From contig OZ245002.1 of the NCBI GenBank assembly GCA_965223415.1, positions 2,112,001-2,176,000 on the forward strand: a stretch of 64,000 nucleotides of DNA, read 5' to 3'. Below are positions 1 through 64,000 of the stretch, in pieces. The notes under the pieces are model-generated. The model was not told the DNA's origin, did no database searches, and saw only the letters and a list, made by a program, of their open reading frames with translations. Positions within the stretch are counted from its first letter, which is position 1, and each line of letters starts with the position of its first letter. A program made the position numbers and the translations under genes. The stretch is from Myxococcota bacterium. GTDB taxonomy: Bacteria; Myxococcota_A; UBA9160; UBA6930.

Positions 1-187
1 CGTCGAGGGTCATGCTCTCGGGCGTGTAGGTCTGGAGCTTCACGGCGTCGGCGCCGGCCCGGTGGGCGGCTTCGACGATGGCGAGGGCGCGGTCCCGATC
101 GCCCAGGTGGTTCGCCGAGAGCTCCGCCACCACGTAGGGCGGCGCGCCGTCCCCAATCCAGCGTCTGTCCAGGGCGAATCCGCTCAC
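1..187 (-). CDS. pseI: Pseudaminic acid synthase (NeuB/PseI family), N-terminal part, runs off the window edge
   Basis: Manual translation: VSGFALDRRWIGDGAPPYVVAELSANHLGD...GADAVKLQTYTPESMTLD; AELSANH and KLQTYT are PseI-type motifs; GTGA overlap with upstream stop. Confidence 0.88.
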   Translation of the reverse strand, partial: MSGFALDRRWIGDGAPPYVVAELSANHLGDRDRALAIVEAAHRAGADAVKLQTYTPESMTLD

Positions 188-921
188 GGGCTCACTCCCA
201 GGGTGCGCGGCTCGCGCCGGCCCCGTCGCAGGATCTCCCGGGCCTCGCGGCCGGTATTGAGGAGCAGGTCGACGGCGCTCGCCTGGGAGACGAAGCCGGC
301 GCTGCACCGGGCACTGCACTGGGGATAGGGCGGTGGCTCGAAGTGCTGGATCGAGACGCGGATGCCGCGGCTGCGGAACGGCTCCTGGTCCTCGAGCAGG
401 TAGGGCTCGGCTCCGGGGGCGGAGAGGTAGTGGGTGGCGCCCAGCTCCTCGCACAGGCCGGCCAGTCGCTCGCCCCGCCGCCCGCCGGCCTCGAGCCGCG
501 AAGAGCGGTGGATCGGCACGTCGATGCCGAGCTCGTGGAACAGCCAGCCGATCAGCGCCAGGTTCAGCTCCGCGAGCCCCGTCCACGGCGCGCCGGAGGC
601 GTAGGTGGCCTCGAGCCGCGACGCGAAAGGCTCGAGGGCGGGGGCGCGGGCGTAGGCGTGGCGGAGGGTGCGCAGGTGTTTGCGCCAGAAGTCCGCGTGG
701 TCGATCGCGACGTCGCGGATGGTCTGTCCGCGCAGCCCCTTTACCCGCACCGGAACCGTCAGCCAATGCAGCGCGCCGCCGACGACGATGCGATTGCGCT
801 GCTGCCAGCTGCGGTGGGCGAAGCTGGCATCGTCGAGGAAGACGAAGCGATCGACCTGGTCCGCCAGGTCGAGGTAGCCGGGCCACGGCAGGTAGGTGGG
901 CTGCATGATCGCGACCCGCAT
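184..921 (-). CDS. WbqC-like family protein
   Basis: MRVAIMQPTYLPWPGY...WQQRNRI...WLTVPV...GATHYLS; start moved to ATG 921 (TGATG overlap). Confidence 0.88.
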   Translation of the reverse strand: MRVAIMQPTYLPWPGYLDLADQVDRFVFLDDASFAHRSWQQRNRIVVGGALHWLTVPVRVKGLRGQTIRDVAIDHADFWRKHLRTLRHAYARAPALEPFASRLEATYASGAPWTGLAELNLALIGWLFHELGIDVPIHRSSRLEAGGRRGERLAGLCEELGATHYLSAPGAEPYLLEDQEPFRSRGIRVSIQHFEPPPYPQCSARCSAGFVSQASAVDLLLNTGREAREILRRGRREPRTLGVSP

Positions 922-1871
922 CAGGTCGCCGCTCCCGCGAGCCGCTCCCACACCGCGCCCGCGACCCGGAAGCAGCCGCGGCCGTCGAAGGGGCGTGCGG
1001 CGGGCGGCCCCTGGGCGAGGGCCTCCTCCACCCGTGCCCAGGCCGCTTCCGGCTCCGCCTTCGGCTCCAGCCCGAGCAGTGCGCCCTCGCTCTCGAGCCA
1101 GGCGATCTCCTCCACCAGATCGGGCTCGTTGGGGAAGGCGACGCAGGGAACGCCGACGGTGAGCGCCTCCGGGACGATCATGCCTCCGGTGACCAGCGCG
1201 ACCGAAGCCCGGCACAGGCGGCGGGCGAGCTCTTCCGCTTCCAGATCGACCCGCAGCTCGTGGCCGCCCGCTTCGCAGGTGCTGCGGAGCCGTTCCGGCT
1301 CCGCGAAGGACCCGCCGACGACCACGCATAGGTGCAGCGTCCCGGATGGCTCGGCGAGGAGCCCGAGCAGCCAGCGGGCCGCGTTCGCCCCGGAGCCCGC
1401 GACGACGATGACCTCGGGCACCTCGGCCGGCTCGCGGAGGCCCCGGGCCTCGGCGAAGGCCGGACGCAGGAGCGCGTAGCGCGGGCCGCACAGGCGGAGC
1501 GCCTCCTCCGGCAGCTTCGGGTAGGCATGGCGCGTCCCGGGACCGCTTCCGTTCACCACGACGTCGGCGCAGGCGGCGTCGCCGCCGTCGTCGACGACGA
1601 CCCGGAGCCCGGAGGTCGCCACCCGGGCCTCGCGCGGATCCGGGTGGTCCACGACGAGCAGGTCGGCCCTCGCTGCCAGCGCCTCGTAGCGCGCGGGCGG
1701 CTCGATGCGGGCCCCGGGAAACAGCGCGGCGAGGTCGTCCGCACCCCGGCCCACGACGATCGGGGGCGCCGTCCCGGGCAGGGCGTCCAGCAGCGCCGCC
1801 GTGCGCACCGCGTGGCCGCGGCCCACCGAGGCGTCGGCATCGAGGCGTGCAACCGCGCAGGGACCGCTCAC
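921..1871 (-). CDS. pseG: PseG/SpsG-like UDP-sugar hydrolase (GT-B fold)
   Basis: RLDADASVGRGHAVRT motif, DLLVVDH, G.RYALLRPAF; located in pseI operon. Confidence 0.75.
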   Translation of the reverse strand: MSGPCAVARLDADASVGRGHAVRTAALLDALPGTAPPIVVGRGADDLAALFPGARIEPPARYEALAARADLLVVDHPDPREARVATSGLRVVVDDGGDAACADVVVNGSGPGTRHAYPKLPEEALRLCGPRYALLRPAFAEARGLREPAEVPEVIVVAGSGANAARWLLGLLAEPSGTLHLCVVVGGSFAEPERLRSTCEAGGHELRVDLEAEELARRLCRASVALVTGGMIVPEALTVGVPCVAFPNEPDLVEEIAWLESEGALLGLEPKAEPEAAWARVEEALAQGPPAARPFDGRGCFRVAGAVWERLAGAAT

Positions 1872-1872
1872 G

Positions 1873-2574
1873 TCAGCGAACCGCCGAGACCAGCCAGTCG
1901 TCGTCCAGGAAGCGGCCGCCCTCACGGGTGACGCTTCGGCGATCCACCTGGACGTGGGTGAAGGGTCGGAACAGCTCGCGCAGGCTCGCCTCGTCGAGGA
2001 AGGTCATCTCCAGGCCCTCCTCGGCGGCCGCCGGCGTCCCGGCCAGTCCCTCGAGGCGGACGCGGTGATCGCCGATCGCCGTGCCGAAGACGAGGCGGGA
2101 ATCCGCGTCGCTTCGCGTGCCGCACAGGAAGCGGCCGCCCGGCGCCAGCGCGCCGGCGACGCGCGAGATGGACGCGGCGATGCGCTCGAGGGGCGCGTAG
2201 CAATAGACCGACGCACACAGCACGGCGTCGAAGAAGCCTTCCGGGAACTCGAACGCGTCGATCGCGGCCTGCTGCGTGCCCAGCTCGAGGCCCTCTCCCG
2301 CGGCGCGGCGCAGGGCCTCGTCCAGACCCGCTCGCGACAGGTCGACGGCGAAGGTCTCGAAGCCCTCGCGGGCGAGGAACACCGCGTGGCGGCCCGCCCC
2401 GCAGCCGAGGTCGAGGGCGCGCGTGCTCCCGCGGCGCAGGCCGGGGAAGCTCGTGAGGGCCCAACGCACCACGGCCTCGTCCGGGTAGCGCGGGCAGTAG
2501 CGCGCTTCGCCGTGCAGCGCGTCCCAGCGCTCCCGCAAGCCCGCCTGCCCGACGTCGTCCAGCGCGGTCAGCAC
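1873..2574 (-). CDS. Class I SAM-dependent methyltransferase
   Basis: ALDLGCGAGRH motif I; YPDEAVVRW; GTG start with GAGGAGG SD. Confidence 0.85.
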   Translation of the reverse strand: MLTALDDVGQAGLRERWDALHGEARYCPRYPDEAVVRWALTSFPGLRRGSTRALDLGCGAGRHAVFLAREGFETFAVDLSRAGLDEALRRAAGEGLELGTQQAAIDAFEFPEGFFDAVLCASVYCYAPLERIAASISRVAGALAPGGRFLCGTRSDADSRLVFGTAIGDHRVRLEGLAGTPAAAEEGLEMTFLDEASLRELFRPFTHVQVDRRSVTREGGRFLDDDWLVSAVR

Positions 2575-2584
2575 GCCCCCTCCT

Positions 2585-2622
2585 CGTTTCAGATCGAAAC
2601 GCGGCGGTTTCGATCGGGAACC
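2585..2622. promoter_or_regulatory. Tandem 17-bp palindromic putative enhancer (UAS) sites
   Basis: CGTTTCAGATCGAAACG (2585-2601) and weaker GGTTTCGATCGGGAACC (2606-2622). Confidence 0.55.
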
Positions 2623-2677
2623 CGAGCCCCCCTCTCGCCCGCGCAGAAACGAGCGGAAGGCAGCGTCGACACGAGAG

Positions 2678-2693
2678 AGCAAGACCCGTGCCC
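2678..2693 (-). promoter_or_regulatory. Putative sigma54 promoter for the glycosylation operon
   Basis: Minus strand GGGCAC-GGGTC-TTGCT, one mismatch to TGGCAC-N5-TTGCW. Confidence 0.55.
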
Positions 2694-2709
2694 TGGCGCG
2701 GCGATTGCA
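2694..2709 (+). promoter_or_regulatory. Sigma54 promoter
   Basis: TGGCGC-GGCGA-TTGCA, 37 bp before ATG 2746. Confidence 0.75.
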
Positions 2710-2745
2710 TCGACCCGTAGGCGCGCGGGTGAAGAGGAGGAGACC

Positions 2746-3339
2746 ATGCGCCTGATCCAGGATGGACGGGAGTCCCAGGTCGAAGACGGTGCGGAGAACG
2801 CGGAGGCCTTGCTCCTTCCGCGCCTCGCGCCCACCGGCGAGGATCCGCGGGTGGTCGTGCGCATGTGGCTCGACGGAAGCGACGTGCCCTCGAGCGAGCT
2901 CGGCGATCTCTCCGCGATCGCCGTGCAGGGCTGCGAGCTCCTGGAGGTAGAGACCGCGCCGGTGCGCGACGTCGCCCGGCAGAGCCTGGCGAGCGCGGGG
3001 GAGTACGCGGAGAAGGTGAAGGACGCTCTGCGGCATACCGCCGAGCTGATGCGCTCGGACCGTCCGGAGGTGGCCAACGAGCACTTCGCCGAGGCGATCG
3101 ATGGGATGTCCGTGCTCTTCTTCACCCTCCAGGCCGCCGCTCAGCACCTCGGGCCGGAAGCTCGTCCGGTGGAGGAGATCGGCGCGCGCGTGCAGCCCTG
3201 GCTCGACGCCCTGACCGAGGCCCAGATCGCCCAGGACTGGATCCGCGTCGCGGACTACCTGGAGTACGAGATCGCTCCGGTGCTCGGAGAGGCGCGGGGC
3301 GCGATCGCCGCCGTGTGCGAGGGCGGCAGCCCGGGGTAG
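2746..3339 (+). CDS. Conserved hypothetical flagellar-locus protein
   Basis: ATG with GAGGAG SD; helical C-terminus ending QDWIRVADYLEYEIAP; high GC3 codon bias. Confidence 0.75.
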   Translation: MRLIQDGRESQVEDGAENAEALLLPRLAPTGEDPRVVVRMWLDGSDVPSSELGDLSAIAVQGCELLEVETAPVRDVARQSLASAGEYAEKVKDALRHTAELMRSDRPEVANEHFAEAIDGMSVLFFTLQAAAQHLGPEARPVEEIGARVQPWLDALTEAQIAQDWIRVADYLEYEIAPVLGEARGAIAAVCEGGSPG

Positions 3340-3470
3340 AGACCCGAGGCGCGAATGCAGCGTTCTCCGGATCGATCCGCAGCCCGGGAGATCCGATAGC
3401 GGCGAAGGCGCGGAGGCGGGAGCGGGCTCCGCGCGGCCAACCCATGTCGGCTCCGCTCCGGTAGGCAGAG

Positions 3471-4235
3471 ATGGACCTCGCGACGCTGATCGGAATCGTC
3501 CTCGGGCTCGGCCTGATCGTCGGGTCGATGGCGCTCGGCGGTTCGATCATGGCGTTCGTGAACGTCCCGGGTCTGCTGATCGTGGTCGGCGGCACCATCG
3601 CGGCGACGCTCATCAACGAGTCCCTCGCCCAGGTGATCGGCGCCGTGAAGGTCTACCTCCAGGCGTTCTTCGAGAGGAAGGCTTCCGCGACGGAGCTGAT
3701 CGAGAAGGTCGTCGATCTGGCGGCGAAGGCGCGCAAGGAGGGGCTCGTCTCGCTGGAGGGCGAGGACATCCCCGATCCCTTCCTCGCCCGCGGCGTCCAG
3801 CTCGGGGTCGACGGGCTCTCGCCCGAGATCATCAACGCCATCCTCGAGGGCGAGCTCAAGACCCTGAAGAGCCGGCACACCCGTGGACAGACCGTCTTCA
3901 AGTTCATGGCCTCCACCGCGCCCGCCATGGGCATGATCGGCACGCTGATCGGCCTGGTGCAGATGCTCCAGAACATGTCGGACCCGTCGGCGATCGGTCC
4001 GTCGATGGCCGTGGCGCTCCTCACCACCCTCTACGGAGCCATCCTGGCCTTCGTCCTCTTCCAGCCCATCGCCTCGAAGCTGGAGACCCGCACCAAGAGC
4101 GAAGTGGCCCACAAGACGCTGGCGATCATCGGCGTCGAATCCATCCTGAAGGGCGACAACTCGATGGTCATCCAGTCGAAGCTCGACGCCTACCTCTCGC
4201 CCCAGGAAAGGGAAGCGAAGAAGGAGGAGAAGTGA
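3471..4235 (+). CDS. motA: Flagellar stator subunit A (PomA/MotA)
   Basis: MDLATLIG..., ARKEGLVSLE, APAMGMIGTLIGL, AVALLTTLYG. Confidence 0.95.
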   Translation: MDLATLIGIVLGLGLIVGSMALGGSIMAFVNVPGLLIVVGGTIAATLINESLAQVIGAVKVYLQAFFERKASATELIEKVVDLAAKARKEGLVSLEGEDIPDPFLARGVQLGVDGLSPEIINAILEGELKTLKSRHTRGQTVFKFMASTAPAMGMIGTLIGLVQMLQNMSDPSAIGPSMAVALLTTLYGAILAFVLFQPIASKLETRTKSEVAHKTLAIIGVESILKGDNSMVIQSKLDAYLSPQEREAKKEEK

Positions 4236-4978
4236 GCGACGAAGACGAGGCCTTCGAGGAGCCGACGGCCCCAGCTTGGATGGCGACCTTCGGGGACCTG
4301 ATGAGTCTCCTGCTGTGCTTCTTCGTCCTCCTCCTCTCCTTCGCCAGCATGGACGCGAAGCGCTTCGCCGAGGTGAACGGCTCGATGCGCGACGCCTTCG
4401 GCGTCCAGCAGATCGAGCCCGGCGAGTTCGAGGCGCTGTCGGACGATCTCATCAGCCTGAACGACCGGTCGACCTCCTCCCACGTCAGCGTCATCGACGT
4501 GCCCACCCGCGCGAAGACCGACGCCAAGAGGCTGGTGCAGCGCATCAAGGCGAGCATCGCCGCCCAGCGCATGGATCGGCTGATCGAGGTGGAGGAGACG
4601 CCCCGCGGCGTCATGATCCGGGTGCCGGGCCAGCTGATGTTCTCCTCGGGCTCGACGGAGCTGAGGCCGGAATCGCTGGTCTTCCTGCGGGAGATCGCCG
4701 GCCTGATCAACGGGACGCCGGACACGGTGGCGATCGAGGGTCACACCGATGCGTCTCCCTCCTCCGCCACCACGACCAACTGGACGATCTCCACGGCCCG
4801 GGCGGTGGCCACCCTCGAGTTCCTCGTCGACGTCGGCCACGTCGACCCCTCGCGCCTGCAGGCCACCGGCTTCGCGGACACGAAGCCCATCGCTTCGAAC
4901 GAAGAGCCCGCCGGCCGTGCGAAGAACCGCCGCGTCGAGTTCACCTTCCTCCGCACGTCGGCCGAGGTGGAAGGGTAG
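4232..4978 (+). CDS. motB: Flagellar stator subunit B (PomB/MotB, OmpA-like C-terminus)
   Basis: WMATFGDLMSLLLCFFVLL TM with conserved Asp; IEGHTD, NRRVE. Confidence 0.95.
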   Translation: MSDEDEAFEEPTAPAWMATFGDLMSLLLCFFVLLLSFASMDAKRFAEVNGSMRDAFGVQQIEPGEFEALSDDLISLNDRSTSSHVSVIDVPTRAKTDAKRLVQRIKASIAAQRMDRLIEVEETPRGVMIRVPGQLMFSSGSTELRPESLVFLREIAGLINGTPDTVAIEGHTDASPSSATTTNWTISTARAVATLEFLVDVGHVDPSRLQATGFADTKPIASNEEPAGRAKNRRVEFTFLRTSAEVEG

Positions 4979-4999
4979 GCGGAAGGATCTTCCGCCCGA

Positions 5000-5039
5000 C
5001 CTTTCTCCCTGAAACACCCGAAGCGTTCCGACTGAAACG
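5000..5039. promoter_or_regulatory. Tandem putative regulator sites upstream of the sigma54 activator gene
   Basis: CCTTTCTCCCTGAAACA (5000-5016) and GCGTTCCGACTGAAACG (5023-5039). Confidence 0.55.
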
Positions 5040-5157
5040 GGGGTCGGAGCCCTCGAATCATGCGGCGCCCGCTCCCATCGCAGCGGAAAAGTCCAAAAAG
5101 AACGCAAGGTGTCCGCGTCTTCCGCCGATCGATGAGCCCATGACCGAGGGCTCCAAA

Positions 5158-6588
<1,431 letters not shown>

Positions 6589-6607
6589 CGAGGGCCAAGG
6601 AGAGCTC

Positions 6608-7117
6608 ATGGCGGACGAGGAAGCCGAAGAGACCACCGAAGAGGGCGGCGACGAGAAGGGCGGCAAGCCCTGGATGCTCATCATCCTGGCGGCGCTGGTG
6701 GCCCTGGGCCTCGGGGCAGGCGGCACCTTCTTCCTGCTGGGGGGGAAGGAGGAGCCCGTGGCGGCCGAGGCCGGCGAGGCGGACGCGGAGCCCGTCGAGC
6801 CGGACACCGAGTTCCAGGAGCGCGTCTTCTCCCTCGACCCCTTCGTCGTGAACGTCACCGGTGAGGGCTACCCGCGCTACCTGAAGATGCAGGTCGCCTT
6901 CGAGATGAACACGGCCGAGGGCCGCATCGAGATCGAGAGCCGGGTCGCCCAGGTGCGGGACACGACGATCCTGCTGCTCTCGAGCAAGCGCCTCTCGGAC
7001 ATCAGCGATTTCGAGGGGAAGGCGCTCCTCAAGGATGACCTGCGAGACCGGGTGAACTCGCTCCTCAAGGCCGGCCGGGTCGAGAGCGTCCTCTTCACCG
7101 AGTTCGTGGTGCAGTAG
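6608..7117 (+). CDS. fliL: Flagellar basal body-associated protein FliL
   Basis: N-terminal TM, LDPFVVN, RYLK, VLFTEFVVQ. Confidence 0.93.
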   Translation: MADEEAEETTEEGGDEKGGKPWMLIILAALVALGLGAGGTFFLLGGKEEPVAAEAGEADAEPVEPDTEFQERVFSLDPFVVNVTGEGYPRYLKMQVAFEMNTAEGRIEIESRVAQVRDTTILLLSSKRLSDISDFEGKALLKDDLRDRVNSLLKAGRVESVLFTEFVVQ

Positions 7118-7120
7118 ACG

Positions 7121-8032
7121 ATGAGTGAAGCCGAAGCCAGGGAGCTGCTCAGCCGCGAAGAGCTCGCGGCACTCCTGCAGGAGCTGCGGGAGGACCGGGG
7201 CAGTGCGCGGTCCTTCCCGGACAGCTCGAGCGGGCGCCTGGCGCCGGTCTCCCGCCTGCTCGGCGAGTTCGCGGACCAGCAGAGCCGCGCGCTCTCGACC
7301 CTGCACCAGCGCAGCATCGACCTCACGCTGCTGGACGTGGCCGAGGTGGCGATGCGCGAGTTCCAGGCGACGCTGCTTCCGGTGGATCGGGTGATCGAGC
7401 TGGAGCTCGAGCCCGGAGGCCACCGGCTCTACCTCCTGCTGGGTCGGTCCTTCCTGTTCGCCTGGCTCGCCCTCGCCTTCGGTGCCAAGGAGAGCACGCC
7501 GGTCGTGAGCGTGCCCGAGCGCCACTACACCCGCATCGAGGAGCGCTTCATGCGGCGGGCGGCCGCCGAGCTGGTGCGGCATCTCGAGGCGACCTGGAGC
7601 TTCCGGAGTCCGGTGCAGATCCGCATCGTGGCGCTCGTCGATCCCGAGTCCCTGCCGCCTGCGTCTTCGAAGTGGGCGCTGGCGAGCTTCGACGCCCGTG
7701 GCCTGGGCGATCTCTGCCGGCTGCGCCTGCTGGTGGATCCCGGACTGTACGCCGCCGAGAGCGAGAGCACCGCCGACCAGGGCGAGCGCGCCGAGCTCGC
7801 CGTGGCCGTGCAGCAGGAGGTGCTCGAGATGCCGGTGCGCGTGCGCATAGAGGCCGGCTACGCGCAGGTGCCGCTGCAGCAGGTAGCCAACCTGCAGGTG
7901 GGCGACGTGATCCCGCTGGAGCGCGCCGATCGGCGTGGGCTGGTGGTGCGAATCGAGGACGAGGCGAAGTACCTGGCGGTGCGCGGCGCCGTGGGTGCGC
8001 GGCTCGCCGTGCAACTGGTCGAGAGCCTCTAG
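7121..8032 (+). CDS. fliM: Flagellar motor switch protein FliM (divergent)
   Basis: LLSREELAALL N-terminal motif, RHYTRIE, C-terminal SpoA domain (LQVGDVIPL); position between fliL and fliN. Confidence 0.85.
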   Translation: MSEAEARELLSREELAALLQELREDRGSARSFPDSSSGRLAPVSRLLGEFADQQSRALSTLHQRSIDLTLLDVAEVAMREFQATLLPVDRVIELELEPGGHRLYLLLGRSFLFAWLALAFGAKESTPVVSVPERHYTRIEERFMRRAAAELVRHLEATWSFRSPVQIRIVALVDPESLPPASSKWALASFDARGLGDLCRLRLLVDPGLYAAESESTADQGERAELAVAVQQEVLEMPVRVRIEAGYAQVPLQQVANLQVGDVIPLERADRRGLVVRIEDEAKYLAVRGAVGARLAVQLVESL

Positions 8033-8043
8033 GAGCGGACGGA

Positions 8044-8352
8044 ATGGAGCAGGAGAAGCCGGACGAGACGGTGGCGGAGGCCACCGATGGCGCTGCCGCC
8101 GAGAGCGGCTCCCTCGACCTCGTGATCGACGTGCCCCTGCGCGTCACCGTCGAGGTCGGATCCGCCTCCATGCTCGTGCGTGAGGTGCTCCAGTTCAGCA
8201 AGGGCTCGGTGATCGAGCTCGATCGCGCCGCCGGGCAGCCGGCGGACGTGCTGGTGAACGGGCGCCTGCTGGCCCGGGGCGAGGTGACGGTCGAAGACGA
8301 CCGCCTCGCCGTACGCATCGTGGAGATGCTGGCCCTTCCGCCGGGCTCGTGA
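8044..8352 (+). CDS. fliN: Flagellar motor switch protein FliN
   Basis: DVPLRVTVEVG...GSVIELDR..G.P.DVLVNG..LARGEV. Confidence 0.93.
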   Translation: MEQEKPDETVAEATDGAAAESGSLDLVIDVPLRVTVEVGSASMLVREVLQFSKGSVIELDRAAGQPADVLVNGRLLARGEVTVEDDRLAVRIVEMLALPPGS

Positions 8353-8383
8353 GCCCGGCGGACCGACGCGAGGAGGGGAAGCG

Positions 8384-9427
8384 TTGGTCGAGACAGGATC
8401 CGCACTGCTGGTGGTGCTGGGATGCCTCGCGCTCCTGCGCGTCGCGCTCCAGTGGACAGGACTCGCCGGCGCCGGAACGAAGCGCCGGAGCCTGCGGGTG
8501 GTGGAGAGCTGCGCCCTCGGCTCGCGACAGCGTCTCCACGTGGTCGAGGTGGCGGGCGAGCGCCTGCTGGTCGGCTCCAGCGAGAAGGGGCTCTCGATGC
8601 TGAAGAGCCTGCCGGAAGCCGCCCCGCCCGAGGCGCAAGCGGCACCGGACCCGGAGGTCGAGCGCACGCCGCCGCCGCCGCGCCCGTTGCGTCGCCTGCT
8701 CCAGGCGCTGGGCGGCTTCGCCCTGCTCCTGCTGTTCAGCGATCCCGCCCTGGCCGAGAGCGGCCTGACGATCCAGCTCGAGGGCCTCGACGAGCCGGAG
8801 CAGCTGAGCTCGACCCTCGAGATGGTGGCGTTCTTCACCCTGGTCGGCGTCGCTCCTTCCATCCTGCTGATGGCGACCAGCTTCACGCGCATCGTCATCG
8901 TGCTGGCCTTCCTACGCCAGGCGATCGGCGTGCAGCACCTCCCGCCGAACCAGGTGCTCGTGGGGCTGGCGCTCTTCACCACGCTCTTCGTCATGGCGCC
9001 CCTGGGCGAGCAGATCCGTGTCGACGCCTACGAGCCCTACGTGGCCGAGAAGATCGACGCCTCCGAGGCCGCCGCCAAGGCCATGGGCCCCGTGCGCGGC
9101 TTCCTGCTCCAGTCCACGCAGGAGCAGGACCTGAACCTCTTCCTGGAGATCTCCGGCACGGGCGCGGTGGAAGATCTGGCCGACGTGCCCATCACGACGC
9201 TGCTTCCCTCCTACATGCTGAGCGAGCTGCGCACGGCCTTCGAGATCGGCTTCATGATCTACCTGCCCTTCCTGGTGATCGACCTCGTGATCGCCTCGAT
9301 GCTCATCTCCATGGGCATGATCGTGCTGCCGCCGATCGTGATCTCCCTCCCCTTCAAACTGATGCTCTTCGTGCTGCTCGACGGATGGAATCTGGTGCTC
9401 GGCTCGCTGATCAGCGGGCTGCGCTGA
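8384..9427 (+). CDS. fliP: Fused FliO-FliP export protein
   Basis: TTG start with AGGAGG SD; N-terminal FliO (LRVVESCALGSRQRLHVVEVAGERLLVG) in frame with FliP (TSFTRIVIVL, PPNQVL, SELRTAF, SLPFKL, DGWNL). Confidence 0.88.
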   Translation: MVETGSALLVVLGCLALLRVALQWTGLAGAGTKRRSLRVVESCALGSRQRLHVVEVAGERLLVGSSEKGLSMLKSLPEAAPPEAQAAPDPEVERTPPPPRPLRRLLQALGGFALLLLFSDPALAESGLTIQLEGLDEPEQLSSTLEMVAFFTLVGVAPSILLMATSFTRIVIVLAFLRQAIGVQHLPPNQVLVGLALFTTLFVMAPLGEQIRVDAYEPYVAEKIDASEAAAKAMGPVRGFLLQSTQEQDLNLFLEISGTGAVEDLADVPITTLLPSYMLSELRTAFEIGFMIYLPFLVIDLVIASMLISMGMIVLPPIVISLPFKLMLFVLLDGWNLVLGSLISGLR

Positions 9428-9437
9428 AGGAGGAACG

Positions 9438-9707
9438 ATGGACATCGGGCAAGTCAGTGCGCTCCTGCAGGAGACGATCCGCATCAGCTTGGTGCTCGCG
9501 GCGCCGATCCTGGCCACCGCGCTGCTCTCGGGCCTGGTGGTCTCGATCTTCCAGGCGGCCACCCAGGTGAACGAGCAGACCCTCTCCTTCGTGCCGAAGA
9601 TCGTCCTCACCCTGGGCGTCTTCGCCTTCACCTTTCCCTGGGTCATGGCGAGCCTCGTCGATTTCGGCAACCGGTTGATGAGCCAGGTGGCTGCGGGGGG
9701 CCCGTGA
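9438..9707 (+). CDS. fliQ: Flagellar export protein FliQ
   Basis: GLVVSIFQAATQVNEQTLSFVPK. Confidence 0.96.
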   Translation: MDIGQVSALLQETIRISLVLAAPILATALLSGLVVSIFQAATQVNEQTLSFVPKIVLTLGVFAFTFPWVMASLVDFGNRLMSQVAAGGP

Positions 9708-10474
9708 CGGTTCCGCTGGACGAGACCTGGTCCTTCGCGCTGGTGATGGTCCGCATCGTCGCGCTCTTCGTGACGGCGCCGCTCTTCAGCCACGCGCTGA
9801 TCCCGATGCGGGTGCGGGCCGGGCTCGCCTTCGCCGTGGCTCTGGCGGCCGGCACGCGCTTCGGCGAGGCGCCGGACCCGGCCCTGCTGAGCGGCGCCGA
9901 GGCGACGGCCCTCGTGGTGCGAGAGGCCCTCGTCGGCATCCTCCTGGGCTTCGCCTCGGGGCTCGTCTTCAGCGGGCTGGCGCTGATGGGGGAGTTCGCG
10001 TCGATCCAGGGCGGCCTGGGCGCGGCCACCGTCCTCGATCCGATGAGCGGCTCGTCCTCGGTGGTGCTCACCTCGATGATCCAGCTCTTCGGCGTGCTGA
10101 CCTTCCTGGCCATCGACGGCCACCACGAGGTGCTGCGGGGCCTCGCGCTCTCCTTCGCCGTCTTCCCGGTGGGCCAGATGACGATGGACGTGGCGGCCTT
10201 CGAGACCGTGGCGAAGCTCGGCAGCGTGATCTTCCGGGTGGCGGTCCATCTGGCCGCACCGATCACCGCTGCGATGGTGATCTCGAACGTCGCGGTGGGC
10301 ATCCTCGGGCGGGCGATTCCTCAGTTGAACCTGATGGCGTTGCAGCTTCCCGCCCACGTGGCGACCACCCTGCTCATCCTCGGCCTGGGCGCGGCCCCGC
10401 TCACCGACGTCATGGCCCGCACCCTGCGTGGCTTCACCGACGAAGCGATCGGCGCGGTCCTCGGAGTACGTTAG
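9704..10474 (+). CDS. fliR: Flagellar export protein FliR
   Basis: RIVALFVTAPLF, DGHH, GRAIPQLN; polytopic. Confidence 0.93.
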   Translation: MTVPLDETWSFALVMVRIVALFVTAPLFSHALIPMRVRAGLAFAVALAAGTRFGEAPDPALLSGAEATALVVREALVGILLGFASGLVFSGLALMGEFASIQGGLGAATVLDPMSGSSSVVLTSMIQLFGVLTFLAIDGHHEVLRGLALSFAVFPVGQMTMDVAAFETVAKLGSVIFRVAVHLAAPITAAMVISNVAVGILGRAIPQLNLMALQLPAHVATTLLILGLGAAPLTDVMARTLRGFTDEAIGAVLGVR

Positions 10475-11563
10475 GTGCCTGAAGAAGAAGCGGAGCGAAC
10501 CGAACCGGCGACGCCGAAGCGTCGTCAGGACGCGCGGAACAAGGGTGAAGTGGCCCAGAGCCGCGAGATCCAGCACGTCGTCATTCTCGGGGTGGCGCTC
10601 CTGGCCCTGGGCTCGTTCCTGGGTGGCGGCGTGGTGACCGCGCTGGCGGAGGTGGCCCGTTCCTCGTGGGGTGCGGTGGCGGCGCCGCCGGAGACCCTCG
10701 CCGACTACCGCTCCGTCCTGATCGGCTACGTGCGCTACCCCGCCCTGGCCGTCCTTCCCCTCTTCCTGCTGCTCGCGGCAACCGGCGCCTTGGCGCAGGT
10801 GCTGCAGACCGGGCCCCTGCTGAGCGCCCAGGCGCTGGCTTTCAAGCCGAACCGCATGAGCCCGCTCCAGGGCGTGAAGCGCTTCGTCAGTCCGGACCGC
10901 CTCTTCGATCTGGCCAAGGCGATCCTCAAGATCACCATCGTCGGCGCCGTCGGCTGGGCCGTGATCGGGGGCGAAATCGATCGCGTGATCGGCCTTGCCG
11001 ACGTGGACATCGGGCCCGGCCTCGCGACCCTCGGAATGCTGGTCCGCCGGCTGGCCATCGCCATCCTCGCGGTGCTGGCGGTGATGGCGGTCGGCGATCT
11101 CCTCTACCAGCGTTGGCGCTACGAGAAGCGGCTGCGCATGAGCAAGCGGGAGGTTCGGGAGGAGGCCAAGCAGCGCGAGGGCAACCCCCACGTCCGCAGC
11201 CGCTTCCGCCAGATGCAGCGCGAGCTCTCGCGCTCGCGGATGATCTCGGCGGTGGCCGACGCCGACGTCGTCGTCACCAACCCGACCCACTACGCCGTGG
11301 CCCTGCGCTACCAGCAGGACGAGATGCGCGCGCCGGAGGTCGTGGCGAAGGGCCGCGGCCACGTGGCCGCCCGCATCCGCGAAGCTGCCCGGGACGCCGA
11401 CGTCCCGGTCGTCGAGAACCCGCCGCTGGCGCGGATGCTCCACCAGACCACCGAGGTCGGACACGCCGTGCCGGAGAACCTGTTCCAGGCGGTGGCCGAG
11501 GTGCTGGCCTACGTCTACCGGCTCGATCCGCGTAGGGCGAGCGCCTGGGGGGCTGCCTCGTGA
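10475..11563 (+). CDS. flhB: Flagellar export protein FlhB
   Basis: RTEPATPKR, EGNP, NPTH autocleavage motif. Confidence 0.96.
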   Translation: MPEEEAERTEPATPKRRQDARNKGEVAQSREIQHVVILGVALLALGSFLGGGVVTALAEVARSSWGAVAAPPETLADYRSVLIGYVRYPALAVLPLFLLLAATGALAQVLQTGPLLSAQALAFKPNRMSPLQGVKRFVSPDRLFDLAKAILKITIVGAVGWAVIGGEIDRVIGLADVDIGPGLATLGMLVRRLAIAILAVLAVMAVGDLLYQRWRYEKRLRMSKREVREEAKQREGNPHVRSRFRQMQRELSRSRMISAVADADVVVTNPTHYAVALRYQQDEMRAPEVVAKGRGHVAARIREAARDADVPVVENPPLARMLHQTTEVGHAVPENLFQAVAEVLAYVYRLDPRRASAWGAAS

Positions 11564-13635
11564 GGGGCGCACGAAGCGAGCTGCTGCTGGCCGGAACCTT
11601 CTTCTGGATCCTGGCGCTCTTGATCGTGCCGCTGCCGCCGGCGCTGCTCGATCTCTTCCTGTCGCTCTCGATCACCATCTCGCTGATCATCCTGCTGATC
11701 GCGCTCTACGTGGAGAAGCCCCTCGACTTCTCCGTCTTCCCCTCTTTGCTGCTGATCGTGACGCTCTCGCGGCTGGGCCTGAACGTCGCGAGCACCCGGC
11801 TCATCCTGGTGCGCGGTCCGGAGGGCTCCGACGCCGCCGGCCGCGTGATCCAGGCCTTCGGAGACATCGCCGTCGGCGGCAACTACCTGGTCGGCATCAT
11901 CCTGTTCCTGATCTTCGTGATCATCAACTTCGTGGTCATCTCGAAGGGCTCGGGCCGAATCGCCGAGGTCGCCGCCCGCTTCACCCTGGACGCCATGCCC
12001 GGCAAGCAGATGGCGATCGACGCGGACCTGAACCAGGGCATCCTGGACGAACGCGAGGCCAAGGATCGGCGACGGGAGATCCAGCGCGAGTCGGATTTCT
12101 ACGGCGCGATGGACGGCGCCAGCAAGTTCGTGAAGGGCGACGCCATCGCCGGCCTGGTGATCATGGCGGTGAACATCCTGGGAGGCCTCGCCGTCGGCGT
12201 AGTGCAGGGCGGCATGGCCCTCGGCGACGCGGTGGAGACCTACACGCTGCTGACCGTGGGCGACGGCCTGGTCGGGCAGGTCCCCGCGCTGATCGTCTCC
12301 ACCGCCGCCGGCATGGTCGTCACCCGGGCGGCCGCCGGCGACACGCTCTCCGCCGAGCTCGGCACCCAGGTCGTGATGCAGCCCCGCGCGATGTACGGCG
12401 CCGCCGGCATGCTCGGTGTGCTGGCCTTGGTGCCGGGCTTCCCGTTCGCGCCCTTCGCCGGGCTCGCCGCCGGCGCGGCCTACATCGCTCGCCAGATGAA
12501 CCAGAAGCAGCAGCAGGAGGAGCCCATGGAGCCGCCGGCCGAGACCACCGAGCCCGCCGTGACCGAGGAAGAGGAAGTGCGCGGCGCGCTGGCCCTCGAC
12601 GACCTCGAGCTCGAGATCGGCTACGGGCTGATCCCCCTGGTGGACCCGGACCGCGGCGGCGACCTGCTGCCCCGGGTGCGCGCCATGCGCAAGCAGCTCG
12701 CGACGGAGCTGGGCTTCGTGATCCCGCTGATCCACATTCGCGACAACCTGCAGCTCGAGCCCGGCGAGTACGCGATCCTGGTGCGGGGCAACCAGGTGGC
12801 GCGCTCGAGGATTCCGCCCGGTCGTCTGCTCGCGATCCAGCCCGGCGAGGGCGCCCCGGAGATCCCGGGCATCGCGACCAAGGATCCGGCCTTCGGCCTG
12901 CCCGCGATCTGGATCCAGGATCGGGACAAGGAGCGCGCCACCACGGCCGGCTACGCGGTGGTCGACTCGGCCTCCGCCCTCGCGACGCACCTGGCCGAGA
13001 CGATCCGCCGCTTCGCGCCGGAGCTCCTGACCCGCGCCCAGGTGATGGAGCTGCTCGACGCTTTCTCGCGCCAGTCGCCGAAGGTGGTGGAGGACATCGT
13101 GCCGGCGCTGGTCAGCGTGTCGGTGCTGCACCGCACCCTGCGCCAGCTCCTGGAGGAGGGCGTGTCGATCCGCGACGTCGGCGCCATCCTCGAGACCCTC
13201 GCCGAGTATTCCGGCAAGATCGAGGATCCGGACCTGCAAACGGATCTCGTGCGGGAGCGCCTCGGCCGCACCATCACCCGACCGCTGCTCGAGCCCGACG
13301 GTACGCTCAAGGTGCTCACCCTCGAGCCCGGGCTGGAGGAGAGCCTCAAGAGCGGCGTCCAGCGTTCCCAGGGCGGCTCCTTCCTGGCGGTGGATCCGGG
13401 CACGCTGGACCGGCTGGTGAGGGGGGTCGAGGCGCGGCTCCAGGGTCTGCCCGCCGGAAGCGACCGCGGGCCGGTGCTGCTCTCGCCCCAGCAGCTCCGC
13501 TCGCCCCTGCGCCAGCTGCTCTCGCGCAGCGCGCCGCAGGTGGCGGTGGTGTCTCACAACGAGCTGCCGCCGGACGTTCGCATCGTCGCGGCGGGACAAG
13601 TGGAGCTGGCGGATGCCCAACCGGCCTTCTCTTGA
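11560..13635 (+). CDS. flhA: Flagellar export gate protein FlhA
   Basis: RIAEVAARFTLDAMPGKQMAIDADL, FYGAMDGASKFVKGD. Confidence 0.97.
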   Translation: MRGARSELLLAGTFFWILALLIVPLPPALLDLFLSLSITISLIILLIALYVEKPLDFSVFPSLLLIVTLSRLGLNVASTRLILVRGPEGSDAAGRVIQAFGDIAVGGNYLVGIILFLIFVIINFVVISKGSGRIAEVAARFTLDAMPGKQMAIDADLNQGILDEREAKDRRREIQRESDFYGAMDGASKFVKGDAIAGLVIMAVNILGGLAVGVVQGGMALGDAVETYTLLTVGDGLVGQVPALIVSTAAGMVVTRAAAGDTLSAELGTQVVMQPRAMYGAAGMLGVLALVPGFPFAPFAGLAAGAAYIARQMNQKQQQEEPMEPPAETTEPAVTEEEEVRGALALDDLELEIGYGLIPLVDPDRGGDLLPRVRAMRKQLATELGFVIPLIHIRDNLQLEPGEYAILVRGNQVARSRIPPGRLLAIQPGEGAPEIPGIATKDPAFGLPAIWIQDRDKERATTAGYAVVDSASALATHLAETIRRFAPELLTRAQVMELLDAFSRQSPKVVEDIVPALVSVSVLHRTLRQLLEEGVSIRDVGAILETLAEYSGKIEDPDLQTDLVRERLGRTITRPLLEPDGTLKVLTLEPGLEESLKSGVQRSQGGSFLAVDPGTLDRLVRGVEARLQGLPAGSDRGPVLLSPQQLRSPLRQLLSRSAPQVAVVSHNELPPDVRIVAAGQVELADAQPAFS

Positions 13636-13651
13636 GACGGGGGACTGACCC

Positions 13652-14800
13652 GTGCACATCAAACGCTTCGAAGCGCCGACCATGCCCGAGGCGATCGCCC
13701 AGATCCGAGAGGAGCTGGGTCCGGAGGCACTGATCCTGCAGACGCGGCAGGTCCGTCGAGAGGGGGTGTTCGGCATGCTGGCCCGTCCCGTCGTCGAGGT
13801 GACGGCGGCGGTGGATCGGGATCACGCGCGCAGCCGCGCTGCCGCCGCCGGGCCCGAGCAGCGCAGCTGGCGCGAGATCCAGATCGCGCGGACACTGATG
13901 GAGCCGATCGAATCCGAGGTGAAGTCGGTGCGGCGCTCGGTGGACGCGCTGACCGGCGGCGCCCAAGGCACGCTCACCATCGCCGCCGAGGTCGCCGAGC
14001 TGCGCCAGATGGTCGCCGACCTGAGGCGTCCCTCCCTCGTCGGCGGGCGGACCCTGCTCGCCGCGCTCCTTTCCTCCGGGCTCGAGCCGCGCCACGCCTT
14101 CGCGCTCGCCGCGGAAGCGGAGACCCTCCAAGGTGTCGAGGCCCACGAAGCCTGCGTCGCCAGCCTGGCCTCGCGTCTCGAGGCACGGCTGCGTCCCGAG
14201 CGCGACGACGACCCGGCGGTGACGATGGTGGTGGGGCCGACCGGGGTCGGCAAGACGACGAGCCTCGCCAAGGTGGCCGGCCTGCGATGCGGGGTGCGGC
14301 GCGGGCTCGCGGTGGTGACGACCGATGCCCATCGCTACGGCGCCGAGCTGCTGCTCCGCCGCTTCGCCCGGGACCTGGAGGTGCCCTTCGACGTGGCGGT
14401 GTCTCCCGAGTCCCTGGGCGAGCGCGCCCGGCACTTCGCGAGGCGACGGCTCTTCGTGGATACGGCGGGCCGCAGCCCGAGCGATTCGGGCGGTCTCCCG
14501 GAGCTTCGGGCCCTGCGCGAGGCGCTTCCCGAGGACGCCCAGGTGCAGCTCGTGGTCTCCGCGACGACGAAGCAGGAGGACCTGCGGGCCCAGGTGGCCC
14601 GTTTCCGACCCCTCGAGCCGGACGCGCTGATCGTGACCAAGACCGACGAGAGCACGGATCTCACCAACGTCGTGAACCTGCTGCTCGACGAGGAGTCGCC
14701 GCCGCTCACCTGGTTCGGCGTGGGACAGAAGGTCCCGAGCGACCTGCGGGTCCCGGATCCGCGGGAGCTCGCCCTGGGCGTCCTGGGGACAGCGGCGTGA
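13652..14800 (+). CDS. flhF: SRP-family GTPase FlhF
   Basis: IREELGPEALIL, GPTGVGKTT, DTAGRS, TKTDE, GQKVP. Confidence 0.92.
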   Translation: MHIKRFEAPTMPEAIAQIREELGPEALILQTRQVRREGVFGMLARPVVEVTAAVDRDHARSRAAAAGPEQRSWREIQIARTLMEPIESEVKSVRRSVDALTGGAQGTLTIAAEVAELRQMVADLRRPSLVGGRTLLAALLSSGLEPRHAFALAAEAETLQGVEAHEACVASLASRLEARLRPERDDDPAVTMVVGPTGVGKTTSLAKVAGLRCGVRRGLAVVTTDAHRYGAELLLRRFARDLEVPFDVAVSPESLGERARHFARRRLFVDTAGRSPSDSGGLPELRALREALPEDAQVQLVVSATTKQEDLRAQVARFRPLEPDALIVTKTDESTDLTNVVNLLLDEESPPLTWFGVGQKVPSDLRVPDPRELALGVLGTAA

Positions 14801-15588
14801 GGGGCGCGCGTCTCGTCTCGGTGGTGAGCGGCAAGGGAGGCGTCGGCAAGACGAATCTCGTCGCGAACCTGGCGGTCTCTGCCGCCGGCCAGGGAGCCCG
14901 CGTGCTCGTGGTGGACGGCGATCTCGGCCTCTCGAACGTGGACGTGCTGCTCGGTCTCACGCCGCCGCGCACGGTTGCTGACGTGCTGGAAGGCCGCTGC
15001 AGCTTCGAGGAGGCGCTGCTCGAGGGACCGCGGGGCATCCACCTGCTTCCCGCCGCGTCCGGAAGGATGGACCTACCCGCCTGTCGTCCTGACGATCTGG
15101 CGGCGCTGCTGCTTCCCCTCTTCGAGGCGGCGTCCCGCTACGACCTGGTGCTGGTCGACGGCGGCGCCGGCGTCGGACCGGCGGTGGTCAGCCTGGCTGC
15201 GGCCTGCGATCGGGCGCTGCTCGTCGTGACCCGCGATCCCACCTGTCTGGCGGACGCCTATGCGACGTTGAAGGTGCTGGCCCGGGAGGCGCCGAGCCTT
15301 CGGGTCGAGGTGCTCGTGAACCTGGCGCGAGGCGAGCTGGAGGCCCGTGCGACCCACGCCCGTCTCGACCGGGTGGCCGGGCGCTTCCTCGGCACCCACC
15401 CGCCCTTTCGGGGCTACCTGCCCGTCGACCCGCGCCTCGCGGAGGCGTCGCTCCTGCAGCGGGCGGTCGTGGAGGCCTTCCCTTCCGCCCCTGCCGCCGA
15501 GAAGATCCACGACCTCGCCCGGGACCTGCTCGCCCTGCCGGGTCCGGGCGAGGCTTTGCTTCAACCCTCTCCGAGAGTCACGCCATGA
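14797..15588 (+). CDS. flhG: MinD-like ATPase FlhG/FleN
   Basis: SGKGGVGKT, DGDLGLSNVD, ADAYATLK; follows flhF with GTGA overlap. Confidence 0.9.
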   Translation: MRGARLVSVVSGKGGVGKTNLVANLAVSAAGQGARVLVVDGDLGLSNVDVLLGLTPPRTVADVLEGRCSFEEALLEGPRGIHLLPAASGRMDLPACRPDDLAALLLPLFEAASRYDLVLVDGGAGVGPAVVSLAAACDRALLVVTRDPTCLADAYATLKVLAREAPSLRVEVLVNLARGELEARATHARLDRVAGRFLGTHPPFRGYLPVDPRLAEASLLQRAVVEAFPSAPAAEKIHDLARDLLALPGPGEALLQPSPRVTP

Positions 15589-16439
15589 ACGACCGCCTCA
15601 AGCCCTACCTCGCCGTCGTCGGCGATCTCCCCGGCATCCCCGCGATCGCCAGCCAGGTGATGAGCGCCGCCGCCGATCCGAACACCAGCGCCGACGATCT
15701 GCGTCAGGTCATCGAGCGGGATCCGGCGCTCGCCGCGCGCATCCTGAAGGTGGCGAACTCCTCGCTCTACTCTTTCTCGAAAGGGATCGAGACGCTGCGG
15801 CACGCCATTGCCCTGCTCGGCTTTCGCACGGTCGAGAACCTGGTGATGGCAGCCTCGCTCCGGGACGTCTTCCAGAACTTCGGGCTCTCGGAGAAGCTGC
15901 TGTGGGAGCACTCGACCCTGGCCGGGTCGGTGGCGGCGAAGCTCTCGAGCTATGGGCCGATCGACGTGGACCGCGAGTCCGCCTTCACGGCCGGCCTGCT
16001 CCACGATCTCGGCAAGATCGCGCTCTCGAACACCGCCCGCGAGAAGTACAACAAGATCATCATGCGGACCTACAACGAGGGCGTGTCCTTCCGCGACGCC
16101 GAGCTGGACGAGTTCGGCTTCGATCACGCGGAGCTGGGCGCTCTGGTGGGCGAGAAGTGGAAGCTCCCGGACCGGCTCGTCCACGCAATCCGCTTCCACC
16201 ACCACGATCCGCTGGAGTACCCGGACGGGCCGCCGGAGGACGGCCGCCTGATCGCGCTCACGGCGGTCGTCACACGCTGCTGCAGCCGGCTCGGCTACGG
16301 AAGGCGAGGCCCCATCGAGGCCATCGACGTGATGGAGCTGCCGGCCTGGAACCACCTCGACCTCGGCACGGCCGACATGGAGCCGATCCTCGAGCTCGTG
16401 CTCGAGGAGGCGAAGAGCGCGGAGGGTCTGTTCGGCTGA
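15585..16439 (+). CDS. HDOD domain protein
   Basis: DPALAARILKVANS, HAIALLG, LWEHS, GLLHDLGK, HAELG...W.LP, IRFHH. Confidence 0.92.
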   Translation: MNDRLKPYLAVVGDLPGIPAIASQVMSAAADPNTSADDLRQVIERDPALAARILKVANSSLYSFSKGIETLRHAIALLGFRTVENLVMAASLRDVFQNFGLSEKLLWEHSTLAGSVAAKLSSYGPIDVDRESAFTAGLLHDLGKIALSNTAREKYNKIIMRTYNEGVSFRDAELDEFGFDHAELGALVGEKWKLPDRLVHAIRFHHHDPLEYPDGPPEDGRLIALTAVVTRCCSRLGYGRRGPIEAIDVMELPAWNHLDLGTADMEPILELVLEEAKSAEGLFG

Positions 16440-16467
16440 GCGCCGCCGGAACCCACGGAGGTTCGCC

Positions 16468-16755
16468 ATGGAGAGCAACCCGATCCCCCCCCGTCTTCCC
16501 GAGCCCGCGGTCACCCAGGCGCGGGAAGCGGGCCAGCGCCAGGAGGGGCGCCGCCGCTTCGACGAGGAGCGGCGCAAGGCGTTCCGTCGAGCCAGGGGCG
16601 GCGACGCCGGGGGAACGGCCGAGCCGGAGCTCGAGCTTTCGCCGGAGGCCATCGCGTCTCGGGAACGGACACCGCCGCGAGAGCGCGCTCCGGAGGGCGA
16701 CACCGCAGAGGAATCCCTGGACGTGCGCGGCCGGCGCCTCGACATCCGCGTCTGA
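16468..16755 (+). CDS. Small hypothetical protein
   Basis: GGAGG SD; charged 95-aa ORF ending GRRLDIRV. Confidence 0.6.
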   Translation: MESNPIPPRLPEPAVTQAREAGQRQEGRRRFDEERRKAFRRARGGDAGGTAEPELELSPEAIASRERTPPRERAPEGDTAEESLDVRGRRLDIRV

Positions 16756-16773
16756 CCCGGGGCCGCGCCATCC

Positions 16774-16790
16774 CCGTGCAGGCTGAAACG
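16774..16790. promoter_or_regulatory. Putative enhancer site
   Basis: CCGTGCAGGCTGAAACG, about 125 bp upstream of the flgF sigma54 promoter. Confidence 0.5.
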
Positions 16791-16913
16791 CGCGTGAAAC
16801 GGATGCCGGCGCATGTTGCCACCGGCGAAGGGCCCGGGCGCCGGGAGCGCGTCCGAACGCGCGCGAGAGGGAGCTAGAACGCCCCCACCCGGCAGCTTCT
16901 TCCCACCGGGTCG

Positions 16914-16929
16914 TGGCACGCGTCTTGCT
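16914..16929 (+). promoter_or_regulatory. Sigma54 promoter of the flgF operon
   Basis: TGGCAC-GCGTC-TTGCT, perfect consensus. Confidence 0.85.
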
Positions 16930-16971
16930 CTCCCCTCGTTCGTCAGTTCCCACCCTTCGAGGAGGCCCGCG

Positions 16972-17712
16972 TTGGGTACCGAGCTCTACGTCTCGACTTC
17001 CGGCGCGGTCTCGCGCTTCCAGCAGCTCGAGATCGTCGCCAACAACCTCGCCAACGTGGACACGCTCGGCTACAAGGCCGATCGTCCACAGTTCCAGGCG
17101 GCGCTCCAGAGCCAGATCCGCGACGTGGACGGCGAGATCGCGGCGGGGAGTCCGGCTCGCGCCTTCGTGCAGACGGCCGGCGTCGTCACCGACCACGGCC
17201 TCGGCAACGTGGTGCGCACGGGCCGCCGGCTCGACGCGGCGATCGAAGGCCCCGGCTTCTACGTGATCGATACGGACGCCGGCGCCCGCTACACCCGCGC
17301 CGGATCGTTCATCGCAGATGCCAGCGGCGCCCTCACCACCCTCGACGGGCGCCCGGTGCTGGGCGACGGCGGGCCGATCCAGGTGGGCGATCGCGCCGCG
17401 GAGATCCGCGCCAGCGGCGAGGTGGTGGACGCCCAGGGGGAGGTACTGGGTCGCCTGCGCCTCGAGGCCTTCGAGGATCCGCGCATGCTGGAGAAGGAAG
17501 GCACGAACCTCTTCCGGGCGCCGCCCGAGGCCGTGGGCTTTCCGGTTGATGCGGTGCGCGTCCTGCCCGGCTCCGTGGAGCGCTCGAACGTCCGGGCCAT
17601 CGAGGAGCTCGCCACGATGATGATCCTGCAGAGGGAGTTCGACGCCAGCATGCAGGTGCTGCGTGCCGACGACAACGCCACCGACCAGCTCATCCGGGAG
17701 TTCTCGCAATGA
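16972..17712 (+). CDS. flgF: Flagellar rod protein FlgF
   Basis: TTG start after GGAGG; IVANNLANVDTLGYK, YTRAGSF, VERSNV. Confidence 0.9.
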   Translation: MGTELYVSTSGAVSRFQQLEIVANNLANVDTLGYKADRPQFQAALQSQIRDVDGEIAAGSPARAFVQTAGVVTDHGLGNVVRTGRRLDAAIEGPGFYVIDTDAGARYTRAGSFIADASGALTTLDGRPVLGDGGPIQVGDRAAEIRASGEVVDAQGEVLGRLRLEAFEDPRMLEKEGTNLFRAPPEAVGFPVDAVRVLPGSVERSNVRAIEELATMMILQREFDASMQVLRADDNATDQLIREFSQ

Positions 17713-18488
17713 GGGCCTTGTTCACGGCGGCGACCGGCATGGACGCCCAGCAGCTCCGCATCGACACGATCGCCAACAACCTGGCGAACGTCTCGACAAC
17801 CGGCTTCAAGAAGACCCGGGCCGAGTTCCAGGATCTCTTCTACGAGACCCTGGCTGCGCCCGGCGCTCAGACGGCCGACGGAACGACGCTTCCGACCGGA
17901 GCCCAGGTGGGCCACGGCGTGAAGCTCGGCGGCATGAACCGGGTCTTCACCCAGGGCACGCGCAGCAACACGGGCAGGGACTTCGACCTCGCCATCGACG
18001 GCGACGGCTTCTTCCAGATCGCGGACACCGGCGGTGAGATCCTCTACACCCGCGACGGTTCCTTCCACCTGGACCAGGACGGCAACCTGGTGAACGACCA
18101 GGGCAACCTGCTCGACCCGAACATCCAGGTGCCGATCGACGCGATCCAGGTGACCGTGCTCCAGGACGGCACCGTGTCGGCCCTGATCGCCGGCCAGACC
18201 GCGCCCCAGACCCTGGGGCAGCTGGAGATCGCGCGCTTCGCGAACCCGTCGGGCCTGCGCGCCTTGGGCGGCAACCTCTTCGTCCCCAGCGAGGCGTCCG
18301 GTGACGCGGAGACCGGCACACCGGGCGACACCGGCTACGGGACCCTTGCTCAGGGCTTCCTCGAGTCCTCGAACGTCAACATGGCCGAAGAGCTGGTGAA
18401 GATGATCCTGGCCCAACGGGCCTTCGAGGTGAACAGCCGGGTGATCCGGGCCGGGGACGAGATGCTCCAGGCGGCGGCGAACCTGTGA
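17709..18488 (+). CDS. flgG: Flagellar distal rod protein FlgG
   Basis: ANNLANVSTTGFKK.RAEFQDLFY, QGFLESSNV, QRAFEVNSR. Confidence 0.96.
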   Translation: MRALFTAATGMDAQQLRIDTIANNLANVSTTGFKKTRAEFQDLFYETLAAPGAQTADGTTLPTGAQVGHGVKLGGMNRVFTQGTRSNTGRDFDLAIDGDGFFQIADTGGEILYTRDGSFHLDQDGNLVNDQGNLLDPNIQVPIDAIQVTVLQDGTVSALIAGQTAPQTLGQLEIARFANPSGLRALGGNLFVPSEASGDAETGTPGDTGYGTLAQGFLESSNVNMAEELVKMILAQRAFEVNSRVIRAGDEMLQAAANL

Positions 18489-19189
18489 TGCGCCGTCTAC
18501 CGCTGGCTCTGGGCCTGGTGCTGGTCCTCCTGCAGGTGGCCCACGCGACGCCCTCGGCCTCGCCCTTCGGGCTGCGGGAGGCGATCGTCGCCTATCTGGA
18601 GGACCGCTCGCCGCTTCCGCCACGTAGCATCGAGGTGCCGCCGCTCGCGGACTTTGCCCTGGCCGGAATCGCCCCGAAGGACGTGCGCGTCGACGTGCGC
18701 GCCCATCCGAGGGCGCCCCGGATCGGGCGGGTGCCGGTGACGGTCACCCTGGCCGTCGGCGGGAAGATCCTGCGGCGCGGCGTGGTCAACGCCCGGGTGA
18801 ACGCGGACGTGCCGGTCGTGGTCGCTGCAGGCCCCGTGCAGCGGGGAGACACGATCGAGGCCGCCGACCTGAAGATCGAGGAGCGCGACGTCTCCGAGCT
18901 TCGCACCGGCTGGATCGACGATCCTGCGCAGCTGATCGGCCGCCGCGCCCGGCGCACGGTGGCGCCGGGGGCGCTCTGGCTGCGGGGCTGGGCCGAGATC
19001 CCGCCGCTGGTCAAGCGCGGAGAGCTGGTGCGACTGCGCCTGCGCCACGGTCCCCTGGCCATCGAGGGCAAGGGCGTCGTGCGCAAGGACGGCCATGCCG
19101 GCGAGTGGGTCCGGGTCGTGAACGCCGATTCCAAGCGCGAGCTGCTCGGCCGCGTCGAGCCCGACGGAGCCATCCATGTCGAGTTCTAG
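18488..19189 (+). CDS. flgA: P-ring assembly protein FlgA
   Basis: Signal peptide, SAF-like region, PPLVKRGELV, VRVVN.DS. Confidence 0.88.
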   Translation: MRRLPLALGLVLVLLQVAHATPSASPFGLREAIVAYLEDRSPLPPRSIEVPPLADFALAGIAPKDVRVDVRAHPRAPRIGRVPVTVTLAVGGKILRRGVVNARVNADVPVVVAAGPVQRGDTIEAADLKIEERDVSELRTGWIDDPAQLIGRRARRTVAPGALWLRGWAEIPPLVKRGELVRLRLRHGPLAIEGKGVVRKDGHAGEWVRVVNADSKRELLGRVEPDGAIHVEF

Positions 19190-19931
19190 GCACCGAGGCT
19201 GGCTGTTGGCAGCGCTCCTCCTGGCGCTCGCCCAGACCGGCTGCATCGAGAGCTCGCTTCGCGAAATCGCCACGCCGCGCCGCTACCCGGCGCCGCCCCA
19301 GACCCCGACGGCCCCGCCCACCGAGGGCGCGATCTGGAGCGGCGGCACCGCTGGTGGCTCCTTCCTCTACTTCGACCGCAAGGCGCGGGGCGTCGGCGAC
19401 CTGGTGACCGTGCTGGTGGCCGAAAGCCCGCGCGCCACCGGCAGCGCCAACACCCAGCTCGACCACACGACCACCTACGACGCCACGCTTACCTCGGACA
19501 TCGGCTTCACGACCCTGCTCCAGGAAGGAGCCGCGCAGCTCTTCAACCTGGTCGGTGTGGACGGAGGAGGGACGGCGGCACCCGGGGAGGCCGTGAACGT
19601 CATCAGCGGCACCGGCGGCAGCCAGTTCGACGGGGACGGCCAGACCGCACGGAGCGGACAGTTCACCGCCATCGTCACCTGTCGAGTGGTCGACGTCCTG
19701 CCCGGCGGGATCTTCCACGTCTTCGGGCAGCGCCAGATCGTCGTGAACCACGATCTCCAGTGGATCACGGTCGAAGGGCTGGTCCGCCGGGAAGACATCA
19801 GCATCGACAACACCGTGCGTTCCTCGGTACTGGCGGACGCCAAGCTCACCTACGACGGCATCGGCGTGATCGACGACAAGCAGCGGCCGCCGCTGGTCTC
19901 GAGGCTCATCAACTGGGTGTATCCTTTCTGA
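19176..19931 (+). CDS. flgH: L-ring lipoprotein FlgH
   Basis: Lipobox-like QTGC; DRKARGVGDLVTV; GLVRREDI..DNTV.S. Confidence 0.93.
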   Translation: MSSSRHRGWLLAALLLALAQTGCIESSLREIATPRRYPAPPQTPTAPPTEGAIWSGGTAGGSFLYFDRKARGVGDLVTVLVAESPRATGSANTQLDHTTTYDATLTSDIGFTTLLQEGAAQLFNLVGVDGGGTAAPGEAVNVISGTGGSQFDGDGQTARSGQFTAIVTCRVVDVLPGGIFHVFGQRQIVVNHDLQWITVEGLVRREDISIDNTVRSSVLADAKLTYDGIGVIDDKQRPPLVSRLINWVYPF

Positions 19932-21025
19932 TGCTGCGCTCCTTCGCCGTTCTCGCGCTCTCGGTCTTGCTCGCCGGGCCCAGCGTGGCCGTGCGCCTGA
20001 AGGACATCGCTTCGATCCAGGGTGTCCGTGCGAACCAGCTGACGGGCTACGGCCTCGTCGTGGGCCTGAAGGGCACCGGCGACAAGAGCGGTACCGAGTT
20101 CACCGTGCGTTCCCTGGCCAGCGTGCTGGCGCGCATGGGCATCGGGGTCGACGCGGACCAGATCCAGGTGAAGAACGTGGCGGCGGTGGTGGTGACCGCT
20201 GCGCTGCCGCCCTTCGCCCGGGCCGGCTCGCGCATCGACTCGACGGTCTCGTCCCTCGGTGACGCCACCAGCCTCGAAGGCGGCACCCTCGTGATGACGC
20301 CGCTCTTCGGCGCCGACGGCCAGGTGTACGCGATCGCTCAGGGCGCCGTCTCGGTCGGGGGCTTCTCGGCCGGCGGAGGCGGGGGCTCCTCCGTCGCGAA
20401 GAACCACACGACGGTGGGGCGCCTGGCCGGCGGCGCCACCGTGGAGCGGGAGCTCGCCTACGAGATCGACCGCAAGGACGCCTTCGACGTGGCGCTGGCG
20501 GAGGTCGACTTCACCACGGCCCGTCGCATCGCGCGGGTGATCAACCGGGAGCTGGGCGAGGACGTGGCGATCGCCCCGGATCCGGGGACCATCCGCGTCC
20601 GCGTCCCGACCCACTACCGCTCCGATGTGGTCGGCTTCCTGGCCGCCGTCGAGGCGATCGAGATCGAGCCGGATCGCGCTGCGAGGGTGGTACTGAACGA
20701 GCGCACCGGCACGGTGGTGATGGGCCAGAACGTCACGATCTCGACGGTCGCCATTTCCCACGGGTCCCTGTCGGTCACGATCCGTATCGACAACGACGTC
20801 TCGCAGCCGCTCCCCTTCTCGGAGGGGGTGACGACGCCGGTGACGAACGACGAGATCACCGCCGTCGAGGAGGAGGCGACGCTCACGGTGGTGCAGGGAC
20901 CTGTGACCATCGACGAGCTGGTACGCGGGCTGAACGCCATGGGTGTGACGCCCCGCGACCTCATCTCGATCCTCCAGGCTATCAAGGCCGCCGGCGCGCT
21001 TTCCGCCGAGATCGAGGTGATGTGA
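19931..21025 (+). CDS. flgI: P-ring protein FlgI
   Basis: RLKDIASIQGVRANQLTGYGLVVGL.GTGD; DLISILQAIKAAGAL. Confidence 0.96.
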   Translation: MLRSFAVLALSVLLAGPSVAVRLKDIASIQGVRANQLTGYGLVVGLKGTGDKSGTEFTVRSLASVLARMGIGVDADQIQVKNVAAVVVTAALPPFARAGSRIDSTVSSLGDATSLEGGTLVMTPLFGADGQVYAIAQGAVSVGGFSAGGGGGSSVAKNHTTVGRLAGGATVERELAYEIDRKDAFDVALAEVDFTTARRIARVINRELGEDVAIAPDPGTIRVRVPTHYRSDVVGFLAAVEAIEIEPDRAARVVLNERTGTVVMGQNVTISTVAISHGSLSVTIRIDNDVSQPLPFSEGVTTPVTNDEITAVEEEATLTVVQGPVTIDELVRGLNAMGVTPRDLISILQAIKAAGALSAEIEVM

Positions 21026-21306
21026 TGGATCCGGCGGGTCTCGAGGCGCTGCGCGCCCTCGGCGGGCAGGTCGAGCGGGGTGGTGCGGAAGCGCGGCGAC
21101 AGGTGGCGCGGGAGTTCGAAGCGCTGCTGGTCGGTGAGATGATGAAGCAGGCGACGCGCCCGACCCTGGGCGACACGCCGCTCTCCGGCGGCTCCGCCGC
21201 GCGCATGTGGCAGGAGATGTTCCTCGACCAGGTCGTTCGCAGCGGCGCCGGCCGCTTCGGCCTGGCCGAGGCCGTCGAGCGGGAGCTCGAAGGGGCGAAG
21301 AAGTGA
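21025..21306 (+). CDS. flgJ: Short rod-binding FlgJ (no muramidase domain)
   Basis: VAREFEALLVGEMMK...MFLDQ...GLAE; directly after flgI. Confidence 0.85.
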   Translation: MDPAGLEALRALGGQVERGGAEARRQVAREFEALLVGEMMKQATRPTLGDTPLSGGSAARMWQEMFLDQVVRSGAGRFGLAEAVERELEGAKK

Positions 21307-21803
21307 CGACCGAGCGGCTCACCGCACTCACTTCCGTGCTCGACGCCGAGGAAACGCTCTATGTCGAGCTCAGGGATCTGCTCCAGCGCGAGCACGGGTT
21401 GATGGTCACCCTCGACGCCGAAGGCCTCGAGGAGGTGGCGCGGCGCAAGGAAGAGCTGGCGGACGAAGGCCGACTGGTCGAAGAGACGAGGATGTTCCTC
21501 TGTCACGAGCTGGCTGCCGCACTCGGCATGGCCGACGCCCGCCCCCGCCTCTCCGGCATCTGCGAGCGCCTCGGCCCGGAAGGCCGGGCGCTGCGCGAGG
21601 CCCACACCCGACTGGTGGTGCTGGTCAGTGTGGTCCGCGAGCTGATGGACGCCAACAACGCGCTGGCGGGCGACGCGCTCTCCCAGGTGCGCGGAACGCT
21701 CCGCATGCTGGGCGGGCTCGTCCCCGGTGAGATCACCTACGAGGGCTCCGGGCCGGTACACGCCGGGCTCGGGGTCGGCCAGCTCGTGCGAAGGACCGCC
21801 TAG
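21303..21803 (+). CDS. flgN: Export chaperone FlgN
   Basis: Helical, L..LL.RE...K motif, N..L near C-terminus; directly before flgK. Confidence 0.78.
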   Translation: MTTERLTALTSVLDAEETLYVELRDLLQREHGLMVTLDAEGLEEVARRKEELADEGRLVEETRMFLCHELAAALGMADARPRLSGICERLGPEGRALREAHTRLVVLVSVVRELMDANNALAGDALSQVRGTLRMLGGLVPGEITYEGSGPVHAGLGVGQLVRRTA

Positions 21804-21811
21804 GAGCCATC

Positions 21812-23260
21812 ATGACCGGAATCTTCGGCGCCCTCGACATCGCCCGGAAGGGCCTCATCGTCACCCAGGCGGGTGTTCGCGTGGCCGGTCACAACATCGC
21901 CAACGCGAACACGCCGGGCTTCACCCAGCAGCGCGGGCTCCAGGCCGCCGATGCACCCATCCGCACCTCCGTCGGCCTCCAGGGCACGGGCGTGCGCTCC
22001 TTCGGTGTCGAGCGCATCACCGATCCCTTCGTGCAGGCCCAGCTGATTCGCCAGCAGGGCGCGACGGCCTCGGCCCAGGCCCAGTCCGGCGTGCTCTCCC
22101 TGGTGGAGGAGATCCTGAACGAGCAGGACACCGGCGGCATCACCGCCGCCCTTGGCCAGTTCTACGACGCCCTCGACGATCTGGCGACCAGCGCCACGCC
22201 CGGTGCGCCGGCCGAGCGGTCGGCCCTCGTGGCTTCGGCCCAGGCGGTGGTGGACACGCTCCACGTCACCGACGGACGCATCCGCGACGTGATGGCCTCC
22301 ACCAACGACGCCATCGAGGGGGTCATCCCGCGGGTGAACGACATCCTGAGCCACATCAACACCCTGAACGGGGAGATCAACCGCATCGAGGTCGACGCCT
22401 CGAGCCAGGCCAACGACCTCCGCGACCAGCGCGATGCGCTGCTCCGCGAGCTCGCGGGCGTCATGGACATCACCCACTACGAGAACGACGACGGCGCCGT
22501 CGTCGTGGGCCTCACCAGCGGTGCCGCCCTCGTCGAGGGCGGGCGTGCCCGCTCTCTTGGCCTGGCCGTGGACCCCGCCAACCCGTTCAACACCGGCTAC
22601 TTCCGGATCGATCTCATCGACCAGTCGGCGGTGCGGGACATCACGGCGGAGATCGGTGCCGGCGAGCTGGGTGGCCTGCTCCGCTCCCGCGACACCATCC
22701 TGCCCGCCGCCGTGCGCTCCCTCGATACCGTCGCCTACAACCTGGTGGCGAGCGTGAACACGGTGCATGGAGCCGGCCAAGGCCTGACCGGCGTCACCGG
22801 CGACTTCTTCACTGCGCTGCCGGTGGTGGAGGATGCTGCCCGCGACGTCGGCATCGCGGCGAACATCCTCGCCAACCCGGACGACATCGCGGCAGGCCTG
22901 ACGTCCGCCGCCGGCGACAACCAGAACGCCCTGGCCCTGGCCGCGCTCCGCGACCAGAAGGCGCCTCTCTTCCTGCCCGGTGACCCGCCCGGCCCCGCCA
23001 GCGGCCCGACCCGGAGCGTCACCGAGCACGCCGTGGCGGTGGCGGTCGACGTCGGCCAGCAGGCCCAGAGCATGGCGTCCTCGCTGACCCAGCAGGAGAA
23101 GATCATCGAGAGCCTCGAGAACCGGCGCGAGGAGGTCTCCGGCGTCTCGATCGACGAGCAGGTGACCGACCTGATCAAGCTCCAGGCCGCGTTCCAGGCG
23201 AACTCACGGGTGATCGGCGTGGTCGAGAGGCTGCTCGACGACCTGGTCAACATCCTCTAG
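21812..23260 (+). CDS. flgK: Hook-associated protein FlgK
   Basis: GHNIANANTPGF, NDLRDQRD, VSGVSIDE, QAAFQANSR. Confidence 0.95.
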   Translation: MTGIFGALDIARKGLIVTQAGVRVAGHNIANANTPGFTQQRGLQAADAPIRTSVGLQGTGVRSFGVERITDPFVQAQLIRQQGATASAQAQSGVLSLVEEILNEQDTGGITAALGQFYDALDDLATSATPGAPAERSALVASAQAVVDTLHVTDGRIRDVMASTNDAIEGVIPRVNDILSHINTLNGEINRIEVDASSQANDLRDQRDALLRELAGVMDITHYENDDGAVVVGLTSGAALVEGGRARSLGLAVDPANPFNTGYFRIDLIDQSAVRDITAEIGAGELGGLLRSRDTILPAAVRSLDTVAYNLVASVNTVHGAGQGLTGVTGDFFTALPVVEDAARDVGIAANILANPDDIAAGLTSAAGDNQNALALAALRDQKAPLFLPGDPPGPASGPTRSVTEHAVAVAVDVGQQAQSMASSLTQQEKIIESLENRREEVSGVSIDEQVTDLIKLQAAFQANSRVIGVVERLLDDLVNIL

Positions 23261-23272
23261 CGGGAGGCGGCG

Positions 23273-24217
23273 ATGCGCGTCACCCAATCGATGATCATCC
23301 GGTCCGCGCTCGAGGACTTGAACCGCGCGCGCCTGCGCCTGGCCCGGACCCAGGAGCAGGCCGCCAGCGGCCTGCGCATCAACCGGCCTTCGGACGATCC
23401 GGTCGGCGCCTCCGCCGCGATGCTGCTCAAGTCCGGGATCGACGCCACCCGCCAGTACCAGCGCAACATCACCCAGACGCGCACACGGCTCGCCGCCGGC
23501 GAGAATGCCATCGCCAACGCGACGGATCTCCTGATCCGCGCCAAGGAGCTGGCGATCCAGGGCGTGAACGGCACCCAGAACGCCGCGTCGCGGGCCCAGC
23601 TCGCCAAGGAGATCGAGGGCCTGCACGCGAGCCTGCTCGCCGAGGGCAACAGCCGCATCGCGGGGGGCTCGCTCTTCGGCGGCTTCGCTTCGGACACGGC
23701 GCCCTTCGTCGCGTCCGGGGCCTTCGTCGACCTGCCGCCCTCCTCGCCGACGGTCACCTTCGCTGGCGACCGCAACGAGGTGCAGGTCCAGATCGACGAG
23801 GCGGTGCGGGCGACCGCGACCCTGAACGGCCAGCGGGTCTTCATGGGCGACGCCAACGGCGACGGCCTCGTCGACGCCGGGCGCGAGGACGTCTTCCAGC
23901 TCCTGGCCGATCTCCGCGACGGGCTCATCACCGACAACGTCGCCCAGATCAACGGGGCGCTGCCGCGCCTCGACACGGCCCTGGGCCAGCTCTCGGTGGA
24001 GCGGACGCGCTTCGGCGCCGCGCTGAACCAGCTCGACACCTTCGAAGAGCGCCTCGAGGATCGCTTCGTCGACCTCACGACGCGCCTCTCCGACACCCAA
24101 GACGCCGACGCCGTCAAGGTGTTCTCCGACCTCGCCAGCCAGGAGGTGGCGCTGCAGGCCTCCCTCCAGGCCAACGCCCGCCTGATCCAGCCGACGTTGC
24201 TGGACTTCATCGCCTAA
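23273..24217 (+). CDS. flgL: Hook-associated protein FlgL
   Basis: MRVT, SGLRINRPSDDP, TLLDFI. Confidence 0.94.
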   Translation: MRVTQSMIIRSALEDLNRARLRLARTQEQAASGLRINRPSDDPVGASAAMLLKSGIDATRQYQRNITQTRTRLAAGENAIANATDLLIRAKELAIQGVNGTQNAASRAQLAKEIEGLHASLLAEGNSRIAGGSLFGGFASDTAPFVASGAFVDLPPSSPTVTFAGDRNEVQVQIDEAVRATATLNGQRVFMGDANGDGLVDAGREDVFQLLADLRDGLITDNVAQINGALPRLDTALGQLSVERTRFGAALNQLDTFEERLEDRFVDLTTRLSDTQDADAVKVFSDLASQEVALQASLQANARLIQPTLLDFIA

Positions 24218-24219
24218 CG

Positions 24220-24462
24220 GTGCTCGTCCTCACCCGCCGCGCCGGCGAGAGCGTGCGCATCGGATCGGAGATCCGGGTCACCGTGCTCAGCGCGGCCGGT
24301 GGCCAGATGCGCATCGGCATCGAGGCCCCGGGCCGTGTGGCCGTGCATCGCGAGGAGGTCTTCGACCGCATCGTAGCCGCTAACGTCGAGGCGGCGTCGG
24401 TGGCGCCGTCGGAGCTGGAGCGCTGGCTGCCGAAGACGAAGACGAGCGGGGAGGGGAAGTGA
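24220..24462 (+). CDS. csrA: Carbon storage regulator CsrA
   Basis: MLVLTRRAGESVRIG...RIGIEAP..V.VHREEV. Confidence 0.96.
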   Translation: MLVLTRRAGESVRIGSEIRVTVLSAAGGQMRIGIEAPGRVAVHREEVFDRIVAANVEAASVAPSELERWLPKTKTSGEGK

Positions 24463-24902
24463 GCGGAGCCGAGACCGTCGCGATCGATCACGAGCGCTTC
24501 GGGCGCGTCGAGGTGCCGGCACCGGACGTGCTGCTCTTCGACGGCCTGCCCGGCTTCGCCGACGCGCGCCGCTTCGCCCTGCTGCGCCACGATCGCGAAT
24601 CCGCCTTCCTCTGGCTCGTCTCCCTCGACCGCCCGGAGCTGGCCTTCGTGGTCACCGACCCCTGCCAGTTCTTCCCGGACTACGCGCCCAGGCTGAGCAG
24701 GCCCCAGCTCGGCGCCGTCGAGGCCGAGAGCCCCGAGGTTGTCGAGCTCTACGCCATCGCGACCATCCGCGAAGGCTCGACCAGCCTGAACCTGGCGGCG
24801 CCGGTGCTCGTGCACGCCGCGGCCGGCCGCGGGGCCCAGGTGATCCTGGACCAGAGCGAGCGCGGGACGCGGGAGCCGCTGCCGGAGCCGCTGGAGAACT
24901 GA
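24459..24902 (+). CDS. fliW: Flagellar assembly factor FliW
   Basis: GLPGF, FLWLVS, LAFVVTDP, NLAAPV; adjacent to csrA. Confidence 0.92.
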   Translation: MSGAETVAIDHERFGRVEVPAPDVLLFDGLPGFADARRFALLRHDRESAFLWLVSLDRPELAFVVTDPCQFFPDYAPRLSRPQLGAVEAESPEVVELYAIATIREGSTSLNLAAPVLVHAAAGRGAQVILDQSERGTREPLPEPLEN

Positions 24903-24950
24903 GCCCCGCGCGATCGGACCTCGGAACGTCCGCGTTGATATCCTGTCGGG

Positions 24951-25451
24951 ATGGCTTCCGACCTCCTCACGGTCAGCGAGATCGCAGTCGCATTCGTCGG
25001 CTTTGCAAGCATCGTCGTGCTCTTCAGACGGTCCGGGACCGGGCGCTGGAAGCGTGAGGACGCCTACGGGTTCCGAGACATGGTCTCGTTGACACTCGGC
25101 GTGGCGGCCTGGGCCGCCCTCCCCTTCTTCGTCTCCCAGTTCACCGAGCTCCGCGAGGCCTGGCGGGTGCTGTGTGGCCTCTTCGGGTTTACCCACCTCT
25201 TCGTTACGGCACGGGGTGTGGTCGCTCGATTCCGGTCGTGGGGGAAGGGCCCGATCTGGCGCGCCGCATCGGTCAGCATCCTCAGCCACTTTGCGATCGC
25301 GGGCGTTCTGATCCTGGCCGCTCTCGGCGTCCTGGGGTCAGCCGCCGGGATCTACGCAGGAGCCATTGCCCTTCTGCTGCTGAATGCGGGTCTCTGGTTC
25401 CTCCAGCTGGTCGCCGTACGCGAAGACCAGCTGGAGGATGCTGGCGGGTAG
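24951..25451 (+). CDS. Hypothetical membrane protein
   Basis: About 5 hydrophobic segments; EIAVAFVGFASIV N-terminus. Confidence 0.7.
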   Translation: MASDLLTVSEIAVAFVGFASIVVLFRRSGTGRWKREDAYGFRDMVSLTLGVAAWAALPFFVSQFTELREAWRVLCGLFGFTHLFVTARGVVARFRSWGKGPIWRAASVSILSHFAIAGVLILAALGVLGSAAGIYAGAIALLLLNAGLWFLQLVAVREDQLEDAGG

Positions 25452-25549
25452 GTCAGGTCCTCGAACTCCGAGAGTCCGGCCTTCCCGAGGCTCCGGAATC
25501 AGGGTTCCACGTTGCCAGCAAGTCCGTGGGGTTCGTGAGATAGCCTCTA

Positions 25550-26761
25550 GTGTCCTGTTTCGGAAAAAAATACGCAAAATAGTGCGAACTCCCAACGTGC
25601 AGGGGGCATCTTACCGGCATCACGTTGGGGGGACGTATGGCGAATCGTGGCCGGCCCAAGACGCCGATTGTGCTGACGGATGCGGAGCGAGAAGAGCTCC
25701 AGACGCACGCCAGAAGGCGGAAGAGCGCGCATCAGTTGGCCTACCGCTCGCGCATTGTATTGCTCGCAGAGCAGGGGCTGACGAATGGGGAAATCGCGGA
25801 ACGCGTAGGCAAGCGACGAGAGACCGTCGGGATCTGGCGCAAGCGCTTCGTCGAAAAGCGGATCGCTGGGCTCTACGACGAGCCCAAGCCGGGAGCGCCC
25901 CGGACGGTGACCGACGAGCAGGTCGATGAGGTCGTGCGCTTGACGCTAGAGGAAACGCCCACGGGAGCGACGCACTGGTCCGTTCGCCTGATGGCGAAGC
26001 GGGTAGGCCTCCCGACGACGACGGTTCATCGCATCTGGCGAGCATTCAGCCTCCAGCCGCACCGAGTCGAGCGCTTCCGGCTCTCCAACGATCCCCATTT
26101 TGTGGACAAGGTGGTGGATATCGTCGGCCTGTACATGTCTCCGCCGGCGAACGCGGTCGTCCTCTGCGTCGACGAGAAATCGCAGATCCAAGCGCTGGAA
26201 CGGAACCAGCCTGTCTTGCCGATGCAACCGGGCCGGGCGGAGCAGCGCACACACGGATACCTACGCCATGGCACGACGACACTCTTTGCCGCACTCAACA
26301 TCGCAACGGGCGAAGTGATCGGATCCCTCCATCGCCGGCACCGCACGGAGGAGTTCCTGAAGTTCCTCAGGACGATCGACGACAACGTACCCGCCGAACT
26401 CGACATCCATCTCGTGCTCGACAACTACACCACGCACAAGACGAAGCGAACTCGGAGCTGGCTCGCGCGCCACCCTCGTTTCCACGTGCACTTCACCCCG
26501 ACGTACAGCTCATGGCTGAATCAGGTCGAGCGGTTCTTTGCACTCATCACCGAGCGTTGCATCCGTCGCGGCGTGCATCGCAGCACGAGGGCGCTCGAGA
26601 ACGACATCCGGAGCTTCCTGAAGACGACGAACGACGATCCGAGACCCTTCGTCTGGACCAAGACCGCGGATCAGATCCTCGCGAGTGTGCGGCGCTACTG
26701 TGGTCGCGTCCTCGACGTCCACTCCGATTCTAATCGAGTGGTTTCTTCTGGAACAGGACAC
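25550..26761 (+). mobile_element. IS630-family insertion sequence, complete, TA target duplication
   Basis: Terminal IRs GTGTCCTGTTTCGGAAAAAA / TTTCTTCTGGAACAGGACAC flanked by TA (25548-49, 26762-63) in CTAG context; lower GC. Confidence 0.92.
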
Positions 26762-26764
26762 TAG
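25637..26764 (+). CDS. IS630 family transposase
   Basis: HTH region, [47 protein letters not shown]. Confidence 0.96.
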
Positions 26765-27882
26765 ATCGAGTCGAAGCCCCACACGTAGAGAGGGAAAGGC
26801 AACCGGCCGCCTACCGCCTCCCGCTCCGCCGGCGTCAGTGCCGCGTGGAGTGAGGCTGCAGCTGGTGCGTCCTCTCCGCCGAAGAGCAGCGACAACGCCT
26901 GGGCGTGGTTCAGCCGCAGCTCACCCTCGCCTCCGCCCAGCCGTACGCCGTCACGGCTGTTCGCGAGGGCAACGCGCGCGAGCTCCGGCCGGTCGGCGGC
27001 GATCGCCCGCCACAGCCCTGCCGGATCCAGCAGCCGCATCAGGGCGAAGCTCCCCTCCTTGCCCACGGCGCCCGCGTCGTCCAGGAGCTTTGCCAGCAGG
27101 TCGGCGCCCGGGCCGACCATCAAGGCCAGGGCGCGGCGCTCCGCCAGGAGCTCCAACAGGCAGGCCAGCACGCCGGTCGCCTGGCCGGCCCACTCGTGGA
27201 CGACGTCCGCGAAGTCGTCGCCGCGGCCGAGGGCGGCATAGGCGATCGGGCGGCCCCGGTGGTGGGCGACGCGCAGGTCGACCTGGGGGCCGGCGGCGAG
27301 TCGCGCCAACTCGCCGGGGCTGCGCTCCGCCCGGAACGGCTTGGCGTCGTAGAGGGCCTCGAGAGCGCTCCACTCCCTCTCCACCGGCGGGCCCACGTCG
27401 AGGAGGGCCGCGCCCTCCAGTCGCGCGCTGGCGCGGCGGACGACCGTTTCGTCGACAAACAGGAAGCGCTCGCGGCCGGCCGGATGGAAACCCAGGCGCC
27501 GGTAGAAATCCTGGCGATCGCTCCACAAGAGGGCGAGCGGGATGTCCTCGCTCCGCAAGCGCTCGGAACAGGCCTCGACGCAGCGGCTCGCCAGTCCGCG
27601 CCCTCGAGCGGCCTCCTCCGTGTACACGAGGCCGATCATGCCGAGCCGCAGGCGAAGCCCACCGACGCGGGCGGTCGTGCGGTGGATCATGGCGTGAGCC
27701 AACGGCCGATCGCCCTCGCGCACCAGGAGCTGGTCGGCTGCGTGCTCCCTTCTCAGGGAAATCGGGTACTCCGCCTCGAGTCTTCCCCGGGTTCCTCCGC
27801 GAAGTCCGTCGTCGAGCCAGTCGACGACAGACCGCCACTCGTCGTCGTCGACAGCAGCGAGCGTGGCGCGCTCTGCATCCAT
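26761..27882 (-). CDS. GNAT family N-acetyltransferase (Eis-like length)
   Basis: IGLVYT...RGRGLAS acetyl-CoA motif, [13 protein letters not shown]-terminal WGFDSI. Confidence 0.85.
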
Positions 27883-27894
27883 GGAAGGGCGAAT

Positions 27895-27910
27895 CGCAAG
27901 AACGATGCCG
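27895..27910 (-). promoter_or_regulatory. Possible sigma54 promoter of the GNAT gene
   Basis: Minus strand CGGCAT-CGTTC-TTGCG, ending 13 bp before the ATG. Confidence 0.45.
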
Positions 27911-27957
27911 CGTTCTCGCCGGCGCTCGTCGTCCCTCGACGACGAATTGTGTCGCGA

Positions 27958-27974
27958 CCTTTCGACCTGAAACG
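27958..27974. promoter_or_regulatory. Putative enhancer site between GNAT and fliC
   Basis: CCTTTCGACCTGAAACG. Confidence 0.55.
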
Positions 27975-28108
27975 CGGAAGGCGTGCCGGTGGAACGGTGG
28001 TTCGCATCACACAAGTGCAGCGCGCGCGCATCCGCAGGGGAAAGGCCGCGCCGGCCTCTGGAGACGGCGAAACATGCATGCTAGGCCAGGCGTTTCGCCC
28101 AGGGCCGG

Positions 28109-28124
28109 TGGCACCCGCCTTGCA
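28109..28124 (+). promoter_or_regulatory. Sigma54 promoter of flagellin
   Basis: TGGCAC-CCGCC-TTGCA, perfect consensus. Confidence 0.85.
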
Positions 28125-28215
28125 GCCAGGAGCGTCCGGGCCTCGTGTGAGCGTGCTCTCGCGGTGCCCCCCCATCCGGGACGCTCGAGTGAGTGCCTCG
28201 GAAGCCAGAAGAGGG

Positions 28216-28254
28216 CTCACCAAGGATCGGTGAGTCAGGACCGTTCACGGAGGA
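28216..28254 (+). promoter_or_regulatory. Putative CsrA-binding sites in the fliC leader
   Basis: Hairpin CTCACC-AAGGATC-GGTGAG with GGA in the loop, then CAGGA and ACGGAGGA overlapping the SD. Confidence 0.6.
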
Positions 28255-28265
28255 AACAGAATCCA

Positions 28266-29090
28266 ATGGGTCTTCGAGTCAACAACAACATCGCTTCGCT
28301 CAACGCGCAGCGAAACCTCGCCACCACCACGAACAACCTGCAGCGTTCGCTGGAGCGGCTGTCCTCGGGTCTGCGGATCACTCGCGCGTCCGACGATGCG
28401 GCCGGTCTGGCGATCTCCGAGCGGTTCCGCGCCGAGGTGCGGAGTCTCCAGCAGGCGCAGCGGAACGCCAACGACGGCATTTCGCTGCTGCAGATCGCGG
28501 AAGGCGCCCTCAACGAGACGAGCGGCATCCTCACGCGTCTGCGCGAGCTCGCCATCCAGTCGGCGAACGGCACCCTCGGGACCGCCGAGCGCACCACACT
28601 GGACAACGAGTTCAACGACTTGGTGACGGAGATCGGGCGGATCGCCCAGGTGACGGAGTTCAACGGCACCAAGCTGTTGGACGGCACGGCGCCGAGCGTC
28701 ACCTTCCAGGTGGGATCGAACAACACGGCCAACGACCAGATCACGGTCACTGGCGTGGATGCCACTGCCACCGGAATCGGCATCAGCGCGGCCGGTATCG
28801 ATACGGTTGCCAACGCCCAGGCGGCGCTGTCGCTGATCGACTCGGCCATCGGAACCGTCGCGTCCCTGCGCGCCGGCTTCGGTACCGCCCAGAACCGCCT
28901 CGAGTCCACGATCCGATCGATCGCGGTCTCCGTGGAGAACACCACGGCGGCCGAGTCCCGGATCCGCGACGTCGATGTGGCCTCCGAGACCGCCATCCTG
29001 ACGCGGAACCAGGTTCTGCAGCAGGCCGGCATCTCGGTGCTCGCCCAGGCGAACGTGTCGACGCAGAACGCGTTGGCCCTGCTCCAGTAG
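28266..29090 (+). CDS. fliC: Flagellin (274 aa, minimal)
   Basis: MGLRVNNNIASLNAQRNL, ERLSSGLRI.RASDDAAGLAIS, AESRIRDVD, QAGISVLAQAN. Confidence 0.97.
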   Translation: MGLRVNNNIASLNAQRNLATTTNNLQRSLERLSSGLRITRASDDAAGLAISERFRAEVRSLQQAQRNANDGISLLQIAEGALNETSGILTRLRELAIQSANGTLGTAERTTLDNEFNDLVTEIGRIAQVTEFNGTKLLDGTAPSVTFQVGSNNTANDQITVTGVDATATGIGISAAGIDTVANAQAALSLIDSAIGTVASLRAGFGTAQNRLESTIRSIAVSVENTTAAESRIRDVDVASETAILTRNQVLQQAGISVLAQANVSTQNALALLQ

Positions 29091-29098
29091 TCCCCATC

Positions 29099-29174
29099 GC
29101 GGAGCGCGGCGACGCGGCCGCGCTCCGCACCCCCCGTTCGCCCCGGAGGCGGGTCCGACCCCCGCCTCCGGGGC
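29099..29174 (+). terminator. Two GC-rich hairpins after fliC (terminator/stabiliser-like, no U tract)
   Basis: GCGGAGCGCGGC-N6-GCCGCGCTCCGC (29099-29128) and GCCCCGGAGGCGGG-N7-CCCGCCTCCGGGGC (29140-29174). Confidence 0.6.
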
Positions 29175-29210
29175 CAACCGCGTCCCCAAGAATGATGAGG
29201 AACACGGGAG

Positions 29211-30620
29211 ATGGGAATCCGAGTCGGCGGGCTCTCCACGGGCCTGGACACCGCAGCGCTGATCGAGGCCTTCGTGGCCTTCGAGCGCCGTCCGCTCGAT
29301 CTCGTGGAGGCGCGCAAGGCCGAAGTCGAGACCCAGCAGTCCCTGTTCCGGGATCTGAACAGCAAGCTCCAGGCGCTGCGCGACGCGGCCGCGGCTGTCG
29401 ACAACCAGAACAGCCTCCTCACCGGCCCGACCCTCGACGAGGAGCTCCTCGAGTTCGGCGTCCTCTCGTCGAACGAGAGCGTGCTTACTGGTAACGCGAC
29501 CGGCAACGCGACGCCCGGCAGCCTCGACGTGGAGGTGGAACGGCTCGCGACAGTCGGCCGCCGCTTCTCCGCGGCGTTCGCCGACGACACGGCGATCATC
29601 GCCAACTCCGGCGAGACGCTGAGCATCGACTACGGCGGCACGAGCAACATCGACATCACGGTCGGTGCCACAGGTTCCAGCCTCCAGGACCTGAAAGACG
29701 CGATCAACACGGATTCCAACAATCAGGGCAACGTGCGCGCCGACATCCTCTTCGACGGCACGAGCTATCGGCTGATCGTGTCCGGTGCCAACACCGGCGC
29801 GGCCAACGACGTCAGCGTCACCACCACCATCTCCGGGCCCGGTGCCCTGCCCTTCGTGGACGCGGCACTGGACCAGGCGGCCCAGGACGCCCGGGTCAAG
29901 GTCTTCGGGAACATCACGATCGATCGGCCCGAGAACGACATCACCGACGTCGTGCCAGGCCTCACCCTGAAGCTTCACGCAGCGGATCCGGGCTTCCCGG
30001 TCACTCTCGACGTGCAGCGCGACGACGAGAAGCTCGCCGAGAAGTTCCAGGCGTTCGTGGACGCCTACAACAGCGTCGTCGACTTCGTGAACTCCCAGAG
30101 CCGCTTCGACGAGGAGGCCGAGAAGGCCGGGCCGCTCTCCGGCAACCCGACCCTGCGCGGCATCCAGTTCGCACTCCAGAACGCACTGCAGGGGAGCTCG
30201 GCGAATCCCTACCAGTTCGCCGGCAACCCCCTGCGCTCGGCCGGCGAGTTCGGCATCGAGCTCGGTTCCGACGGCAGGCTCAACCTGAACACGACCGAGA
30301 TGACCGAGAAGCTCGACGAGGACCCGTTCGCCGTGCGCCAGTTCCTGGCTGGCGACGGGACCGACGACGGAATGGCCCTCGCCATGGCCAAGGCCGTCGA
30401 CGAGTACATCCGCTCCGGCGACGGCATCCTGGCCGGCGTCGATGAGTCGCTCCAGAACCGCATCGCGAACTTCGAGGTCCAGATCGAGCGCTTCGAGGCG
30501 CGGCTCGAGAAGCGGGAGGAGCTGCTCGTGCTCCAGTTCTCGCGCCTCGAGTCCTCGATCGCCGCGCTCCAGGCCCAGGGGAACTCGCTGAACGGCCTCT
30601 TGCTCACCAGATCGGTGTAG
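29211..30620 (+). CDS. fliD: Filament cap protein FliD
   Basis: GLSTGLDT..LI, AQDA, FVDAYN, QFSRLE C-terminus. Confidence 0.94.
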   Translation: MGIRVGGLSTGLDTAALIEAFVAFERRPLDLVEARKAEVETQQSLFRDLNSKLQALRDAAAAVDNQNSLLTGPTLDEELLEFGVLSSNESVLTGNATGNATPGSLDVEVERLATVGRRFSAAFADDTAIIANSGETLSIDYGGTSNIDITVGATGSSLQDLKDAINTDSNNQGNVRADILFDGTSYRLIVSGANTGAANDVSVTTTISGPGALPFVDAALDQAAQDARVKVFGNITIDRPENDITDVVPGLTLKLHAADPGFPVTLDVQRDDEKLAEKFQAFVDAYNSVVDFVNSQSRFDEEAEKAGPLSGNPTLRGIQFALQNALQGSSANPYQFAGNPLRSAGEFGIELGSDGRLNLNTTEMTEKLDEDPFAVRQFLAGDGTDDGMALAMAKAVDEYIRSGDGILAGVDESLQNRIANFEVQIERFEARLEKREELLVLQFSRLESSIAALQAQGNSLNGLLLTRSV

Positions 30621-30648
30621 ACGACGGACCACACGTCTCGGAGGGGAG

Positions 30649-31023
30649 ATGGGAAACCGGTACCAGCAGATGGACATCTCGACGGCGTCGCCGGAGGCGA
30701 TCGTCGCGAAGCTGTTCCAGGGTGCGATCCGCCACGCGCGCCGCGCACGGTCGCTGGACACCGACGGGCCGCCCGGAGAGCGGGGCCAGTCCATCTCCAA
30801 GGCCGTCGCGATCGTCGGGGAGCTCCGCAGCTCACTCGACCACGACCGCGGCGGTGAGATCGCGGACAACCTGGCCCGGCTCTACGACTTCGTGATCGAG
30901 CGGCTCACCGAGGCCAACCTGCGCCGAGCGGGTCAGCCCATCGACGACGCGCTGCAGGTGCTCGACACCCTCGAAGAGGCGTGGGCCGAGCTGGCCCGCC
31001 GCGGTGAGCGGGGCGCGGCGTGA
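30649..31023 (+). CDS. fliS: Flagellin chaperone FliS
   Basis: TASPE, ELRSSLD..RGGEIA.NL.RLYDF, L.EAW. Confidence 0.93.
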   Translation: MGNRYQQMDISTASPEAIVAKLFQGAIRHARRARSLDTDGPPGERGQSISKAVAIVGELRSSLDHDRGGEIADNLARLYDFVIERLTEANLRRAGQPIDDALQVLDTLEEAWAELARRGERGAA

Positions 31024-31355
31024 GCGCCCTGGCCGCCCGCGCCCGAGCGCTGCGGAAGGCGGCGATCGCCCTGGCGGCGGCGGTGGAGCAGGGCGAGCCC
31101 GAGAGCCTGGAGGCGGCCCTCTCCGTGAGGGAGACGGCCTTCGAGCAGCTCCTCGAAGGAGCCGGCGACGGCCTCGACGCCAAGAGCCGGCCGATCGTGG
31201 AGGAAGTGATCGCCCTCGACGCCCGGATCCAGCAACGGCTCCGCGAACAGCAGGCCGCGATCCGGGCCGAGCTCGACCAGATCGCCCACACCCGCCGGGT
31301 GGTCGCCCGCGAGACCGCCGACGACGTACCGCGCTTCGTGAGCCGGCGCGCATGA
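31020..31355 (+). CDS. FliT-like chaperone
   Basis: 111-aa helical ORF directly after fliS. Confidence 0.6.
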   Translation: MSALAARARALRKAAIALAAAVEQGEPESLEAALSVRETAFEQLLEGAGDGLDAKSRPIVEEVIALDARIQQRLREQQAAIRAELDQIAHTRRVVARETADDVPRFVSRRA

Positions 31356-32392
31356 GCGACGAAGAAGCCCAGGAGGTGGCCGAACAGGCTCCGGAAGAGG
31401 AGCCCGAGACGACCGAAGAGGCCGAGAGCGGCGAGGCGGGCGCCGAATCGCCGGACGCGGCCGAGCTCGATGCGGAGGCGCTGGCCGGCGTGGCTCGGGA
31501 CTTCGCCGCGACCTTCTCGAAGGACCTCTCCGCGCTCCTCGGTGCCGACGCGAGCCTCTCGGTCCAGGGCACTTCCGTCGCGCAGCCCGACGCGCTCGTG
31601 TGTCCCGACGCCGTCGTCGATCAGCTCGCGCGATGCGAGGGCGAGCCGGCCCGAAGTCTGCACGTGCTGGTTCCCGTTGCCGACGCCGTCGGAATGGGGG
31701 CTCTCCAGGCAGGCGGCGAAGGTGATGCGGTGACCGAGGCGCGGGAGGGCGGGGACTTCGCTGCCCACGCCGAGGCCTTCGGCGAGGTGATGAAGCTCGC
31801 GGCCGCTGTGCTCTCCAAGCTGCTCGAGCCCCACGGTGTCGGCCCGCTCGCCCTGCAGGACGCACGGCCGCTGGAGGACGCGGCGAGCGACACCTCCTGG
31901 CTCGGCGACGCGGCCCAGTGGTGCCTGCGCCTCGAGCTCGGCGTGGAGGGCTTCGACGGGGCGCCGCTCCTCGTCCTCCTCGAGAAGGTGGAGGGCGACG
32001 GCGAGGCGGATGCGGCCCTCGAAGACCTCTCGGTCGTGATCATCGACCCGGACGGAGAAGAGCGGGACCGCATCGAGGAGGTCGGAGAGCAAAAGGGCCG
32101 CGAGATCGCCGCCATCGATCCCGCAGAGTTCGACGACGACAGCCGCGAGTCGATCGAAGAGGCCGACGCGGTGATCGTTGCCTGGCAGCTCGGCGGGCGC
32201 TCCGGCCTCGAGCTCGTCGAGCATCTCGTGCGCCACGAGCAGACCTCGGGTACGCCGGCGCTCCTCGCCCACGATCTGGCCCATCGCGGGATGGTCGAGA
32301 GTGCGCTGCGCGCCGGCGCCCGCGGCTTCGTGCTCCGGCCCTACGACGTAGAAGAGATCGAGAAGGCCGTCACCGCGGCCCGCCGCTCCTAA
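31352..32392 (+). CDS. CheC/CheX/FliY-like domain fused to a degenerate receiver domain
   Basis: DLSALLG, EAFGEVMK in N-half; C-half VVIID...DAVIVAWQL.G.SGLELV...ALRAGARGFVLRPY. Confidence 0.65.
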   Translation: MSDEEAQEVAEQAPEEEPETTEEAESGEAGAESPDAAELDAEALAGVARDFAATFSKDLSALLGADASLSVQGTSVAQPDALVCPDAVVDQLARCEGEPARSLHVLVPVADAVGMGALQAGGEGDAVTEAREGGDFAAHAEAFGEVMKLAAAVLSKLLEPHGVGPLALQDARPLEDAASDTSWLGDAAQWCLRLELGVEGFDGAPLLVLLEKVEGDGEADAALEDLSVVIIDPDGEERDRIEEVGEQKGREIAAIDPAEFDDDSRESIEEADAVIVAWQLGGRSGLELVEHLVRHEQTSGTPALLAHDLAHRGMVESALRAGARGFVLRPYDVEEIEKAVTAARRS

Positions 32393-32401
32393 CCCCAAGA
32401 A

Positions 32402-32477
32402 CGCAAGAGTGGGGACGTTCCTTGCATCTTGCGTTTGCCACGAAACGCAAGATGCAAGGAACGTCCCCACTCTTGCG
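32402..32477. repeat. Perfect 35-bp inverted repeat with 6-nt loop (REP/REPIN-like)
   Basis: CGCAAGAGTGGGGACGTTCCTTGCATCTTGCGTTT-GCCACG-exact reverse complement; between convergent genes. Confidence 0.9.
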
Positions 32478-32786
32478 CTAGACCTTCATGTCGAGGAGCG
32501 AGCCCTTCAGCTCGAGCTCCGCGTCGAGGGTGCGCAGGGCGGCCTGACCGCTCACCAGCGCCTTGGTCTGCTCGATCTTCTCCCGCCCCAGGTCCACTTC
32601 GCGGGGATCCTTCGTCCGGTTCACCACAGCCTGGGGCCTCTGGCCGGCGTCGACGGCCTGCTGGACTTCCAGCGGATGGAAGTCCGGCGTGTTCAAGTTG
32701 GCCACGTTGTGCGCCGAGGCTTCGAGCCTCTTGGTGGCGACGTCGAGGCCGGCGAGGCCCGCCGAGGCGGCATCGGAGATCATCAT
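32478..32786 (-). CDS. Small flagellar rod-like protein (FlgB/C-type N- and C-terminal motifs only)
   Basis: SAHNVANLNT, EVDLGRE, GSLLDMKV; GGAGG SD. Confidence 0.8.
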   Translation of the reverse strand: MMISDAASAGLAGLDVATKRLEASAHNVANLNTPDFHPLEVQQAVDAGQRPQAVVNRTKDPREVDLGREKIEQTKALVSGQAALRTLDAELELKGSLLDMKV

Positions 32787-32812
32787 CTTCCTCCCGCCCC
32801 TCCCGTGGATCT

Positions 32813-32840
32813 GCATCGTCGCTGGTTCCCCGCGGCTTGA
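32813..32840 (-). promoter_or_regulatory. Possible sigma28-type promoter
   Basis: Minus strand TCAAG-N15-GACGATGC. Confidence 0.45.
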
Positions 32841-33206
32841 GCCGATCCCCCCGGGCCTCCGGGGTTTCCCCGAGTGCACCTGCAGCCTTTCCCCGAGTCG
32901 GTGTCACCTGCACGGACGAATCGTGCACTCACGACCATGGAGCTCTTCCTTCTCGCCGGTTGTGCCTGCGTCGCGTGGACCGCCGCGGAGCTCGGACGCG
33001 CTGCGGCCAGGCCGTCCGCCTCCTTCGGCGCGATCGACGGGCGGGGTCGCCCCCTCGACGTGGTGCTCGATCGCCGGGCCGCCGCCCGCGGTCGCCGCAC
33101 GGACGACGCCGCCAGTCTCTCCCTTCGCGTCTGACCAGGATCGGGGAAACGCCCGATCGACCGGAGCGCGCAGGCGACCGAAACGGGTCTCCGAAGGGAG
33201 TCGCCC

Positions 33207-34304
33207 GTGGGATCGAAGAACGCTCCGAACGAGGATCCGGCCCTCGACGCGCTCGCTGCGGCGCTTCGAGATTGGGGTGAGATGGCCATCGCCCTGGCCG
33301 AGCGCGATCCGGACGAGATCCGCGAGGACTTCGACGGTTGGGCCCGGCACGCCGTACTGGCTGCGCCGCGCCCCGGTCTCGACGACCCGGGCGCGCCGCC
33401 CGCCGCTCACAAGGATTGGAACGGCCTCGGCCGCTTCGTGCGGGAGCACCGGCGAGCCGAGCACGACTTCGTCACGCGCAGCCTGGCCGACCTGCGACAG
33501 GTGATCTGGCACTTCGTCCAGAGCCTGGGACGCGCGATCAGCGAGGACCGCAAGGCCGACGGCGAGGTGGCCACCAAGATGCTCGATCTGCGCCGCGCGG
33601 TGGAGTCGAACGACACTGAGGCTCTCAAGCGCGAAGCTCTCGCTTCGATCACGCTCATCCAGAGCCGCATCGAGGGCCGCAAGCGTCGCGAGCAGGGGCA
33701 GATCGAGGAGCTCTCCGGCAAGCTCGAAGACATGGCGACCGAGCTCGTGGAGGTGAAGGAGCAGCTCTCGGTCGACGCCCTCACGCAGGTGTGCAACCGC
33801 GCCGGCTTCGACGACCACGTCTCCCGCGTGGTGAGCCTGGGCTTCGTTCTCGGCCAGCCGGCCATCCTGTTCATGATCGACGTGGATCACTTCAAGTGGG
33901 TCAACGATCGCTACGGGCACGGGGCCGGCGACGAGGTGCTGCGAAAGGTGGCCGCCCGGCTCGAGCACACCTTCCGCCGCAAGGGCGACTTCCTGGCGCG
34001 CTTCGGTGGCGACGAGTTCGCCGCGGTGATCCTCGAGGACAGCCTGGAGATCGCCGATCGGATCGGCGAGCGCCTGCTCTTCGCGATTCGCGACCTGGAC
34101 GTCCCGTGGGAGGACGAGGAAGAGCCGATCCGTGTGTCGGTCTCGGTGGGCGCCGCTCGCCTGGAGCCCGGCGAGAACGCGACGAGCTGGTTCGAGCGCG
34201 CGGACCGCGCCCTCTACCAGGCCAAGGAGCTCGGCCGGGACCGGCTCGCCATCGCCACGCCGGACGGAAGCTCCCGGGAAGAGAGCGCCGCCGAGACCGA
34301 GTAA
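33207..34304 (+). CDS. Diguanylate cyclase (GGDEF)
   Basis: DALTQVCNR, DVDHFK.VND.YGH..GD, RKGD I-site, RFGGDEF. Confidence 0.95.
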   Translation: MGSKNAPNEDPALDALAAALRDWGEMAIALAERDPDEIREDFDGWARHAVLAAPRPGLDDPGAPPAAHKDWNGLGRFVREHRRAEHDFVTRSLADLRQVIWHFVQSLGRAISEDRKADGEVATKMLDLRRAVESNDTEALKREALASITLIQSRIEGRKRREQGQIEELSGKLEDMATELVEVKEQLSVDALTQVCNRAGFDDHVSRVVSLGFVLGQPAILFMIDVDHFKWVNDRYGHGAGDEVLRKVAARLEHTFRRKGDFLARFGGDEFAAVILEDSLEIADRIGERLLFAIRDLDVPWEDEEEPIRVSVSVGAARLEPGENATSWFERADRALYQAKELGRDRLAIATPDGSSREESAAETE

Positions 34305-34341
34305 GGGCGGAGGGCGCGCCCGGCGGTCCCGGTCGGGACGG

Positions 34342-35736
34342 TCAGGAGCGTGCTGCGGCCTCGCCCAGGATCGCGAGGGCGGCGATCCGGTAGGCCTCGG
34401 TCAGGGTCGGGAAGTTGAAGGCGCTCTCGACGAAGTCGTCGACCTCCCAGCTCGCCTGGATGGCGACCTGGGCCACGTGGATCAGGTCCGTTGCGCCTTC
34501 GCCGAGGATCTGAACGCCGAGCACCCGACCGTTCTCAGCGCTCGCGACCATCTTCAGCCAGCCTTCGGTGCGCCGGTTGATCACCGATCGCGCCACCTCG
34601 TCGAGGCGCGCGCGGCCGACGACCGGCGTGAGGCCCTGCTCGGTGGCGTCGGCCTCGGTGAGGCCGACGGTAGCCAGATCGGGAATGGTGTAGATGCCCA
34701 CGGGCAGGGTGGAGGCGCCTTCGCCGGCAGGGAGCCCCAGAGCGCGGGCGACGGCGCGGCGGCCCTGCTCCATCGCCGTCGTGGCCAGGGCCGGGGGCCC
34801 GATCACGTCGCCGACCGCGAGGACGTGGGGAATGGCCGTGCGCAGGTCCGCATCCACGTCCAGCAAGCCGCGCTCGTTCACGGCGAGCCCGGCCCTCTCC
34901 AGCTGTAGCTCCGGCAGACAGCCCACGCGACCGAGCGCCACGAGGACCTTCGTGGCTTCGAGGAAACGGCCGTCCTCCAGGGTCACCATGCTGTGGGAGA
35001 AGCCGTCCCACTCGACGCCAGTGGCACGGGCCTCGGGGACGTAGCGCCCGCCGCGCCTCTCGAAGGCCTCGACGAAACCCGCCGAGAGCTCCGGGTCGAG
35101 GAAGGCCAGCGGGCGCGGCGCGCGGTCGACGATCGTCACCCGGCTGCCGAGGGTGGCGAACACCGAGGCGTACTCGCAGGCGATCACGCCGCCGCCCAGC
35201 ACCAGGAGGCTCTCGGGCACGTAGCGGAGGGAGAGGATCGAGTCGCTGTCGAGGACGCGCTCGTGATCGACGGTGATCTCGTCGGGCACGCGCGGCCGGG
35301 AGCCCGTGGCGATGACGATGCGCTCCGCTTCGATCTCGGTCACGGCGCCCCGCGGCGTCGTGACCGAGACGACGTGCTCGGACTCGAATCGACCGCGTCC
35401 GCGCTCGATCTCGATTCCGTTGCGCTCGAGCTGGGCGCGCATGAAGCGGCTGTGGCCGGCCAGGACCGCGTCCACGCGCGCCTTCAGCTCCGACAGGGGC
35501 AGGGACCGTTCGCCGCCCTCGGCCGGCTTCTCGTCGCCGTCGCCCATGGACTCGAGGGCGAGCTGGCGCAGGGTCTTGCTCGGGATCGTTCCCCAGTGCA
35601 CGCAGGCACCGCCCACGTCCCGTCCGGACTCCACCAGGGAGACCCGCCGGCCGGTTTTTGCCGCGGCGATCGCCGCCTTCTGGCCGCCGGGTCCGCCGCC
35701 GATCACGAGCAGGTCGACGCGCCTGCGGTCGGTCAC
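34342..35736 (-). CDS. sthA: Soluble pyridine nucleotide transhydrogenase
   Basis: GGGPGG, GGACVHWGTIPSK (CxxxxT), GGGVIACEYAS, FNFPTLTEAYRIAAL. Confidence 0.85.
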   Translation of the reverse strand: MTDRRRVDLLVIGGGPGGQKAAIAAAKTGRRVSLVESGRDVGGACVHWGTIPSKTLRQLALESMGDGDEKPAEGGERSLPLSELKARVDAVLAGHSRFMRAQLERNGIEIERGRGRFESEHVVSVTTPRGAVTEIEAERIVIATGSRPRVPDEITVDHERVLDSDSILSLRYVPESLLVLGGGVIACEYASVFATLGSRVTIVDRAPRPLAFLDPELSAGFVEAFERRGGRYVPEARATGVEWDGFSHSMVTLEDGRFLEATKVLVALGRVGCLPELQLERAGLAVNERGLLDVDADLRTAIPHVLAVGDVIGPPALATTAMEQGRRAVARALGLPAGEGASTLPVGIYTIPDLATVGLTEADATEQGLTPVVGRARLDEVARSVINRRTEGWLKMVASAENGRVLGVQILGEGATDLIHVAQVAIQASWEVDDFVESAFNFPTLTEAYRIAALAILGEAAARS

Positions 35737-36575
35737 TCCCCATTCTCCAGCATCTCGCGGATGACGTCCCTTCGCGCGAGCAGGGCGTCGAGGTCGTCGG
35801 GGTAGATCCCCAGCTCGTCCAGGATCGGATCGGCGCGCAGGGCTTCCTCCTTGGCTTCGTCGTCCTCGTCCGCGTCGAGGAGATCGAAGAGGCGCTCGGC
35901 CAAGAGCACGAGAAGGGCGTCACGCGCCGCCGAGGCCCGCGGCGTCGATTCGTCGAAGGCGACCGTCTCGCGCACGTGCTCCGGAAGGCCCCAGCTCTCG
36001 GCCGCACGCAGCCCCAGGCGGAGCCGGAAGGCGGCCTCGAGCTCCCGGAACTCCTCTGGCGGCATGCGCGGATCGCTCGCCCGACGAATCCGTGAGAGCG
36101 CACGGATCAGGAGTGCCGTGCCCACGTGGCGAAGCAGGCCCGAGAGGAAGGCGGCCTCGACGTCCTCGCGAAGCGCGCGGGCCACCTCCTTGGCGAACAG
36201 GCCGGTGCCGAGAGATCGCCGCCAGAGCTGGCGCAGCTCCTCCTGGAAGCCGGGGGCGTTGAACACGCCGTCTCGAACGCTCGCGGCCACCGCCAGCTCG
36301 ACGACGCGCTGGACGCCGAGCCGCGCGATCGCCTGCTGCAGCGACACGATGGCGACACGGCCCGCCTGCATGGCGGAGTTCGCGTCCTTCAGGATCTCTG
36401 CCGCGAGGCCCTGATCGCGGTGGACCAGCTCGGCCAGATCGGCCGCTGCCGTCATCGGATCCGCCGCGGTCTCGAGCACGCGCTGCGCGACCTCCGGAAG
36501 GGGAGGCAGCTCGATGCGGCCCGCGTCGTATCGACGTTCGAGCTCGCGACGGAGTGATTCGAGACTGCGCGCCAT
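35733..36575 (-). CDS. HDOD domain protein (degenerate HD: GLLRHVG)
   Basis: LPPLPEVA, DQGLAAEILKDANS, AIARLG, W.LP. Confidence 0.88.
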   Translation of the reverse strand: MARSLESLRRELERRYDAGRIELPPLPEVAQRVLETAADPMTAAADLAELVHRDQGLAAEILKDANSAMQAGRVAIVSLQQAIARLGVQRVVELAVAASVRDGVFNAPGFQEELRQLWRRSLGTGLFAKEVARALREDVEAAFLSGLLRHVGTALLIRALSRIRRASDPRMPPEEFRELEAAFRLRLGLRAAESWGLPEHVRETVAFDESTPRASAARDALLVLLAERLFDLLDADEDDEAKEEALRADPILDELGIYPDDLDALLARRDVIREMLENGE

Positions 36576-36660
36576 CGCACTTCACCCGTCGGTGTTCCTC
36601 CCGGACACCTTTACAGGAACTCGCAGCTCCGGCGTGTCTTCGCTCGCAGGCCGGCGCCTT

Positions 36661-36699
36661 CGCTCGGCGATGAAACGGAGCCGCTTGCAGGATGAAACG
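36661..36699. promoter_or_regulatory. Tandem putative enhancer sites
   Basis: CGCTCGGCGATGAAACG (36661-36677) and GCTTGCAGGATGAAACG (36683-36699). Confidence 0.5.
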
Positions 36700-36735
36700 C
36701 GCCGGTGCCGAACGTGCCTCACGCGCACCCGCGAC

Positions 36736-36751
36736 TGGCACGTCGCTTGCT
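36736..36751 (+). promoter_or_regulatory. Sigma54 promoter of the PilZ-TPR-regulator operon
   Basis: TGGCAC-GTCGC-TTGCT, perfect consensus. Confidence 0.85.
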
Positions 36752-36777
36752 CTTCCGTCTGCGAGGAGGATCGTCCC

Positions 36778-37317
36778 GTGAGCGACTCCGAGGCCCGGTC
36801 CGGTGATCAGGACCAGCGTTCCTACTACCGCGTCCCCACTTTTCTCCCGGTGCGCTGCCGTCGCGTCGGCGCCAGCGAGCTCGCCGCGCTAGAGGCGGAG
36901 ATCCTGACCCACGAGTCCTTCGACGTCTCGAACGTCGATCCCGGGCTGTGCGAGTGGCTCGATCGCATCGAGGGAAAGCTCGACCGGATCCTCGCCCACT
37001 ACGAGTCCGAGGACGGGCGCTGGATCACCCCTGAAGGGCCGCTCGAGCTGACCCTCTCGGGCTCCGGTATCCGGCTGCCGGTGACGCAGGAGGTCGCAGT
37101 CGGGACCAACGTGCTGCTCGAGATCGTCCTGCCGGGAACGCCGAAGCAGGTGATCCGCTGCATCGGGGAGGTGGCGAAGAGCGACGACGACGAGAAGGGC
37201 CCCGCCATCGCGGCGGGCTTCCGCGTCATCGCCGAGAGCGACCGCGACGCGGTGGTCGGCCACGTCCTGCAGGTGCAGCGCTCCGAGTTGCGGCGGCGCG
37301 CGTCGGGCGACGAGTGA
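36778..37317 (+). CDS. PilZ domain protein
   Basis: QRSYYR (RxxxR), IEGKLDRIL insertion, TLSGSG (variant D/NxSxxG); GAGGAG SD. Confidence 0.8.
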   Translation: MSDSEARSGDQDQRSYYRVPTFLPVRCRRVGASELAALEAEILTHESFDVSNVDPGLCEWLDRIEGKLDRILAHYESEDGRWITPEGPLELTLSGSGIRLPVTQEVAVGTNVLLEIVLPGTPKQVIRCIGEVAKSDDDEKGPAIAAGFRVIAESDRDAVVGHVLQVQRSELRRRASGDE

Positions 37318-39401
37318 TCGGCCGCCTCGCGATCGTCCTGCTCGGCACGGCCTTCGCTCTCGCGGGGGGGCCGGCGACCGCCGAGGAAGAGGTGCCAGCG
37401 GCCGGTCCCGTCGCGGTGCCGCCGGATCCCTTCGCCATCTTCTCCGCGCGCCGCGCCTGGCTGCCGGTGCTCGACGCGGTGGAGCCCTGTCTCCCCGCGG
37501 AGCCCCCGGACGCCCTTCGCCCGGTGCTGCCGTTCGTGCTGGAGGACCGGGAGTCGGCGACCCGCCGAGTGCTGGAGCTGGCCGAGGAGACCCGGCGCAA
37601 GGAGGGCGAAGGGCTCTCGGCCGATCTCCGCCTGTGGCTCGCGATCGCCGGCGCGCGGGTCGCCGATACGGCGGAGCGTCGCCACGACGCGATCCGGACG
37701 ATCGACCGGGCGCTGACCCGGGGTGGCGGCGGTGAGGCCCGGGTGTGCGCTTACCTCGAGCGCGCGCGAGCGGAGCTGCGCATTCACCGGGCGCCGGAGG
37801 CGAGTGCCTCCGCGCTGCGGGCCCTCCGGGAGGGAGAGGCGGCGGAGCTGCCGCCGGCGCGTGTGGAGGCGGCTCGCTTCCTGCGGGCGGAGGCGCTCCT
37901 GCTCGCGGGCCGGGTCGACGACGCGCGCTCCCTCTACGAGTCCCTGGCCGCGGCGGACCGCCCTGGGGTCGCCGCCGCGTCGCGCCTCCGCCTGATCGAA
38001 AGCGTCGGAGGGGAGATCGATCCGGTGACGGCATGGAAGCGCCTGCAGGCGCGCATGGAGGAGGCGCGCGATGCCGACCTCGACCTGCGCGCCTTCGCGA
38101 GGGTCGCGACCGAGTTCGCGCTTCGCGCTGGCGATTCGAGGCGTGCGCTCCTCCATGCCTCCCGTGCGGCGGATCTGGAGGGCGACGACCTGGCGACCGG
38201 ACTCGCTGCCATCCGAAAGGCGGACGTGCTGGCAGCGCGGGATCGCGGCGCGGATGCCGCCCTCACGCTCCGGCGGCTCTCGGAGGTGCACCCGGACGTC
38301 GACGTACGGCGGCTGGCGACGATTCGGCTGGCCGTCCACGGGCTCGGAGGAGAGACCGCCGCGGAAGAGCGCGCGGTGCTGGAAGACGCGGCGGCCTCGA
38401 GCGAGCGGGGGCTCTCGGTGTACGCCCGCGCGGTGCTGCTCCACCGCCATGTCGGAGAGGGTGAGGTGGATCTCGCCCTCGCCGAGTACGCCCGACTGGC
38501 CTACGACGATCCCGACGACGTGCTCGCTCCGGACCATCGCGACGATCTCGACGCCGCCCTGCGCGCTGCGGTGGGCTCCCACTGCCCGACGACGGTGCGC
38601 CTGCTCGGCGGACGTCGCGAGCTCTTCCTGCGCCAGGCGCGGGTGAGCGAGCCCTTCGTTGCGCTGGCGGATTGCTACCTGGCGCTCGGCATGCCTGTGC
38701 CGGCCCTGGGTGCCTATCGCGCTGTCACCCGTGCCTTCGGCCCGTCGCTTGCCGCCCAGCTCACCCTGCGACTCGCCCGTGCGTCGCTCGGCGCGGGAGA
38801 CCTGCCCGCGGTGCGCGCTGCCCTGCGCGCGCATCGGGAGCACCCCGGCGAGCCTCGGGGGGGCCTGGCGGGGGACAGCTGGCCCCTGTTCGAGGCGGAG
38901 CTGGCGCTGCGCGAGGGACGGGAGGAGGCGGCGGCGGAGCGGCTGCTCTCCCTCGTGCGCGGCGGACGTGCGCCGCTGCGCGCGCTCCGCCGGCTGGCGG
39001 AGCTCGTCGCCCGGGACAAGACCGGAGGCGAGGCGCTCGCGGTCCTCGAGGACGAGACCTCCCGCTGGCAGCTCGCGCCGGATCCCCTGGCCGACGCCGA
39101 GGAGGCGCAGATCCGTGCGGGCATCGCGCTGGTGGTGGCCGACCGGCTGCTGGCGCGGGACGAGACCTCCCGCGCCCATTACTACTACGGGCTGGCCGCC
39201 GAGACCCTCGCCGACGGGCCCGAGCGCGCGCGTGCCCGCTTCGCACGCGCGCGCCTGAGTCGCGGTGAGCGGCGCCGGCGCGCCTTCGAGACCGCCGCCG
39301 AGCCGACCCAGGGCCCGGCCCTCTGGAACCGCCTCGCCGGCATCGAGCTGCGCGCCGCCGAGCTTCGAGCGGAAATCGGGCGCGCGGAGCCGACACCGTG
39401 A
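37314..39401 (+). CDS. Exported TPR-like/alpha-solenoid protein
   Basis: Signal-peptide-like N-terminus, repeated Ala/Leu/Arg helices with TPR-like A..Y patterns. Confidence 0.7.
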   Translation: MIGRLAIVLLGTAFALAGGPATAEEEVPAAGPVAVPPDPFAIFSARRAWLPVLDAVEPCLPAEPPDALRPVLPFVLEDRESATRRVLELAEETRRKEGEGLSADLRLWLAIAGARVADTAERRHDAIRTIDRALTRGGGGEARVCAYLERARAELRIHRAPEASASALRALREGEAAELPPARVEAARFLRAEALLLAGRVDDARSLYESLAAADRPGVAAASRLRLIESVGGEIDPVTAWKRLQARMEEARDADLDLRAFARVATEFALRAGDSRRALLHASRAADLEGDDLATGLAAIRKADVLAARDRGADAALTLRRLSEVHPDVDVRRLATIRLAVHGLGGETAAEERAVLEDAAASSERGLSVYARAVLLHRHVGEGEVDLALAEYARLAYDDPDDVLAPDHRDDLDAALRAAVGSHCPTTVRLLGGRRELFLRQARVSEPFVALADCYLALGMPVPALGAYRAVTRAFGPSLAAQLTLRLARASLGAGDLPAVRAALRAHREHPGEPRGGLAGDSWPLFEAELALREGREEAAAERLLSLVRGGRAPLRALRRLAELVARDKTGGEALAVLEDETSRWQLAPDPLADAEEAQIRAGIALVVADRLLARDETSRAHYYYGLAAETLADGPERARARFARARLSRGERRRRAFETAAEPTQGPALWNRLAGIELRAAELRAEIGRAEPTP

Positions 39402-39454
39402 CGACCACCCGCGACGCGGAGCCGACACCGTGACCGCCACCCGCGACGCGGAGC
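39383..39454 (+). repeat. 32-bp tandem duplication across a stop/start junction
   Basis: CGCGGAGCCGACACCGTGACGACCACCCGCGA / CGCGGAGCCGACACCGTGACCGCCACCCGCGA / CGCGGAGC. Confidence 0.9.
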
Positions 39455-39993
39455 TCGCCTCGGCTCTCCTCGACCTGCGCGCTCCCTTGTCGCGCATCGA
39501 GCTGGCGGCGAGTCGGCTCGACCGCGAGGAGCGGACGCCCCGCACGGGCGAGCTCGCGCGAACGATTCGCGAGGCCGTGGCGGCCGCCGATCACAAGCTC
39601 GAGCTGGCGTTGCGGGTGCTGGCGCCGCCCGCAGCGGAGCCGGCCCTTCCCGCGGCAGGTGTGCTGGAGGAGCTCGCCCTGCGGCTGCGTCCCGTGCTGG
39701 CGGCGCGTGGTCTCGAGCTGCGGGTCCACGGCGAGCCTTCGCCGGCCCTCGATCCCGCCGTGCTCCGTCGCGCCGCCATCGCCCTGGCCGGCACCGCGGC
39801 GGAGCTGGCGGAGGCGGGGCCGGTCGAGCTCCGTCTCGTGTCGGGGGAGGGGCGCTGGGGAGTCGAGGCGTGCTGGAGCGCCGCCGCCGGCGAAGGCGCC
39901 GCACTGCGCCGCCTCCGACCGCTGGCCCTCCTATGCGGCGGGGAAGCCTGTCACACGGACCGGGGCGCCGTCTTCTGGATGTCGACTTCGTGA
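39430..39993 (+). CDS. Degenerate histidine-kinase-like protein (no phospho-His)
   Basis: ALLDLRAPLSRIELAA resembles HisKA H-box HDLR.PL..I with His replaced by Leu; eroded ATPase domain. Confidence 0.6.
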   Translation: MTATRDAELASALLDLRAPLSRIELAASRLDREERTPRTGELARTIREAVAAADHKLELALRVLAPPAAEPALPAAGVLEELALRLRPVLAARGLELRVHGEPSPALDPAVLRRAAIALAGTAAELAEAGPVELRLVSGEGRWGVEACWSAAAGEGAALRRLRPLALLCGGEACHTDRGAVFWMSTS

Positions 39994-41282
39994 GGGTGCT
40001 GGCGCGCCTCCGGGACGCCGGCCTGCGCCGGGACGTCCTCGCCATCGCCCGCGCCGCCGGCTACGCGGCCGAAGAGGGCGCGAGCGATGCGGCGATGCTC
40101 GCCAGGGTGGAGCGGGGCGGCGTCGACGCCTCCCTGGTCGAGGTGAGCCGGCACGCCGACCTGCACCTGATCGAGGAGCTGCGCCGCCTCGCGCCGGACG
40201 TCGGCGTCGTCGCCGTGGGCGGACGGCCCGGCGTGGACCTGGTGGTCGACGCGTTTCGGGTCGGTGCCTCCGACTTCCTGCGCATGCCCTTCGACGTCTC
40301 TTCCCTGGAGCGGGCGCTGGCCCAGGTGCTGCGGCGGGAAGGCGCCGGGCCACGGGAGAGCGCCTTCCTCACCGAGGACGCGACCACCCGGGGCCTGCTC
40401 GACCAGCTGCGAAGGGTGGCGGCCAGCGAGGCGACGGTTCGTCTGGTCGGCGAGTCCGGCACCGGCAAGGACCTGCTGGCCCGCTGGCTCCACGAAACGA
40501 GCTCGCGTCGTCACGGGCCCTTCGTGGTGGTGAGCTGCGCAGGGCTCGCGCCGAGCCTCGCCGAGAGCGAGCTTTTCGGTCACGTTCGCGGCGCCTTCTC
40601 CGGCGCGGTGGAAGCGCACCCCGGGCAGCTCGCCACCGCCGACGGCGGAACGCTGGTGCTCGACGAGATTGCCGACCTCCGCCTGGAGCTCCAGCCGAAG
40701 CTCCTGCGCGCGCTCCAGGAGCGCGAGGTGATTCCTCTCGGCGGGCGGACGCCCCGGCCCCTCGACATCCGCGTCGTGGTCACCACCCAGCGGGACCTGG
40801 GGCAGGAGGTCGCCGCCGGTCGCTTCCGGGCCGATCTCTACTACCGGCTCGACGTCGTCACCCTGCGCATTCCGCCCCTGCGCGAGCGGCCCTCGGACGT
40901 TCCCCTGCTGGCGCGCGCGTTCCTCGACCGCTTCGCCGCCGCCTCGGGCAGCGAGCCGGCGCGTCTGGACGACGAGGTCATCGCGGCGCTCGCGTCCCGC
41001 CCGTTCCGGGGCAACGTGCGCGAGCTGGAGAACCTGATGCGGCGCGCGGCACTCCTCTTTCCGGGGCGTTCCATCGACCCGGCCCGGCTGTTCACCCCGA
41101 GCGCGAGGTCCGGGGGAGGGATGACGCCGGGTCTGCGCTCGCTGAACCTCCGCGAGCTGGAGCGCGCCGCCGTGATCCGCTCCCTCGAGATGACAGGCGG
41201 CAACCGCACCCTCGCCTCGCGCGCCCTGGGCATCAGCGTGCGCACCCTGCGCAACAAGATCCGGCAATACGAGCTAGCCTGA
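39990..41282 (+). CDS. Sigma54-dependent activator (degenerate REC-AAA+-HTH), FleR/FlrC-like position
   Basis: GESGTGKD, ESELFGH..GAFSGA, LDEI, RFRADLYYRL, GNVRELEN, GGNRT..LGISVRTLRNK. Confidence 0.9.
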   Translation: MRVLARLRDAGLRRDVLAIARAAGYAAEEGASDAAMLARVERGGVDASLVEVSRHADLHLIEELRRLAPDVGVVAVGGRPGVDLVVDAFRVGASDFLRMPFDVSSLERALAQVLRREGAGPRESAFLTEDATTRGLLDQLRRVAASEATVRLVGESGTGKDLLARWLHETSSRRHGPFVVVSCAGLAPSLAESELFGHVRGAFSGAVEAHPGQLATADGGTLVLDEIADLRLELQPKLLRALQEREVIPLGGRTPRPLDIRVVVTTQRDLGQEVAAGRFRADLYYRLDVVTLRIPPLRERPSDVPLLARAFLDRFAAASGSEPARLDDEVIAALASRPFRGNVRELENLMRRAALLFPGRSIDPARLFTPSARSGGGMTPGLRSLNLRELERAAVIRSLEMTGGNRTLASRALGISVRTLRNKIRQYELA

Positions 41283-41287
41283 GCCGC

Positions 41288-41629
41288 GTGATCAGCGCGT
41301 CCCAGCTGCGCAAGCTCGCCCTTGCCCTGCCGGGCGTCGAAGAAGGCACCTCCTACGGCACCCCCGCCTTCCGCGTGCGGAAGAAGCTGCTGGCGCGCGT
41401 GTCCGATGACGGCGAGTCCCTGGTCCTGCGCATCGACATGACGGATCGGGAAGCCCTGATGCGGAGCGATCCCAAGACCTTCTTCGTGACCGACCACTAC
41501 CGCGACCACTCCTGGGTGCTGGTCCGGCTGGCGACGGTGAAGAAGGGCGAGCTGGCCGCGCTCTTCGAGCGGGCCTGGCGGGACGCGGCGCCGGCGAAGC
41601 TGATCGCGGAGCACGGCGCGCGGCGCTGA
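41288..41629 (+). CDS. MmcQ/YjbR family protein
   Basis: LALPGVEEGTSYGTPAFRV, HY...WVLVRL, AW. Confidence 0.85.
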   Translation: MISASQLRKLALALPGVEEGTSYGTPAFRVRKKLLARVSDDGESLVLRIDMTDREALMRSDPKTFFVTDHYRDHSWVLVRLATVKKGELAALFERAWRDAAPAKLIAEHGARR

Positions 41630-41651
41630 CCCGGCACGAACGTCCCACCCG

Positions 41652-41668
41652 TCGTTCAAGCTGAAACG
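41652..41668. promoter_or_regulatory. Putative enhancer site
   Basis: TCGTTCAAGCTGAAACG, 70 bp upstream of the flgB promoter. Confidence 0.55.
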
Positions 41669-41738
41669 CGGTGCTGCAAGGCGGGAGGCTCGCGGCGTCC
41701 CTGGCGGGCCGAGAGCGCGCGAGACCGCCAGCCGGCGG

Positions 41739-41754
41739 TGGCACTCGCCTTGCA
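41739..41754 (+). promoter_or_regulatory. Sigma54 promoter of the flgB operon
   Basis: TGGCAC-TCGCC-TTGCA, perfect consensus. Confidence 0.85.
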
Positions 41755-41797
41755 CTGGTTCCTGCCGACGCTCCCCGTGCGGGGATGGGAGGAGACG

Positions 41798-42190
41798 ATG
41801 CCCGGGCCGATGAACGGAGCCATGCCGCTGCTGGAGGACGCGATGCGCTTCCGGCTGGCGCGCCAGGCCGCGCTCGCGGGCAACGTCGCGAACGCGGACA
41901 CGCCCGGCTATCGCCGCGTCGATCTCGAGTTCCAGCACGCGCTGGCGCACGCTGCGGCCCGGCTCGACCGGACGCACCCCGACCATCTCGGAACCGGAGG
42001 AGAAGGGGCGAGCGCGGACTACCGCGTCGTGCGCGGGCCCCGCGGCACGCGGCCCGACGGCAACGGCGTCGAGCTCGACAGCGAGCTGATCGCCCTCAAC
42101 CGCAACGCGGGGGCGTTCCAGGACCAGGCCGCGGTGCTCTCGCGCCTCCACGTGCTTCGCCGGATCGCCGTCACAGGGGAGGGCCGCTGA
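41798..42190 (+). CDS. flgB: Rod protein FlgB
   Basis: RQ..LAGNVANADTPGY, T.P.HL, DGNGV.LD.E. Confidence 0.94.
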   Translation: MPGPMNGAMPLLEDAMRFRLARQAALAGNVANADTPGYRRVDLEFQHALAHAAARLDRTHPDHLGTGGEGASADYRVVRGPRGTRPDGNGVELDSELIALNRNAGAFQDQAAVLSRLHVLRRIAVTGEGR

Positions 42191-42615
42191 TGAAGATCAG
42201 TGAGATCGTGGACATCGGCGTCTCCGGCGTGCTGGCCCAGCGCGCGCGCATGGCCGCCACCGCGTCGAACCTCGCCAACGCCGAGACCACCCGCACACCC
42301 GAAGGCGGGCCCTACCGCCGCCGGGATCCGGTCTTCCGCACGAGCGGAGTCGGCGGTCCCTTCGCGGACCGGCTGGCCCGGGCGGTGCGCAAGGTCGAGG
42401 TCGCGCGGGTCGCCCTCGATCCGCGTCCGCCCACCACCCGATTCGATCCCGGGCATCCGGACGCGGACCCCCAGGGCTACGTAGCGATTCCCCGGGTGAA
42501 CGTCGTGGAGGAGCTCTCCAACATGATGTCGGCGAGCCGCTCCTACCAGGCCAACCTGCTGATCCTGCGAAAGGCCCGCGAAATGGCTCGCGCGGCGCTG
42601 CAGATCGGCGGCTAG
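42190..42615 (+). CDS. flgC: Rod protein FlgC
   Basis: SNLANAETTRTPEGGPYRR, DPGHPDAD..GYV, ASRSYQAN. Confidence 0.96.
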   Translation: MKISEIVDIGVSGVLAQRARMAATASNLANAETTRTPEGGPYRRRDPVFRTSGVGGPFADRLARAVRKVEVARVALDPRPPTTRFDPGHPDADPQGYVAIPRVNVVEELSNMMSASRSYQANLLILRKAREMARAALQIGG

Positions 42616-42625
42616 GAGACGGTCC

Positions 42626-42922
42626 ATGGACTCCAGTCGCATCGCCGCCGCCCGGCTCTCCGCGCCGCCCCTCGCGGCCGACGCGACGCCCGGCCCCTCC
42701 TCCGGCGCTTCGTTCTCCGAGCACGTGAAGGCGGCGATCCAGAACGCGAACCGCGAGCTCACCCAGGCGGAGACGGAGGCGACCCGGATCGCCAAGGGAG
42801 AAGGGGACATCGTCGAAGCGATGATGGCGCTCTCGAAGGCCGAGCTGTCCCTGCGTCACGTCGTGACGCTGCGCAACCGCGTGCTCGAATCCTACCAGCA
42901 GATCATGAGGCTCCAGCTCTAG
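42626..42922 (+). CDS. fliE: Hook-basal body protein FliE
   Basis: KAELSL, RNRVLESYQQIMR. Confidence 0.92.
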   Translation: MDSSRIAAARLSAPPLAADATPGPSSGASFSEHVKAAIQNANRELTQAETEATRIAKGEGDIVEAMMALSKAELSLRHVVTLRNRVLESYQQIMRLQL

Positions 42923-42925
42923 GCC

Positions 42926-44488
42926 ATGGAATGGCTCACCCGACTCCTCCAGCAGATCGGCTCGCTTCCGGCCGGCCGTCAGGCCGTGCTGGGCGCGACC
43001 GCCTTCGGCTCTCTCGCCTTCCTGCTCTGGATCGCCTACGGCGCCGCCACGCCGGACTACCGGGCGGCTTACCGCGGCCTTCCCGAGGACGAGATCGCCC
43101 GGGTGGCGGAGATGCTCCGGGAGGAGCGAATCGAGTACAAGGTGAGCGAGGGCGGCACCGCCATCCTCGTTCCGGCGCCGATGGTCTACGAGGCGCGGAT
43201 CCGCGCGGCCGGCCGGGGCCTGCCTTCCGGTGGCGCCACGGGCTTCGAGCTCTTCGACCAGCCGGCCTTCGGCGTGACGGACTTCGTGCACCGGGTGAAC
43301 TACTCGCGCGCCATGCAGGGTGAGCTGGCCCGCAGCATCGAGCAGCTCGAACCGGTGGCGCGCGCGCGGGTGCAGGTGGTGATCCCCGAGCGCAAGAGCG
43401 TCCTGGCGGCGGCCAACCGCAAGCCCAGCGCCGCCGTCGTGGCCCGGCTCCAGCCCGGCCGCGAGCTGCAGCAGGAGCAGGTGCGGGCGATCGTCCACCT
43501 GGTGGCGTCGAGCATCGAATCCCTCGACCCGAGCGACGTCACGGTCGTCGACGGCAGCGGCCGGCTGCTCACCGCCCAGGGCGAGGACGTGGCCGGCGGG
43601 GCGCTGCCGGCGGGCGGCGCGCCTTCCTACCAGCAGCGGGTGGAGAAGGATCTCGGCCGGCGCATCGAGGCCATCCTGGAGAAGACGGTCGGACCCGGCG
43701 GCGTGATCGCCCGGGTGCGCGCCGACATGGATTTCACGGAGCGCGAGACCACCGAGGAGGTCTTCGATCCGGATTCGCAGATCGCCCGCAGCGAGCAGCG
43801 CACCACCGAGACGGCCAGCGAAGGCGGCGGCGAGGGCGGCGTACCGGGCGTCGCCTCGAACACGCCGGACCTGGCCGCGGCGACCGGCTCGGGCGGCGGC
43901 AACGCCTCCAGCTCGAACCGCACCGCCGAGACCTTCAACTACGAGATCAGCAAGACCGTGAGCCGCCAGATCAAGCCCATGGGCGAGACCCAGCGCCTCT
44001 CCATCGCGGTGCTGGTGGCGGACCGGCTGCCCGCCGAGGAAGGCGGCGAGCCGGTGCCGTGGGACGAGGATTCCCTCGCCCAGTTCACGACCCTTGCCAA
44101 GCAGGCGGTGGGCTTCGACGAGAAGCGCGGCGACCAGATCACCGTCAGCAGCGCCCCCTTCCGCACACCGGACGCGGAGATTCCCGAGGAAGGCCTGCTC
44201 ACCCCGGAGATCCTGTTCCTGATCGGCACCGTGGTACGGGTCGTCGCGGTGGTGCTGGCGCTCTTCCTCTTCGCGCGTCTCGTGGTGCGGCCCGTCCTCG
44301 ACACCCTCGAGAGCGCGGCGCCGATCCCGCTCCCGGCAACGGTGGCGGATCTGGAGGCGCAAGCGGCGCTGCCGGAGAGCGAGGCCGCCGCGGCCCTGCC
44401 CGAGGGCGAGGTCGATCAGAGTCCGATCGCGGCGGTCCGCACCGACGAAGGCGTGCAGACCCTGCGCAACTGGCTGAACCAGGGATAG
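42926..44488 (+). CDS. fliF: MS-ring protein FliF
   Basis: GFELFD, RAMQGELARSI, NYEISK, RGDQI, LRNWL. Confidence 0.96.
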   Translation: MEWLTRLLQQIGSLPAGRQAVLGATAFGSLAFLLWIAYGAATPDYRAAYRGLPEDEIARVAEMLREERIEYKVSEGGTAILVPAPMVYEARIRAAGRGLPSGGATGFELFDQPAFGVTDFVHRVNYSRAMQGELARSIEQLEPVARARVQVVIPERKSVLAAANRKPSAAVVARLQPGRELQQEQVRAIVHLVASSIESLDPSDVTVVDGSGRLLTAQGEDVAGGALPAGGAPSYQQRVEKDLGRRIEAILEKTVGPGGVIARVRADMDFTERETTEEVFDPDSQIARSEQRTTETASEGGGEGGVPGVASNTPDLAAATGSGGGNASSSNRTAETFNYEISKTVSRQIKPMGETQRLSIAVLVADRLPAEEGGEPVPWDEDSLAQFTTLAKQAVGFDEKRGDQITVSSAPFRTPDAEIPEEGLLTPEILFLIGTVVRVVAVVLALFLFARLVVRPVLDTLESAAPIPLPATVADLEAQAALPESEAAAALPEGEVDQSPIAAVRTDEGVQTLRNWLNQG

Positions 44489-44491
44489 CGG

Positions 44492-45493
44492 TTGGAGTTC
44501 GAGACCCTCACAGGCGCCGAGAAGGTCGGCATCGTGATCCTCTCCCTCCCGAAGGATCGGGTGACGGAGTACCTCGCCCAGCTCTCGGACGAAGAGGTGG
44601 AGAAAGCGCTCTCCGCCGTCTCGCGGATGGAGAAGATCGAGCCCCGCATCCAGAGGCTGGTGATGAGCGAGTTCCAGGAGTCGATCGGTCAGCAGGACAC
44701 CGCGATCGCCGGCGGCCGGGAGACGGCGCTCGCGATCGTGGAGAACGGCCTCGACGACGAGCGGGCCGCCGGCATCCTCGAGAAGCTCGGGCGCGACGAG
44801 CAGCGCATCGATTGGACGCTGCGCTCCTACCACCCGAAGTTCATCTGCGATCGCATCGAGGACGAGCACCCGCAGACGATCGCGCTCATCCTCTCGCAGA
44901 TCCCCGCGGATCGGGGAGCGGTAGTGATCAACACGCTGCCCGAGGCGATGCAGCCGGAGGTGGTGCTGCGGCTGGCCAGCATGCAGCCCGTGGCCACCGA
45001 CGTGATGACGGATCTCGAGATCGGCGTGGCGGAGCTCTTCCGCCGGCAGAAGGTCTCGACCACACGCGCCGGCGGAACCAAGGCCGCGGCGAACATGCTG
45101 AACCGCGTCCCGAAGGAGGAGGGCTCGACCATCCTCGACGGTGTGGACGTGCGCGACGCCGCGGTGGCCGTCGACATCCGCAAGCGGATGCTCACCTTCG
45201 AGGACCTGCAGAACATCGACAAGCGTGGCTTCCAGACTTTCCTGCGCGAGGTGTCGACCGAGGACCTGGCGGTGGCGATGAAGACCGCCTCCGAGGAGAT
45301 GCAGGAGAAGATCTTCTCGAACCTCTCCTCCCGCGCGGTGGACCAGATCAAGGAGGAGGTGGATCTCCTCGGGCCCATGAAGCTCGCCGACGTGGAGGCG
45401 GTGCAGGAGCAGATCGTCGAGGTGGCGCGGCGGCTCGAGGCCGAGGGACGGCTCTCGATCGAGCTGGGAGGCGGCGATGACGTCCTCGTTTAG
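44492..45493 (+). CDS. fliG: Motor switch protein FliG
   Basis: LTGAEK, EHPQTIALILS, MLTFEDL, NLSSRA, GP..L.DVE; TTG start. Confidence 0.95.
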   Translation: MEFETLTGAEKVGIVILSLPKDRVTEYLAQLSDEEVEKALSAVSRMEKIEPRIQRLVMSEFQESIGQQDTAIAGGRETALAIVENGLDDERAAGILEKLGRDEQRIDWTLRSYHPKFICDRIEDEHPQTIALILSQIPADRGAVVINTLPEAMQPEVVLRLASMQPVATDVMTDLEIGVAELFRRQKVSTTRAGGTKAAANMLNRVPKEEGSTILDGVDVRDAAVAVDIRKRMLTFEDLQNIDKRGFQTFLREVSTEDLAVAMKTASEEMQEKIFSNLSSRAVDQIKEEVDLLGPMKLADVEAVQEQIVEVARRLEAEGRLSIELGGGDDVLV

Positions 45494-46103
45494 GACCGAG
45501 ACGCCGGAGGAGGCGGCGGCGTTCGTGGTGGATCCGCTCTTCGGAGAGGACGGCTTCACCACCGAGCTCGCCGCACCCGATCCCACGCCGGAGGAGCAGC
45601 AGGCGGCTGCCTACGAAGAGGGTCGTCGGGCCGGACGGGCTGAGCTGCCGTGGGAGGACGCGGAGCGCCTGCGCACGGCGGCGGATGCCCTCGCCGGTGC
45701 GGCGGACGCCCTGGCCCTCGTGCAGCGCGACGGCCTGCGCAGTCAGCGCACGGCGATCGTCGACCTGGCGCTGGTCGTCGCCGGACACCTCCTCGGCCGC
45801 GAAATCGAAGCCGATACCGACGCCCTGGCGGCCCAGGTGGCCGACGCCCTCGAGCTGCTCCAGGGCCACGCGCCGCCGGCGGTGCACCTCTCGCCCCCCG
45901 ACCACGAGACGCTGCGGGGCGGCGGCGCGCCGGGCCTCGAGCGCCTGGCCGGCGAGTGGGGCGCGACGCTCGTGGCCGACGAGGAGCTCGCCCCGGGCCA
46001 GGTTCGCGTGCTCGGCGGTGAGAGTCTGGTGGAGATCGAGCTGGACCGGGCGCTCGCGCGCCTTCGCGAAGAGCTGCTCGCCGCGAACGGGGGAGGCTCG
46101 TGA
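45477..46103 (+). CDS. fliH: Flagellar assembly protein FliH
   Basis: AYEEGRRAG (GxxxG), VHLSPPD, DEELAPG; between fliG and fliI. Confidence 0.82.
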   Translation: MTSSFRTETPEEAAAFVVDPLFGEDGFTTELAAPDPTPEEQQAAAYEEGRRAGRAELPWEDAERLRTAADALAGAADALALVQRDGLRSQRTAIVDLALVVAGHLLGREIEADTDALAAQVADALELLQGHAPPAVHLSPPDHETLRGGGAPGLERLAGEWGATLVADEELAPGQVRVLGGESLVEIELDRALARLREELLAANGGGS

Positions 46104-47464
46104 GCGCGCCCGCGCCCGACGTCCACGAGGGATTCCTCCGCGGTTGCGAGGAGCGGCTCGCCGCGCTGCCCCGCGCGGAGCTCCAGGGCCGGGTGACCAG
46201 CGTGGTCGGTCCGTCCATCGAGGCCGTGGGTCTGCCCGCGCGGATCGGCTCGCTCTGCGAGCTCGAGCCCCGCGACGGACGCAAGCTCGACGCGGAGGTC
46301 GTGGGCTTCCGCGAAGGCCGCACCGTGCTGATGGCGCTCTCCGAGGCCGGCGGCGTCGGCCCGGGCACGCCGCTGCGCCTCCGCGGGAACCAGGTGAGCG
46401 CGCCCCCGGCGGCGCGCTGTCTCGGTCGTGTGATCGACGGGCTCGCGCGTCCCCTCGACGACGGCCCGCCGCTACCGCCCGGTGGCGGTGCGCGGCTGCA
46501 CCGCAAGCCCGAGCGGGTGCTCGAGCGCGATCGCATCGACACGCCCCTGGACCTCGGCGTGCGCACCCTGAACGCGCTCCTCACCGTGGGTCGCGGCGCG
46601 CGCATCGGGCTCTTCGCGGGCTCCGGTGTCGGCAAGTCGACCCTCCTCGGACAGATCGCCCGCTCCACCGGCGCCGACGCGATCGTGGTCGGGCTCGTCG
46701 GCGAACGCGGTCGCGAGGTGCGCGAGTTCGTCGAGCGGGATCTCGGCCCGGCCCTCGAGCGCTCCACCGTCGTCGTGGCGACCAGTGACGAGCCTCCGCT
46801 GCTGCGCAAGCGCGCGGCGCTCCTGGCCACCGCCCTGGCGGAAGAGCTGCGCGATCAGGGGCGCCACGTGCTCCTGCTCTTCGATTCCCTGACCCGCTTC
46901 TGCACGGCACTCAGGGAGATCGGTCTCGGTGCGGGCGAGCCGCCGGCGACCCGCGGCTATCCGCCCTCGGTCTGGGCCGAGCTCCCGAAGCTGGTCGAGC
47001 GCGCGGGGACCGGCGCCGGAGGCGGCTCGATCACCGCGATCTACACCGTGCTGGTGGAGGGCGACGACCTGATGGAGCCGGTGGCGGATTCCGCCCGTGC
47101 GCTGCTCGACGGCCACGTCGTGCTGTCCCGTGACCTCGCCGAACGCGGCCATCACCCCGCGATCGACCTGCTGGCCAGCGTGTCGCGGGTGATGCCCGAC
47201 GTCGTCGCACCGCAGGTGATGGCCCGGGCCGAGCGAGCCCGTGCGCTCCTCGCCACCTATCGGGACGCGGAGGACCTGATCTCGATCGGCGCCTACGCCG
47301 AGGGCAGCAACCCCGCCGTCGATGAGGCGCGCCGGCTGCGGGAGCCGCTGCTGCGCTTCCTTTGCCAGGCTCGGGACGAGGCGTCGGACCTGGATACCAG
47401 CTTCCGCGCGCTGGCGGAGGCCATGGGGTCGTCCGACGCGGCGGCGGAAAGAGGTGACGCGTGA
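46100..47464 (+). CDS. fliI: Flagellar export ATPase FliI
   Basis: AGSGVGKST, GERGREVREF, DSLTRF, GEPPATRGYPPS. Confidence 0.96.
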   Translation: MSAPAPDVHEGFLRGCEERLAALPRAELQGRVTSVVGPSIEAVGLPARIGSLCELEPRDGRKLDAEVVGFREGRTVLMALSEAGGVGPGTPLRLRGNQVSAPPAARCLGRVIDGLARPLDDGPPLPPGGGARLHRKPERVLERDRIDTPLDLGVRTLNALLTVGRGARIGLFAGSGVGKSTLLGQIARSTGADAIVVGLVGERGREVREFVERDLGPALERSTVVVATSDEPPLLRKRAALLATALAEELRDQGRHVLLLFDSLTRFCTALREIGLGAGEPPATRGYPPSVWAELPKLVERAGTGAGGGSITAIYTVLVEGDDLMEPVADSARALLDGHVVLSRDLAERGHHPAIDLLASVSRVMPDVVAPQVMARAERARALLATYRDAEDLISIGAYAEGSNPAVDEARRLREPLLRFLCQARDEASDLDTSFRALAEAMGSSDAAAERGDA

Positions 47465-48429
47465 AGCGCGGCTTCCGACTCGGCACCGTCCTGCGCGTGC
47501 GCAGGCACGAGCTCGACCAGGCCGCGTTCCAGCTGGCCCACGCGGAGCGCGCCCTGTCGCGCGCCGAGCGCGCGGCGACGGAGGCCGAACGCCGGGCCCG
47601 GGATGCGCGCAGCCTGCTGCGGGACCGGCTCCAGCTCGGTCTCGAGGGTGGTGAGCTGCGCGTCGCGGCCGACGGTGTGGCGCGCCTGGGCGAGGAGGCC
47701 CTCCACGCGGCAGCCGAGACCGCCGCCGCCCGCGAGCACCGGGCCGCCCGCCGCGAGGCGGTGATGGCGGCTCGCAAGCGCGTGAAGGCATTGGAGCAGC
47801 TCGAAGCACTCCACCGCGAGCGGGAGGCCCGGGAGCGCGCCCGCCGCGAGACCCGAACCCTCGACGAGGCCGGCCTGCGGCGCTTCCACGGGCGGCCCCT
47901 CGTGGGCTGGCTGCTCTGGCTGAGCCTGCTCGCGGCCCTCCCGGCGCCGGCGCCGGTGTTCGCCGAGGACGCGCCGGCCGCCGCGGCCGAATCCGACTAC
48001 GGCGTGACCACCCTGCTCACCGAGATCCGCACCCGCCAGGCCGAGCTCGACCGTCGGGAGCGCGCCCTGGACGAGCGAGAGAAGGCCATCGCGCGTCTCG
48101 AGGAGCAGATCGCCGTGGAGCTGGCCGAGCTCGAGGCGATCGCTTCCACCGTCGAAGAGCGCATCGCCGCCTGGGAGGCGGATAACGGGGACGCCGTGCG
48201 CAAGCTCGCGAAGATCTACGCCGCCCTGGCGCCCGCCCGCGCGGCGGAGCTGTTGGAAGAGCTCGAGGTCGGCCTTGCCACCCAGATCGTGGCGAAGATG
48301 AAGGACAAGCAATCGGCCGCCGTGCTGGCGCGCATCTCCGAGAGGCGCGCCCTCGACATGAGCCGCCGGGTCGCGCACCCCCTGGCGATGGAGCCCGCCC
48401 AACCTTCCCGGAAGGGAGAGAAGCGATGA
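47461..48429 (+). CDS. fliJ: Fused FliJ - MotE/FlbB(YlxF)-like protein
   Basis: N-terminal FliJ (FRL..VL.VR, K.LE.L, LDE), hydrophobic segment, then coiled coil and MgtE_N-like KLAKIYAALAP..AA.LL...M...QSAAVL. Confidence 0.72.
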   Translation: MKRGFRLGTVLRVRRHELDQAAFQLAHAERALSRAERAATEAERRARDARSLLRDRLQLGLEGGELRVAADGVARLGEEALHAAAETAAAREHRAARREAVMAARKRVKALEQLEALHREREARERARRETRTLDEAGLRRFHGRPLVGWLLWLSLLAALPAPAPVFAEDAPAAAAESDYGVTTLLTEIRTRQAELDRRERALDEREKAIARLEEQIAVELAELEAIASTVEERIAAWEADNGDAVRKLAKIYAALAPARAAELLEELEVGLATQIVAKMKDKQSAAVLARISERRALDMSRRVAHPLAMEPAQPSRKGEKR

Positions 48430-49811
48430 ACGTACAGGCCGTTCCCAACGAGCTGGCCGAGTTGCCTGCCTCCGGCACGCACGGCGCCGAAGGCGAAGCG
48501 CCCGAAGGCGCCGAGTTCGACGCCATACTCTCGCACGCTCAGAGCCAGGGCGATGCCGAGGCGGAAGAGCAGGGCGGCGAGGCCGAGGAGGAGGCGCTCG
48601 CGGCCGCTGCGGCCGAGACCGCCCGTCCCGCCATGGCGCCGAACGGCCGCGCGCTGCCCCTGATCGAGAGCCTCGTCCTCGGCCTGCGGCAGACGCTGCG
48701 CGAAGCCGCGCGCGAGGTGAACACGGGTGCTAGGACGCCCGCGGCTGCCCAGGCTCCGATGGGCGAGCTTCCGCACGCGGCACCCGCCGCGCAGGGCCAG
48801 GCCCTCCCGCTCATCGAGAGCCTTGCGCTGGGCTTGCGCGCTTCCCTCGACGAAGGCGTTCGCAGCGGCCTCCAGGGCGTCGCTTCGCAAGCGCCGAGCA
48901 CTTCGGAGCCCCTCCCCACGCCGAACGCCGGTTCCGCGATTCCGGCGCCGGTCGCCCTCGGCGACGCCGTTCGCAGCGAGGCGCCGGCCTCCGACGCTGC
49001 GCCTCCGCCGCTGCCGACGCCCGCCGTGCCGGAGCGCGGACCGCAGACGACCCTTCCCGGCGAGGTGGCGGCCGCACAGCTCGGCGCGAGTGGCGGTGGC
49101 GACCGCGGCGCGTCCGATGCCGACACGCCGGACGCCTCCCTCGGCCAGCCCACGGGCCTCCCGCGGAGCGACGCCTCCGCCCCCGGGACGACGAGCGGGG
49201 ACTTTGCTGCCACGCTGGAGAGCACCCGGGAGGCGGGACCCGCCCCGGCGCTCGCCCCCGCGGCACCCACGCCTTCGCCCACCGCGGTGGAGGCCGCGCT
49301 GGCCCAGGTGGCTCCGCCCGGTCCGGCGAGCAGCGCGCCGGTGCACGCGGCCGGCGCCCCGGAAGAGGTGCTTCCGGTGCACGTGGAGTGGCTGGCGGCG
49401 CGCCAGGGTGGCAACGCCCGCATCTCGCTGCATCCGCCCGAGCTCGGTGAGCTCGAGCTGGCGGTGCGCGTGCGGGGCAGTGCCGTCGACATCACGATTC
49501 GTGCGCAGGATCCTGCGGCCCAGCTCGCCGCGGCCCAGAGCCGGGAGCTTCTGGAGGGAGCGCTGGCCGGCCGCGAGCTGCGCATCGATCAGTTCGAGGT
49601 GCGCGGTCTCCAGTCCGAGCTGGGCCGCGAGGACCATCCGGCCCAGACCGGGAGCCAGGCCCAGCAGGACGCCTCGGCGCGCCGGGGAGACCGGGAGCGC
49701 GAGGGCGGAGGCGAGCCGGCCACGCCGTTCGCCGCCTCCTCCGGCCGGGAAGCCGCGGACGGTCCGTCGTCCGAAGCGCCCCCCCACGCCGAAGTCGATC
49801 TGCGGATCTAG
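48426..49811 (+). CDS. fliK: Hook-length control protein FliK
   Basis: Pro/Ala-rich ruler region, ARISLHPPELG, VDLRI C-terminus. Confidence 0.9.
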   Translation: MNVQAVPNELAELPASGTHGAEGEAPEGAEFDAILSHAQSQGDAEAEEQGGEAEEEALAAAAAETARPAMAPNGRALPLIESLVLGLRQTLREAAREVNTGARTPAAAQAPMGELPHAAPAAQGQALPLIESLALGLRASLDEGVRSGLQGVASQAPSTSEPLPTPNAGSAIPAPVALGDAVRSEAPASDAAPPPLPTPAVPERGPQTTLPGEVAAAQLGASGGGDRGASDADTPDASLGQPTGLPRSDASAPGTTSGDFAATLESTREAGPAPALAPAAPTPSPTAVEAALAQVAPPGPASSAPVHAAGAPEEVLPVHVEWLAARQGGNARISLHPPELGELELAVRVRGSAVDITIRAQDPAAQLAAAQSRELLEGALAGRELRIDQFEVRGLQSELGREDHPAQTGSQAQQDASARRGDREREGGGEPATPFAASSGREAADGPSSEAPPHAEVDLRI

Positions 49812-49823
49812 GGAAGGAACACG

Positions 49824-50465
49824 ATGATCTCCACCGACGTCATCGGCCGGAACTCCTCGGCCGACATCACCGGGAGCGCCGAGCGCCCGGAGCTGGGTCA
49901 GGAGGACTTCCTGGCCATGCTCATCGCGCAGCTCGAGAACCAGGATCCCCTCGAGCCCCAGGACGGGACCGAGTTCACCGCCCAGCTGGCCCAGTTCTCG
50001 AGCCTCGAGCAGCTGCTCGGGATGCGCGAGGCGATCGACGAGCTCGCCTCGGTGCAGGTCCAGGCCCAGACCCTGGGAGCCGTCGGGCTGATCGGCAAGA
50101 ACGTGCTCGTGCAGGGCAGCCAGTTCGAGATCGATCCGAGCGCGAGCGAGCTTCCGAAGCTGGCCTTCGCGCTGGCCGAGCCCGCCGAGGTGCGGAGCGT
50201 GGAGCTCTTCGACGAGAAGGGCCGGCTCGCGGCGCGCATCGACGACCTCGGCCTCCAGCCCGCCGGCACGACCCAGCTCGACTGGGCCGACTTCAGTCGC
50301 CAGCCCGGGCCCGGCCTGTACACGATCCGCATCAACCAGCTCGAGGGCGCCCTGGCGCGGCCGCTGGTCGAGAGCCGGGTGACCGGGACCGCGATCCAGG
50401 ACGGTGTGCTCTACCTCGGACGTGCCGAGGCGAACCTGTCCGACGTCCGGGAGGTGCGGGAGTGA
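49824..50465 (+). CDS. flgD: Hook cap protein FlgD
   Basis: FLAMLIAQLENQDPLEP, EFTAQLAQFSSLE. Confidence 0.96.
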   Translation: MISTDVIGRNSSADITGSAERPELGQEDFLAMLIAQLENQDPLEPQDGTEFTAQLAQFSSLEQLLGMREAIDELASVQVQAQTLGAVGLIGKNVLVQGSQFEIDPSASELPKLAFALAEPAEVRSVELFDEKGRLAARIDDLGLQPAGTTQLDWADFSRQPGPGLYTIRINQLEGALARPLVESRVTGTAIQDGVLYLGRAEANLSDVREVRE

Positions 50466-50644
50466 AGCGCACCACCACCTTCCTCGGCCGCCTGCGCGTG
50501 CGACTCGCGCGCTGGCTGCGCCGCGGCACGGCTCCCTCCTTCCAATCGATCCTTCGTGAAGCCGTCTCCGCCCAGCGGCGGGCGGCTTCCGCCGTTCACT
50601 CGGACGAGTTCGACGGCGTCCTTCCTACCCCCCACAACAGCTGA
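50462..50644 (+). CDS. Small hypothetical protein between flgD and flgE
   Basis: GTGA overlap with flgD stop; fills the gap to flgE. Confidence 0.4.
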   Translation: MKRTTTFLGRLRVRLARWLRRGTAPSFQSILREAVSAQRRAASAVHSDEFDGVLPTPHNS

Positions 50645-50656
50645 GGTTCATCCCAC

Positions 50657-51955
50657 ATGTCGCTCTCCAACGCCCTCTTCTCCAGCGTCACCGGTCTCGA
50701 GACCAGCTCTACGGCGATCTCCGTGATCGGTGAGAACATCGCGAACGTCAACACGCCCGGCTTCAAGCAGAGGCGCGTCGAGTTCGCCGACATCCTGGGC
50801 CAGGCCCTCGGGACCGGCGGGAGCTTCTCGCAGACCGGCTCCGGCGCGCGGGTCGCGCGGATCATCCGCGTCGACAGCCAGGGCTCCTTCGAGTCCAGCG
50901 AGCGAGCCACCGACATGGCGATCGAGGGGCAGGGCTTCTTCCTGCTCGATGATCCGGTCGGCGGTCGCAGGTACACGCGGGCCGGCCTGTTCGGTTTCGA
51001 CAACCAGGGCTACCTGGTGGACAAGGAGGAGTTCCGGGTCCAGGGCTTCACGATCGATCCCCTGACCGGCGCCTCGACCGGGCAGCTCGCGGACATCCGG
51101 CTGATCCCCGGCATCGCGGCGCCCCAGGTATCGGCACTCGTCGACATTTCGCTCAACCTGGATGCCGGGATCACGACGCCGTCCGCGCCCTTCGCTCCCG
51201 CCAATCCCCAGGGTACCTCCGACTTCCAGCAGACGGTAACGCTCTTCGACTCGCTGGGTGCCGGGCACTCCGCCACGATCTTCTTCAGCAAGACCGCCGC
51301 GGCGAATACCTGGGACTGGACGGCGGCGGTCGATCCCGCCGACACCACCACGCCCCCGGCGGCGCCCGGTGACCCCTACGTAGTGATGGGCGGTGGCCAG
51401 CTCACCTTCGACCCCTCGGGCAACCTGATCGGCCTGACCGGCAACCCGGTGAACTTCGACTTCTCGGGCGGCGCCCTGGCGGGCCAGGCGGTGACCTTCA
51501 ACTTCGGTCCGGTGGCCGGCGTGGGCACCGGGGAGCCGACGACCCAGTTCGCCGAGCAGTCGGCGATCAACTCGGTGAGCCAGGACGGCTTCGCCCCCGG
51601 CGCGCTCCAGGCGATCACCATCGACACGGACGGGGTGATGGTGGGCAGCTTCTCGAACGGCGAGACCCGCAATCTCGCCCAGCTCGCCCTGGCCCAGTTC
51701 CCGAACGTCGAGGGCATGGCCTCGACCGGCAACAACAACCTGCTCGAGACCCGCGCCTCCGGTCAGCCGCTGATCGGCGAGCCCCGCAGCGGGCAGTTCG
51801 GAGCCATCCGGGCCAACAACTTCGAGCAGTCCAACGTGGACCTGGCCGACCAGTTCGTCCGACTGATCATCAACCAACGGGCCTTCCAGGCGAACACGAG
51901 AACCGTCTCCGTGACCAACGAGCTGCTCGCCAACGTGGTGCAGCTCGGCCAGTAA
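50657..51955 (+). CDS. flgE: Hook protein FlgE
   Basis: NIANVNTPGFK, YTRAG.F, EQSNVDLA, QRAFQAN. Confidence 0.96.
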   Translation: MSLSNALFSSVTGLETSSTAISVIGENIANVNTPGFKQRRVEFADILGQALGTGGSFSQTGSGARVARIIRVDSQGSFESSERATDMAIEGQGFFLLDDPVGGRRYTRAGLFGFDNQGYLVDKEEFRVQGFTIDPLTGASTGQLADIRLIPGIAAPQVSALVDISLNLDAGITTPSAPFAPANPQGTSDFQQTVTLFDSLGAGHSATIFFSKTAAANTWDWTAAVDPADTTTPPAAPGDPYVVMGGGQLTFDPSGNLIGLTGNPVNFDFSGGALAGQAVTFNFGPVAGVGTGEPTTQFAEQSAINSVSQDGFAPGALQAITIDTDGVMVGSFSNGETRNLAQLALAQFPNVEGMASTGNNNLLETRASGQPLIGEPRSGQFGAIRANNFEQSNVDLADQFVRLIINQRAFQANTRTVSVTNELLANVVQLGQ

Positions 51956-52022
51956 GTCACTGACCGCACGGGGATTCTGGCGGGTTCGGGAGGGATTTCG
52001 ATCTGAACGTAGCCATTCGGCC

Positions 52023-52050
52023 TCAAGTGGAATCGGGGGGAGGCCGAAAG
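52023..52050 (+). promoter_or_regulatory. Possible sigma28-type promoter
   Basis: TCAAG-N15-GCCGAAAG. Confidence 0.5.
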
Positions 52051-52108
52051 GGGATCAAGTCCCCACGGCCGGGGACACCCCCCGGACACTGGGGACGGAG
52101 CCGCACGG

Positions 52109-52747
52109 ATGCCGGATCTCCCCCCCGCCAGCCTTGCACGACCCGAACCCGTCGACGCCGCGACGCGCGTCGCCGGGGAAGCTGCGCCCCGCAGCGAGGT
52201 GCGCCCGCGCCACCCGTCGGCGGAGCGCGGCGCTCGCGTCGAGATCTCGATGGCCGCCCGCGAGTCCCTCGCGCGCTCGGAGGTGGCGACGCGCACCCTG
52301 GACCGGGTGGCCGAAGAGCTCGCCCTCGACGAGGAGCAGCTCGACGCCGCCGGACGTGAGTCCTTCCAGGAGTCGAGCTGGACCCCGCAGGACCTCTCGA
52401 CCGCCGCCACCGCGGACCGCATCTTCACGGGAATCATCAGCTACGTCTACGATGCCTTCCAGCTCGAGCGCCCGAACCCGAGCCGCGAGCAGATCGAGGA
52501 GTTCGTGGGCGCAGCCCACCGCGGCCTCGACCGCGGCCTACGCGACGCCGCGAGCCTGCTGCTCGCCTTCGGCGCCCGCCGGGACGCGGTCGCTGCCGAA
52601 CGCGCCGAGACCTTCGAGGCGGTGCGCGACGCCGTCGTGCGCTTCGCCGAGGAGCAGACCCGGCCCGATCGGCCCGCGCCTTCCGAGCCGCGGGAGCGGG
52701 AGATGCCCGATCTCTTCGGGAGTGGGAGCGGAGGCGACCCGGAGTAG
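52109..52747 (+). CDS. DUF5610-like hypothetical protein
   Basis: S..ATADRI, G..RG..DA pattern recalled from DUF5610; GGAG SD. Confidence 0.6.
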   Translation: MPDLPPASLARPEPVDAATRVAGEAAPRSEVRPRHPSAERGARVEISMAARESLARSEVATRTLDRVAEELALDEEQLDAAGRESFQESSWTPQDLSTAATADRIFTGIISYVYDAFQLERPNPSREQIEEFVGAAHRGLDRGLRDAASLLLAFGARRDAVAAERAETFEAVRDAVVRFAEEQTRPDRPAPSEPREREMPDLFGSGSGGDPE

Positions 52748-52756
52748 GCTCCGAGC

Positions 52757-53341
52757 GTGAACACGCTGGGGCACGTCGTCTTCAACCTGCTCGCCGTTGG
52801 CCGCGGCCGGGGCCAGCCCTGGGCGCCCATCCTGGCCGGGGCGCTGCTCCCGGACCTCCCCATGCTCGTCATGTATGCCGTCGAGCGCGGGCTCCTCGGC
52901 ACCTCGGAGCTGCTGATCTGGCGGGAGCGCTACTTCGCGCCCGGCTGGCAGCTCTTCGTCGACGCCTTCAACTCGTTGCCGCTGATCGCCGCCGGCTGGT
53001 TCCTGGCGCGACGGCGTGGCTCGCCCTTCCTGCGGGTGATGTTCCTCAGCATGGGTGTGCACGCGGGTGTCGACCTGCTCGTCCACCACGACGACGCCCA
53101 CCGCCACTTCCTCCCGTTCAGCGACTGGCGTTTCGTGAGCCCGGTCTCCTACTGGGACCCCCGGCACTTCGGGCAGCTCTTCCTGGCTGCGGAGATGACG
53201 ATGGTGGTCGTCGGGAGCGGCTACCTGGCCGTACGTGGGCGGGAGAAGGCGGTGCGCCGGCTCGGCGCGGCCACCCTGGTGACGACGGCCCATTTCGTCG
53301 GCTTCGCGCTCTGGAGCTGGTCGGATCTCCCGGCGCCCTAG
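52757..53341 (+). CDS. Membrane-bound metal-dependent hydrolase-like protein
   Basis: MNT.GH, GALLPDLP, H..VD.LVH.DD.H.HF.P. Confidence 0.7.
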   Translation: MNTLGHVVFNLLAVGRGRGQPWAPILAGALLPDLPMLVMYAVERGLLGTSELLIWRERYFAPGWQLFVDAFNSLPLIAAGWFLARRRGSPFLRVMFLSMGVHAGVDLLVHHDDAHRHFLPFSDWRFVSPVSYWDPRHFGQLFLAAEMTMVVVGSGYLAVRGREKAVRRLGAATLVTTAHFVGFALWSWSDLPAP

Positions 53342-53344
53342 CCT

Positions 53345-54100
53345 TCACGTGCGGCATCGCCGGTGCATCTCTTCCGCGGCGTGCTCGCGGATCTCACAGT
53401 CGAGGGTCGGGTCCTCGGCGATCTCCCCGAGCTCGGGCGTGGGGAGCGCACCGATCAGCTGGAGTGCGAGCTCGGACGGGCAGTAGGGGTTTCGGGCGAG
53501 GGCGGTGCGCACCCGCGGCCGCACGCCGAAGCGCGGGCTCTTGGCGATGGCGCGGAGCACCGAGCCCGCGATCGGGCGCCGTGCCGCGATGCCGATCACG
53601 TGCGGCTCGGTGATGCGGGCGTTGCGCAGCAGATGACCCAGGACCACCGGGTCCGGGTCGAGCAGGAGCTTCTCGAGGAGCCGCAGATCGACGCCCCGAG
53701 CCAGGGAGCGGCGCACGCCCAGGGGGAGCTCCGCCACGTCCCGGGGAAGCGCGGCGTCCGGAACGTCCATCACCTGGGCCGCTCCCGAGGCCCGGAGGAG
53801 CCGCGCGACGAAGGCGTCACCCTCCTGCTCGGCCCAACGCAGCCAGCTCTCCCGCAGGGCCGGCGGGACCTCGCGCACGGCGCCTCCCCCGCGCAGGACG
53901 TCCTGGAGCACTTCGCGGAGCATCCGCAGGTGGGGCGTCGGAGCGCCCGGCCGCGCGAGGACCGCGGACAGCAGGGCGTAGCCCTCTTCCGGATCGAGGC
54001 ATTCGAGGGCGCAGAGCAGCCGCTCCCTGCGCATGGCCGGCTCGACCAGCCCGCGCAGTCGGCGCTCCCACGAAAGCAGCTCCTCGTCCTCGAGAGCCAT
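53345..54100 (-). CDS. Hypothetical protein with short helical (LRV-like) repeats
   Basis: DPDPVV..LL.N, VR.ALARNP; GAGGAGG SD. Confidence 0.7.
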   Translation of the reverse strand: MALEDEELLSWERRLRGLVEPAMRRERLLCALECLDPEEGYALLSAVLARPGAPTPHLRMLREVLQDVLRGGGAVREVPPALRESWLRWAEQEGDAFVARLLRASGAAQVMDVPDAALPRDVAELPLGVRRSLARGVDLRLLEKLLLDPDPVVLGHLLRNARITEPHVIGIAARRPIAGSVLRAIAKSPRFGVRPRVRTALARNPYCPSELALQLIGALPTPELGEIAEDPTLDCEIREHAAEEMHRRCRT

Positions 54101-54150
54101 GGCCTCCTCTTCGGTCGGACGGCGGCCCGACGTGTGGCTACCCTCGGCCC

Positions 54151-54876
54151 GTGCCGGCAGCCGTTCCCTTCGCAGAGATCGACACGGTCTTCCTCGACGC
54201 GGGGAACACGCTCGTCTCGATCGACTTCGACCGCGTCTCCTCCGAGCTCACCCGGCGCGGCGTTTCCTGCGAGTCCCACGGCCTGCGACGGGCCGAGGCG
54301 GCGGCGCGTCCGCGGGTGTCGGCGCGCGCCCACGAGCAGCAGGGCACCGAGGGCGACGACGCCTTCACGGCCTACCTCGCCTTCGTCTTCGAAGGACTGC
54401 TCGGGGAGGGCGACCGCGCCGAGGCGATCGCGCGGGAGATCGGCCCCGTTCTGCGGGAGCCGGGCGCGTCGGACCGGCTCTGGTGCTGGGTGCTGCCGGG
54501 CACCCGGGATGCGCTCCTGCGCCTGCGGGCCCAGGGCCTCCGCCTCGTGGTCGTGAGCAACGCGGACGGGAGCGCCGAGCGGGGCCTCGAGGCGCGCGGT
54601 CTCCGCCCGCTCCTCGACCACGTGATCGATTCGCACGAGGTGGGCTTCGAGAAGCCGGACCCGCGCATCTTCGACGCCGCCCTCGCCCGCGCCGGCGCCC
54701 GGCCCGAGCGCACACTCCACGTAGGCGATCTCTACCACGCGGACGTGCTCGGTGCGCGAGCCCGCGGCATCCACGCCACCCTGCTCGACCCCTTCGACGA
54801 CTGGGGCGAGCTCGATTGCCTCCGGGTGGCCGATCTGCTGGAGCTCGCCGCGCACTTCGAGGAGGCGAGGCGATGA
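54151..54876 (+). CDS. HAD-IA family hydrolase
   Basis: FLDAGNTL, VVSN, EKPDPRIF, HVGD. Confidence 0.93.
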   Translation: MPAAVPFAEIDTVFLDAGNTLVSIDFDRVSSELTRRGVSCESHGLRRAEAAARPRVSARAHEQQGTEGDDAFTAYLAFVFEGLLGEGDRAEAIAREIGPVLREPGASDRLWCWVLPGTRDALLRLRAQGLRLVVVSNADGSAERGLEARGLRPLLDHVIDSHEVGFEKPDPRIFDAALARAGARPERTLHVGDLYHADVLGARARGIHATLLDPFDDWGELDCLRVADLLELAAHFEEARR

Positions 54877-55307
54877 CCGCCGATCTCGTCGCGGTGATCG
54901 CGACGACCTTCGCCTTGGTGCTGCTGTCGATCGGCATGCACTTCGAGACCCTGCGCATGCTCTCGGCCTGGCTCCCCCGGAGCGGAGTGCCTCGGCGAAT
55001 GCGCGTGGCCTTCCTCATCGGCGTGGCGGTGTGCGCGCACCTGGGCGAGGCGATCGTCTTCGCCTTCGGAATCGGACTCATGATCGAGGCCGGCTACGGG
55101 ACGGTGGCCGGGGACGTGTCCGGCGCCGCCGACATCATCTACTTCTCGATCACCTCCTACACGTCGCTCGGCTACGGCGACATCGCGCCGCAAGGACCGC
55201 TGCGCATCCTCTGCGTCGTCGAGGCCCTGACGGGCCTGGTGCTGATCGCCTGGACCGCGTCGTTCACCTACGTCGAGATGCAGAAGTACTGGCACGTGGA
55301 GGACTGA
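54873..55307 (+). CDS. Potassium channel family (pore-only) protein
   Basis: YFSITSYTSLGYGDI selectivity-filter motif. Confidence 0.88.
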   Translation: MTADLVAVIATTFALVLLSIGMHFETLRMLSAWLPRSGVPRRMRVAFLIGVAVCAHLGEAIVFAFGIGLMIEAGYGTVAGDVSGAADIIYFSITSYTSLGYGDIAPQGPLRILCVVEALTGLVLIAWTASFTYVEMQKYWHVED

Positions 55308-55308
55308 C

Positions 55309-55614
55309 ATGGTCGTCGGCATCTTTCGCAACCGCCTGCGCGAGGACGGAACCGCCGACTACGGGCCGACGGCCGAGCGCATGGTCGAGCTCGTCCAGAA
55401 GGTCCCGGGCTTCCGCGGCATGAAGGCCTTCGCCGCCGAGGACGGCGAGCGGGTCACCCTCTTCGAATTCGAGAGCCTCGAGGCCATCGACGAGTGGAGC
55501 CGGGACCCGGAGCACCAGGAGGCCCAACGGCGCGGTCGCGAGGAGTTCTACGCCGAGTACGAGCTCTGGATCTGCGAGCCCGCCCGCCACTCCGTCTTCC
55601 GGCACGAGAGCTAG
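55309..55614 (+). CDS. Antibiotic biosynthesis monooxygenase-family protein
   Basis: PGF, W..DPEH..AQ..GR..FY..Y. Confidence 0.88.
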   Translation: MVVGIFRNRLREDGTADYGPTAERMVELVQKVPGFRGMKAFAAEDGERVTLFEFESLEAIDEWSRDPEHQEAQRRGREEFYAEYELWICEPARHSVFRHES

Positions 55615-55662
55615 CCCCCGCCCCCTACCTCTCTTAACGTCCCTCTCTCGAAGGGAGCCCCC

Positions 55663-56535
55663 ATGCGCTTCAGCTACGCCGAGTCCATGTGCGATCCGCG
55701 GCAGCTGGCCACTCTCGCCGTTGAGGCGGAGCAGGCCGGCTTCCACAACTTCACGGTGCCTGAGAGCATCCTCTACCCGAAGGAGTCGGACGCCAAGTAC
55801 CCCTACACCCCGGACGGCAACCGGGAATTCCTGGACGGCAAGCCCTTCATCGAGCCCTTCGTGCTGATGGGCGCCCTCGGGGCGGTGACCGAGCGGATCC
55901 GCTTCACCACCTTCGTGGTCAAGCTGCCCCTGCGCCCGCCCGTGCTGTCGGCGAAGCAGGCGACGTCGGTGGCGTTCCTGACCGACAACCGGCTCGCGCT
56001 GGGAGTGGGTCTCTCGCCCTGGCCCGACGACTTCGAGGCCCTCGGCGTGCCGTGGAAGGGGCGCGGCAAGCGCCTCGACGAGGCCATCGACATCCTGCGC
56101 GGGCTCCAGACCGGCGAGTACTTCGAGTTCCACGGCGCGCACTACGACGTGCCCGCGCTCAAGCTGTGCCCGGCGCCGACGAAGCCGATCCCGATCCTGA
56201 TCGGTGGCCACTCGGAGGCGGCGTTCAAGCGCGCGGCGCTGCGCGGCGACGGGTGGATGCACGGGGGCGGCGGCCAGGCCAGCGATCTGGACGGAGCGAT
56301 CGCCCGCATCGGGGAGCTGCGCGCGGAGTACGGACGGGACAAGGAGCCCTTCGAGATCCACGCCATCTCGATGGATGCCTACACCCTGGACGGCATCAAG
56401 CGGCTCGAGGACCAGGGCGTCACCGATGCGATCGTCGGCTTCCGCAACGCCTACGAAGAGGATCGGACCCCGCTCCAGGAGAAGCTCGACGCGATCAAGA
56501 CCTTCGGAGACAATTTGATCTCGAAGGTCGGTTGA
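55663..56535 (+). CDS. LLM-class (F420-dependent-type) oxidoreductase
   Basis: AEQAGF, LRPP..AKQ, LGVG, PILIGG, GDGW. Confidence 0.9.
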   Translation: MRFSYAESMCDPRQLATLAVEAEQAGFHNFTVPESILYPKESDAKYPYTPDGNREFLDGKPFIEPFVLMGALGAVTERIRFTTFVVKLPLRPPVLSAKQATSVAFLTDNRLALGVGLSPWPDDFEALGVPWKGRGKRLDEAIDILRGLQTGEYFEFHGAHYDVPALKLCPAPTKPIPILIGGHSEAAFKRAALRGDGWMHGGGGQASDLDGAIARIGELRAEYGRDKEPFEIHAISMDAYTLDGIKRLEDQGVTDAIVGFRNAYEEDRTPLQEKLDAIKTFGDNLISKVG

Positions 56536-56539
56536 GCGC

Positions 56540-57010
56540 TTGAGGGCGCTCTTCACCTACGGGACGCTGATGTTCCCGGAGGTGATCGAGATCGTCGCGG
56601 GACGGGTTCCGCCGTCCGAGTCCGCGCGCCTGGTGGGATTCCGGCGCAGGGTCCTGCGCGGCGTGGTGTACCCGGGCCTGACACCGCGGGCTGGCGAGGT
56701 CACGAGGGGCGTCCTGTTCCGCGGCCTCGACGAGGCCGAGCTCTCCCGGGTCGACGCGTTCGAAGGTGAGCTCTACGAACGGGTCCCCTGCCGAGTGCAC
56801 GTGAGCGAGCACTCCGCTCCGGCCTCGACCTACGTCATCAAGGCGGCCCATCGCGATCGATTGTCACCGTCTGCCTGGGATCCGGAGGCCTTCCGCCGCG
56901 ACGAGCTGCGGCGCTACCTGGCGGGATGCCGGCGGTTCGCAGGGGCGCTCGCGAGCGGCCGGGCCGTCCTCGACACGGGCCGGATCGGCTCACGCGATCC
57001 GGATCGCTAG
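56540..57010 (+). CDS. Gamma-glutamylcyclotransferase (AIG2-like)
   Basis: LFTYGTL, YPG, D.FEG..Y.R. Confidence 0.9.
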   Translation: MRALFTYGTLMFPEVIEIVAGRVPPSESARLVGFRRRVLRGVVYPGLTPRAGEVTRGVLFRGLDEAELSRVDAFEGELYERVPCRVHVSEHSAPASTYVIKAAHRDRLSPSAWDPEAFRRDELRRYLAGCRRFAGALASGRAVLDTGRIGSRDPDR

Positions 57011-57565
57011 GCGAAGGACGAACCCGAGCGCGACCAGCCACACGAGACCCAGGCCGATCCAGTGGAACCGCTCGCTCTTCGACCATGCCAGGGACAGGTA
57101 GATGGCGGTGGCCAAGAGCCGGACCGTCGAAACCGCTACGAAGTTCGGCGGGTCCCGAACGGCGTCCCGCACATCGGTGAACGACATCAGTAGCGCGAAG
57201 ACGGGAAAGAGGGCGAGGACGAGATACGCCGGCCCGCTGTTCTGGAAGTACTGGTCGCGGGGAGCAGGAGCGTCCTTCGACGTGTCGATCTTGAGGATGT
57301 GGGCCGCAAGCGCGATCGACAGGGCCGGCACGGCGATCCCGAGGTACATGAAGAAGTTCCAATCCTCGAGGTCGCGTCCGATCCACAGGATCCAGAGGTA
57401 CTGCAGGCATAACCAGAGAAGGTACGCCGAGGCAGCGAGCTGCAGGGCGTAGGGCCGCATCCGCCTTCGGGCGCGGACCTGGTCGCTCCAGCCCTCGAGG
57501 ATCGCCGAGATCCCGAAGCCAATGACGATCGCGAACGCGATCAGGACGAATTCGAAGGCCGACAT
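56990..57565 (-). CDS. Hypothetical membrane protein
   Basis: MSAFEFV..IVIGFGI; about 6 hydrophobic segments. Confidence 0.75.
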   Translation of the reverse strand: MSAFEFVLIAFAIVIGFGISAILEGWSDQVRARRRMRPYALQLAASAYLLWLCLQYLWILWIGRDLEDWNFFMYLGIAVPALSIALAAHILKIDTSKDAPAPRDQYFQNSGPAYLVLALFPVFALLMSFTDVRDAVRDPPNFVAVSTVRLLATAIYLSLAWSKSERFHWIGLGLVWLVALGFVLRLAIRIA

Positions 57566-57590
57566 GGAGCTCCGTGCTGGAGCCCGGATG

Positions 57591-58091
57591 CTACCAGGCT
57601 CGGGTGGCGGGGGTGCCGGGAGCCCGAGAGCGAGCTTCGGGCTGAGGCGGATCCACCCGGAACCACCAGACCTCCACGCGCGCAGCCCAGGAATCGGCTT
57701 CGACGCCATACTTCGCGGCGATGGCGACGCGGAGAGCTTCCACCCGTTCGGGCTCCTCGATGCGCGCGAGCCGGCAGCGGTACACGCGGCCCGCGACGCG
57801 GATGCGCGCCCGCGGGTCGTCCATCGCCAGGTGGGGCCAGCGCTTGCCCGGGTTGAAGAAGTCGGCCGGGACGTGGAGGGCGCCGTCCAGGACGACGGCC
57901 CAGGTGTGCACCGAGCGCGGCTGCTCGCCGCCCACTTCCACCGCGACCCGCTCTTCGGCCGCGGCGAAGTGCCAGCCGCCGCTCGGGTACGGGTGCTCCT
58001 CGCCGTCGAGGCGGCCGCCCGGGAACGGGCCCACTGGCCCACCGCAGGCGAGGGCCGTGGCAACGAGCAAGGCGCCGAAGGTCCGTCCCAT
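57591..58091 (-). CDS. Hypothetical lipoprotein
   Basis: Lipobox-like LAC, GPFPGG.L.G, SV.TW, KYG. Confidence 0.72.
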   Translation of the reverse strand: MGRTFGALLVATALACGGPVGPFPGGRLDGEEHPYPSGGWHFAAAEERVAVEVGGEQPRSVHTWAVVLDGALHVPADFFNPGKRWPHLAMDDPRARIRVAGRVYRCRLARIEEPERVEALRVAIAAKYGVEADSWAARVEVWWFRVDPPQPEARSRAPGTPATRAW

Positions 58092-58116
58092 GGATTCGAT
58101 GGTAGACTCGCGCGCG

Positions 58117-59367
58117 ATGGTCGCCCCCCAGGCCCTGGATCAGCTGAATCCCTTCGACCCGGAGCTGCTCCGGGACCCCTGGGACTACTACCGGCGGCTG
58201 CGGGAGGAGGCGCCGGTCCATCGCGATCCGAACACCGGTATCTTCCTCGTATCGAGCTACGCGGCGGTGACCGAGGCCATCGCGGATTGGGAGACCTTCT
58301 CGAACCGCTTCGGTCGCGTGATGGGCGGAGCGGCGATTCCCGACGAGGTCGCCGAGGTCGTCAAGGACGGCTACGCGCCAGTGGACACGATGCTCACGGC
58401 CGACCCGCCGGAGCAGCGGCGCTTTCGCAAGCTCGTGCAGAAGCCCTTCAGCGCGAACCGGGTGGCGCGGCTCGAGCCGCGCATCCAGGCCATCGCCGAC
58501 GAGCTGATCGAACCCTTTTCCGGTGGCGGCCGTATCGATCTCCTCGCCCAATTCGCCCAGCCGCTCTCGCTCACCGTGATCGCCGAGCAGCTCGGCGTGC
58601 CGCGGGAGGACCTGCCGACCTTCCGCAAGTGGAGCGACGGCTTCGTCGCCCAGCTCGGACAGATGGCCGACGTCGCCGGACAGGTCGAGGCGGCGAAGCT
58701 GATCCTCGAGTTCCAGCGCTACTTCGCCGAGCGTCTGGAGGAGCGCCGCCGCGAGCCCCAGGACGACATCATCTCGGGCATCGTGCACGCGCGCGTCGAG
58801 GACGAGCGGCCCCTCGACCTGCCCGAGTGCCTCTCCATCCTCCAGCAGCTCCTCGTCGCCGGCAACGAGACGACGGCGAACGCCGTGACCGAGGGCATCT
58901 GGCTCCTGATTCGGAACCCGGACCAGCTCGCGCTGGTCGAGAGTGATCCTTCGCTGGTTCCCAATCTGGTCGAGGAGGTCCTGCGCCTCACGACGCCCAC
59001 CGCGAACATGTGGCGGGTGACCAACCGTGACGTGACGCTGGGCGGTGTCGACATCCCCAAGGACTCGATGTGCCTGCTCCGCTATGCGGCTGCGAACCGG
59101 GATCCGGCGGTCTTCCCGGACCCCGATCGCATGGACGTCCAGCGCGACAACCTCGACCAGCACATCGCCTTCGGCGCCGGCGTCCACTTCTGCCTGGGCG
59201 CCGCCTTGGCGCGCAAGGAGATGGAGGTGGCCTTCCGCAATCTCCTCGGCCGCTTCCAGGGCTTCCGCCTGGCAACGGGCGCGCCCGAGCCGGTGCACGT
59301 GCCCAATATCCTGCTATGGGGCTTCGAGTCGCTTCCCATCGAGCTCGATCCCCGCGTCGACCCCTGA
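58117..59367 (+). CDS. Cytochrome P450
   Basis: DPP, AGNETT, EEVLR, ANRDP..F, FGAGVHFCLG heme motif. Confidence 0.96.
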   Translation: MVAPQALDQLNPFDPELLRDPWDYYRRLREEAPVHRDPNTGIFLVSSYAAVTEAIADWETFSNRFGRVMGGAAIPDEVAEVVKDGYAPVDTMLTADPPEQRRFRKLVQKPFSANRVARLEPRIQAIADELIEPFSGGGRIDLLAQFAQPLSLTVIAEQLGVPREDLPTFRKWSDGFVAQLGQMADVAGQVEAAKLILEFQRYFAERLEERRREPQDDIISGIVHARVEDERPLDLPECLSILQQLLVAGNETTANAVTEGIWLLIRNPDQLALVESDPSLVPNLVEEVLRLTTPTANMWRVTNRDVTLGGVDIPKDSMCLLRYAAANRDPAVFPDPDRMDVQRDNLDQHIAFGAGVHFCLGAALARKEMEVAFRNLLGRFQGFRLATGAPEPVHVPNILLWGFESLPIELDPRVDP

Positions 59368-59391
59368 ACCCCCAACGGAGATTCCCCCGCG

Positions 59392-60006
59392 ATGAAGTTC
59401 TACGACTCGATCGGTCCCAACCCCAAGATGGTCCGCATGTTCGCCGCCGAGAAGGGCTTCGAGCTGCCGAACGTGCAGACGATCGACATCATGGCCGGCG
59501 AGAACCGCAAGCCGCCCTACACGGACAAGAACCCCGGCGGCCAGATGCCGGCCCTCGAGCTCGACGACGGCACGTTGATCGCCGAGACCATCGCCATCTG
59601 CGAGCTGATCGAGGAGCTGAAGCCCGAGCCCGTGCTGATCGGCGCCAGCGCCGAGGAGCGCGCCGAAACCCGCATGTGGGTGCGCCGCGTCGAGTGGAAG
59701 ATCATCGAGCCCCTGACCGGCGGCTTCCGCAACGCCGAGGGCTCGGCGCTCTTCAAGGACCGCATGCGCATCAACCCGGACGCCGCCGATTGGCAGAAGG
59801 CCGTCGCCCAGGACGGCCTCGCCTGGCTCGACGAGCAGCTCGCCGGCCGCACCACGATCGTGCCCGGGCGTTTCAGCCTCGCGGACGTGGCGCTCTTCGC
59901 GATCGCCGAATTTGGCACCCAGGTCGGCCAGGCGATCGATCCGGAGCTGAAGAACGTCTCGGCCTGGTTCGAGGCGACGAAGGAGCGAGCGAGCGCCGGG
60001 GCGTAA
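59392..60006 (+). CDS. Glutathione S-transferase family protein
   Basis: GPNP, NPGGQMPALELDDG, AETIAI, FSLAD. Confidence 0.93.
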   Translation: MKFYDSIGPNPKMVRMFAAEKGFELPNVQTIDIMAGENRKPPYTDKNPGGQMPALELDDGTLIAETIAICELIEELKPEPVLIGASAEERAETRMWVRRVEWKIIEPLTGGFRNAEGSALFKDRMRINPDAADWQKAVAQDGLAWLDEQLAGRTTIVPGRFSLADVALFAIAEFGTQVGQAIDPELKNVSAWFEATKERASAGA

Positions 60007-60241
60007 GGTAGGAGGACCTCACGCCGGGCGGGGTACCTACGCCCGGGTGCGCCTCCACGCCAGCAGCGCCCAGCCGCAGAAGCCAGGCGAGGCCCGCCTC
60101 GGGCACCGTCACGTTGACGAAGCTGTTCGCGATCGCACCGACTTTGTCCGTGGTGCGGGCCTCGACCAGGGAGTCACCGCGTTCCCGGGTTGTGGGCGCT
60201 CCGGCGGAGGCGCATTCGAGCCTAGGGAGGCGCCTCGTGGG

Positions 60242-60270
60242 TTGACAGAATAAATTTATTGCGTCAATTT
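60242..60270 (+). promoter_or_regulatory. Sigma70-type promoter with overlapping palindromic operator
   Basis: TTGACA-N17-CAATTT; 26-bp imperfect palindrome TTGACAGAATAAATTTATTGCGTCAA. Confidence 0.7.
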
Positions 60271-60277
60271 ACCCCCC

Positions 60278-60877
60278 ATGCCCCGCAACCTGTCCAGCGA
60301 AGAGGTCGAGGCCTTCCGCGAGCGGCTCCGCGTCGTGGCGGAGCGCCAGTTCGCCCAGCGGGGCTTCGAAGGCGTCAGCCTGCGGACGATCACCGAGGAG
60401 CTCGGCTGCAGCCGGATGACGCCCTACCGCTACTTCGCGGACAAGGCGGCCATCTTCGCCGCCGTCCGCGCCTTGGCCTACGAGCGCTTCGCCGCCGCCC
60501 AGGAGAAGGCGGCCGCCGACGCCAGCGAGCCCGCTGGCCGGCTCGGCGCCCTCGGCCGCGCCTACGTGGCCTTCGCCGTCGCCGAGCCCCACGCTTACCG
60601 GTTGATGTTCGAGCTGGCCCAGCCCGATCCGGACGAGCATCCCGAGCTGCGTGAGGCGGAGGCCCGGGCCTGGGCACCGATTCGCGACGGCATGCAGGCC
60701 GCCGTCGACGCCGGCCTGCTCGACGGCGATCCGAACGTCCTTGCCCATGCGTTCTGGGGAGGCGTGCACGGGATCGTGTCGCTCCACCTGGCCGGCAAGC
60801 TCGCCCACGGAGCGAGCATCGACGACGTCGCCGAGCCGATGCTCATGCTCCTCTTCCGCGGAGCGCTCCCCGCCTGA
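60278..60877 (+). CDS. TetR family regulator (WHG-type C-terminus)
   Basis: F..RGFEGVSLR.I..ELG.S..TPYRYF..K; YRLMF; W..VHG. Confidence 0.93.
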   Translation: MPRNLSSEEVEAFRERLRVVAERQFAQRGFEGVSLRTITEELGCSRMTPYRYFADKAAIFAAVRALAYERFAAAQEKAAADASEPAGRLGALGRAYVAFAVAEPHAYRLMFELAQPDPDEHPELREAEARAWAPIRDGMQAAVDAGLLDGDPNVLAHAFWGGVHGIVSLHLAGKLAHGASIDDVAEPMLMLLFRGALPA

Positions 60878-60907
60878 ACCTCTCCGCGCGCCCGCCCGGA
60901 GAACACC

Positions 60908-62446
60908 ATGACCCCGAAGACCCCGCTCGACTCGGACTGGGACGCGATCGTGATCGGCGCCGGCCTGGGCGGCCTCAGCGCCGCCACGCGGCTGGCGCGT
61001 ACCGGCCTGCGGGTGCTCGTGCTCGAGCAGCACGTGTTCGCCGGCGGCTACGCCCACCACTTCCTGCGCCGGGTGCGGGGCACGAAGATCGTCTACGACT
61101 TCGACGTCGCGCTCCACCAGACCGGCGACCTGCTGCCCGGCCGGTCGGTGCACCAGATGCTGACCGAGCTGGACGTGCTGCCGCGCATTCGCCTGAACCG
61201 CTTCGACGTCGCCTACCGGAGCCGGGGCCCCCGGCACGACCTCCAGATCCCCGCCGCCGCCGACGACTACGAGGCGCTGCTGGTGGAGCTCTACCCGGAA
61301 CAGGCGAAGGGCGTGCGCGATCTCTTCCAGCACCTGCGCGAGATCGACGAGCTCGGCGAGGGCGGCGCGCCCAGCGAGGCCGCCCTCGGCGTGTTCGACC
61401 TCTCCCTGAAGCAGCTCCTCGACCAGCACACGGACGACGAGCGGATCCAGGGGATCTTCTCGACGCTGTGGGGCTACCTCGGGCTGGTCCCGTCCCAGGT
61501 CTCGGCCTTCCTCTACGCGCGCATGTGGTCGAGCTTCCACTTCGGCGGCTGCTTCTACGTGAAGGGCGGCGGCCAGGCCCTCTCGGACGCCTTCGTCTCG
61601 GTGATCGAGGAGAACCGGGGGAAGGTCGTCCTGCGCGCCGAGGTGGCCGGCATCGAGACCACCGATGGGCGCGTGACCGGTGTGGAGACCAGGAAGGGCC
61701 AGCGCTTCCGCGCGCCCGTGGTCGTCAGCAACGCCGCGGCACCGCTCACCTACCATCAGCTCCTCGACCCGCCCGAGCTCGCCCACGCCGAGCTCGAGAG
61801 GGTGGACGGCCTGCCCATCGCCTGCTCGATCCATCAGGCCTACGTGGGCATCCGCGGCGACGCCACCAAGCTCGGGCTGCGGGACCGCGGTGCCTTCTTC
61901 AACACGACCTACGACTTCGAGGAAGAGCGCGAGGCCATGGAGAAGGGCGACTACCGCCGCCAGGGCTGGCTGCTCGGCAACCACGACATCGCCGACCCGG
62001 GCCACGCGCCGGAGGGCCGCTCGATCCTCCACGCTGCGCTGATGGCCGACGGTCGCCTCTGGCAAACGGACGGCGAGCAGGCCTACCGCGAGCGCAAGCG
62101 CGAGCTCGAGGCCTACCTGGTGGAGCGCCTCGCCGAGGCCATCCCGGACGTGCGCGAGCGCATCGAGGTGATCGAGACCGGCACGCCCCACACCATGGAG
62201 CGCTACTCCTCCAACCCGGAGGGCTCGATCTACGGCTACGCCTCGACGCCGGCCGCCCACAGCGTGCACCGGCCCGAGGCGCGGAGCTCCGTTCCCGGCC
62301 TCTACCTGGCCGGCGCCTGGACGTTCCCCGGGCCCGGCTTCTCGGGCACGATGCACTCGGGCCACCGCACCGCGGGCCTGGTGATCGAGGACTTCGAGGG
62401 CCGCAGCGCCGACGCGGCGGCCGGCCGCCGCGGGGACGAGGAATGA
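60908..62446 (+). CDS. Phytoene desaturase-family FAD-dependent oxidoreductase
   Basis: [32 protein letters not shown]. Confidence 0.9.
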
Positions 62447-63732
62447 GCGGGCGCCCGGGCTGGTACCGTCTCACCTGGTTCCTGGGTCGTCCGCCGGAGC
62501 TCACCGATCGCCAGTGGAAGGTGCTCGGGCTGGTTGCGATCGTCTCCCTCTTCGAGCAGTACGATCTCTATCTCTTCCAGTTGAACCTGAAGCAGATCCA
62601 GGCGGACCTGGCGATCGCCGAGGGAAGCCTGGGCCTGCTCGGCTCGGCGGTCCGCGCCGGCGCACTGCTGGCCATTCCGATCACCCTCGCGGCGGATCGT
62701 CTCGGGCGACGTCGGCTGCTGCTCGCGACGGTCGTCGCCTACACACTGCTGACGGGCGCCACCGCCCTGGCGCCAAACATGGCCACCTTCGTCGTGCTCC
62801 AGTTCCTGGCACGGGCCTTCGCCATCGCCGAGACGCTGATCGCAGTGGTGGTGATCGCCGAGGAGTTCCCGCCGGCCCACCGCGGCTGGGGGATCGGCGC
62901 GTTGGGCGCGATCCAGGCCTGTGGCGCTGGCCTCGCTGGCGCCGCCTTCGGCTTCGTCGATCTCCTGCCCCACGGCTGGCGGGATCTCTACCTCGTCGGC
63001 CTGGTTCCGCTGGGCTTCGTCGCCTACTGGCGCCGCACGCTGCCGGAGACCGAACGCTTCCAGGAGGTTCAGCGCCGCCGATCGGAAACGGAGGAGCAGG
63101 CGACGCTTTCCATCGCACCGATGCTGCAGCTGCTGCGCGACCATCCGGTGCGTCTCTGGACCCTGATGATCGCCGTGCTCGCCCTGGGCATCGCGATGAG
63201 CCCCGCCGGCTTCTTCGCACCCAAGTACCTCCAGGACGTGCACGGCTGGACCCCCGCCGCTGTGGCCACGCTGACGGTGCTCGGCGGGATGTTCGGCATC
63301 ATCGGCAACCCCCTCGCGGGATGGCTCAGCGACCGGCACGGCCGCCGCCCCGTGGCCAGCCTGTTCGCCACCGGGTTCGCCGTCGTCACTCTCGCCTTCT
63401 ACGGCCTCATGGGTCTGCTGGTCCCTGCGCTCTGGATCCCGCTCATCTTCTGCATGATGGGCACCCAGGTCACGCTGGCCGCCTTCGGCGCCGAGCTCTT
63501 TCCCACGGCCCAGCGCTCCACCGCCTCCGGCCTGCGGGCGGGGGCCGTGGAGGTCGGCGGAATGGCCGGACTGGCGGCGGTGTCGGTGCTGTTCGTGAGC
63601 CTGGGATCGAACTGGGCTGCGGTCATGGTGCTGGCCGGAGCGGTCCTGGTCGTGCCGGTCGTCGTCTGGATCGCCTTCCCGGAGACAGCGCGTCGCACCC
63701 TCGAGGAGATCACGCCGGACGCGCCGAGCTGA
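62443..63732 (+). CDS. MFS transporter
   Basis: ADRLGRR and [10 protein letters not shown] motif A repeats; about 12 TM. Confidence 0.93.
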
Positions 63733-63752
63733 GCCGTGATAGGTTCCGGGCC

Positions 63753-64000
63753 GTGGTTCCCCGGCGCGTCGACGCGATCGACTGGTCCACCTGGACGGCC
63801 CAGGACACGGCCACCCTCGTCTTCGTGGTCGACGGCGAGCGCGTGCTCCTGATCCGCAAGAAGCGCGGCCTCGGCGCCGGCAAGATCAACGGGCCCGGCG
63901 GGAAGCTCGAGCCCGGCGAGACCCCCGAGCAGTGCGCCGTCCGCGAGGTGCGCGAGGAGGTGGGCGTCACGCCGAAGGAGCTCGTCCACATGGGCGAGCA
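63753..64000 (+). CDS. Nudix hydrolase (8-oxo-dGTPase/MTH1-like), runs off the window edge
   Basis: Manual translation: [40 protein letters not shown] (Nudix box). Confidence 0.9.

Follow-up and report, generated by a model that had tools for sequence, protein, structure and literature searches.

Full-length FliJ continues in frame into an E-ring family protein through an internal signal-peptide-like segment in a Myxococcota bacterium

The window analysed in this study is a stretch of 64,000 nucleotides from a Myxococcota bacterium (NCBI GenBank assembly GCA_965223415.1, contig OZ245002.1, positions 2,112,001 to 2,176,000 of the forward strand; genome G000 in our set). Directly downstream of fliH-fliI, at the position expected for the fliJ gene, translation of the window gave a single open reading frame (ORF) of 322 amino acids plus stop, starting with GTG and carrying no internal stop, of which the first part codes for FliJ and the second part for a member of the E-ring family. 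Both fliH and fliI are intact beside this fusion gene. The features of the locus are as follows.

46100..47464, plus strand: fliI, export ATPase, directly upstream of the fusion with a 4-nt overlap
47461..48429, plus strand: whole fused ORF; its GTG start overlaps the fliI stop (GTGA) and its TGA stop overlaps the fliK ATG (ATGA)
47461..47895, plus strand: FliJ moiety, residues 1-145 (PF02050, TIGR02473, alignment to 3AJW, AlphaFold2)
47878..47964, plus strand: internal signal-peptide-like segment, residues 140-168 (RRFHGR n-region, hydrophobic core, V-F-A end)
47902..47904, plus strand: in-frame GTG codon (V148) seen in the sequence, candidate internal start
47965..48426, plus strand: MotE/FlgY/FlbB/YlxF-like (E-ring family) moiety, presumably periplasmic, residues 169-322 (MgtE_N, weak FlbB match, homologues, fold)
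47998..48225, plus strand: long alpha-helix, residues 180-255 (AlphaFold2; predicted parallel, in-register coiled-coil homodimer)
48232..48375, plus strand: predicted four-helix MgtE_N/ARM-like head, residues 258-305 (MgtE_N profile, AlphaFold2, fold comparison)
48426..49811, plus strand: fliK-like hook-length gene, directly downstream of the fusion with a 4-nt overlap

The fusion gene occupies the classic fliI-fliJ-ylxF/motE-fliK position, the E-ring gene adjoining both fliJ and fliK, in agreement with the description that genes of the E-ring family adjoin fliJ and/or fliK (PMC13023049). Genome searches indicated that the fusion is the sole fliJ and also the sole motE-like gene of G000: no second fliJ was found with PF02050, which gave one real match plus one 14-bit chance match, and no second motE-like gene was found in the protein search, which gave one match.

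FliJ is the cytoplasmic stalk of the FliH12-FliI6-FliJ1 export ATPase. The Pfam FliJ model PF02050 matched residues 19-142 of the fusion over the whole profile (1-123 of 123) with 45.1 bits against a cut-off of 28.4, and the NCBIfam model TIGR02473 matched residues 5-142 (model 2-139 of 141) with 55.1 bits against a cut-off of 50.45. Using a profile built from 30 fused homologues, Salmonella enterica FliJ (PDB 3AJW) could be aligned over its full length (query 1-145 to chain 4-148, E 1.2e-8). AlphaFold2 modelled the moiety as a two-helix antiparallel coiled coil (helices 7-58 and 63-142, pLDDT >94), the same fold as the Salmonella protein, of which the gene also lies directly after fliI. The difference is at the C-terminus, which is free in a soluble FliJ but here, at the gene level, is followed with no spacer by a hydrophobic signal-like segment and then by a periplasmic domain: the 3AJW alignment stops two residues short of the C-terminus of Salmonella FliJ, and this is the exact start of the hydrophobic core in the fusion. 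The FliJ described hitherto is soluble and present in one copy per motor, penetrating the cavity of FliI6 with both termini within the FliI ring and with its middle helix-loop-helix pointing outward to the FlhA linker (PMC9114704).

The second moiety gave 2559 database matches, mostly stand-alone MotE-like proteins. The MgtE_N model (PF03448) matched residues 250-302 with 22.9-24.4 bits, just below the cut-off of 25.9, and the FlbB equivalog model NF047368 (NCBIfam) gave a weak match to residues 186-278 with 21.2-22.2 bits, so far below its cut-off of 110 that the moiety is not an FlbB equivalog. AlphaFold2 predicted one helix at residues 180-255 (pLDDT 83-97) followed by four short helices within 258-305. 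In the Foldseek comparison of the whole model with PDB, no match at E<=1e-3 was obtained, and the top matches are suggestive only, the first being the FliF-YlxF model 9a67_B (E 1e-2), while the matches of the head to YlxF, FliG and MgtE were all at E>=1e-2. When residues 170-316 were modelled in two copies, the homodimer score was 0.44 (median of 3 runs) against 0.00 for the best control, a level attained by 20 of the 30 homo-pairs and 1 of the 23 single chains of known structure, although these benchmark counts are only rough because the prediction was fed with a custom alignment, and the score may partly reflect likeness to solved complexes. The runs agreed in at least 85% of contacts, with partner pLDDT >=72, and the moiety is predicted to form a stable, parallel and in-register homodimer. 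As a family, the E-ring proteins build a ring with spokes about the MS-ring. The E-ring is made up of 13-17-fold rings of dimers (PMC13023049, Table 1).

Among characterised proteins, those nearest to the second moiety are MotE (Sinorhizobium meliloti, Cereibacter sphaeroides) and FlgY (Campylobacter jejuni, Helicobacter pylori) of COG3334, which share with it the long helix and apparently also the signal peptide and the MgtE_N-like head, are predicted or known dimers, and are likewise encoded beside fliJ/fliK; the database relatives are named 'MotE family protein'. In contrast to MotE and FlgY, the putative signal peptide is internal here, with 145 FliJ residues ahead of it, and the MgtE_N score is marginally short of the threshold. 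FlbB (Borrelia burgdorferi, collar base) and YlxF (Bacillus subtilis), which are membrane-anchored, also carry a hydrophobic segment before helix and head and share the fliJ-ylxF-fliK gene order, but the hydrophobic core of the fusion is shorter than theirs and is followed by an A-x-A site.

Full-length FliJ runs in frame into the E-ring family protein through what appears to be a former N-terminal Sec signal peptide that is now internal, the basic tail of FliJ serving as its n-region. This architecture had been proposed in the initial annotation, together with an AxA-type site near 47964 and a coiled coil plus MgtE_N-like domain after the junction, and domain profiles, AlphaFold2 models and gene position bear it out, with the MgtE_N match just under threshold. 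The hydrophobic segment (residues 147-168, followed by E-D) consists of a 14-residue hydrophobic core (147-160), preceded by the positively charged RRFHGR, and a Pro/Ala c-region ending V-F-A. A rule-based check for the substrate pattern of signal peptidase I (positive n-region, core of 7-15 residues, small residues at -3 and -1) was positive, and places the proposed cut at A168|E169, that is 47964|47965. In the AlphaFold2 model the junction forms a helix at 146-158 of pLDDT about 65, and residues 160-178 are disordered.

For 37 fused proteins the junction was compared with the signal peptides that 37 stand-alone relatives carry at their N-terminus. Both groups share a median length of 13 residues for the hydrophobic core; the fused proteins span 10 to 19, and only 1 of the 37 reaches the upper value. 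Of the 37 fused proteins, 31 carry a strict A-x-A|[EDQNAS] site, where shuffled windows predict 20.6; among the 37 stand-alone proteins it occurs in 28, the corresponding expectation being 21.7. The loose -3/-1 rule was dropped as a sign of cleavage, since it is met by 36 of 37 fused proteins against 35.1 expected, no better than chance in these Ala-rich proteins. Upstream of the core, 34 of 35 fused proteins have a positive net charge; on the downstream side, the net charge of 33 of 35 does not exceed zero. The uncharged stretch at the junction measures 12-23 residues with a median near 18 (only 12 in 4 of 35), and could still span the membrane if left uncut. The junction evolves almost freely (dN/dS about 0.2-1.8), yet retains this pattern, and is best read as resembling the cleavable signal peptides of its relatives in length and make-up rather than a membrane anchor. 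Programmed frameshifting to give a stand-alone FliJ was also considered and rejected, since neither a conserved stop nor a slippery pattern occurs at the junction in either alternative frame.

The fusion is not confined to this genome. It was found in frame in 9 of the 11 gene-bearing genomes of the family, belonging to three genera (G000, G001, G002, G004, G005, G007, G023, G043 and G045), and both parts were present together in about 21 of the best 150 database representatives (50% identity clusters), so that the search for homologues with the same fusion, suggested in the initial annotation, was fruitful. Among 30 fused proteins, the Pfam FliJ model matched 27 and MgtE_N matched 28 at E<=0.01. 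Apparent internal stops in G005 and G002 turned out to be just normal terminal stops, and a match in G020 (locus L013) was an unrelated secreted coiled-coil protein, which was left out of the counts. In contrast, the two genes are split in different frames in G012 and G042 of the same family and in G026, G027, G028 and G031 of other families. These split pairs are orthologous and at the same locus (in the tblastn matches they are 31-47% identical to the query), but their FliJ ends at a stop, and in all six the second gene lies in the +2 frame with its own start and an N-terminal signal peptide. In the literature searched we found no description of a fusion between FliJ and MotE, FlbB or FlgY; in the available text of PMC13023049, PMC13277936 and 10.1101/2025.02.19.638559 the words fusion and fused occur only in unrelated uses, and supplementary tables could list such architectures. 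The locus represents a new architecture for the recently recognised and widespread E-ring family.

The NG86 dN/dS values, restricted to the closest pairs as farther pairs are saturated at synonymous sites (pS >0.5), were 0.14-0.26 for FliJ and 0.09-0.15 for the E-ring part, indicating that both moieties are under purifying selection in these pairs. When the fused and split states are mapped onto an E-ring domain tree, no fewer than 7 changes are required, at least 2 of them forced by well-supported branches, the tree having 80 rows but only 133 columns and many of the 'split' labels from the database resting on gene calls; the fusion seems, from this distribution, to have arisen or reverted more than once. 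Median FliJ identity was 0.26 at an E-ring identity of 0.52 for 23 fused pairs, and 0.34 at 0.45 for 10 split pairs, the pairs in this comparison not being independent. The somewhat faster divergence of FliJ relative to the E-ring part in fused pairs hints at an altered constraint on FliJ.

The signal-peptide-like length of the junction and its A-x-A pattern lead us to favour a polyprotein processed by signal peptidase. To this reading, in which the precursor is inserted N-in/C-out and cut by signal peptidase I, freeing the ring subunit and leaving FliJ with a signal-peptide tail, we give about an even chance. The ORF would be translated as one precursor, and its internal signal sequence would insert according to the positive-inside rule, leaving FliJ on the cytoplasmic side and the C-terminal part on the periplasmic side. 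Signal peptidase I would then cut after V-F-A168, yielding a soluble dimeric E-ring subunit like stand-alone MotE or FlgY. More speculatively, FliJ would retain a signal-peptide tail of about 22 residues, which would have to be trimmed by signal-peptide-degrading proteases or slip from the membrane for FliJ to reach its canonical place in the FliI6 pore. The fusion would be nearly neutral if the precursor is cleaved, which would explain its apparent repeated gain or reversion. A comparable case is FbcH of Bradyrhizobium japonicum (cytochrome b-c1), a polyprotein in which signal peptidase cleaves after an internal signal sequence. In FbcH, as in flavivirus polyproteins, a single ORF encodes two parts, of which the upstream one remains in the cytoplasm or membrane and the downstream one is freed across the membrane by signal peptidase; in contrast to both, the upstream part of the fusion is a soluble cytoplasmic protein working far from the membrane, and its processing is putative. 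If cleavage takes place, a Sec-dependent polyprotein would supply both sides of the membrane with one product each, which would be rare among bacteria, and the synthesis of an export component would be tied to that of a motor scaffold. The stoichiometry of such a precursor is odd, with one FliJ per motor (PMC9114704) set against a 13-17-fold E-ring of dimers (PMC13023049).

Should the precursor stay uncut, it would be a bitopic protein held by a signal-anchor, the E-ring subunit being membrane-anchored like FlbB and FliJ standing on the cytoplasmic face, which we consider possible but clearly less probable than cleavage. Many membrane-tethered copies of FliJ would then surround the MS-ring and the export gate, in place of a single free stalk. 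The ring tolerates an anchor, since two thirds of the E-ring homologues are described as membrane-anchored (PMC13023049), and in many members the uncharged stretch is long enough for the bilayer. The retention of the fusion over deep divergence, with selection on both parts, and the faster divergence of FliJ after fusion would fit such a changed role, and the predicted parallel dimer would place both N-termini on one side. Against an uncut protein stand the hydrophobic cores, as short as those of cleavable signal peptides, the 12-residue uncharged stretches of four members and the enrichment of the A-x-A site. A tethered FliJ is also geometrically awkward as a link to the ATPase because the FliJ termini lie inside the FliI ring, its C-terminus being expected in the FliI6 pore, far from the membrane (PMC9114704), and no spacer precedes the hydrophobic core; the intact FliH and FliI encoded next door imply a canonical ATPase complex. 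A more elaborate form of the uncut protein, in which FliJ is the cytoplasmic foot of every E-ring subunit, so that dozens of copies ring the export gate, link the periplasmic scaffold to the export apparatus and activate FlhA from the membrane side, is in our estimate rather unlikely. If FliJ does work while anchored in the membrane, the rotary-stalk picture would be challenged, with a bearing on how FliJ activates the export gate. The C-terminus of FliJ is welded directly to a secretion signal and, through it, to a ring protein of the periplasm, in several genera and with no spare fliJ. As related bacteria keep it, the fusion provides a natural experiment on whether FliJ has to be free in order to function.

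The stalk function of FliJ may have been lost, the moiety surviving, cleaved or not, as an N-terminal extension of the ring protein while export proceeds without a canonical FliJ. This proposal, which we hold to be improbable, would accord with the relatively faster evolution of FliJ in fused lineages and with the export at near wild-type level by Salmonella carrying suppressor mutations in the absence of FliH-FliI-FliJ (PMC9114704). The FliJ moiety, however, does not evolve neutrally in the closest pairs, its models match 27 of the 30 fused proteins over full length, AlphaFold2 predicts its hairpin with confidence, and there is no second fliJ to take over.

The initial annotation had also pointed to GTG 47902 as a start for separate initiation, by which a normal precursor of the E-ring protein would be made from V148 and the fusion would be a by-product. 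The codon is indeed in frame, and a GTG at the start of the hydrophobic core is shared by G000 and G001, with TTG in G005 and ATG at residue 139 in G023; its use as a start is, nevertheless, very improbable. GTG 47902 of G000 has no Shine-Dalgarno-like motif upstream and the codon is not conserved across the fused relatives, a signal peptide begun at V148 would lack a charged n-region, and 3 of 7 fused loci (G004, G002 and G007) are without an in-frame ATG, GTG or TTG ahead of the core; moreover, as the reading frame carries no stop codon, FliJ would still be made only as a fusion.

That the fusion is an error of sequencing or assembly, or a gene recently pseudogenised by a frameshift, is suggested by nothing but its a priori oddity and has practically no weight against nine genomes and some 21 database clusters that keep the fusion under purifying selection on both parts. 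No stop codon lies near the junction, around 47890, in the fused related genomes, and the loss of a stop by sequence error, raised in the initial annotation, is excluded by these genomes together with contigs from public data: in each of 4 public runs (2 samples of 1 study, possibly the source of the assembly itself; depth 4.8-148), a single contig spans 47300-48600 and matches the window with neither a difference nor a gap.

The plus-strand sequence at 47461-48429 was found to be a single open reading frame (ORF) of 322 amino acids with no internal stop, located in a flagellar operon, for which the gene identities were confirmed by Pfam:

42926-44488, fliF
44492-45493, fliG
45477-46103, fliH
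46100-47464, fliI
47461-48429, plus strand, fused fliJ/E-ring ORF, between fliI and the fliK-like gene
48426-49811, fliK-like gene
49824-50465, flgD
50657-51955, flgE

The GTG start of the fused ORF overlaps with the fliI stop (GTGA, 47461-47464), and its stop with the fliK start (ATGA, 48426-48429). With the fliH/fliI overlap (GTGA, 46100-46103), stop and start codons chain fliH, fliI, the fused gene and fliK within 45477-49811, an arrangement that points to tight coupling of translation across the fusion. The FliK-like protein (48426-49811) carries in its N-terminal half two copies, about 50 residues apart, of a motif of about 15 residues (ALPLIESL.LGLR...) embedded in Ala/Pro-rich sequence; its sole Pfam match is the C-terminal Flg_hook domain (residues 321-393).

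By profile and structure comparison, residues 1-145 are a complete FliJ. The entire Pfam profile PF02050 spans residues 19-142 (45.1 bits, cut-off 28.4), the NCBIfam model TIGR02473 passes its cut-off of 50.45 with 55.1 bits, and, using a profile of 30 homologues, residues 1-145 align with residues 4-148 of Salmonella FliJ (PDB 3AJW; E 1.2e-8), so that the hydrophobic segment begins at the normal FliJ end with a spacer of 0. The AlphaFold2 model from a 30-sequence alignment (mean pLDDT 87 for the whole model) gives a confident FliJ hairpin with helices 7-58 and 63-142.

Residues 169-322 match MgtE_N weakly (22.9-24.4 bits, cut-off 25.9), as they do the FlbB collar model (21-22 bits, cut-off 110), and FlbB equivalog identity was rejected for a score below the NCBIfam cut-off. 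The MgtE_N/ARM-like fold is common to FliG, MgtE and the E-ring head, and thus an MgtE_N match alone cannot identify an E-ring protein; FliG of this operon (44492-45493) also matches MgtE_N, at 35.2 bits. Foldseek against PDB gave no chain at E<=1e-3, the best being the FliF-YlxF integrative model 9a67_B (E 1e-2), followed by FliG and MgtE chains. AlphaFold2 predicts one long helix (180-255) followed by four short helices (258-305), corresponding to the "long helix plus globular head" of E-ring proteins in PMC13023049, which treats MotE, FlbB, FlgY and YlxF as a single family (COG3334), with dimers forming the E-ring and spokes round the MS-ring and a gene usually adjoining fliJ and/or fliK. 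A two-copy complex prediction for residues 170-316 scored 0.44 (median of 3 runs) against 0.00 for the best control, a mark reached by 20 of 30 solved homo-pairs and 1 of 23 solved single chains (approximate counts, an own alignment having been used), and this pass may be owed in part to known structures. At least 85% of contacts were common to the runs (pLDDT >=72), and in the predicted interface residues 182-238 form a coiled coil, parallel and in register. The protein fits the E-ring family by synteny, fold and predicted dimerisation.

Between the two halves, residues 140-168 run from a basic stretch through a 14-residue hydrophobic core to a Pro/Ala stretch ending in V-F-A, then E-D; AlphaFold2 gives here a short helix (146-158, low confidence) and disorder (160-178). 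Of 35 proteins, 34 have a positive net charge before the junction and 33 a net charge of zero or below after it. The core, defined as proline- and charge-free, is 10-19 residues long in 37 fused proteins (median 13), only one of which reaches 19; in 37 stand-alone relatives, the N-terminal signal peptides share this median (13; 10-21). After the core, 31 of the 37 fused proteins have a strict A-x-A|[EDQNAS] site, with 20.6 expected from shuffling, as do 28 of the 37 stand-alone relatives (21.7 expected). Since a looser cleavage rule did no better than chance (36 of 37, 35.1 expected), these properties lend moderate support to a cleavable signal peptide. The junction residues otherwise vary almost freely.

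The best reading, to which we give roughly an even chance, is a single precursor that is cut by signal peptidase I and from which the FliJ fragment joins FliI6. From its charge and hydrophobicity the precursor would be inserted N-in/C-out; cleavage after A168, suggested by the likeness to signal peptides, would release a soluble ring subunit; and, more speculatively, the FliJ fragment might shed or withdraw its signal-peptide tail before joining FliI6.

Rather unlikely, if next in order, is an uncleaved protein with tethered FliJ. According to PMC13023049, about 1/3 of COG3334 members have a signal peptide and 2/3 a transmembrane motif. In PMC9114704, one FliJ is assigned to each FliH12-FliI6 complex, entering the FliI6 cavity with its central helix-loop-helix projecting towards the FlhA linker, and PMC3665681 likens FliJ to the gamma and D rotor subunits; its termini should therefore lie within the ATPase ring and at a distance from the membrane, a position difficult to square with a C-terminus reaching the membrane within a few residues.

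That the FliJ moiety has no stalk role is improbable. No second fliJ or motE-like gene was found when the genome was searched. Most genome pairs being saturated at synonymous sites, NG86 dN/dS was taken from the closest pairs of loci, giving 0.26 for FliJ, 0.23 for the junction and 0.09 for the E-ring part (L021-L022), 0.19 and 0.15 for FliJ and E-ring part (L001-L002), and 0.14 and 0.13 (L001-L003); these low values indicate that both halves are maintained. Relative to the E-ring part, FliJ diverges faster in fused pairs (23 of 36; median FliJ identity 0.26 at E-ring identity 0.52) than in pairs with separate genes (10 of 10; 0.34 at 0.45), the pairs not being independent, and this comparison hints at altered FliJ constraint after fusion.

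Internal initiation, raised in the initial annotation for the in-frame GTG at 47902 (V148), is very improbable and did not prove general: an in-frame ATG, GTG or TTG after the FliJ C-terminal motif and ahead of the core is present in four fused loci (G000, the genome of the window, G001, G005 and G023) and missing in 3 of 7 (G002, G004 and G007), and GTG 47902 has no Shine-Dalgarno-like motif upstream.

An assembly artefact can practically be dismissed, since contigs of 4 public runs (one per run; 2 samples of 1 study, possibly the source of the assembly) span 47300-48600 with no differences or gaps at depth 4.8-148, and the relatives provide stronger evidence.

The search for homologues with the same fusion, set as a check on it, found it in frame in nine genomes: five of the window's genus (G000, G001, G002, G004, G005), three of a second (G023, G043, G045) and one of a third (G007). 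Matches were obtained in 13 of 41 genomes in the relatives search and in 12 of 33 in the family search, including G020, where the match is weak (L013, G020:C9; E 9.8e-6) and falls on an unrelated, non-flagellar protein, a secreted coiled coil of which the N-terminus is hydrophobic and the C-terminal region SH3-like. The family has a patchy distribution of flagellar genes: true FliJ/E-ring matches occur in only 11 of 33 genomes, and genera mix matching and non-matching genomes. In Myxococcota, gliding is better known than swimming; one database relative carries this source label.

Separate genes were found in G012 and G042 of the same family and in G026, G027, G028 and G031, all four matching among 16 genomes searched from other families of the order. 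There fliJ is closed by a stop and the second gene has its own start and an N-terminal signal peptide; in all six such loci (L007, L009, L010, L011, L012, L020) it lies in the +2 frame relative to fliJ, starting near or overlapping the fliJ stop, so that one small indel would suffice to create or undo the fusion.

Protein databases hold 12 proteins of 314-323 amino acids (53-72% identity, query coverage 90-100%), named, where a source is given, as plain "FliJ" of uncultured bacteria. A 50%-identity library gave 2559 matches at E<=1e-3, mostly stand-alone MotE-like proteins of 130-250 amino acids; both parts are present in 21 of 72 proteins inspected from the best 150, with an N-terminal truncation in three (P0051, P0061, P0074). 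In an alignment of 30 fused proteins, Pfam detects FliJ in 27 and MgtE_N in 28. Public annotation of the fused proteins is FliJ alone, and no mention of the FliJ/E-ring architecture was met in the main text of the papers searched. Each part is ordinary; their fusion across the membrane via a retained signal peptide is not.

In a quick IQ-TREE tree of the E-ring domain (a short alignment of 133 columns; 80 rows, 37 fused and 43 split, the database "split" labels resting on gene calls), the fused state requires at least 7 changes, at least 2 being forced by well-supported branches. One supported clade of 37 rows contains 30 fused and 7 split; other fused pairs sit inside split relatives, and junction lengths differ among these groups. 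Fusion or fission has thus probably occurred more than once, and a near-neutral fusion, as under cleavage of a single precursor, would account for this recurrence.
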